A DNA stretch of 35,493 bases, taken from an uncultured Spirochaetales bacterium (GTDB lineage: Bacteria; Spirochaetota; Spirochaetia; CAKZLE01). The position numbers and the translations under genes were made by a program. The DNA lies in contig CAZLZY010000001.1 in assembly GCA_964564075.1 (NCBI GenBank), forward strand, positions 1 to 35,493. The letters are read 5' to 3'. The notes below the pieces were generated by a model that was not told the DNA's origin, did not search any database, and saw only the letters and a list, made by a program, of their open reading frames with translations. Shown here one piece after another: positions 1 to 35,493 of this stretch (its first letter is position 1; each line of letters begins with the position of its first letter).

Positions 1-65
1 ATGTTGATGTTCTTAACCCTCTACAGCAGTTTGCTGTACAAGGTGAGAATTCTCAAAGGCATCGA

Positions 66-1127
66 GTGGTAAACAATCTTCCAGGAACACCTGAATTTTG
101 TCCTCTCATAAAAAAAACTGAAACAATAGATGCATATATTTCGATGAATCTTAAAGAGAAGGCTCTTCAAGTTTCTTTAAAGATTCCAAAAGATATTGTA
201 ACTCGTGCAGCAGCATTCCTTCTACTCAAAGACTCAAGAGCGAGTTTTACTATAGAAAAAGAGGCTCCTTCTCATGAAAGAATTGAGCGATGGGGCAATG
301 CGATACGAGAGGCTGGGAAAAACCCCATAAGCAGTGATGAACTTATCCGTCTTCAGCGCATAGTAATCGGTAATAGTCGCTTTGTGAAGATAGGATTTAG
401 AGAGGCCGAAGGTTTTATAGGTGAACATGAAAGAGATACCGGGATGCCTCTTGTGGAACATATTAGTGCCAAAAGTGATGATATTGACTCTTTGATCAAG
501 GGAGTGATTGCCTATAATAAGAGAATAAAAGACGAAATTGACCCAGTCTCCGCTGCAGCTGCAATCGCTTTCGGGTTTGTTAATATTCATCCGTTTTCAG
601 ATGGGAACGGCCGAATTCATCGTTATCTCATCCATCATGTACTGACAGAAAACGGATATAATCCTCCAGGTATGATATTTCCCATATCGAGTTCGATGCT
701 AAAAGTTGTAATGGAGTATGGCTCTGTGTTAAGAGACTACTCACATAGCATTCTTCCTTTTATCAAATGGGAACCTACAAAGGATCATAACGTACAGGTG
801 CTGAACTCAACAATTGATTATTATCGTTATTTTGATGCTACACCGTATGCTGAATTCCTCTATCGTTGTGTAGAGGATACAATTGAGCATGATCTACCTG
901 AAGAGGCGCAATTCCTTGTGAAGTATGATCAGTTCCGAGTTACCGTGCAAGAGACCATTGAGATGCCTGACAGGATCGTCTACCTGCTTTATAGTTTTCT
1001 TTCACAAAATGGGAAGGGATTATCTAAGAGAGCTAAAGAGAATGAATTTGCTCAACTCACTGAAAATGAAATTGATTCCTTCGAGAAGTTGTACGAACAG
1101 TTGTTTGGCAATAGAGATCCACTATAA
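66..1127 (+). CDS. Fic-domain protein (AMPylase / adenylyltransferase family)
   Basis: 353-aa ORF with the canonical Fic active-site motif HPFSDGNGRIHR (HxFx[D/E]GNGRxxR). An N-terminal SFTIEK resembles the inhibitory [S/T]xxxE[G/N] helix of class II Fic proteins. The start is a GTG with only a weak AAAGG upstream, and the frame stays open back to base 3, so the gene may begin left of the window. Confidence 0.8.
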   Translation: MVNNLPGTPEFCPLIKKTETIDAYISMNLKEKALQVSLKIPKDIVTRAAAFLLLKDSRASFTIEKEAPSHERIERWGNAIREAGKNPISSDELIRLQRIVIGNSRFVKIGFREAEGFIGEHERDTGMPLVEHISAKSDDIDSLIKGVIAYNKRIKDEIDPVSAAAAIAFGFVNIHPFSDGNGRIHRYLIHHVLTENGYNPPGMIFPISSSMLKVVMEYGSVLRDYSHSILPFIKWEPTKDHNVQVLNSTIDYYRYFDATPYAEFLYRCVEDTIEHDLPEEAQFLVKYDQFRVTVQETIEMPDRIVYLLYSFLSQNGKGLSKRAKENEFAQLTENEIDSFEKLYEQLFGNRDPL

Positions 1128-1343
1128 GAAAGTCCATAGACACTTATATATATGGAGCTTTTGATTATTCTTTTTCAATAATTATCTATAACCTAGATTC
1201 CCTGTAAAAATACAGAGGAATTGGTGACAGACTCATAAAAACCATGGCTGCAAGAAAACCGCTATTCTAAGCACCTAGAGAAGCAATTTATTCTAAGATC
1301 TGTAGGTTCTATGTATTTGTAGCCTGGCTCTGTCGGTATAAGA

Positions 1344-1692
1344 TCACAGGAACCGAGCCTCATTTAATTCCCAATAAGCAGTAGATCCCAATAGTGCTGA
1401 GTTCTTTTTCGCATAATCAAAAGCTGTGTAACCAAAAGCATTTTTTATAGATCCGTTCGCTCCCGATCTAAGTAGAGCTAAGAAGACTTCGGTATTGGTG
1501 GTATAAGCAGCAGCCAACATGAGCGCGGTATATCCATCATTATCCCTTTGCATTCACATCGGCGCCAGCTTTGATGGCCTGTTGGATTTCTGCAATGGTT
1601 CCTGTTTCTGCAATTTCCAAGATGTTTGCTGATACTAGCATCAATGGACAACAGATAATCAATAAACCCAAACACAACACAAGCCTTTTCAT
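1344..1692 (-). pseudogene. Secreted ankyrin-repeat protein interrupted by a 1-nt frameshift
   Basis: ATG at 1692 is preceded by AAGAGG. The signal peptide is MKRLVLCLGLLIICCPLMLVSA, followed by ...IKAGADVNAKG and a stop at 1540-1542. The +1 frame continues with DNDGYTALMLAAAYTTNTEVFLALLRSGANGSIKN... Removing one G from the AAGGGAT run (CCC at 1544-1546 on the plus strand) restores the ANK consensus GADVNAKDNDGYTALM. Confidence 0.7.
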
Positions 1693-2256
1693 TGTATACC
1701 TCTTTTGTGAAATTCCCCCAAAGCTGTTATTAGGATACAAAATTGTCCTTGCTATCAGATGACTATATTTTTTCCTAAAAACGTTCCATACCGTATTATT
1801 ATTATTACTACTGCCGTCATTATTACAGCACCTTTAGCATAAAACAAGATTATGTGTGTCAAATCCTCCGAACTTTGGCACGATCCAAAATGAGGAATTC
1901 AAAGAAAACAATGAATAATACCCACTAAGGGTCATTATTTAGATCTTTTTGCAAAATATTCTCATGTATATATTCATCCTGCGACGTAATAAGGCTTTAT
2001 CTATGACACACGATTCAGGAAAGGAAATCGTTTGTTCTTATCAGTCATTCCAGAAAGAAAATCAGACAACCGGTTCCCCACATACAGGACAATACAACAT
2101 TGGGGTGATCGTTATTCTCCCATTCTAGTTCAACCATTGGAATACTCATAATCATACTCCTTCTTTTTATTTGTATTGGGATGGTATACCTCCAAGTGTA
2201 CGGTAACCTCCCTACTTTTTCGTAAGCGTCATGAAGAACCCCATAGGAGACAACTT

Positions 2257-2622
2257 ATGGGAAAGAAGAAACAACATACGTACTGAACCATTAGCAGTAC
2301 TCGAAGCCTAGACAATAGGGGGATGGCACTGTATGAGTTCTGTGAGCAGACAGGGGTGAATAAACGGATGGTATCAAACTGGTTGAAAGATCAAAGCCAT
2401 CAGACCAGTATGTTTGCCCCTGAATCTGAGCTGGATCAGCTATTCGTCTACAATAGTTAGGCCTCTGATACCCTCTCCATATCGGGAGAACTCACATTGA
2501 ATTTTAGCAAGCTCACTGGAGAGATGGTGTATTCAATAGATTCTGACCCTGATGAATCATTTCCTAATAGTCAACCCTCAATTAATTATGGTGGTTCTAT
2601 CATACTTCACTACTGCCTATAA
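2257..2622 (+). pseudogene. Fossil of a small HTH protein resembling an IS66-family Orf1/TnpA accessory protein (in-frame stops)
   Basis: A single frame reads MGKKKQHTY*TISSTRSLDNRGMALYEFCEQTGVNKRMVSNWLKDQSHQTSMFAPESELDQLFVYNS*ASDTLSISGELTLNFSKL..., with an in-frame TGA (2284-2286) and TAG (2458-2460). The HTH-like segment (LYEFCEQTGVNKRMVSNWLK) followed by F-V...I-S-G...L recalls IS66 Orf1 proteins. This is from memory, and no TnpB/TnpC lies nearby. Confidence 0.3.
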
Positions 2623-2646
2623 GAAAAAATCACTTTCATATCTTAG

Positions 2647-2684
2647 AGCAATAGCACAGGGTCCGGTGTTGTTGCTTTTTTTTT
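2647..2684 (+). terminator. Rho-independent terminator-like hairpin
   Basis: AGCAATAGCAC (2647-2657) pairs with GTGTTGTTGCT (2666-2676) to give an 11-bp stem including two G.U pairs. The loop is AGGGTCCG, followed by a run of 8 T. It lies downstream of the fossil ORF and 50 nt upstream of lplA. Confidence 0.5.
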
Positions 2685-2733
2685 CCTGTCTAACTATGAT
2701 GGGATTAAACATGAGTTATTTGGAGAGGAAGAT

Positions 2734-3747
2734 ATGAGTTCTGTGAAAGTGTTCTTTGCAAAAGAGTTTGACCCTTGGCTGAATCTAGCTACAGAGGATT
2801 GGCTCTATCATGATATGGATCCTTCTCAGAACGTACTATTTCTCTGGAGAAATAGCCCAACGGTCGTGATCGGTCGCTACCAGAACCCTTGGCAGGAGTG
2901 TAATCTTGATCAGATGGAATTTGATGGGGTAAAACTCGCAAGACGTCAGAGTGGTGGTGGTGCAGTATACCAGGATCTAGGGAACACGAACTTCACCTTC
3001 ATGTCTAGCAGAGCTGAATACAGTAAAGAACGTAACAACAGTATCATCATCAATGCCTTGAAGAACCTCGGTATTGACGCGACAGCGTCAGGAAGGAACG
3101 ACCTGATCGTCGATGAGAGAAAGTTCTCTGGAAGTGCCTTCAAACTCTCCAAGGATCGAGCATTTCATCATGGGACTATGCTCATCAATGCTGATATGAC
3201 TCGATTAGGCGAATATCTTACCCCTGATAAAGACAAGCTGAAAGCAAAAGGTATCAAATCTGTTAAATCACGAGTGACGAACCTTATCGAATATAAACCT
3301 GATATAACCCATGAAGTGCTTATGCCTCAGATCATCGAGGAGTTCTTCAAGACCTATGGACAGAGATGTGAGATCGAGGAACTCTCCTATGAGACGATCA
3401 CCGAGATCCCCCATCTTACCTCCTACTATGAGAAGATGAAAGATTGGGAATGGAGATTCGGGAAGACTCCTGAGTTCGAGTATGAGATCTCCCATCGTTT
3501 CGCTTGGGGAAAGATGAGTTTTCATTTTGATACCAAACACGGGAAGATAGAAGAGGTCCATATCTATTCAGATTCTCTCGTACCAGATATGGTAGAAGCC
3601 ATGATGAGTTCGCTACATGGGATCAGATTCAATCATCAGGACATTCGTAAAGCTCTAGCCGAGGTGTCAGAAAATATGAGTGAACATGCAGATAAGATCA
3701 ATGAGTGCTCAGCATTCCTACTCGAGGCGATCAGCTCTCTTTCTTGA
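2734..3747 (+). CDS. lplA: Lipoate-protein ligase A
   Basis: 337 aa, colinear with E. coli LplA: FDPWLNLATEDWL, LFLWRN.PTVVIGRYQNPWQECN, ARRQSGGGAVYQDLGNTNFTF, RKFSGSAFK, AFHHGTMLINAD, KGIKSVKSRVTNL. RBS GGAGAGGAAG precedes the ATG. Confidence 0.92.
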   Translation: MSSVKVFFAKEFDPWLNLATEDWLYHDMDPSQNVLFLWRNSPTVVIGRYQNPWQECNLDQMEFDGVKLARRQSGGGAVYQDLGNTNFTFMSSRAEYSKERNNSIIINALKNLGIDATASGRNDLIVDERKFSGSAFKLSKDRAFHHGTMLINADMTRLGEYLTPDKDKLKAKGIKSVKSRVTNLIEYKPDITHEVLMPQIIEEFFKTYGQRCEIEELSYETITEIPHLTSYYEKMKDWEWRFGKTPEFEYEISHRFAWGKMSFHFDTKHGKIEEVHIYSDSLVPDMVEAMMSSLHGIRFNHQDIRKALAEVSENMSEHADKINECSAFLLEAISSLS

Positions 3748-4462
3748 TGAATCTCACACAGCCGTTCTCTCTGTTTATCGCACGTCTGTGAGCATCTTGA
3801 GTGCCTCTCCAATCCTTATCACGATTCTCTGATTTATACATCTGAGTCATCCAATGAACATCTTCAGCTGTTTGGGAGAGCCATCTATCCATAGATGTGG
3901 ATATACTCCTTAAGAACTCCTGCTGCTGCTTGCCCTCTAACGCCTGAGTCGTTATATCAAGGACGACAGGATAATGATGCAGGCAGATCCCTTTTGACTT
4001 CTCTACTGCTTCTTTGAACTCAGGCTCAGAACCCCAAAGGAATACATACGTATAGGCATATCGTAATAGAGTCATCTCCATACTCTCACAGATGAGGCAT
4101 CCTGATTCTCTCTGTTTTAGGACTTCTCGTATCTGATCTGTTATCTTCTTAGCCTTCTTACCCTTCTTGATACTTTTCAGGGAATCCTGAAGTGGTTGCA
4201 ATGCTCTTTGTGTCTCAAGAAGATGTGTATGGGAGATCAAGGCCAAGCCCTGTGGTTTGGGTTCTTTAGCTAATGCTGAATAGTGGGCAGGACAGAAACC
4301 TACCGTATTCACCTTTACCCGTGTCTCCGGATTCATGACAGAACTCCCAAGATAGAAGTCGATATAACGTCGTTCTGCTTTTTCCATCAGAGAACAGAAA
4401 GGACATTCGGTATCTTCATACATCGCATCCCATACGGGGATCGTCTCAAGTTTGTACTTCAT
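3731..4462 (-). CDS. Hypothetical Cys-rich protein with an internally duplicated CxxC...CxxH module (recalls DUF6062; unverified)
   Basis: The ORF has AAGGAG 6 nt upstream of the ATG at 4462; the track start at 4468 is a TTG two codons upstream. Two modules are present: C20-x2-C23...C57-x2-H60 and C122-x2-C125...C160-x2-H163. Its 3' end overlaps the lplA 3' end by 17 nt (convergent). Confidence 0.6.
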   Translation of the reverse strand: MKYKLETIPVWDAMYEDTECPFCSLMEKAERRYIDFYLGSSVMNPETRVKVNTVGFCPAHYSALAKEPKPQGLALISHTHLLETQRALQPLQDSLKSIKKGKKAKKITDQIREVLKQRESGCLICESMEMTLLRYAYTYVFLWGSEPEFKEAVEKSKGICLHHYPVVLDITTQALEGKQQQEFLRSISTSMDRWLSQTAEDVHWMTQMYKSENRDKDWRGTQDAHRRAINRENGCVRFIKKES

Positions 4463-4499
4463 ATTCAACTCCTTCGTTATCCTACTGTGAAATAGTTCT

Positions 4500-4523
4500 C
4501 CAAGTCAAACACCAAGTCAAACA
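4500..4523. repeat. Perfect tandem duplication of the 12-mer CCAAGTCAAACA
   Basis: CCAAGTCAAACA occurs at 4500-4511 and again at 4512-4523. It ends 11 nt upstream of a candidate -35 (TTCCAA 4535-4540, N17, TATACT 4558-4563) for the binding-protein gene. Confidence 0.7.
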
Positions 4524-4585
4524 ACATTTCTCTCTTCCAACAATAGAGAAAATAGCATATACTTCTCAGACAAGGAGCCGTTTTG

Positions 4586-6199
4586 ATGAGAAATTTGCAC
4601 AGGTTGATCACCTTGCTAGTTCTTTTATGCATAGCTAACCCGTTATCAGCGTATATACCTCAGAAGAGTACTGACGCATATGCTTTGATAGATGCAAAAG
4701 AGCTCGTTGTCGCTTTTGATATGAATGAGGAACCTCTCTCCTTCAATATCCATAAATCAACGAACATCAATTCAGCCCAACTATTCACGGCTATCGCAGA
4801 GGGAATCGTCAGTTACAATCCCGTGACCCTCTCTCCAGCTCCAGGAACCGCAGCTTCGATCATCCAATCAGATGACAAGCTACAGTGGACGGTCAAGATC
4901 AGAGCTGATGCACGCTTCAGCAATGGAGATAAGATCACAGCGAAGACCTACCGTGACTCATGGATGAACCTGATCGATCCTAATACCCCAGGAGATCTCT
5001 CCAACCTTCTCGATATGGTAAAAGGGGTCAAAGACTATAGAACTGGAAAAGATACGAATCCTGAACATGTCGGGATCAGACTCATAGACCTACAGACCCT
5101 CACTTTGGACCTCAATGCACCATCCCCCTACCTACTCGATATTCTCTGTCACCATTCGTTTGCAGCCATGCATCCGGCTAACCTGAAGAATCAAAGGATC
5201 CTAAGCTCTGACACCTTCGTCAGTAGTGGAGCATTCAGGATCAAAGAGATGAATGACAAGGAGATCCTGTTAGAACAGAATCCCTATTATTGGGATAGGG
5301 CTTCAATCAAACTGGAGACCTTGAGGATAGAATTCAAAGAGACATCAATAGCTCTACTCTCAGAGTTCTCCGAAGGACTCGTCCACTGGTCTGAGACATA
5401 TCTCCCCATACCGATGTTACTTAATCAAGAAGACGTGACTGTCTTCCCGGAGTATTCAACGAGTTTCTTCTATTTCTCTGCTACTGAAGGACCCTTTGCA
5501 GACCCTGAGGTCCGAAGAGCTTTAGCTCTGATGATCCCCTGGGATACTGTCAGAGAGGAGTCAGCTTCCATCTATACCACCGATACGTTAGTACCTCAAG
5601 ATATCAAATATCATGGGACTTCTGGTTTTGAGGAGAAGAACACTGAAGAGGCATTAGCGATCCTCAAGAAGGTAGGATATCCTAACGGTGAAGGACTCCC
5701 CACGATGAACATCGCAATCTACCCCAATGCAAAATTGGAGAAAATGACCGATATCATCACCGATATTTGGAGTGAAGAACTTGGTATGATGATCATCATA
5801 GATGTCATCCCCTTCTCTCTCTATATTGAGAATCCTGAAGATTCTCCCTATGCGATGGCCTATATCACTTGGATCGGAGATTTTTATGACCCCTATAGTT
5901 TCTTGAGCCTTTGGACTTCGAACAGTGGATTCAATCCGAGCAGATACCATAATCCTGATTATGATCAGCTTATAGAGGATGCCCTAAATCAGAATACTGA
6001 TGCTAAACGTTATGAGGTCTTCAAACAGGCAGAACAACAACTGCTTGATACTGCAGTGGTCATCCCTATTGCTCATGGGGTATCTGTTAATTTCATTGAT
6101 GCTGAACAGGTCTCTGGGTGGTATCCAAATCTATTGAACATCCACCCCTTCAAATATATGGGTCTCAATCATACTGATTCAGTAACGAAATCATACTGA
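4586..6199 (+). CDS. ABC transporter substrate-binding protein, family 5 (peptide/oligosaccharide/nickel type), secreted or lipid-anchored
   Basis: About 537 aa. AAGGAG (4572-4577) lies 8 nt before the ATG at 4586. The signal sequence is MRNLHRLITLLVLLCIANPLSA. Length and motifs (NPYYWD, FYFS, ITWIGDFYDP) are typical of SBP_bac_5. No permease or ATPase genes are adjacent. Confidence 0.8.
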   Translation: MRNLHRLITLLVLLCIANPLSAYIPQKSTDAYALIDAKELVVAFDMNEEPLSFNIHKSTNINSAQLFTAIAEGIVSYNPVTLSPAPGTAASIIQSDDKLQWTVKIRADARFSNGDKITAKTYRDSWMNLIDPNTPGDLSNLLDMVKGVKDYRTGKDTNPEHVGIRLIDLQTLTLDLNAPSPYLLDILCHHSFAAMHPANLKNQRILSSDTFVSSGAFRIKEMNDKEILLEQNPYYWDRASIKLETLRIEFKETSIALLSEFSEGLVHWSETYLPIPMLLNQEDVTVFPEYSTSFFYFSATEGPFADPEVRRALALMIPWDTVREESASIYTTDTLVPQDIKYHGTSGFEEKNTEEALAILKKVGYPNGEGLPTMNIAIYPNAKLEKMTDIITDIWSEELGMMIIIDVIPFSLYIENPEDSPYAMAYITWIGDFYDPYSFLSLWTSNSGFNPSRYHNPDYDQLIEDALNQNTDAKRYEVFKQAEQQLLDTAVVIPIAHGVSVNFIDAEQVSGWYPNLLNIHPFKYMGLNHTDSVTKSY

Positions 6200-6203
6200 T
6201 TCG

Positions 6204-7730
6204 TTACTCTTCTTTCTCACCACGCCCATAGATATTCACCATATCACTGAACCTGCTAGCAATAAAATCCCTAAGAGCCCCAGCTTTGAGTCTCCAACTC
6301 CAATTATGAGGTCCTGCGGTCGCAGGAGTATTCATCCTGGCAGTACCATCAAGATTCAGGAGATCCTGCATCGGGATCACGACATATTTTGCCGCTGAAC
6401 TCAGCAGCACCCTGATCATGGACCAGGCAATATCTTCATCACCTCTTGCAAGATACTTTCTTACAAGATCTCGATATTCATCAGGAAGGGATTGATACCA
6501 GCCAACAGTCGTATCATTATCATGAGTCCCAGTATAAGCAACACAGTTGTACGGGAAGTTATGCGGAAGGAAATCATTATCAGGATCAAGTTTCCCCGGT
6601 CCGAGATAATCAAATGCGAACTGGAAGACCTTCATCCCTGGTAGTCCATAACTGTCTCTGAGCTCCTCTACCTCGGGTGTCATGACTCCGAGGTCCTCAG
6701 CTATGATCGGGATATCTCCACGGTGTGCACGGATCGCTTTGAAGAGCTCTTTCCCTGGAGCTTTCACCCAGCTTCCATTGATCGCTGTTGTCTCACCTGC
6801 AGGGACTTCCCAATAGGCGGAGAACCCTCTGAAGTGGTCGATCCTGATGATATCAGTGAGATCCAAGGCGGCATCGATCCGACTCAGCCACCAGGAGAAT
6901 CCCTCTTTCTCATTCACATCCCAGTTATATACGGGGGTACCCCATAACTGTCCAGTAGCACTGAAGAAGTCTGGGGGGACACCTGATATTGCAGAGAACT
7001 GCCGTTTTTCATCAGTCTTGAATAGATGAAGGTTCGACCAAGTATCGACACTATCTGAAGCTACAAAGATCGGTATGTCACCTACGAGCTGGATTCCCTG
7101 CTCATTCGTATAGGTTCGAAGTGCCTGCCATTGTAGGAAGAATAGGTACTGGAGAGTCTTCCAGATGACTATCTCATCGGATTTCTTCTCAGTCCAGCGA
7201 GCCATAGCCTTCGGTTCTCTATATCCGATATCAGCATCCCAGATGCTATGCCATCTTGAATCCTGATATTCTTCATAGATACTCATGAAAAGAGCATAAT
7301 CCTCAAGCCAGCTAACTTGTTTGCTACAGAACTTTTCATAGGATTTCTTTTGCTCAGTATCAGCACTACTCATGAACTCTGCTGCAGCCCTCTTGAGTAG
7401 TCTCATCTTCCAGCTATAGACCCTATCATATTCTACAGTCTCTTCATCAAATTCAGGATGGTTCGTTACGAGTTTCTCAGACAGTAATCCCATCTCGAGA
7501 AGGTTATCAAGACTGATAAGTAACTCATTCCCTGCAAAGGAAGAACGTGCAGAATATGGTGAGTTGCCATACCCGGTAGGGCCTAAAGGTAGTATCTGCC
7601 ATAATTTGGCACCAGAGGTCACAAGAAAATCGACGAATATATATGCTTCTCTACCTAGATCACCTATACCATGGCGGTTTGGTAATGAAGTTGGATGGAA
7701 TAGAATCCCTGCATGGCGTAGTTTTTTCAT
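6204..7730 (-). CDS. malQ: 4-alpha-glucanotransferase (amylomaltase, GH77)
   Basis: MKKLRHAGILFHPTSLPNRHGIGDLG is a typical MalQ N-terminus, and GH77 motifs follow (GDIPIFV, RIDHFRGF, IAEDLG, THDNDT). The 49 extra codons in the track ORF (to 7877) run through the carD promoter and start and are rejected. Confidence 0.9.
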   Translation of the reverse strand: MKKLRHAGILFHPTSLPNRHGIGDLGREAYIFVDFLVTSGAKLWQILPLGPTGYGNSPYSARSSFAGNELLISLDNLLEMGLLSEKLVTNHPEFDEETVEYDRVYSWKMRLLKRAAAEFMSSADTEQKKSYEKFCSKQVSWLEDYALFMSIYEEYQDSRWHSIWDADIGYREPKAMARWTEKKSDEIVIWKTLQYLFFLQWQALRTYTNEQGIQLVGDIPIFVASDSVDTWSNLHLFKTDEKRQFSAISGVPPDFFSATGQLWGTPVYNWDVNEKEGFSWWLSRIDAALDLTDIIRIDHFRGFSAYWEVPAGETTAINGSWVKAPGKELFKAIRAHRGDIPIIAEDLGVMTPEVEELRDSYGLPGMKVFQFAFDYLGPGKLDPDNDFLPHNFPYNCVAYTGTHDNDTTVGWYQSLPDEYRDLVRKYLARGDEDIAWSMIRVLLSSAAKYVVIPMQDLLNLDGTARMNTPATAGPHNWSWRLKAGALRDFIASRFSDMVNIYGRGEKEE

Positions 7731-7761
7731 ATTATACTTAGTATACGACAATCGGAACCCT

Positions 7762-7790
7762 TTGACTATACTGACAATATTGAGTATAGT
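7762..7790 (+). promoter_or_regulatory. Candidate sigma70 promoter of carD giving a leaderless mRNA
   Basis: TTGACT (7762-7767), N17, TATAGT (7785-7790). The A of the carD ATG (7797) is the 7th nt after the -10 box, and no SD is present. Confidence 0.5.
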
Positions 7791-7796
7791 ATTCAC

Positions 7797-8321
7797 ATGA
7801 ATTCTGCAGAAAAAAAAACCAAGCCACCGGCCGAAAGACAATTCTCTATCGAAGAGCATGTTGTCTACCCTCTTCAAGGGGTTGGTCTAGTCCAAGATAT
7901 CCAAAGTAAGGCATTTAAGAATAAAGAGATTCTCTATTACATCATCTATCTTGATATCTCAGACATGACAGTTATGATTCCCGTTGATAAAGCTTATGAG
8001 CTGGGGATTCGCGCTATAGTAAAACCGAAAGAAGCGAAGGCTGCTCTTGAGACTATCACAAGCACTTATGAGCCGGTAACTATCGATTGGAAGATGCGAT
8101 ACCAGATGAATCTAGACCTCCTCAAGGAAGGTACCGTGACATCTATCGCTCATGTTGTTCAAACACTATACCATAGAAGCAAGATCAAAGAACTTCCTGT
8201 TCAGGAGAGAAAACTCTTTGATAGTGCGATGAAGATCCTGATTGATGAGATCTCCTTCTCTCTTGAGAAACCAAAGAAAGAAGTCGAGAAGATGGTCTTC
8301 ATGCGGTTAGAAGCAGAGTAA
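7797..8321 (+). CDS. carD: CarD/CdnL-family RNA-polymerase-binding transcription regulator
   Basis: 174 aa. The N-terminal CarD_CdnL_TRCF-like segment is FSIEEHVVYPLQGVGLVQDI. The carD-ispD-ispF synteny is the same as in mycobacteria and other bacteria. Confidence 0.85.
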   Translation: MNSAEKKTKPPAERQFSIEEHVVYPLQGVGLVQDIQSKAFKNKEILYYIIYLDISDMTVMIPVDKAYELGIRAIVKPKEAKAALETITSTYEPVTIDWKMRYQMNLDLLKEGTVTSIAHVVQTLYHRSKIKELPVQERKLFDSAMKILIDEISFSLEKPKKEVEKMVFMRLEAE

Positions 8322-8324
8322 TCC

Positions 8325-9011
8325 ATGCAGGCAGCTGCATTGATAACTGCTGCTGGTTTAAGCACAAGATTTAACACAGCACTATCACAACAGAAAAAAG
8401 AACTCATATCTATAGACGGTATGAGTTCTTTGCATAGATGTGTATCCCAGTGCATCTCTCTCTCATACATCAAACTTATCATCATCACTCACCCCGAAGG
8501 CGATCAACTGATGATCGACCATATCGCAGCACTCTCACAACAGTATGAAAAGTCATGTGTCATCCTGCCTATAACAGGAGGGGAGACACGACAGGATTCA
8601 GTCAGGCTCGGGCTCGAAACACTCGATGCATATGCACCTCAGATGGTGATCATCCATGATGGTGCACGCCCATGGATAACTTCTGAATTGATAGATTTGA
8701 CCTACAAACAGGCTCTGAAGATCGGTGGAGCGGCCCCAGGACTGCTCTCACGCAATGCGTTGAAGGATATTGATAATAAGGGCATCATCACGTCTCATCA
8801 CAAGAGAGAACGGATCGTAGAGATCCAGACCCCTCAGGTCTTCATCTTTGCACAGATCCTCGCAGCACACAGAGCTGCACTATCGCACAATAAGCAATAC
8901 ATCGATGATACAGAAATCTTCACAGATCATGGGGGCATCGTAGCGGTGGTTCCCGGAGATTCAGATAATGTAAAGATCACCTATAGGACCGATGTGAAGG
9001 AGCACCTATGA
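8325..9011 (+). CDS. ispD: 2-C-methyl-D-erythritol 4-phosphate cytidylyltransferase
   Basis: 228 aa with IspD motifs: AALITAAGLSTRF, GGETRQDSV, IIHDGARPW, EIQTPQVF, NVKITYRTD. It overlaps ispF by 4 nt. Confidence 0.87.
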   Translation: MQAAALITAAGLSTRFNTALSQQKKELISIDGMSSLHRCVSQCISLSYIKLIIITHPEGDQLMIDHIAALSQQYEKSCVILPITGGETRQDSVRLGLETLDAYAPQMVIIHDGARPWITSELIDLTYKQALKIGGAAPGLLSRNALKDIDNKGIITSHHKRERIVEIQTPQVFIFAQILAAHRAALSHNKQYIDDTEIFTDHGGIVAVVPGDSDNVKITYRTDVKEHL

Positions 9012-9502
9012 GAATCGGACACGGCTGGGACTCACACCGTCTCGTACCACAGAGACCACTCATGCTCGGAGGTATCGAGATCAATACATCAGAGCTAGGT
9101 GAAGATGGTCATTCAGATGGGGATGTACTACTCCATGCGATAATCGATGCTCTGCTCGGAGCTGCAACACTCGGTGACATTGGGACTCACTTCCCGCCAT
9201 CTGATGACACCTGGAAAGATGCAGATGGTATGAGACTCTTATGTCTGACCTATGAGAAGATCCAGAAAAGTCGTCTAGTCGTCGGTAATATCGACGCTAC
9301 CGTCATACTGGAATCTCCTCGTCTTGCTAAGTTCATCCCAGCTATTAAAAACTCTATCGCAGAAGCACTTGATATGAACAGTGATTCAGTCTCAGTCAAA
9401 GCGAAGAGTGCTGAAGGACTTGGACCCGTCGGAGCTCTCAAGAGCATCGAAGCACATGCAGTAGTTCTTCTTTCTGATGAACCCCAAGAGATGTGGGTAT
9501 AA
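9008..9502 (+). CDS. ispF: 2-C-methyl-D-erythritol 2,4-cyclodiphosphate synthase
   Basis: 164 aa with the classic IspF signatures MRIGHGWDSHRL and GHSDGDVLLHAIIDALLGA. Confidence 0.93.
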   Translation: MRIGHGWDSHRLVPQRPLMLGGIEINTSELGEDGHSDGDVLLHAIIDALLGAATLGDIGTHFPPSDDTWKDADGMRLLCLTYEKIQKSRLVVGNIDATVILESPRLAKFIPAIKNSIAEALDMNSDSVSVKAKSAEGLGPVGALKSIEAHAVVLLSDEPQEMWV

Positions 9503-9538
9503 AAAAAACCGCCAAACCACTTAAAAGCAGCTCAACGG
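9501..9538 (-). terminator. Candidate strand-specific intrinsic terminator after the KaiC-like gene
   Basis: The minus-strand RNA CCGUUGAGCUGC-UUUUAA-GUGGUUUGGCGG forms about 12 pairs, many of them G.U, so the structure forms only on this strand. A U8 run follows (A-run 9501-9508 on the plus strand). It overlaps the ispF stop codon. Confidence 0.4.
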
Positions 9539-9575
9539 TCTCTCTATAATAATAGGCTTTTCAGCCCTGTCTAAC

Positions 9576-10280
9576 TTATAATCGTGAAATTAGCATAGTC
9601 TTAGGATCTAACTTGATCGCCATCTGTGCAGGATCACTGTCACCATGATCTTTTACCACAGTCATGACAACCTCTTCGCCGTCATACTTCATACCGATGA
9701 GTACATCTACTACATCTTTGATATTCGAGAGAGTCTCAGGAACACCATATTCATCGAAATCAACGCCTTCAACGACAGGAGAAACACTGAACCAGAGTTC
9801 TACGTTCGAATCTGTAGCGAATTTCTTGAGTCTTTCTACCGCATCATGTTCAACTGTAGTCATCTTGTAGCCATCAAAGAAGATCGAATCAGCTTTGAAA
9901 CCACCATCTTCGATCATAGTCTTGAGTGATCGAATGATCTGCTCAACGGAGATATTCTCTTGACTGAAGTTCATGATCACACGATTCTTGATGATCTTGT
10001 CATGAACATCCATAGCAGCATCAAGTTCTCGTTTTGTTGAGATCTCTTTGAAGATATCTTCATACCATGCGATGACATGATTCACATTCTGTGAGAATGA
10101 GATATGAATCACATGCTCATCTCTAAATAATTTATCTGTAGCCATATGTACTAGACAAGCGGTCTTTCCGATTCCATGTCTTGAAGCGATGACACCAATA
10201 TTTCCTTTTCCTAATCCACCATGTATGGATTTCTCGAATACACGTAATGGACTTCTTTTATTCAATTCAGCTCTAACCAT
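9576..10280 (-). CDS. Single-domain KaiC/RecA-superfamily ATPase (COG0467-like)
   Basis: 234 aa. P-loop IASRHGIGKT (Ser in the first P-loop position) and a Walker-B-like SIFFDGY. GGAGGA RBS. Lies 104 nt downstream of fusA on the same strand. Confidence 0.6.
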   Translation of the reverse strand: MVRAELNKRSPLRVFEKSIHGGLGKGNIGVIASRHGIGKTACLVHMATDKLFRDEHVIHISFSQNVNHVIAWYEDIFKEISTKRELDAAMDVHDKIIKNRVIMNFSQENISVEQIIRSLKTMIEDGGFKADSIFFDGYKMTTVEHDAVERLKKFATDSNVELWFSVSPVVEGVDFDEYGVPETLSNIKDVVDVLIGMKYDGEEVVMTVVKDHGDSDPAQMAIKLDPKTMLISRL

Positions 10281-10384
10281 ATAGGATAATCCTCCAGCTC
10301 TATTCTTTACTTATTGTACCATACCTTCTAATACTACTGTACGAAAAACCCCAGCAATCATACCGGAGTCATCAGGTATACAGA

Positions 10385-12475
<2,091 letters not shown>

Positions 12476-12919
12476 ATGTTTTCCTCTCATTCTACTGAAT
12501 AATAAAAATTTCGTTCACTACCTACATGGTCCTTCTCATTTTCCAACAACAAAGTACAAAATTACCGTATTGAGGTCAACGCTGATACTGTTCATCTGAA
12601 TAGTACTTTTGGAAGGGGCCATACAACCTATTTCCGTAGGATATGAACAACAAATCCTACAACCCAATAAAAAGGGTATCGGGTGAGGATTTTAGTATAG
12701 TTCATCCTTTTTTTCAATCCCTTTTGTACTAAATATTTGCGTTTTTCTTATCTTATGAGGAATATATGAAAAAGTAATGAATCTTACCCCTACAAAACAG
12801 AGAAAAATCACCAAGATCATATAGTATTTCTCTCTCTTTTCTATCTAGTCGAACTTTACGGATAACTCATTTCAATGATATGATCATCCTTATATCGAAA
12901 TGAACTATGAGGACCATAT

Positions 12920-13324
12920 ATGGCAACAGTATTTACCAAGATCATTGATGGCGAGATACCCTCTGTGAAGATCCATGAAGATGATAGATGTATCGTCATC
13001 CTTGACATCTCTCCAATAAACAAAGGCCATGCATTAGTCATTGCCAAAGCAGAGTACGTGACGATCACAGATTGTCCAGATGATGAGCTCTCACATTATA
13101 TGAAAGTCGCGAAGACCGTAGCTGCGAAGATGGAAGAGGTTCTTGGTATTGACGGGTTCAATATCATGATCAACAACAGACCAGCTTCAGGACAAGAGGT
13201 CCCGCATCTCCATATTCATGTGATCCCGAGATTCAAGAGAGATGGGAAGACTCCTCCTTTGAAGAAAGAGTCCTATGATGATGAACAGCAGATGATCGAG
13301 TTTGGCCGAAGACTGAGTTTCTGA
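12920..13324 (+). CDS. HIT-family (histidine triad) nucleotide hydrolase, HinT-like
   Basis: 134 aa with FTKIIDGEIP, ISPINKGHALVI and the triad HLHIHVIPR. GAGGA RBS. Confidence 0.88.
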   Translation: MATVFTKIIDGEIPSVKIHEDDRCIVILDISPINKGHALVIAKAEYVTITDCPDDELSHYMKVAKTVAAKMEEVLGIDGFNIMINNRPASGQEVPHLHIHVIPRFKRDGKTPPLKKESYDDEQQMIEFGRRLSF

Positions 13325-13326
13325 GA

Positions 13327-13711
13327 CTACTTACTACAATCACAGACCAAGACGACGGATCTTCTTGGTTCTAAGGATACCTGTAGCAGTTGATCTGAAA
13401 GAACACACTCCGCACTACCGAGAGCAGTCCTGTAGGTGCTTACCCCCAAGGCTAAGGTTGGGATCTCGATCATAGTAGGCTCTTCTGATCTATTGATCAC
13501 CGTGACCACCGCAGCCTCTGCGGTGAACCTTGCGATAACTCTTTCTCAACGCTCCAAGTTCACGATATAGCTCATAGAACGAATGATCCCAGGAAGACTC
13601 ATCCCAGACCATCGGATAGCGGGCCCCTTCAATAGGGTATGGGTTCGAGATAAAATCAGGATTGACCTCAGAATAGAGAGAATCTATCCAGCCTAGGGTA
13701 TTCTTTTGCAT
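13327..13711 (-). pseudogene. Relic of the C-terminal ~130 aa of a GH13 alpha-amylase-family glycosidase (N-terminally deleted and frameshifted)
   Basis: Frame A reads ...ARYPMVWDESSWDHSFYELYRELGALRKSY... Another frame continues ARFTAEAAVVTVINRSEEPTMIEIPTL...LLQVSLEPRRSVVLV. This is the typical GH13 tail (R.PM.W...L..LR......V.V.N.S.....L.L.P....V). No catalytic domain is present, and the 5' end overlaps the stop of the LacI-family gene. Confidence 0.5.
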
Positions 13712-14751
13712 AGAGAACCTCTTCTGATGATGAAATGAGGTAAAGTGATCCGGTAATCCTCTACCGAGTTGTCTTTGATTAATGAGAAAAGCATCCCGGC
13801 AGAGGCCTTCCCCTTCTCTTTTCCAGACTGACTCACTGTAGTAAGAGGTGGTTCTACGATCTCGCCTGCATCGATGCCATCAAAACCCACGACAGATACT
13901 GTATCAGGAATAACAATACCAAGGCTCCTGAGTTCCATCATACAGCCGATAGCGGTGATATCACTCATACAGATGACCACAGTTGGTTGGAAGTTATCAC
14001 TCTGCAGCTTTCTGATCACTTTAGCACCCTCTTCTCGGGTACACTCTGCACAGTAGCATCGAATCTGTGAACTATCTATTGCAAGGCCGATCTCTGCAAG
14101 TGCAGCCTTGTAGCCATTCATTCTCATACCAGTTATATCACGGTGGACAGATGACTGCCCTTCTAGATCCAAAGGCATCGGGACTAATGCGATCCTTCGA
14201 TGACCTAGTGAGAGTACTAACCGCATCTGCTCATAAGCTGCCCTCTCATCATCAATGACCACACCCGGCATCTGTTCTGAGACCGAACCATCGATCGTCA
14301 CGAAGGGAATCTTTCTCAGTCTGATCTGATCAACAGCTTTCATCTCTGCCTGCATACCTAAGGTGATCAACCCATCGACGGCTGCACCTCGTATCGCATC
14401 GGTGATACTCCCATGTAGCAACGGGATCATAGTCAGAGCATAACCTCTACGTTCACACTCAAGACCTATTCCCTGAAGTATCTCTACGATATAGGGATTG
14501 AGCATCACCTCATCTAGCTGTTGAGGAAGCAACAATCCAATAGAAAGATGTCTCTGAAGTGAAAGATTACGTGCCATAGGATTAGGTACATAGCCTATCT
14601 TGGTCGCAGCTTCCATGATGATCTCATATGCCCGCTTGGAGATCCTGTTCGGATCATTGAAAGCAAACGATACTGCTGTCTTAGAATATCCTGAAGCCTT
14701 GGCGAGATCTGAGATCGTAACTCTATGTTCTTTTGTCTTATATTCTGTCAT
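13693..14751 (-). CDS. LacI/GalR-family transcriptional regulator
   Basis: The HTH is VTISDLAKASGYSKTAVSFAFNDPNRISKRAYEIIMEAATKIGYVPNPMARNL, followed by a periplasmic-binding-fold sugar domain. The ATG at 14751 has GAAGGTG upstream; the track start at 14757 is a GTG. Confidence 0.9.
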   Translation of the reverse strand: MTEYKTKEHRVTISDLAKASGYSKTAVSFAFNDPNRISKRAYEIIMEAATKIGYVPNPMARNLSLQRHLSIGLLLPQQLDEVMLNPYIVEILQGIGLECERRGYALTMIPLLHGSITDAIRGAAVDGLITLGMQAEMKAVDQIRLRKIPFVTIDGSVSEQMPGVVIDDERAAYEQMRLVLSLGHRRIALVPMPLDLEGQSSVHRDITGMRMNGYKAALAEIGLAIDSSQIRCYCAECTREEGAKVIRKLQSDNFQPTVVICMSDITAIGCMMELRSLGIVIPDTVSVVGFDGIDAGEIVEPPLTTVSQSGKEKGKASAGMLFSLIKDNSVEDYRITLPHFIIRRGSLCKRIP

Positions 14752-14761
14752 ATACACCTTC

Positions 14762-14773
14762 TAAACCGGTTTA
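14762..14773. promoter_or_regulatory. Candidate LacI-family operator (perfect palindrome TAAACCGGTTTA)
   Basis: A 12-bp perfect palindrome with a CG-centred core, like LacI/GalR/CcpA operators (TGnAAnCGnTTnCA class). It sits immediately downstream of a candidate -10 TATGAT (14780-14775, minus strand) of the regulator gene, so it would cover the TSS. Confidence 0.45.
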
Positions 14774-14797
14774 CATCATATACTAGAAATATGAAGA

Positions 14798-14826
14798 TTG
14801 CAATTCTCGGGTAGTATGATTACAAT
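14798..14826 (+). promoter_or_regulatory. Candidate promoter of the zinc-ribbon gene (leaderless); the palindromic -35 is shared with the divergent LacI-family promoter
   Basis: TTGCAA (14798-14803), N17, TACAAT (14821-14826). The ATG at 14833 begins at the 7th nt after the -10, and no SD is present. TTGCAA is its own reverse complement and lies 17 nt from TATGAT on the minus strand. Confidence 0.45.
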
Positions 14827-14832
14827 ACTCAT

Positions 14833-15123
14833 ATGGCAAATTGTTACTTTTGCGGGACAGAGATCCCCACTGATAAGAAAATATACCGGACCACGCTCTG
14901 CAGCTCTTGCGGAAATTCACTCAAGATCTGCTACCACTGTCATTTCTATGATGCACAATCCCCTCACGGATGCAAAGAACATATCGCAGAACCGGTTCAG
15001 AACAAGGAATTTGCTAACTTCTGTGATTATTTCGTATTAGCAGCTATAGCTAAGAGCGGTAAGAAGAAAGAAGACGCTCACAAGAGCGCTGTTGACACCT
15101 TCAATAGCCTCTTCTCAGATTGA
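14833..15123 (+). CDS. Small Cys-rich zinc-ribbon-like hypothetical protein
   Basis: 96 aa: C4-x2-C7...C23-x2-C26...C33-x2-C36...H45-x-C47...C64, followed by a Lys-rich tail. Immediately upstream of bcp. Confidence 0.6.
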   Translation: MANCYFCGTEIPTDKKIYRTTLCSSCGNSLKICYHCHFYDAQSPHGCKEHIAEPVQNKEFANFCDYFVLAAIAKSGKKKEDAHKSAVDTFNSLFSD

Positions 15124-15142
15124 CCCGATAAGGAGCCCCTTT

Positions 15143-15607
15143 ATGCTAGAGAAAGGAATAAAAGCACCCCCGTTCACACTACCGGACGCAGATGGAGTAC
15201 CTCGCAGTCTCACTGACTTTGCAGGATCGTATGTGATCCTCTATTTCTATCCCCGTGATAATACGCCCGGATGCACAACAGAGGCATGCGGTTTCAAAGA
15301 TAACCATGAACTGATCACCGATCTCGGTGGTGTCGTACTCGGAGTCAGTAAAGACTCTGAAGCAAGTCATCAGAGGTTCCGTGATAAGTTCGAGCTCCCC
15401 TTCCTATTACTATCAGACCCTGAACATAAGATGATCGAAGCTTATGGAGCATGGCAGGAGAAGAAGAGTTTCGGGAAAGTAGCTATGGGTATCGTAAGGA
15501 TCACCTATGTGATCGATAAAGAGGGAACTATCTTAGCCTGCTACCCTAAAGTCTCCCCAAAAGATCATGCAGAGCAGATCAAAGCTCTTCTGGAAGCACA
15601 AGCATGA
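15143..15607 (+). CDS. bcp: Thioredoxin-dependent thiol peroxidase (Bcp / PrxQ peroxiredoxin)
   Basis: MLEKGIKAPPFTLPDADG...ILYFYPRDNTPGCTTEACGF carries the peroxidatic Cys in PGCT and a resolving Cys 5 residues later. AAGGAG lies 6 nt upstream of the ATG at 15143. The track start at 15092 overlaps the preceding gene. Confidence 0.9.
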   Translation: MLEKGIKAPPFTLPDADGVPRSLTDFAGSYVILYFYPRDNTPGCTTEACGFKDNHELITDLGGVVLGVSKDSEASHQRFRDKFELPFLLLSDPEHKMIEAYGAWQEKKSFGKVAMGIVRITYVIDKEGTILACYPKVSPKDHAEQIKALLEAQA

Positions 15608-16188
15608 AAAGACCACTAATACTCTCAGTATCTCTAATACTCCTACTCATCTCCTGTGCGACTCCGACCTATATGATCGATAACTCTCGAGTAAAATTCC
15701 AGGATTTTGATGAGATGACGGTCACCGCTATCGCTCTACAGAAGAGAGGTGACTCAGAGATCGATCTGGTAGCCCTACTTGCAGAGGTGACACCACAGAT
15801 CGCTGTGATAACTGCTGACAAGAAGACTATCGCTGAGATCGTCGACCTGATTCCCATGAACGTGGTGAAGATCTCATCTACACGTATCATCGCTACGACA
15901 GGGGTCATTGATTCCAAGAGTGATGCGGGGGCTGTGATCAGTTTCTCAGATGCCTACATGCTCCAGGTCCTTATCGATTCGGATGATCACTGGACGGGCC
16001 CGGTTCTCGTCGCAGGGAGCCAGCGACCTGAGGGGTTTGATGATATCTTCAAGCAGACACATGCCGGGAGTGAATCTCTCCCCTTCACGATCTATCAGAA
16101 GGGTCTACTACCCCTAAACAGTACCGACATACGTGATACGTATGTCGGCTATGATGGGATCATATGTAGTTTCGCTTTATCTGATTAA
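15604..16188 (+). CDS. Hypothetical lipoprotein
   Basis: MKRPLILSVSLILLLISC has a lipobox L-I-S-C. The start overlaps the bcp stop (ATGA), which suggests co-transcription. Confidence 0.7.
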   Translation: MKRPLILSVSLILLLISCATPTYMIDNSRVKFQDFDEMTVTAIALQKRGDSEIDLVALLAEVTPQIAVITADKKTIAEIVDLIPMNVVKISSTRIIATTGVIDSKSDAGAVISFSDAYMLQVLIDSDDHWTGPVLVAGSQRPEGFDDIFKQTHAGSESLPFTIYQKGLLPLNSTDIRDTYVGYDGIICSFALSD

Positions 16189-16205
16189 CGAGAGATAGAA
16201 CAAAG

Positions 16206-18629
16206 TCACACCTTAAGGGGAAATCCTGCCTTCTTTAGCGTAGCTACTACGTTATCCTCCGCCTCTCTTAATACCTCTGAGGTCAGCGTCTTTTCACGAT
16301 CTAGGAAGATAGTCCGGACTGTTACCGCTTTCTGCTCTTCGCTCATATTGAACACATCCAAGATCTTCACACTTTCCGCCTCTTTGACCTTAAGCTTGTT
16401 CATTACTTTCAGAATGTCACCCACAGGAGTATGGGCATCAGTAACGACAGTACAGTCGAATTTACTAGAGGGGAACTTTGGCGGTGCAGTATACTTGGTT
16501 TTATCCTTGATATCCCGATCCATGAAATCGGTAATATCCAAGATTGCCAAGGCCACGTTGCCTTTGATCTTGAACTGACGTGTGATGATGGGATGAACCG
16601 TATTCACTATTCCGCAGTTTTTGCCCATCACCCTGATGTTAAGATATTCATGAGGATGAACACCTGGCCATTCCTTAGGCATTATAGGGTTGGGATATTT
16701 CTCATTGGCAGGTTCGAACTGAGCATTCAGATTCAGAAAACTCATCAGAGGTTTCACTACGTTCAGCAGAGCTGAAAAGGGAGATTCCCCTTTGTCAAAA
16801 AAGATCACACCCAGCTGATACCGGTCTTTACTGTACTCCTCTCCATCAATACTCTCATAAGATCTGCCCAACTCAAAGAACCGGAAAGAGCTTAAGTTCT
16901 TCTGATTCTGAGCGGTCTTTTCCAACAGGGTCGGCACCATACTAGGCCGCATACGGCTCAGTTCTGGTGCGAGGGCATTCACGAGGGTAAGCTTCTCATT
17001 TCGAACCGGCCAGCTAGCCTGATCGAGCAGTTTCTCACCAATCATCGGATACGTCATAACCTCTAGGGCTTGACCATGGAAGACCATATAATCCTGAATC
17101 TTCCTCTGCATCTGCTTGGCTTCGGAAAGCCTGGTCGTCTTGGCCAGATTTATCGGAGAGACGGGCGTAATATTGTCAAAACCGATAATCCGTCCAATCT
17201 CTTCAATGATATCCGCTTCAAACTCAATGTCTTTAGTAGCTCGATAACTAGGGACGTCTACCGTGAGGTTATCTCCGTCAACGCCTACCTTGAAATCTAA
17301 TGATTTTAGGATCTCTACGATCCGTTCTGACGAAACATACGTTCCCAGAACACGAGAGATCTTAGCAGCAGAACAGGTGATCTTTAATTCGGGAGTGGGT
17401 TTTAACGCAACTTCCTGCATAAAACCTACCACGACAGCTTCTGGACAGCTCTCTTTGACTAGTTCAACCAACCTCAAGATAGTCTGCTCCAAGAGATTTG
17501 TATCCAGACTCTTTTCGTAGCGCTGCGAGGCGTCGGTTCGAAGCCCCAGACGAACACTGGTCTTACGGATCTCTGAATCCCTCCAGTTGGCCGCCTCCAG
17601 GAAGATTCGGTTGGTGCTATCCTTGACAGACGAGTCCAGACCACCCATGATACCGCCGATACCGGACACACGGTCCTTATCGCAGACCATGGTGTCTGAA
17701 GCGATCATACTCCGCTCCTGACCGTCGAGGGTAACAAAAACTCCATTCTCACCCATGCGACGGACGATGATCTCTCCGCCCTTAACAGTGTCCCGATCGT
17801 ATATATGATTGGGCATCCCTGTTTCCAGCATAACGTAATTGGAAATATCCACAATATTGTTGATTGGCCGCATACCGCAGGTGATCAGCCGGTCCTGCAT
17901 CCACTGGGGGCTAGGTTTGACAGTCACCTTATCCATAGAGATCCCCGTGAATCCCAGACAGCTGGAGTCTTTATCCACCGTTATAGTCACAGGAGGCTTA
18001 TCTTCGGTGTAGAGAGCCCTCAGACTTTTTTTCCACTCCTCGGAGAATACGTCCTTCAGTGGCTTTCCGAATACGGCAGCGAACTCCCGGGCCATACCAT
18101 AGTGTCCCCATAGATCAGGCCTATGGGTGATTGATTTATTATCTATATCGAAGACAATGTCACAGGCTACCCCAAGGTGTTCGGCTAGGCTCATACCTAC
18201 CACAGCATCATCGGCTAAGAGCATCAGCCCCTCATGGGCTTCACCTAGTCCCAGTTCATCCTCAGCACAGAGCATACCCTCACTAGCCACACCCCGGATC
18301 TTTTTAGGAACCAGAGTAAAACCTCCCGGAAGGGTCGTTCCGATACAGGCAAAAGGCACCTTCTTACCCACTTCCACATGGGAAGCCCCACAGACGACCC
18401 GTTCTTCCCCGTCACCGGTATTGAAGGTAACAAGATTCAGCCTATCCGCGTCGGGATGCTTTTCGATCCCAGTGATCTCAACCACCTTGACAGCTTTCAG
18501 ATGTTCGCCAGTAGTCTGCACCTCCTCAACCTCACAAGTGGCCAAGGTAAACCGGGTTCCTAGCTCCTGGAGAGTGATATCTTCAGGTAGATCCACGTAG
18601 TCTTTTATCCAATTTATGCTAATATTCAT
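16206..18629 (-). CDS. pheT: Phenylalanine--tRNA ligase beta subunit (bacterial long form)
   Basis: 807 aa. MNISINWIKDYV is followed by the tRNA-binding domain (GIEKHPDADRL), B3/4, B5 and a C-terminal FDX-ACB-like domain. GGGAG RBS. Confidence 0.93.
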   Translation of the reverse strand: MNISINWIKDYVDLPEDITLQELGTRFTLATCEVEEVQTTGEHLKAVKVVEITGIEKHPDADRLNLVTFNTGDGEERVVCGASHVEVGKKVPFACIGTTLPGGFTLVPKKIRGVASEGMLCAEDELGLGEAHEGLMLLADDAVVGMSLAEHLGVACDIVFDIDNKSITHRPDLWGHYGMAREFAAVFGKPLKDVFSEEWKKSLRALYTEDKPPVTITVDKDSSCLGFTGISMDKVTVKPSPQWMQDRLITCGMRPINNIVDISNYVMLETGMPNHIYDRDTVKGGEIIVRRMGENGVFVTLDGQERSMIASDTMVCDKDRVSGIGGIMGGLDSSVKDSTNRIFLEAANWRDSEIRKTSVRLGLRTDASQRYEKSLDTNLLEQTILRLVELVKESCPEAVVVGFMQEVALKPTPELKITCSAAKISRVLGTYVSSERIVEILKSLDFKVGVDGDNLTVDVPSYRATKDIEFEADIIEEIGRIIGFDNITPVSPINLAKTTRLSEAKQMQRKIQDYMVFHGQALEVMTYPMIGEKLLDQASWPVRNEKLTLVNALAPELSRMRPSMVPTLLEKTAQNQKNLSSFRFFELGRSYESIDGEEYSKDRYQLGVIFFDKGESPFSALLNVVKPLMSFLNLNAQFEPANEKYPNPIMPKEWPGVHPHEYLNIRVMGKNCGIVNTVHPIITRQFKIKGNVALAILDITDFMDRDIKDKTKYTAPPKFPSSKFDCTVVTDAHTPVGDILKVMNKLKVKEAESVKILDVFNMSEEQKAVTVRTIFLDREKTLTSEVLREAEDNVVATLKKAGFPLKV

Positions 18630-18641
18630 CTTAATCTCCCT

Positions 18642-19685
18642 CTAGTAAGCCTTGAACTGTTCAACGAACCGTAGATCCCCGCTATGTAGATGGCGGATAT
18701 CATCTATGTGATAGCGCATCATAACAAGCCGGTCCAAACCCAGGCCGAAGGCAAAACCATTCCACTGTTCAGGGTCGATCCCCCCGGAACGTAGAACATT
18801 TGGATGAACCATACCGCAGGGTAGAAGCTCAACCCAGCCGGACTGCTTACAAACCTTGCAGCCCTTACCTCCGCAGATCAAACATTCAATATCCAGCTCA
18901 AAACCGGGCTCCACGAAGGGGAAGAATCCCGGCCGCAGACGCACTTTCACATCCCGTCTGAATATTTCTGAAAGGAGAGTCTTCATGAAGTAGATAAGGT
19001 TGGCAACGGAAATATCCTTGCCCACCATCATTCCCTCTAGCTGATGGAAAGCCATCTCATGGCTCGCATCGGTGGATTCGCAACGGAAGACCTTTCCCGG
19101 TCCAACAAACTTGAACGGAGGCTCATGTGCTTCCATTCCGCGAACCTGAATACAGGACGTGTGAGTCCTCAAGAGGTGTTCCATATCGGTAAACCAGAAG
19201 GTGTCCTGCATATCCCGCGCCGGATGGGTAGCGGGAATATTCAAAGCCTCGAAGTTGTGAAAATCGTCCTCGATATGGGGGCCATCCAGAATATCAAATC
19301 CCATAGAGGTGAAAATATCTTCAATCTCCCGTTGGATAAGCGTCACCGGATGAAATCCAGAGGACTGCATTCCCTTAACCCTAACATCGTCTGTCAATGT
19401 CACATCCTGCCAGCTTTTCTTGAGTTGGGCATTTATCTCGTCCATCTCGATATTGGCAAGCTGCTTCACCAGAGATTCCTGAATCTCCTGCTTGAACTCG
19501 TTAGCTGCCGCACCGATACTCTTTTTCACATCTGTCGTAGCCTCTCTCATCCCCTTAAGGATCTCGTTCAGCTTTCCCTTCTTCCCCAGATAATCAGCCT
19601 TGAACTTGGCCAAACTGTTCTTATCCTTCAGGTCCTCCACGGACTCTCGAAATTCTTTCTTCAGCTCTTCCAGCTTTTGCAGCAT
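18642..19685 (-). CDS. pheS: Phenylalanine--tRNA ligase alpha subunit
   Basis: 347 aa, colinear with bacterial PheS: HPVT, FEALNIPATHPARDMQDTFW, LLRTHTS, FHQLEGM, RPGFFPFVEPG, GMVHPNVL, FAFGLGLDRL. It has a CxxC-x4-CxxC insertion (CLICGGKGCKVC), as in Firmicute-type PheS. AAGGAG RBS. Confidence 0.93.
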   Translation of the reverse strand: MLQKLEELKKEFRESVEDLKDKNSLAKFKADYLGKKGKLNEILKGMREATTDVKKSIGAAANEFKQEIQESLVKQLANIEMDEINAQLKKSWQDVTLTDDVRVKGMQSSGFHPVTLIQREIEDIFTSMGFDILDGPHIEDDFHNFEALNIPATHPARDMQDTFWFTDMEHLLRTHTSCIQVRGMEAHEPPFKFVGPGKVFRCESTDASHEMAFHQLEGMMVGKDISVANLIYFMKTLLSEIFRRDVKVRLRPGFFPFVEPGFELDIECLICGGKGCKVCKQSGWVELLPCGMVHPNVLRSGGIDPEQWNGFAFGLGLDRLVMMRYHIDDIRHLHSGDLRFVEQFKAY

Positions 19686-19702
19686 GATCTACTCCTTAGC
19701 AT

Positions 19703-19727
19703 AAAAAAAACTCCCCTTCAGGGAGTC
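19703..19727 (-). terminator. Intrinsic terminator in the pheS leader (attenuator terminator)
   Basis: The minus-strand RNA is GACUCCC-UGAAG-GGGAGUU (6 Watson-Crick pairs plus 1 G.U) running into a U8 tract. It ends 17 nt upstream of the pheS AUG. Confidence 0.6.
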
Positions 19728-19758
19728 AATTGTTCATTTTTACAAACACAGGACTCCC

Positions 19759-19821
19759 TTAACAACCTTTCATAAAAAATAAAAAAGAGAACAAGTTAAA
19801 AAAGAAGTATTTCCCTGTCAT
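19759..19821 (-). CDS. Candidate pheST leader peptide, MTGKYFFFNLFSFLFFMKGC (7 Phe in 20 codons)
   Basis: The ATG at 19821 lies 10 nt after a TATAAT box (no SD, so the 5' UTR would be about 3-5 nt). The Phe codons are UUC UUU UUU, UUC, UUU, UUU UUU. The stop UAA (19761-19759) abuts the antiterminator strand AGGGAGUC. Confidence 0.5.
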   Translation of the reverse strand: MTGKYFFFNLFSFLFFMKGC

Positions 19822-19831
19822 AATATCAAAT

Positions 19832-19859
19832 ATTATAGAGAAAAAAGCGAATATGTCAA
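19832..19859 (-). promoter_or_regulatory. Near-consensus sigma70 promoter of the pheST leader
   Basis: Minus strand: TTGACA (19859-19854), 16-nt spacer, TATAAT (19837-19832). Confidence 0.6.
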
Positions 19860-20041
19860 TTCCCGAAAAAGAATAGCTCATCTATTTTTCTTGAGTTCTA
19901 CTCCCTTTTGCACTATGAGTTTTTCATCTACTGTCTCTTATAACATCACTGTGGGGTTTGTATTGGATCTAGTCATGCGAAAAACTGACATAAGGAGACC
20001 TTTATCAAGTATATCTTTCATTCTTTATCTACATGATCGAT

Positions 20042-20049
20042 CCCCCCCC
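20042..20049. repeat. C8 homopolymer in apparently non-coding DNA
   Basis: GATCGATCCCCCCCCGGTG. This is the only long G/C homopolymer I noticed in the window. Confidence 0.8.
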
Positions 20050-20357
20050 GGTGTAGAACGAAGAAGAGAATTACTAGATATAACACCAGTATTCGGCAGT
20101 TACTCACTCTGATGAACGGAGAAGCTAAATGAACACAGTGAATCCACTATATACTTGATAAAACAGACTCTTTCATGGAGTTCTTTGCCTTATCACCGAT
20201 CTCATCGATCCAGAGGAGATTCGGTTGATGTCTATTCACAGCAGCAAAACTGATTTCTACGAAAGTACCCATAATACCATTGATTCTTCATTACTATGTT
20301 TTTACACCAAAATAGGTTATAATCAAAAAAATGATCACCGATTACGAGGAGCAAGTC

Positions 20358-20699
20358 ATGAGTCATGAATTGACAGAGTTTACACTACAGGTGATAACTC
20401 TCATAAAACAGATCCCAAAAGGACGAGTTGCAACCTATGGTCAGATCGCACAGCTCGCAGGATCACCTAAAGGTGCAAGACAGGTCGTTCGTCTACTTCA
20501 CTCCTCCTCTCATACTCGTGATCTCCCTTGGCACCGAGTCATCAACAAACAGGGTCATATCGCTATGGCATCTGGGCAAGGACTCGAAGAACAGGCATCA
20601 CTCCTACAATCTGAAGGGGTCCTCGTCGATACGGAGGGTAATGTCAACCTAGGCGCATATCTCTACGACTTCAGTGGTCCACGTAACTTATTCACATAG
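20358..20699 (+). CDS. atl: Alkyltransferase-like protein (MGMT/Ogt DNA-binding domain, active-site Cys replaced by Trp)
   Basis: About 113 aa counted from MSHELTEF, with GAGGAG 6 nt upstream of the ATG at 20358. It has the MGMT fold motifs IPKGRVATYGQIA and KGARQV. The active-site box reads PWHRV instead of PCHRV, which is the ATL signature. Confidence 0.8.
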   Translation: MSHELTEFTLQVITLIKQIPKGRVATYGQIAQLAGSPKGARQVVRLLHSSSHTRDLPWHRVINKQGHIAMASGQGLEEQASLLQSEGVLVDTEGNVNLGAYLYDFSGPRNLFT

Positions 20700-21043
20700 G
20701 GCATACCAGAGCTTCTTCTCACTAACTACTGGACACCTGCACATCTGTTGCAGTTTGTGGTACGTTCTGCAACACAATATCAATTTATCAAGTATTTACC
20801 TATTTATCCTCCTCTTTGTGTTGCATATCAACAACAAAATGAAGTATAACTTGCCTATAATCAGAGATATACCTCCCTGAGGTGTATCGAGAGAAATCAA
20901 GAGGTTTACAAATTGAATCGCTCGATCTCTTTACATAAGAAACTATCAGATAACGTAGGAATCCCCTGTTTTTTGTGGGATCAACTGCATGCGGCCATAG
21001 CAATAAGTCTAGAGCTCATGCAGCGTACGTATACACCTGTATC

Positions 21044-21082
21044 AAACAGACCCCGGAATAACTCCGGGGTCTGTTTGTTTCT
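21044..21082 (+). terminator. Strong intrinsic terminator-like hairpin 60 nt upstream of purL
   Basis: AAACAGACCCCGG (21044-21056) pairs perfectly with CCGGGGTCTGTTT (21064-21076), giving 13-14 bp around a 5-7 nt loop, followed by GTTTCT. No credible plus-strand CDS lies in the preceding ~340 nt. Confidence 0.55.
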
Positions 21083-21140
21083 ATAGGATTGTGAAGAGGT
21101 CTGACTGATCAATACAGAACTATGACAGAGGGAGTCATGC

Positions 21141-23462
21141 ATGTCACATACACACGTTCTTTCGTATGATCTAAAGCAGCTCGATGATGCACAGATCACA
21201 GCACTGCTGAATGAGCATACCATTGGGCTGACGCTCGAAGAGGCCAAGAAACTGCAGTTCGAGATCCTCCACAGAAGTCCGACACTCGCAGAGCTGATAC
21301 TGTTTGGTATCGAAGGATCTGAACACTGTTCTTATAAGAGCAGCCGTCCCTATCTCGGTCTATTCACTACTGAGGGCAAAGATGTCATCCTCGGAGCTAA
21401 AGAGGACGCCGGCATCGTTCGGATAGCTACCGATGCTTCCGGTAAGGATTATGCGATCATCATGAGCCATGAATCACATAACCATCCAAGTCAGCTCGTC
21501 CCCTATGAAGGAGCTGCGACCGGAGTCGGTGGTAATGTTCGAGATGTCTGCTGCATGGGTGGAAAAGTCATAGCACAGGCAGATGACCTCCGTTTCGGTT
21601 CGATCGATGATCCTAAGAACAAATGGATCTATGAGGGAGTCGTATCCGGGATTGCCGGGTATGGTAACCCCATCGGAGTCCCGAACCTTGCAGGAGGATT
21701 ACAGTTCGATCCGGGTTATGATGATAACTGTCTTGTCACCGTCGTCTCTCTCGGGATACTCGATTCAGATGCCATCGTTCACTCCTATGCACCTGAGGAG
21801 GCCCAAGGGTATGATCTGATCCTTGTAGGGAAACCTACCGATAATAGCGGATTCGGTGGTGCGAGTTTTGCTAGCTTCGAACTCGAAGAGGATCAGCATG
21901 AACAGAACAAGGGAGCGGTTCAGGAACCAAACGCCTTCCTTGGAAGACATATGATCAAATCATCCGGAGAACTCTTTGAGAAACTCAAAGCGATCGATGC
22001 GATCGATCGAGTCGGTTTCAAAGACCTCGGAGCAGGCGGTATTGCCTGTGCTAGTGTAGAACTTGTCGAGACTTCAGGCTATGGGGCTGTAGTAGAGATT
22101 GAGAAGATCCATATCGCAGATGGAGATTATGAACCTCATGTCATCCTCTGTGCTGAGACCCAAGAGAGATACATGTGGGTCTCTCCGAAGGATCTCACCC
22201 CCATGATCCTTGATCATTATAATAACGAGTATGCTCTTCCTGAGATATCGAAGGGAGCTGCAGCACGAGTGATCGGATATGTGACGAAAGAGACTGATTA
22301 TGTCGTTACCTATAAGGGGGAGCGACTCATCGATGCTCCTGCAGGTGAGGTGACTAAAGGTTTTCTCTACCATAGAGAGGTCGGAGAACTAAAAGAGCCA
22401 CCGAAAGAGCCGGTGATCGCCGAACCTAAAGATTATCAGGAGGTTCTACTCACCCTCCTAGGACATGAGAACATCGCCTCCCGTCGTCCCTTATATGAAC
22501 AGTATGATAAACAGGTACAGGGCATGACAGCAGTTGAAGCAGGAGTTGGTGATTCAGGGATCATGACACCCTTCAATGATGCGACCTACCCCGAAGAACT
22601 TCATAAGATCGCAGTGACTCTCACAACGGATCAGAACCCGAGACAGAATCAGATCGATGCCTATCAAGGAGCAGTGAATGCAGTAGCGGAGGCCTTCTGT
22701 AATACGGTCGCAACAGGTGCAGTACCTGTAGCTCTTTCTGACTGTCTTTGCTATGGCAACCCTGAGAAACCTGAACAGATGAGATTGTTCGTAGAGGGCT
22801 GTAAGGGTGTAGCTGATTCTTCATCAACATTTGGTATACCGGTCATCGCAGGTAACGTATCCCTCTATAATGAATCGGGAAAGGGTTCTATTCCCCCTAG
22901 CCCTATGATAGCCATGATGGGAAAGTTAGAGGATGTAGATAACGCTATCGGTTCTCATATACCGAATGAGGACTATGATCTCTATCTCATCGGTGAGAGG
23001 AAGCACGAGATGGGAGGTAGCGTCTATTACGATCTGAACGGATTCATTGGTAATACGATCCCAAGACCAGATCTGGATGAGCTCCTCTCTATCGGAAGAG
23101 CACTTCATGCATGTGCAGGGAAGCGGTTCATCGCCGCATGCCATGACATCTCTGAAGGTGGCCTTGCTGTTACCTTGAGTGAGATGCTCTTCACCCATGA
23201 GACAGGCGTATCGATCACGAGTCCGGAAGGTTCTCATAGGGTACCCTTCCTCTTCGGGGAGTCCTTCGGCTTCATCATCGCAGTCAAAAAAGAGCATACG
23301 GTAGCCTGCAGTACCCTATTCGAAGAAGAGGGGATTACCCCTGTTCATATCGGAAAGACTACCCCAGAAGTTTCTGAGATCAAGATCGACGAACTCATCA
23401 ACGTACCCGTTGCAGTAGCTAAAGAGCAATGGTCACACGGTCTACGAAGGAGATTATCATGA
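21141..23462 (+). CDS. purL: Phosphoribosylformylglycinamidine synthase subunit PurL (small-PurL type)
   Basis: 773 aa with LGLTLEEAKKL, SEHCSYKSS, HESHNHPS and duplicated AIRS-like domains. AGGGAG RBS. Confidence 0.93.
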   Translation: MSHTHVLSYDLKQLDDAQITALLNEHTIGLTLEEAKKLQFEILHRSPTLAELILFGIEGSEHCSYKSSRPYLGLFTTEGKDVILGAKEDAGIVRIATDASGKDYAIIMSHESHNHPSQLVPYEGAATGVGGNVRDVCCMGGKVIAQADDLRFGSIDDPKNKWIYEGVVSGIAGYGNPIGVPNLAGGLQFDPGYDDNCLVTVVSLGILDSDAIVHSYAPEEAQGYDLILVGKPTDNSGFGGASFASFELEEDQHEQNKGAVQEPNAFLGRHMIKSSGELFEKLKAIDAIDRVGFKDLGAGGIACASVELVETSGYGAVVEIEKIHIADGDYEPHVILCAETQERYMWVSPKDLTPMILDHYNNEYALPEISKGAAARVIGYVTKETDYVVTYKGERLIDAPAGEVTKGFLYHREVGELKEPPKEPVIAEPKDYQEVLLTLLGHENIASRRPLYEQYDKQVQGMTAVEAGVGDSGIMTPFNDATYPEELHKIAVTLTTDQNPRQNQIDAYQGAVNAVAEAFCNTVATGAVPVALSDCLCYGNPEKPEQMRLFVEGCKGVADSSSTFGIPVIAGNVSLYNESGKGSIPPSPMIAMMGKLEDVDNAIGSHIPNEDYDLYLIGERKHEMGGSVYYDLNGFIGNTIPRPDLDELLSIGRALHACAGKRFIAACHDISEGGLAVTLSEMLFTHETGVSITSPEGSHRVPFLFGESFGFIIAVKKEHTVACSTLFEEEGITPVHIGKTTPEVSEIKIDELINVPVAVAKEQWSHGLRRRLS

Positions 23463-24541
23463 GTATCAGTTATAAGTCAGCAGGAGTAGATATCGACGCA
23501 GGGAACGAAGTCGTCGAGAAGATCAAAGGAAGTGCAGCTTCCACCTTCACCCCTGCCGTATTGACAGGCTTGGGAAGTTTCGGATCTTTCTATGACCTGA
23601 AGGATGTAGTCACCGCATATGACCATCCGGTGATGGTCCAGAGTATCGACGGTGTAGGGACCAAGATCATGGTCACATCCATGACTGGTGACTACTCTAC
23701 TATTGGAAGAGATCTCTTGAGTGCCTGCTGTAATGATATCATCGTACATGGGGCCAAACCGGTCACCTTCCTAGATTATATCGCGAATGACAGACTCGAA
23801 CCTGAAGTGGTAGCACAGATGGTTCAGGGGATGGCAGATGGATGTCTCGAAGCTGGAGTAAGTCTCGTAGGTGGAGAGACTGCAGAGATGCCGGGAACCT
23901 ACCGTGAGGGAGAACATGACCTCGTTGGTATCGTCACCGGTTTCGTCGAGAAGGATAAGATCATCAATGGAGAAGAGGTCACACCCGGAGATGTGATCTT
24001 CGGTATCCCCTCAAGCGGATTACATACGAATGGCTACTCTCTTGCAAGGAAGGTCCTATTCGACCATGCGAACCTTACCGTGAATGATAAGATCCCTGCA
24101 CAGTTCGGTGACTCTGGAAGTCTGAACATCGGTCAGATCCTCCTAGAACCACATACCAACTACGTAACAGCTGTGTCTCAGATGCTTGCTTCAGAGCTCG
24201 AGGTGAAGAGCATGTCCCATATAACCGGAGGAGGCCTCATCGAGAATGTACCAAGGACCCTCCCAAAAGCTGTTTCAGCAGTCATCGACCCTAAAAGCTG
24301 GATGATCCCACCGATCTTCTCCTATATGGCAGAACTCGGAGATATCCCAGCAGTAGAGATGTATCATGCATTCAACATGGGGATCGGCTATACCATCGTC
24401 GTCCCAGCAGAACAGAAGGCTCTTGCAGTGAAGGTCATCGAGAAGAGTTTCAACAAGAGGCCGATACTACTCGGAACGATCGAATCTGGAGATGGAACGA
24501 CCGTCATCACCGGAGTCACAGGAGGTGCTTCATGCGAATAG
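23459..24541 (+). CDS. purM: Phosphoribosylformylglycinamidine cyclo-ligase (AIR synthetase)
   Basis: MSISYKSAGVDIDAGN..., DGVGTK, GGETAEMPG, LHTNGYSL, HITGGG. AAGGAG RBS. The ATG overlaps the purL stop (ATGA). Confidence 0.93.
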   Translation: MSISYKSAGVDIDAGNEVVEKIKGSAASTFTPAVLTGLGSFGSFYDLKDVVTAYDHPVMVQSIDGVGTKIMVTSMTGDYSTIGRDLLSACCNDIIVHGAKPVTFLDYIANDRLEPEVVAQMVQGMADGCLEAGVSLVGGETAEMPGTYREGEHDLVGIVTGFVEKDKIINGEEVTPGDVIFGIPSSGLHTNGYSLARKVLFDHANLTVNDKIPAQFGDSGSLNIGQILLEPHTNYVTAVSQMLASELEVKSMSHITGGGLIENVPRTLPKAVSAVIDPKSWMIPPIFSYMAELGDIPAVEMYHAFNMGIGYTIVVPAEQKALAVKVIEKSFNKRPILLGTIESGDGTTVITGVTGGASCE

Positions 24542-25830
24542 GAGTCATTGAGTTCCCCGGCACGAACTGTGAACGGGAGACTGCAGAGGCGATACGCCGA
24601 GCAGGGATGGAACCCGTCCATCACAGGTGGAATATGGACGAAGAGCTCCTTGCAGGTTATGACGGGTTCGTCATCGCAGGAGGCTTCTCCTATGAGGATA
24701 GATCCCGTTCCGGGATCATCGCAGCCCTTGACCCCATCATGGACAGGATCAAGGCAGAGAGTAAGAAAGGGAAACCGGTCCTTGGTATCTGTAATGGAGC
24801 TCAGATCCTCGTCGAGGCAGGACTCGTCCCAGGAGCTAAAGGTCTTGCACAGTCAGTTGCTCTTACGACCAACCGAAGGATGGATGGAGATGAAGTACTT
24901 GGTACCGGCTTCTATAATGCATGGATCAATATAAGACATGACGGATCCCCTACCGATTGTGCCTTCACTCTCGATTGTGAAGAGGGTGAGATGATGATGC
25001 TCCCAGCGGCACATGCTGAAGGACGATTTCTCATTCCAGAGGAACTTCTTTCCTATATGATCGAGCATAAGATGACAGTATTCCGTTATGCAGATGATAA
25101 CGGGGACTATCAGACAGATTTTCCCATCAATCCAAATGGTTCAGTCTATAACATCGCAGGGATCAGTAATCGGGAAGGGACCGTCCTAGCACTCATGCCC
25201 CACCCTGAGAGGACCACCGCCGGTGATAAGATATTCTCCTCCATGAGCCGGTATATCGATACGTTTGGTCCTTTCACTCATGAGAGACCAGAGAGATCGG
25301 TCGATCCTACAGTCCTGCAGGAGACTATAGAGCCTAAGCCCTATACTCCGAAAACTACTAGTGACCAAGTCGTCATCTCCCTTGTCATCACCGATAACGA
25401 AGCCGTATCGGTCGAGAATGCCCTGAGACAGAGAGGTATCGAAGCTTCAGTGAAGAAACATGTTCATTGGGAGGTCTCCTATGAAGAAGGCACCACTGAA
25501 GAAGAACGAGTACAGATCCTCAAGAAGATCGATAGAAGTGGAGAACTCTACAACTCCAATAAGGAGTTCGTACTCGACACTCCAGTGACTGAGACGAGCT
25601 CAGCAGTATCATTCCTGGTTCGAGAGACAGACGACTGTATCGGTGATCATACGACACATGCATTGAAGAGCTGGTTCTCTATTGGGGGTATCAGACAGAT
25701 CACTCATGGAGTGATCTGGACGATCATCCCTGATGATCCTAGCAGAGCAGTACAGACTATAGCTCAGGTAGAGGGGACTCACCTCTTGGCAAACCCCATC
25801 GCACATAGGAGGATGATCTATGAAAGCTGA
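24532..25830 (+). CDS. purQ: PurQ glutaminase fused to two tandem PurS-like domains (PurQ-PurS-PurS)
   Basis: Residues 1-235 are PurQ, with GICNGAQIL (Cys87), HAEGRF and MPHPER. Residues ~279-348 (VVISLVITDNEAVSVENALRQRGIEA...ELYNSNKEFVL) and ~357-432 (VSFLVRETDDCIGDHTTHALKS...LLANPIAHRRMIY) each follow the ~80-aa PurS pattern; compare B. subtilis PurS ...KLLANTVIEDYRYEV. AGGAGG RBS. Confidence 0.85.
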   Translation: MRIGVIEFPGTNCERETAEAIRRAGMEPVHHRWNMDEELLAGYDGFVIAGGFSYEDRSRSGIIAALDPIMDRIKAESKKGKPVLGICNGAQILVEAGLVPGAKGLAQSVALTTNRRMDGDEVLGTGFYNAWINIRHDGSPTDCAFTLDCEEGEMMMLPAAHAEGRFLIPEELLSYMIEHKMTVFRYADDNGDYQTDFPINPNGSVYNIAGISNREGTVLALMPHPERTTAGDKIFSSMSRYIDTFGPFTHERPERSVDPTVLQETIEPKPYTPKTTSDQVVISLVITDNEAVSVENALRQRGIEASVKKHVHWEVSYEEGTTEEERVQILKKIDRSGELYNSNKEFVLDTPVTETSSAVSFLVRETDDCIGDHTTHALKSWFSIGGIRQITHGVIWTIIPDDPSRAVQTIAQVEGTHLLANPIAHRRMIYES

Positions 25831-26818
25831 TCAGAAGGATTATAAGAGGATCATCACACAGTATCTGAATAACTGTATGATCGAGACAGACCTTGAGCGT
25901 CCCGGTAAGAGACGAGGGAAAGTCCGTGATAGTTACACCTTAGAGGACTCAATGATCTTCGTGACTACAGACAGACAAAGTGCCTTTGATAGGATTCTAG
26001 CTTCAGTCCCCTTCAAGGGTCAGGTATTGAACCTGACAAGTGCCTGGTGGTTTGAGAAGACGGCCCATATCGTAGAGAATCATCTCCTTGAGATACCAGA
26101 TCCTAATACGACAGTAGGAAAGACCTGTACCGTATTCCCTATCGAATTCGTCATGAGAGGTTATATCACCGGAACTACTGATACCTCATTATGGACCCAG
26201 TATCATAGCGGGGTCAGGAACTATTGTGGTATCGCTTTCCCAGAGGGCCTTAAGAAGAATCAGAAGCTCGATACCCCGGTCATCACTCCAACGACAAAAG
26301 AGGAGCACCATGATCGTCCCATCTCCCCAAAAGAGATCATCGAGGAGGGCTGGATGAGCCAGGAGGATTGGAAGGCAGCGAGTACCTATGCGATGAACCT
26401 ATTCACCTATGGACAGCAGGTAGCTGCAGAACATGGTTTGATCCTAGTAGACACGAAATATGAGATGGGTAAAGATGCAGCTGGCAACATCCTCCTCATC
26501 GATGAGATCCATACTCCAGATTCCAGTAGGTATTGGTTGTCCGGCTCCTATGAAGAGAGGATCTCCCAAGGTCTAGAACCTGCGAACATCGATAAGGAGT
26601 TCCTTAGGTTATGGTTTCGAGAGAACTGTGATCCCTATCATGATGAGATACTACCGCAGGCTCCCGTGGAGTTGATCGTAGAACTCTCCTCTCGTTATAT
26701 CAAGCTCTATGAGATGATCACAGGAGAGCAGTTCGATTTCCCAGAAGAGACAGAACAAGATAAGCCGGTATCAGAAAGACTTACCCGGAATCTTGTAGCA
26801 TATGTGAACAAACAATAA
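25820..26818 (+). CDS. purC: Phosphoribosylaminoimidazole-succinocarboxamide synthase (long form)
   Basis: 332 aa with RGKVRDSY, TDRQSAFD, RGYITG, LVDTKYEMG, DEIHTPDSSRYW. AGGAGG RBS. Confidence 0.9.
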   Translation: MKADQKDYKRIITQYLNNCMIETDLERPGKRRGKVRDSYTLEDSMIFVTTDRQSAFDRILASVPFKGQVLNLTSAWWFEKTAHIVENHLLEIPDPNTTVGKTCTVFPIEFVMRGYITGTTDTSLWTQYHSGVRNYCGIAFPEGLKKNQKLDTPVITPTTKEEHHDRPISPKEIIEEGWMSQEDWKAASTYAMNLFTYGQQVAAEHGLILVDTKYEMGKDAAGNILLIDEIHTPDSSRYWLSGSYEERISQGLEPANIDKEFLRLWFRENCDPYHDEILPQAPVELIVELSSRYIKLYEMITGEQFDFPEETEQDKPVSERLTRNLVAYVNKQ

Positions 26819-26835
26819 TCAGAGGTGTATGAATT

Positions 26836-27261
26836 ATGAAGAAAATCGTTATTATCATGGGTTCCACATCAGATAGACCCCATGCAGATAAGATCATTGC
26901 CGGTCTGCAGCTTGCAGAAGGATATGACAGGTCAGGATGTTCCATCGATGTCTACACTGCCTCAGCTCATAAGGATCCTTTGAAGGTCTTGGGAGTACTT
27001 GATGCTCACAAGGATCACAGGGCTCTTGTCTATATCACCATAGCAGGCAGGTCCAATGCTCTTTCAGGCTTCTGTGCAGCCAACTGCACGGCCCCAGTCA
27101 TCGCGTGTCCACCGTTCGCTGACAAGGTCGATATGCTCGTCAATATCAACTCGACATTACAGATGCCAAGCAGGACACCAGTCCTGACCGTGATAGATCC
27201 GGGTAATGCAGCACTTGCTGCTATGAGGATCCTCTCACTTGCAGATCAGGATGAAGCTTAG
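26836..27261 (+). CDS. purE: Class II PurE (AIR carboxylase type)
   Basis: 141 aa with IIMGSTSD and IAGRSNALSGFCAANCTAPVIACPP. This matches the class II box AGRSNGLGPV...YPVISCPP of human PAICS and T. denticola PurE rather than the class I AGGAAHLPG. No purK is present in the operon. Confidence 0.85.
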   Translation: MKKIVIIMGSTSDRPHADKIIAGLQLAEGYDRSGCSIDVYTASAHKDPLKVLGVLDAHKDHRALVYITIAGRSNALSGFCAANCTAPVIACPPFADKVDMLVNINSTLQMPSRTPVLTVIDPGNAALAAMRILSLADQDEA

Positions 27262-28707
27262 ATGTGCGGTATCGTCGGGATCATAGCAGAGAACCCAGTA
27301 TCGACTGAAGTGTATGACAGTCTTGTGCAACTGCAGCACCGAGGTCAGGACGCTGCAGGGATCATCACTTGTAATGAGAGCCTTCATATAAAGAAAGGTA
27401 CCGGGCTCGTCCGTGATATCTTTCAAGCACGTCATATGGAGCGACTTAAAGGCAATATGGGGATCGGTCATACTCGATACCCGACTAGCGGGGAGAAGAG
27501 TAGTGATGAGGTCCAACCCTTCTGGACGAGCGTCCCGAATGGGATCGCCTTCGCTCATAATGGGAATATCGTCAACTATGATGAACTACGCAATGAAGTC
27601 ATTGCGAACAGGAAACGATACCTGAACTCCTATAGTGATTCAGAGATGCTGATGCAGCTCTTCGCAGATGTGCTGCAGCGATGTATTGGAAATAATCCTG
27701 CCCATATGATCTCTGATGCGACCTTCTTCGATGGGCTTTGTATCTCAGCATCGGAACTCTTCAGCCTTACCAAAGGTTCCATCTCGGCCGTCTCAGTGAT
27801 CAAGGATAGAGGCCTCATAGCTTTCAGAGACCCCCATGGTATCAGACCTCTTGTCATGGGAGAAAGAACGAACGCTAACGGCCGAAAAGAGTATATCTTC
27901 GCATCCGAGGATTCCATGTTCTACATGCTCGGGTATCAGCTCGTCAGAGACGTTACGCCTGGAGAGATCATCTATATCACAGAAAAGGGTGAGTTCTACT
28001 CTCGAACGGTAAGTCATAAGAAGTTCACTCCCTGTATCTTCGAATATGTCTACTTCGCACGACCCGATACGATGATGAATAATATCAACATCTATCGAGC
28101 TCGGTTGAGGATGGGAGAGAATCTCGGGAAGCTTTGGATAAAGAAATATAAGGAGCTGCGACCAGATGTCATCATACCAGCTCCCTCCACATCAAATACT
28201 ATGGCCCTATCCATGGCAAAGATACTAGGAGTCAACTATTCAGAAGGACTCTATAAGAACACCTTCATAGGTCGAACCTTCATCATGGCTGACCAGAAAC
28301 AGAGAAGACAGTCGGTCAGGTATAAACTCAATCCTCAGAGGCTAGAGATCCAAGACAAAGATATCATGATCGTTGATGATAGTATCGTCAGAGGGACTAC
28401 GAGTAGAGAGATCGTTCGGATGGTAAAAGAGTTCGGGGCGAACAAAGTCTATTTTGTCTCGGCCTGTCCACCGGTCACCAATCCCTGCTATTATGGAGTC
28501 GATATCCCGACTTCCGAAGAGCTTATCGCATCCGATAAGGATTGTGAGGAGATCAGAGAGTTCTTGGAGGCAGAGATCCTGCTCTATCAAGAGATCGGGG
28601 ATCTGATCGAAGCTGTGACACGTAAAGGGGACCATCATATAGACACTCCCTGCTATGCCTGTCTCGGTGGCACCTATATTCATAAAGAAAGAGAGGTAAC
28701 AGAGTGA
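27262..28707 (+). CDS. purF: Amidophosphoribosyltransferase
   Basis: MCGIVGI (N-terminal nucleophile Cys), HTRYPTSG, the PRPP loop IMIVDDSIVRGTTS, and C-terminal Cys residues. It starts immediately after the purE stop. Confidence 0.93.
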   Translation: MCGIVGIIAENPVSTEVYDSLVQLQHRGQDAAGIITCNESLHIKKGTGLVRDIFQARHMERLKGNMGIGHTRYPTSGEKSSDEVQPFWTSVPNGIAFAHNGNIVNYDELRNEVIANRKRYLNSYSDSEMLMQLFADVLQRCIGNNPAHMISDATFFDGLCISASELFSLTKGSISAVSVIKDRGLIAFRDPHGIRPLVMGERTNANGRKEYIFASEDSMFYMLGYQLVRDVTPGEIIYITEKGEFYSRTVSHKKFTPCIFEYVYFARPDTMMNNINIYRARLRMGENLGKLWIKKYKELRPDVIIPAPSTSNTMALSMAKILGVNYSEGLYKNTFIGRTFIMADQKQRRQSVRYKLNPQRLEIQDKDIMIVDDSIVRGTTSREIVRMVKEFGANKVYFVSACPPVTNPCYYGVDIPTSEELIASDKDCEEIREFLEAEILLYQEIGDLIEAVTRKGDHHIDTPCYACLGGTYIHKEREVTE

Positions 28708-30017
28708 GAGCAATACTCCTCATCGGATCAGGGGCTCGTGAACATATGTTGGCATACAGCATCGCGAACTCCTATAGTCCAGCAACACTCTACTGTATCG
28801 GCTCAGCCTTGAACCCGGGGATCAAAGAGCTTTGTGCCGGTTATACCATAGGAGATATCACCGATGCACAGTTCATCAGATCGAGTATAACCTCCTGGGG
28901 TATAGATCTTGCGATCATAGGACCAGAGGCCCCCTTGAGCACCGGTGTTGCCGATGCCCTCAGAGAGGAGGGTATCGCGGTCTTCGGACCAGATAAGAGC
29001 CTTGCCAGGATAGAGACGAGTAAGTCCTATACACGGGACCTCCTTGAGACGGTCGTACCTGATGCAAGTCCGATCTACCAGATCATCAGGACTGAAGCAG
29101 AGGCTGCGAAGTTATTGAGCAGACTCGAAGACTATTATGTGATCAAAGCAGATGGCCTCAAAGGTGGTAAAGGTGTTCAGGTCGCAGGAGATCATCTTCA
29201 TACTCATGAAGAGGCCCTCTCCTATGTTTCTGAACTACTACAGGAGAGTAGCCATTGTGTGATCGAAGAGAAACTGATTGGAGAGGAGTTCTCACTCATG
29301 ACCATCACAGATGGAGAGACCTCTATCCATCTCCCTGCGGTACAGGACCATAAACGAGCCTATAATGGTGATAAGGGGCCGAATACCGGAGGTATGGGTA
29401 GTTATACCGATAGTGACCACAGCCTCCCCTTCTTAACACAGTCAGATATACTCGAAGCAAGAGAACTCAATGAGCAGGTCATAGCGGCATTAGCAGATGA
29501 TAACGGGAAACCCTATCGAGGAGTTCTCTATGGTGGCTTCATGGCAGTAGATGAGGGAGTGATGATCATTGAGTACAATGCGAGATTCGGAGATCCAGAG
29601 ATCATGAACCTCCTATCCGTCGTCAAAGCAGATTTTGGAGAACTCTTCTACCATGCAGCAGTAGGGACCTTGAGTGAAGTATCGATCGACCTTCTTCCGA
29701 AGGCTTCAGTCTGCAAGTATGTCGTTCCCACCGGGTATCCCACCGTCTCGAACAAAGGAGCATTGATCGATATCAGCAAGATCGATGATTCCTGCAAAAT
29801 ATTCTTAGGTTCAGTAGACCTACAAGAGGGAGAACTCGTAACCGGAGGATCTAGGACCGTAGCATGCGTTGCCCTAGGGGATACTATCGAATCCGCTGAG
29901 AGGCTCGCAGAGGCTCAGATCGGGCGTATTACCGGAGATCTCTTTCACCGAGAGGATATCGGGACCACAGAGCTCATAGATACCCGTATCAAAGCAATGA
30001 AGGAGCTACGCTCATGA
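28704..30017 (+). CDS. purD: Phosphoribosylamine--glycine ligase
   Basis: MRAILLIGSGAREH, ATP-grasp motifs (VIKADGLKGGKGV, EYNARFGDPE). The GTG start overlaps the purF stop (GTGA). Confidence 0.92.
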   Translation: MRAILLIGSGAREHMLAYSIANSYSPATLYCIGSALNPGIKELCAGYTIGDITDAQFIRSSITSWGIDLAIIGPEAPLSTGVADALREEGIAVFGPDKSLARIETSKSYTRDLLETVVPDASPIYQIIRTEAEAAKLLSRLEDYYVIKADGLKGGKGVQVAGDHLHTHEEALSYVSELLQESSHCVIEEKLIGEEFSLMTITDGETSIHLPAVQDHKRAYNGDKGPNTGGMGSYTDSDHSLPFLTQSDILEARELNEQVIAALADDNGKPYRGVLYGGFMAVDEGVMIIEYNARFGDPEIMNLLSVVKADFGELFYHAAVGTLSEVSIDLLPKASVCKYVVPTGYPTVSNKGALIDISKIDDSCKIFLGSVDLQEGELVTGGSRTVACVALGDTIESAERLAEAQIGRITGDLFHREDIGTTELIDTRIKAMKELRS

Positions 30018-30610
30018 GGAAGATCGCAGTCCTTGGATCCACTAGAGGGACCGATATGCAGGCGATCATCGATGCGATCGAAACAGGGACTCTAAAAGCA
30101 GAGATAACCGTCGTGATATCTGATCGTAAACGAGCAGGGATCCTCGATAGAGCTCGCTCCCATGCTATCAAGGCAGTCCATATCCCCTCAAGAGAGGAGG
30201 GGGTACTCAAAGATCGAGAGACCTATGATAGAGAGATCGATGCAGTACTGAGAGAACATGGTGCAGATCTTGTTCTACTCATAGGCTATATGAGGATCGT
30301 CTCTCCCTGGTTCTGTAGAGCCTGGGAAGATCGCCTCGTGAATGTTCATCCTTCACTTCTCCCCGATTTTGCAGGAGGAATGGATGGAGATGTTCATGAA
30401 GCTGTGATAGCATCAGGGAATCGGGAGACCGGATGTACTGTCCATCTCGTGACAGAAGAGGTAGATGGGGGTCCTATTCTCCTGCAGAAAAGATGTGAGG
30501 TCCTAGAAGATGATACTCCTCACGTATTGAAAGCACGAGTTCAGGAGCTTGAAGGCAGAGCATTAATAGAGATAATCGATCAATATAAACCAGTAAGAGG
30601 TAGTTCATGA
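30014..30610 (+). CDS. purN: Phosphoribosylglycinamide formyltransferase
   Basis: 198 aa with IAVLGSTRGTDMQAIIDA, NVHPSLLP, ETGCTVHLVTEEVDGGPIL. ATGA overlap with purD. Confidence 0.9.
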   Translation: MRKIAVLGSTRGTDMQAIIDAIETGTLKAEITVVISDRKRAGILDRARSHAIKAVHIPSREEGVLKDRETYDREIDAVLREHGADLVLLIGYMRIVSPWFCRAWEDRLVNVHPSLLPDFAGGMDGDVHEAVIASGNRETGCTVHLVTEEVDGGPILLQKRCEVLEDDTPHVLKARVQELEGRALIEIIDQYKPVRGSS

Positions 30611-32157
30611 ATATACAACCGACACCAGTGAAACGTGCGTTGTTATCTGTATCAGATAAGAGCGGTATCGTAGAGTTTGCAAAAGGTCTCAGTGAGATGG
30701 GAGTGGAACTCATCTCTACCGGAGGGACGAAACGGACCCTTTTAGCACATGATATCCCAGTCAAAGGGGTCTCAGAACTGACAGGTTTCCCAGAGATGAT
30801 GGATGGAAGAGTCAAGACTCTTCATCCTCTCATTCATGGAGGCATCTTAGGGCTCCGTGATGAACATGCAGAGGCTGCTATAGAACATGGTATCCCATGG
30901 ATCGATCTTGTAGTCTGTAACCTCTATCCCTTTGAGACAACGATCCAGAAACCTGAGGTGAAGATCGACCAGGCTATCGAACAGATCGATATCGGTGGAC
31001 CGACTATGATCAGATCTGCAGCAAAGAACATGGGTTGGGTATCGGTGATCGTGAATCCTTCAGATTACGAGAAGGTACTCATCGAACTCAAAGAGGATTC
31101 AGCTGTCTCCTACGAGACTCGAAAGGATCTCTGCGCAGCAGCCTTCAGACATACCGCACAGTATGATGCATTGATTGGGGCCTACCTGACAGAAGAACCC
31201 TATCCAGAAGAGGTGACACTCACCTACCGTAAGTTCAGTCCGCTTCGATATGGGGAGAACCCTCATCAGAGTGCTGCAGCCTATAAAGAGGTCGTTCCAC
31301 CTGCCAAGAAAGAGGCCCTATCTATTCTAGATGCTGAGATCCTTAACGGAAAACAACTCTCCTATAATAATCTCAATGATGCTACAGGGACGATCGAGAC
31401 TCTCAGAGAGTTCAGTGATCCTGCCTGTATCGTCGTTAAACATGCAAACCCTTGCGGTGCTGCAACAGGTGAAGATCTATTTGAGGTCACAAAAGCTGCC
31501 TTCGAAGCTGATAGACTCTCAGCATTTGGTGGGCTCGTCGCTATCAACCGTACCTGTACGAAAGAGATCGCTCAGTATTTCAGAAAGATATTCTTCGAGA
31601 TCTTCATGGCTCCTGATTATGAACCTGAAGCATTGGCGATATTGAAACAGAAGAAGAACCTCCGAGTCCTCCGACTCGGAGCTATCCCCCCTCTGAATCA
31701 AGTCCACTTCAACAAGTTCGTCGGTGGAGGCCTGCTTCTCCAGGATCGAGATTGTGCTGTCATCGAGAATAGTGATCTGAAAGTAGTCACTGAGAAACAA
31801 CCTACCGAACAGGAGATCAATGATATGCTCTTCGGCTGGAAGGTCCTCAAACATGTCAAATCAAATGGTATCCTCATAGCGAAGGATCAGAGAACAGTGG
31901 GTATCGGCCCAGGTCAGGTCTCACGTGTCGATGCAGTCAAGATCGCAGTGAGAAAGAGTAAAGATACTACGGGAGCGATCTTAGCATCTGATGCATTCTT
32001 CCCATTCCGTGACAGTATCGACTCTCTTGCTCAGACCGGGATCAAAGCGATCATCCAACCGGGTGGCTCTATACGAGATCAGGAAGTGATCGATGCCTGT
32101 AACGAACAGGGTATTGCGATGGTCTTCACTGGAGTACGTTGTTTCAACCACGGCTAG
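30607..32157 (+). CDS. purH: Bifunctional AICAR transformylase / IMP cyclohydrolase
   Basis: 516 aa with KRALLSVSDKSG, GGTKRTL, GRVKTLHP, YGENPHQ, QPGGSIRD, FTGVRCFNH. ATGA overlap with purN. Confidence 0.93.
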   Translation: MNIQPTPVKRALLSVSDKSGIVEFAKGLSEMGVELISTGGTKRTLLAHDIPVKGVSELTGFPEMMDGRVKTLHPLIHGGILGLRDEHAEAAIEHGIPWIDLVVCNLYPFETTIQKPEVKIDQAIEQIDIGGPTMIRSAAKNMGWVSVIVNPSDYEKVLIELKEDSAVSYETRKDLCAAAFRHTAQYDALIGAYLTEEPYPEEVTLTYRKFSPLRYGENPHQSAAAYKEVVPPAKKEALSILDAEILNGKQLSYNNLNDATGTIETLREFSDPACIVVKHANPCGAATGEDLFEVTKAAFEADRLSAFGGLVAINRTCTKEIAQYFRKIFFEIFMAPDYEPEALAILKQKKNLRVLRLGAIPPLNQVHFNKFVGGGLLLQDRDCAVIENSDLKVVTEKQPTEQEINDMLFGWKVLKHVKSNGILIAKDQRTVGIGPGQVSRVDAVKIAVRKSKDTTGAILASDAFFPFRDSIDSLAQTGIKAIIQPGGSIRDQEVIDACNEQGIAMVFTGVRCFNHG

Positions 32158-32243
32158 AGATCATTAAAGCCCCATATAACAGCCCATTCTTTGGTGTCCT
32201 CACCATAAGATAGGGCTGTACTCGTCACTGAAGTATGGTCTGT

Positions 32244-32272
32244 TTGCTTATCAGATAAGAAAATGCTATAGT
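32244..32272 (+). promoter_or_regulatory. Candidate promoter of the KamA-like gene with an embedded palindrome CTTATCAGATAAG
   Basis: TTGCTT (32244-32249), N17, TATAGT (32267-32272), preceded by TGC (an extended -10-like element). The 6+1+6 perfect inverted repeat CTTATC-A-GATAAG (32247-32259) overlaps the -35 and spacer. Confidence 0.4.
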
Positions 32273-32276
32273 TAAT

Positions 32277-32330
32277 GACACCTCATCTTTAGGTAAGACA
32301 CCTTAGGTTAGACACCTTAGGTTAGACACC
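32277..32330 (+). repeat. Direct-repeat array: GACACC x4, including two perfect 14-bp tandem units GACACCTTAGGTTA
   Basis: GACACC occurs at 32277, 32297, 32311 and 32325. The sequence reads GACACCtcatcTTTAGGTAA-GACACCTTAGGTTA-GACACCTTAGGTTA-GACACC. The array starts at about the predicted +1 of the promoter above. Confidence 0.75.
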
Positions 32331-32358
32331 TATCGTATAGTAAATAGTCATGAATTAT

Positions 32359-32388
32359 CCTGTCTTCGAAATATCTTCATAAGACAGG
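32359..32388 (+). promoter_or_regulatory. Perfect 8-bp hairpin in the 5' leader of the KamA-like gene
   Basis: CCTGTCTT (32359-32366) pairs with AAGACAGG (32381-32388) around a 14-nt loop. No U tract follows, so it is not a terminator. It lies 32 nt upstream of the ATG, and GGAG is the RBS. Confidence 0.4.
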
Positions 32389-32420
32389 TATCGATAAATA
32401 AAAACTGATGGAGCTCGAAT

Positions 32421-34664
32421 ATGATTCAGAATGCTAGGGAATCTCTCGTTAAATTGATCATCAAGGAGAATCCTGAGATCACTCAGATCTTAGGGGATAC
32501 TAGCATCGAATTCTTAGATAAACTCGATCTCATCAAGCGTGTCCTCCTTCGTCTATTAAAGGAGCATCCCAAAGCATACGCCTATTATAATGGGAAGGAG
32601 CATGGTGAAAAGGCCTATTTTAAACTCTCTTGGAGAGACTTTGCCTTCATCAGGATCCTTGATTATCTCCAACATGAGGGAGAGACCTTCACAGATCAGA
32701 ACCTCCATGGGCAGATCATCGAGTCTCACCCCTTCGAACTCCTTCGCGATGCGATCCAGAAAGGGAACTATCGGGCTACTGCAGATTTCTATGAGGATCT
32801 ACTACACCTACTCAGACAGCTCAACGGAATTGACCGGCCGGAGATCCCTTCACGACAGCATGTCATTGACTGGATGGCTAGACATCCTAGTGGACTTGAT
32901 GAAGATATCATCCATATGAGAAATAAGAACAAACAGCGGATCATTCGGCTCATCTATGAAGATATGCAGACGGGAAAACAGGTCACAAGATTCACTATCT
33001 CTCCTGATACAGATGAACATACCGCTTTGAAACAGATCGAAGCATGGTGGGAGAATGATGTATTCCACCTCAGCTTTGCTGTTAGGAATGTTGATGAACT
33101 ACAGAAATACTTAGATGACTCGCTATCAGATGAGACCCTGAGGATCATGACCGAAGCGACGAAGAAAGGTATCCCTATCTTTGTCACACCATACTTCCTA
33201 TCTATGCTCTTGATTCGTCCCTATAAGAAATATACCCATGCAGATTGTGCGATCAGAGATTATGTGCTCTATTCTCAAGAACTCGTTGATGAGTTTGGGA
33301 ATATCTCTGCGTGGGAGAAAGAGGATATCATGGAACCGGGGAAACCTAATGCAGCTGGCTGGGTCCTCCCCTCTAATAATATTCACCGACGCTATCCGAA
33401 CGTGGCGATCTTCATCCCATCGACGATGGGACGAGCCTGTGGAGGGCTTTGTGCCTACTGTCAGAGGATGTATGACTTTCAGAATGGGAGATTCAACTTC
33501 GATCTGGAAAGACTCAAGCCTAATGAGAATTGGGCTACGAAACTACAAAAACTGATGAAGTACTTCGAAGAGGACTCTCAGCTACAGGATATACTCATTA
33601 CCGGTGGGGATGCCATGATGAGCTCTATCGAATCCCTCAAGCAGGTTCTTGATGCAGTCTATACTATGGCAGAGCATAAGATCGAGGCAAACAACGATAG
33701 AGATAAGGATACGAAGCATGCAGAGATCGTACGGGTGAGGCTTGGGACGAAGATCCCGATCTATCTCCCTCAAAGGATCTCATCTGAAAGGGTAGCGATC
33801 CTCAAAGATTTCAAAGAGAGAGCAGAGAAGATCGGTATCAAGCAGTTCATCATCCAGACCCATTTCTCGAGTGCCATGGAGATCACACCTGCATCTCAGG
33901 TAGCAGTATCAAGCTTGCTATCTGCTGGGTGGATCGTGACGAATCAGGAGGTCTTCACTGTCGCTGCCTCACGGAGAGGTCATACGGCCAAACTACGAGA
34001 GACACTCAACACCATCGGAGTCCTTCCCTACTATACCTTCACGGTCAAAGGATATCATGAGAACAAACACTACTTTGCCAATAACTCCAGATCGATCCAG
34101 GAACAGGTCGAGGAGAAATCGATCGGTAGAGTAGACCCAAAATACTATAGCCAGATCAGAGGCTTCATGAAAACACCGAACCATATGAAGGAGCAGATCG
34201 AGGAGATCCGTAATGCAGAGGAGATCCCGTTCCTCTCAACAGACAGGAACACGATCAACCTCCCGGGAGTCGGGAAGAGTAATACCTATAGGACTATCGG
34301 GATCACCGAGAACGGGAGAAGGATCCTCTCATTCGAACAGGATCACAGCAGACCTCATAGCCCGATCATAGATACCATGGACCAGGTCATCATCATAGAA
34401 TCAAAATCTGTTGCATCCTATCTCAGACAGTTGGAATCTCTTGGAGAGAAGAAAGAGGAGTATCAGAGTATCTGGGGATATTCGGCTGGCTATATCGAAC
34501 CAAGGATCCCGATCTATGAATACCCAGGTTATCGCTTCACCGTGACTAAAGAGTTCACTAACCTAGAGTTGAGACCGGAACAGAAAGAGATCCATCAGAT
34601 CAGACCTACTGAGGTAGAGTTCACCGAGATAGATCAAGAGATCAACGAAGGATATACAGACTAG
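32421..34664 (+). CDS. Long-form KamA-family radical SAM protein (lysine/glutamate 2,3-aminomutase-like core with extra N- and C-terminal regions)
   Basis: 747 aa. The KamA-type core begins near residue 205 (WWENDVFHLSFAVRNVDELQKYL, IFVTPYFLSML, IHRRYPNVAIF). The radical SAM cluster motif is C340-GGL-C344-AY-C347. About 200 N-terminal and 100 or more C-terminal residues have no counterpart in the ~416-aa clostridial enzyme. Confidence 0.85.
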   Translation: MIQNARESLVKLIIKENPEITQILGDTSIEFLDKLDLIKRVLLRLLKEHPKAYAYYNGKEHGEKAYFKLSWRDFAFIRILDYLQHEGETFTDQNLHGQIIESHPFELLRDAIQKGNYRATADFYEDLLHLLRQLNGIDRPEIPSRQHVIDWMARHPSGLDEDIIHMRNKNKQRIIRLIYEDMQTGKQVTRFTISPDTDEHTALKQIEAWWENDVFHLSFAVRNVDELQKYLDDSLSDETLRIMTEATKKGIPIFVTPYFLSMLLIRPYKKYTHADCAIRDYVLYSQELVDEFGNISAWEKEDIMEPGKPNAAGWVLPSNNIHRRYPNVAIFIPSTMGRACGGLCAYCQRMYDFQNGRFNFDLERLKPNENWATKLQKLMKYFEEDSQLQDILITGGDAMMSSIESLKQVLDAVYTMAEHKIEANNDRDKDTKHAEIVRVRLGTKIPIYLPQRISSERVAILKDFKERAEKIGIKQFIIQTHFSSAMEITPASQVAVSSLLSAGWIVTNQEVFTVAASRRGHTAKLRETLNTIGVLPYYTFTVKGYHENKHYFANNSRSIQEQVEEKSIGRVDPKYYSQIRGFMKTPNHMKEQIEEIRNAEEIPFLSTDRNTINLPGVGKSNTYRTIGITENGRRILSFEQDHSRPHSPIIDTMDQVIIIESKSVASYLRQLESLGEKKEEYQSIWGYSAGYIEPRIPIYEYPGYRFTVTKEFTNLELRPEQKEIHQIRPTEVEFTEIDQEINEGYTD

Positions 34665-35493
34665 CTCTTCTGGCTCTTTTTCTGTACATCATCATCAGAG
34701 ATCAGGGAGTCAACCAAGAACTCCATCCTGTTCGCGACGTTAACCTCACTCATACCTGAATCCATATCTAGGAAGAGAAGATTCAATTGTGGATAAAGTG
34801 TGCGAATCCTCTTCTCTACACCCTTAGCGATGACATGGTTAGCAATACAACCAAAAGGCTGAAGACATACGATAGTATTGACTCCCTCCTCTGCGAAGGT
34901 CACCACATCACCGGAAAGAAGCCAGGTCTCACCGAACTGATTGATCAGGTCGATGATACTCTCTGCCCGGTGAGCCATCTTCTTGATGGAGTGGAATGGT
35001 GTCAACTCCCCATCAAACTGTTTCAGTATATTATTCGCCCTACCAAAGAATCTATCAATGTACCCTTCTGCTCGAGAAAGTAGATGTATGATGAAATGTT
35101 TAACCTCTTCGATGTTGTTCTTCGCATTGTACTGAGTCGAGATCAGAGGTACCAGGAAGAAGTCAATAAGAGGCGGTACTTCCGGTTGAATCCCCTTAGC
35201 GATCAGCCAGTCTGTCGTGTAGAGATTCCCGAAGGGATTGAACTTCACATAGATCTCACCAACGATCCCGACCTTCGGTACATCAGGTCGATCATGCATA
35301 GGAAGTCTGTTGAAATCCTGGACGGCTTCTTCAAGGAGTCTGAACATCTTCTTCTGTGATTTGTGATTGATGATCCGCTTACCTCTATCGAGATAGGTGT
35401 TCACCAACTTCATGGCAGACCCCTTCTCGACCTCTCTTACAGCTGCATAATAGTAGAGCTTCGCAAGAACATCTCCATAGACCATCCCATACA
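34661..35493 (-). CDS. Acyl-CoA dehydratase activase-related protein, C-terminal (DUF2229-like) part; the gene continues beyond the window
   Basis: The frame is open to the right edge. Motifs PKVGIVGEIYVKFNPFGN and CLQPFGCIANHVIAKG...LFLDMDSGMSEVNVANR are as I recall from the C-terminal domain of BcrAD/BadFG-type 'CoA-substrate-specific enzyme activase' proteins. The stop codon overlaps the stop of the KamA-like gene (CTAG). Confidence 0.6.
   Translation of the reverse strand, partial: YGMVYGDVLAKLYYYAAVREVEKGSAMKLVNTYLDRGKRIINHKSQKKMFRLLEEAVQDFNRLPMHDRPDVPKVGIVGEIYVKFNPFGNLYTTDWLIAKGIQPEVPPLIDFFLVPLISTQYNAKNNIEEVKHFIIHLLSRAEGYIDRFFGRANNILKQFDGELTPFHSIKKMAHRAESIIDLINQFGETWLLSGDVVTFAEEGVNTIVCLQPFGCIANHVIAKGVEKRIRTLYPQLNLLFLDMDSGMSEVNVANRMEFLVDSLISDDDVQKKSQKS

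Follow-up and report, generated by a model that had tools for sequence, protein, structure and literature searches.

The window analysed here, a 35,493-nt stretch of DNA from a member of the Spirochaetia, carries on its minus strand the genes for both subunits of phenylalanyl-tRNA synthetase. The alpha subunit gene, pheS (18642-19685; 347 aa; Pfam tRNA-synt_2d, 9e-92, and Phe_tRNA-synt_N), is followed 12 nt downstream by the start of pheT, which encodes the beta subunit (16206-18629; 807 aa; Pfam B3_4, B5, tRNA_synthFbeta, tRNA_bind and FDX-ACB), and the two presumably form one operon. This pair stands alone, its upstream neighbour being a divergent MGMT/Ogt-like gene. An earlier note, made from the sequence alone, had described a four-element layout upstream of pheS, and we found each element on the minus strand where it had been placed. 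A promoter matching the consensus at 12 of 12 positions (-35 hexamer TTGACA, 19859-19854; 16-nt spacer; -10 hexamer TATAAT, 19837-19832) ends 10 nt before the ATG of a leader ORF of 20 codons plus TAA (19821-19759, with the stop at 19761-19759), which encodes MTGKYFFFNLFSFLFFMKGC. Seven of the 20 codons are Phe (two TTC and five TTT), and the putative regulatory run occupies codons 6-16 (TTC TTT TTT .. TTC .. TTT .. TTT TTT; 19806-19774), its last Phe codon lying 17 nt upstream of the antiterminator strand. That strand, AGGGAGUC (segment 2, 19759-19752), takes the last base of the stop codon as its first base and is perfectly complementary over 8 bp to GACUCCCU (segment 3, 19727-19720), which would act as both the 3' strand of the antiterminator and the 5' arm of the terminator. 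Inside the antiterminator helix sits an inner hairpin (UGUUUGU-AAAA-AUGAACA, 19748-19731). Segment 3 is followed by the terminator loop GAA, the 3' arm GGGGAGUU (segment 4) and a U8 run (19710-19703), which together fill 19719-19703. The gap from the U run to the pheS ATG (19685) is 17 nt, and the leader stop lies 73 nt from that ATG. The pheS Shine-Dalgarno sequence, AAGGAG (19697-19692), is 3' of the terminator and outside the hairpin, and for this reason translational sequestration of the Shine-Dalgarno sequence was rejected as a mechanism.

The terminator hairpin (19727-19709) has 8 predicted pairs and a folding energy of -10.3 kcal/mol ahead of the U8 run, while the antiterminator fold reaches -19.0 kcal/mol (z = -5.6), an energy attained by none of 500 shuffles. 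Folding all 145 nt of the leader together gives no unusual stability (z = -1.17). The 8-bp pairing and the antiterminator z-score, together with the covariation described below, bear out the proposal that one shared arm serves a terminator and an antiterminator that exclude one another. We also folded the nascent RNA with a ribosome at defined positions, assuming about 12 nt of protection 3' of the A site and taking the last Phe codon of the run as the place of stalling. With the ribosome stalled there, most of the terminator 5' arm is taken up in pairing within the nascent RNA that stays free (8 of 8 bases in the window), whereas a ribosome at the stop codon leaves only 0-4 terminator-arm bases sequestered; across 24 loci the stalled folds sequester the arm and the at-stop folds do not, and the geometry of both states fits the ribosome-position logic suggested earlier. 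Counts of sequestered bases discriminate poorly, shuffled sequences pairing as well, and the energy z-score was used instead. Over 24 loci the mean z of the antiterminator energy is -2.5, with several loci of subfamilies B, D and E indistinguishable from shuffles. The elements named in the earlier note stood, but its list had missed a fourth element of the switch, a predicted 1:2 helix between the antiterminator 5' strand and the segment of the Phe codons. In constrained folds of the window only, segment 1 (19818-19801) is a candidate anti-antiterminator strand, in which ACUUCUUU (19808-19801) would pair with AAGGGAGU (19760-19753) and ACAGG (19818-19814) with CCUGU (19752-19748). In these folds the terminated and antiterminated conformers are predicted at -29.3 and -29.6 kcal/mol, respectively.

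The region is 36% T, and the earlier note had cautioned that such a composition inflates UUU codons by chance. When the 330 nt ahead of pheS were shuffled 200 times, no shuffle matched the clustered Phe codons, and a leader ORF with 5-11 Phe codons followed by an intrinsic terminator is found at about 29 related pheS loci. About 24 of the 80 closest genomic pheS loci are positive (23 from Spirochaetia, plus Desulfopila), the observed Phe count going unreached by 200 shuffles for each genome locus, and a metagenome scan added five more (L082, L083, L084, L093 and L098), all in subfamilies other than that of the window. The orthologous ORFs of L001-L003, L069 and L077 share an MTGK start and are likewise Phe-rich. 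Six spirochaete loci of the set (L017-L020, L026 and L074) have no leader, and at the Bacteriovoracaceae and Fibrobacter pheS loci a Phe-rich leader was no better than their own shuffles. Over the 29 loci, the leader frame contains 249 Phe codons vs 127 and 146 in the other frames, and 66 TTC codons vs 2 and 17. Within the Phe cores, C is distributed over codon positions 1, 2 and 3 as 3, 19 and 102, and one indel, in L002, is 3 nt long. This pattern shows selection on the Phe codons that is specific to the leader frame. With a Phe-rich ORF and terminator shared by related loci, and with C almost only at codon position 3, the leader is not a by-product of T-richness.

Between the leader stop and pheS, a strong, GC-rich hairpin with 6-10 U after it is present at every positive locus. 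Hairpin sequences differ among the subfamilies (A-E) while the architecture is the same, and the terminator lies 16-180 nt from pheS in the subfamilies other than the window's. Within subfamily A, AGGGAGUC is invariant in the window, L001-L003 and L005. The inner hairpin probably acts as a spacer, since its sequence is not kept in L002, L003 or L005. In these same three loci A19726 is replaced by G, which is compensated by a U to C change in the terminator 3' arm and gives a G.U pair in the antiterminator. This covariation amounts to one substitution event among five sequences, the pairs having been read by eye from a MAFFT alignment in which the terminator 3' arms were out of register, and it stays thin because the metagenome scan gave no new close relative of the window's subfamily except the decayed L081. 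In subfamily C the antiterminator is 89.5% paired, with five pairs changed on both sides, and none of 500 shuffles scored as high; slid controls are 35-51% paired with 0-2 pairs changed on both sides, and the subfamily C terminator is 96% paired. In subfamily B, too, the consensus antiterminator pairs the terminator 5' arm with codons at the 3' end of the leader. The expectation that alignment of related pheS upstream regions would reveal a retained Phe run and covarying helices was in this way upheld.

The promoter is the sole match in the window at up to one mismatch, and such a match alone is not significant, given that 0.34 are expected and at least one was seen in 26 of 100 shuffles. Across the relatives, a promoter matching 10-12 of 12 positions abuts the leader ATG in 24 of 25 spirochaete leader loci, and its -10 hexamer ends 8-12 nt ahead of that ATG, the distance being exactly 10 nt in 16 of the 25. 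The -35 hexamer keeps the same position in L001-L003, and it is at this hexamer that L002 and L003 cease to resemble the window in DNA sequence. From the position of the promoter, transcription is predicted to start at about 19825-19823, giving a 5' UTR of roughly 2-4 nt. No Shine-Dalgarno sequence was found ahead of the leader ATG, either in the window or at the related loci. Because the promoter ends 8-12 nt before the ATG and there is no Shine-Dalgarno sequence, the leader ORF is probably near-leaderless, and the prediction of the earlier note on this point is supported. With about 3-4 nt of 5' UTR, the start codon would sit in a context that is not canonical and not strictly leaderless either, so that how efficiently ribosomes initiate there is uncertain.

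The element has the anatomy of the trp/his/phe class of ribosome-mediated attenuators: a short ORF of cognate codons, a terminator, an antiterminator that excludes it and the corresponding geometry are all present. Our main reading, a computational prediction to which we attach a probability of about 85%, is that a ribosome-mediated, leader-peptide transcription attenuator controls pheS-pheT in response to charged tRNA-Phe. Transcription would start a few nucleotides ahead of the leader AUG, from the near-consensus promoter of sigma-70 type, and a ribosome would initiate on the near-leaderless ORF without a Shine-Dalgarno sequence. When Phe-tRNA is plentiful, the ribosome would reach the UAA and cover AGGGAGUC, and with this strand masked GACUCCCU would be free to pair with GGGGAGUU, forming the terminator and stopping the polymerase at the U8 tract. 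When Phe-tRNA is scarce, the ribosome would stall in the run of seven Phe codons and break the 1:2 pairing, leaving AGGGAGUC exposed to pair with GACUCCCU once the latter is made (-19 vs -10 kcal/mol), which would block the terminator and allow read-through into pheST. On an RNA without a ribosome, termination should be favoured by the 1:2 pairing. We infer where transcription starts, that the ORF is translated, that termination and read-through take place, and that they respond to Phe.

A real hairpin switch could also be set by something other than a ribosome, whether uncharged tRNA-Phe in a T-box-like manner, PheRS bound to the leader of its own genes, in the manner of ThrRS at thrS, or a pyrimidine-tract-binding protein acting on the U-rich segment. 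The U-rich segment can indeed pair with purine-rich strands, translation of the leader ORF is a prediction and a Shine-Dalgarno sequence is absent, all of which would sit comfortably with such a switch. Against it, neither the window nor any of 38 related loci matched an Rfam family at the gathering threshold. This includes the T-box, which was also missing at E <= 10 within 19500-20400, and no specifier loop or T-box-like conserved sequence was found at the leader loci. The earlier note had pointed out that Firmicute-type pheST genes are normally under T-box control; the host is one of the Spirochaetia and not a Firmicute, so that expectation does not apply. Moreover, the ATG, the reading frame, the position of the stop relative to the antiterminator strand and the synonymous TTT/TTC pattern are all conserved, for which translation is the only explanation. 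We consider a switch worked by a factor other than the ribosome very unlikely.

The leader might instead sense Phe-tRNA as proposed and act through a different output, either Rho-dependent termination or translational coupling and reinitiation at pheS. The short distance from the terminator to the pheS ATG, 17 nt here and as little as 16 nt elsewhere in a range that extends to 180 nt, could be taken to favour this, and reinitiation effects between leader and gene have been proposed (PMC4833913). A canonical GC-rich hairpin followed by its run of 6-10 U is present at all loci, however, the pheS Shine-Dalgarno sequence is outside that hairpin, and 73 nt between leader stop and pheS ATG is too far for reinitiation. 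Such an output seems to us improbable to a high degree. There is still less to recommend the idea that a small and hydrophobic, Phe-rich peptide with a function of its own, perhaps in a membrane, is made from the ORF, which would be co-transcribed ahead of pheST with the hairpin as its plain terminator. The ORF is conserved and hydrophobic, and the N-terminal MTGK and C-terminal motifs such as PGLS and RFSLK are kept within subfamilies, but between subfamilies the Phe run alone is conserved. The conserved C-terminal codons coincide with the RNA pairing strands, and a constraint at the RNA level therefore explains them; in every case, too, the ORF is linked to pheS and an overlapping antiterminator comes after it. 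We regard a functional peptide as extremely unlikely. Least credible of all, and close to negligible, is a coincidence in which a T-rich promoter-proximal spacer holds a chance Phe frame and the hairpin and U run are a plain terminator or stabiliser with no switch, for although the T content, the non-significance of one 12/12 promoter match in one window and the ordinary stability of the whole leader are compatible with it, the shuffled Phe counts, the retention of ORF, terminator and antiterminator at about 29 loci despite differing sequences, the confinement of C to codon position 3 and the covariation of the antiterminator all oppose it, and a constitutive terminator 17 nt ahead of an essential operon with no other promoter makes no sense.

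The attenuator reading invites comparison with E. coli pheM-pheST (Rfam Phe_leader, RF01859), which regulates the same operon and to which the earlier note had likened the element. The two work alike. Phe codons are clustered in both leaders (five in the 14-residue pheM peptide vs 7 of 20 here), the four-segment logic, with segment 1 here a predicted strand, is shared, and in pheM a GGAGGCU just after the stop pairs with the terminator 5' arm AGCCUCC ahead of a U run, the same design as that found here. As a matter of family, the likeness fails: in the Rfam check RF01859 scored 21.6 bits on the window (E = 0.6) against a gathering threshold of 55 and a positive control of 75 bits for E. coli pheM itself, so there is no detectable homology, and none of 20 positive relatives matched RF01859 at the gathering threshold. 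Matches to mir-1275 and snoRNA families in the Rfam E-value mode were discarded as noise, the sub-threshold Phe_leader match being the sole relevant one. The synteny test against pheM also failed, since pheM lies downstream of rplT in infC-rpmI-rplT-pheMST, whereas the spirochaete pheST is alone beside the divergent Ogt-like gene. The two systems come from different phyla and differ further in their spacing: on our own reading of the sequence the 5' UTR of pheM is about 30 nt long and includes an SD-like AAGG, whereas the spirochaete promoter abuts an ATG that has no Shine-Dalgarno sequence, and the gap between terminator and pheS is about 210 nt in E. coli vs 17 nt here. The E. coli pheL-pheA leader resembles the spirochaete one in coupling a Phe-codon leader peptide to competition between terminator and antiterminator; it is an enterobacterial system that precedes a biosynthetic gene rather than a synthetase gene, and its initiation is led by a Shine-Dalgarno sequence, unlike that proposed here. 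In Firmicutes, the T-box of pheS acts on the same gene class with the same tRNA-Phe charging signal and the same terminator/antiterminator output, but the sensing is done by a structured RNA to which uncharged tRNA binds, where we propose a translating ribosome.

The earlier note knew the pheM and pheL attenuators only from gamma-proteobacteria. Leader-peptide attenuators as a class are not restricted to that group, and cases are documented in Actinobacteria (PMC8079986, PMC1262725) and for hisS in Firmicutes (PMC2965389). In Streptomyces lividans, leuL, trpL, thrL and alaL precede leuS, trpS, thrS and alaS, and mycobacteria have leaderless short ORFs encoding poly-Cys (PMC8079986; 10.1101/834739; PMC1262725). 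Like the spirochaete leader, these have little or no 5' UTR and no Shine-Dalgarno sequence, and some stand before aminoacyl-tRNA synthetase genes with a hairpin and a U stretch. They come from a different phylum and serve other amino acids, no pheS case being given in those papers, and the spirochaete codon runs are much longer (5-11 Phe) than theirs. Actinobacterial transcription starts were mapped by RNA-seq, whereas the spirochaete start is predicted from the promoter, and the 10-nt spacing implies a UTR of about 3-4 nt and not an AUG at the very 5' end. Bacilli, too, have a leader-peptide attenuator of a synthetase gene outside the Proteobacteria, the histidine leader peptide ahead of hisS paralogues (PMC2965389); it serves another amino acid in another phylum, and a leaderless arrangement is not reported for it.

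No description of a spirochaete pheST attenuator was found in the literature searched, which did not extend to older comparative surveys, so a prior mention is possible, and none of the RNA-family models searched describes a spirochaete pheST leader. If the attenuator reading is correct, classical leader-peptide attenuation extends to the Spirochaetota, from which we found no described case, and pheST has come under the control of tRNA-Phe charging in at least three ways: the T-box of Firmicutes, pheM of enterobacteria and the spirochaete element. The fixed distance from promoter to AUG would offer a testable case for near-leaderless initiation in regulation outside the Actinobacteria. A broader proposal, which we put forward tentatively and consider somewhat doubtful, is that across the Spirochaetia initiation from a UTR of about 3 nt would be an integral and selected part of the sensor. 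With the -10 hexamer fixed about 10 nt from the AUG, the first ribosome might be loaded as the AUG leaves RNA polymerase, and translation would be synchronised with transcription without the Shine-Dalgarno-dependent loading or the pause-hairpin timing of enterobacterial attenuators. On this proposal the leaders would make up the first family of ribosome-mediated attenuators to be described from the Spirochaetota and would represent leaderless-type leader peptides outside the Actinobacteria.

The leader set provides material for a new Rfam family, which would correct the annotation of these intergenic regions, and five structural subfamilies that follow one logic with different hairpin sequences should be useful for the study of attenuator evolution. 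As a separate observation on their distribution, pheST together with its attenuator appears to have moved horizontally into the Desulfobulbales, where the attenuator has apparently decayed in some recipients.

We consider the leader ahead of pheST to be real and leader-peptide attenuation to be its best explanation (a probability of roughly 0.85, on computational evidence), and the mechanism that an earlier note had proposed is upheld by folding, conservation and covariation. Reading the minus strand of 19600-20000, we found all of the elements which that note had named in place. A -35 hexamer, TTGACA (19859-19854), is separated by 16 nt from a -10 hexamer, TATAAT (19837-19832), which lies 10 nt before the ATG (19821) of a leader ORF, MTGKYFFFNLFSFLFFMKGC, with 7 Phe codons (ATG ACA GGG AAA TAC TTC TTT TTT AAC TTG TTC TCT TTT TTA TTT TTT ATG AAA GGT TGT TAA). 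The antiterminator 5' strand, AGGGAGUC (19759-19752; segment 2), begins with the final A of the leader stop codon and is perfectly complementary to GACUCCCU (19727-19720; segment 3), which doubles as the 5' arm of the terminator hairpin GACUCCCU-GAA-GGGGAGUU (19727-19709; -10.3 kcal/mol). Eight U (19710-19703) directly continue this hairpin, and the pheS ATG (19685), with AAGGAG ahead of it, follows 17 nt past the U-run; pheS (18642-19685) and pheT (16206-18629), both on the minus strand, have Pfam matches. With one mismatch allowed, the window has no match besides the leader promoter, and a single match of this kind is not significant by itself because 0.34 are expected; the Phe-rich ORF is significant, with 0/200 shuffles of the 330-nt upstream region matching its level.

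Nascent RNA was folded as available before the terminator 3' arm (segment 4) exists, for two ribosome positions and assuming protection of approximately 12 nt 3' of the A-site codon. When the ribosome is placed at the final codon of the Phe run, the RNA left free is predicted to pair with the greater part of the terminator 5' arm, and in the window this stalled state pairs 8/8 arm bases (-19.0 kcal/mol, z = -5.6, 0/500 shuffles as low). With the ribosome on the stop codon, pairing engages 0-4 arm bases, leaving the terminator able to form. A predicted 1:2 pairing of ACUUCUUU (19808-19801) with AAGGGAGU (19760-19753), plus ACAGG with CCUGU, connects the segment of Phe codons with the antiterminator strand, and the terminated conformer that includes it is near isoenergetic with the antiterminated one (-29.3 vs -29.6 kcal/mol). 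These predicted pairings match the 1:2, 2:3 and 3:4 layout of enterobacterial attenuators. Over 24 loci the antiterminator energy has a mean z of -2.5, being weak in some members of the leader subfamilies B, D and E.

Approximately 24 of the 80 closest genome loci carry a short ORF with 5-11 Phe codons upstream of pheS, which 0/200 shuffles reproduce; 23 are from Spirochaetia and one is from Desulfopila, and a metagenome scan yielded five further leader-positive loci. Bacteriovoracaceae, Fibrobacter and other loci among the 80 have upstream Phe ORFs no different from shuffles. In all positive loci, the interval from the leader stop to pheS contains a strong hairpin with 6-10 U after it. The leaders fall into subfamilies A (MTGK..F-run..MKGC; the window, its relatives L001-L003 and, with a different N-terminus, the Desulfopila locus L005), B (M.KP..F-run..GETPGLS), C (MENRS.FFSFFFFF..EG.RFSLK), D (MKS..FAFTSFSFFSFFFFF) and E (MTGK..F-run..TGRKNSGFS). 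Their hairpin sequences vary and their architecture is constant, the pattern expected from selection on mechanism rather than sequence.

Covariation is seen in subfamily C, where 89.5% of the antiterminator is paired and five pairs are altered on both sides, against 35-51% and 0-2 such pairs when partners were slid by 1-3 columns; 0/500 column shuffles attain the observed antiterminator values, and the terminator is 96% paired. When RNA preceding the terminator 3' arm was folded with RNAalifold for subfamily B, the last leader codons paired with the terminator 5' arm in two helices, which surround a conserved GAAC-N4-GUUC hairpin. A terminator A-U pair in the window and L001 becomes G-C in L002, L003 and L005, and the substituted base can still pair, as G.U, with the invariant antiterminator strand, although this subfamily A covariation is thin because it represents one event among five sequences.

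The earlier note had itself cautioned that T-richness could be the source of the Phe codons. Over 29 leaders, however, there are 249 Phe codons in the leader frame vs 127 and 146 in the other two, TTC occurs 66 times in frame vs 2 and 17 out of frame, and C within the Phe cores falls at codon positions 1/2/3 in 3/19/102 cases. The great majority of interruptions of the T runs are therefore synonymous, swapping TTT and TTC in a single frame, and this pattern, together with a single indel among close relatives of 3 nt, answers the caveat.

A Firmicute host, for which T-box control had been expected, is ruled out: the closest PheS relatives in a protein search are from Spirochaetia MAGs (L001 94%, L002 87% and L003 86% identity; Oceanispirochaeta and others 67-76%), and synteny between L001 and the window extends over 7 kb, at 80-83% DNA identity. 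The T-box expectation therefore does not apply to this spirochaete, and neither a T-box nor any other Rfam family was found at gathering threshold in the window or 38 related loci. The Rfam check suggested in the earlier note likewise came out negative for Phe_leader (RF01859), the window scoring 21.6 bits where the threshold is 55 and E. coli pheM reaches 75; no relative among the related loci scanned passes. In pheM the ORF is followed by GGAGGCU, complementary to the terminator arm AGCCUCC, with the same logic and a similar purine-rich flavour. A need for the strand to pair with UUC/UUU codons as well would lead one to expect this similarity, which probably explains the weak Rfam match. Unlike the window's leader, pheM sits after rplT, its UTR is longer and includes an SD-like AAGG, and its terminator lies approximately 210 nt, rather than 17 nt, from pheS. 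The element thus works like pheM from outside that Rfam family.

Attenuators of pheST have been assigned to gamma-proteobacteria and those of synthetase genes to Streptomyces (PMC1262725), and a 2010 survey knew leader-peptide systems only from Proteobacteria and Actinobacteria, adding Firmicutes hisS (PMC2965389). No spirochaete pheST attenuator is described in the literature searched, surveys in subscription journals being outside its reach, and the leader is apparently a new, undescribed lineage of a well-known regulator type. The mechanism is unsurprising; its value lies in the phylum-level extension and in providing a good comparative system.

The earlier note had also called the leader near-leaderless, which holds as regards an SD-less ORF with a promoter abutting its ATG; the transcription start is one that we infer. 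Of 25 spirochaete loci with sufficient upstream sequence, 24 have a sigma-70-type promoter (10-12/12) whose -10 ends 8-12 nt ahead of the leader ATG, at a spacing of exactly 10 nt in 16 of the 25; L021 is an outlier in appearance only, since an upstream ATG lies in frame at 10 nt (MENMSRFF...). Save for a lone GGAG in L024, no SD precedes the leader ATG in these 25 loci; SDs are used by 17/27 ordinary window genes, pheS and pheT among them. L002 and L003 resemble the window at the DNA level up to the -35 box and not beyond it. With a start 6-9 nt after the -10 hexamer, the leader 5' UTR would be approximately 2-4 nt. There is precedent for such a conserved start in Actinobacteria, where leaderless leader peptides precede leuS, trpS, thrS and alaS in S. 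lividans (PMC8079986) and leaderless poly-Cys attenuators occur in mycobacteria (10.1101/834739), and the spirochaete leader offers a testable case for regulated near-leaderless initiation.

Two other window genes look like candidates for strictly leaderless mRNAs, so that this organism can probably initiate without an SD: 7797-8321 (+), with TTGACT-17-TATAGT, and the MGMT/Ogt-like 20331-20699 (+), divergent from the leader, with TATAAT. Both lack an SD and their -10-like hexamers end 6-7 nt before the ATG, where a promoter scoring 9/12 or better has a background of ~1%.

Desulfobulbales (Desulfopila, Desulfogranum) and one metagenome contig have pheS 82-83% identical to the window's (L004:215-385, L005:2838-3003, L081:258-428), nearer than most spirochaete pheS. 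Of the Phe leader, antiterminator and terminator, Desulfopila (L005) retains all three; Desulfogranum and L081 retain the terminator, the AGGGAGUC strand and the majority of the Phe codons having disappeared. pheST seems to have been transferred horizontally along with its attenuator, with decay afterwards. A TTG-initiated ORF, MRYEKFAFFVNFFEKFIDF, with 6 Phe lies upstream of pheS in a Chitinivibrionia MAG (L013:240-300) and identically in a metagenome contig (L090:257-317), with a terminator-like hairpin further downstream and without the promoter-abutting arrangement; it may be an independent Phe leader outside Spirochaetia, and L013 is a doubtful extra leader-positive case. Three spirochaete loci without a Phe leader (L017, L018, L020) have a common motif, ..TCCTTG..CTATAAAAGGTATRAATTTARMCTTATA.., in the last ~120 nt before pheS (locus ~2880-3000), which holds a small AAGGT/ACCTT inverted repeat and may control the pheST operon in a different way.

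The ~470-nt spacer from the leader promoter to the divergent Ogt-like gene (19860-20330) is not conserved even in L001, where the alignment is broken between 19887 and 20289; its sole listed ORF encodes 73 aa from a TTG start (19891-20112, +). At 1128-2733 (~1.6 kb), within the window's lowest-GC part (0.385 over 1-2000 vs 0.42-0.49 elsewhere), there is no ORF of at least 80 aa on either strand and no Rfam match at gathering threshold. Between the Ogt-like gene and a purL-like ORF, a perfect 15-bp hairpin, CAAACAGACCCCGGA-ATAAC-TCCGGGGTCTGTTTG (21043-21077, +), with a weak U tail and 64 nt ahead of the purL-like start, could be the terminator of the Ogt-like gene or a bidirectional one.
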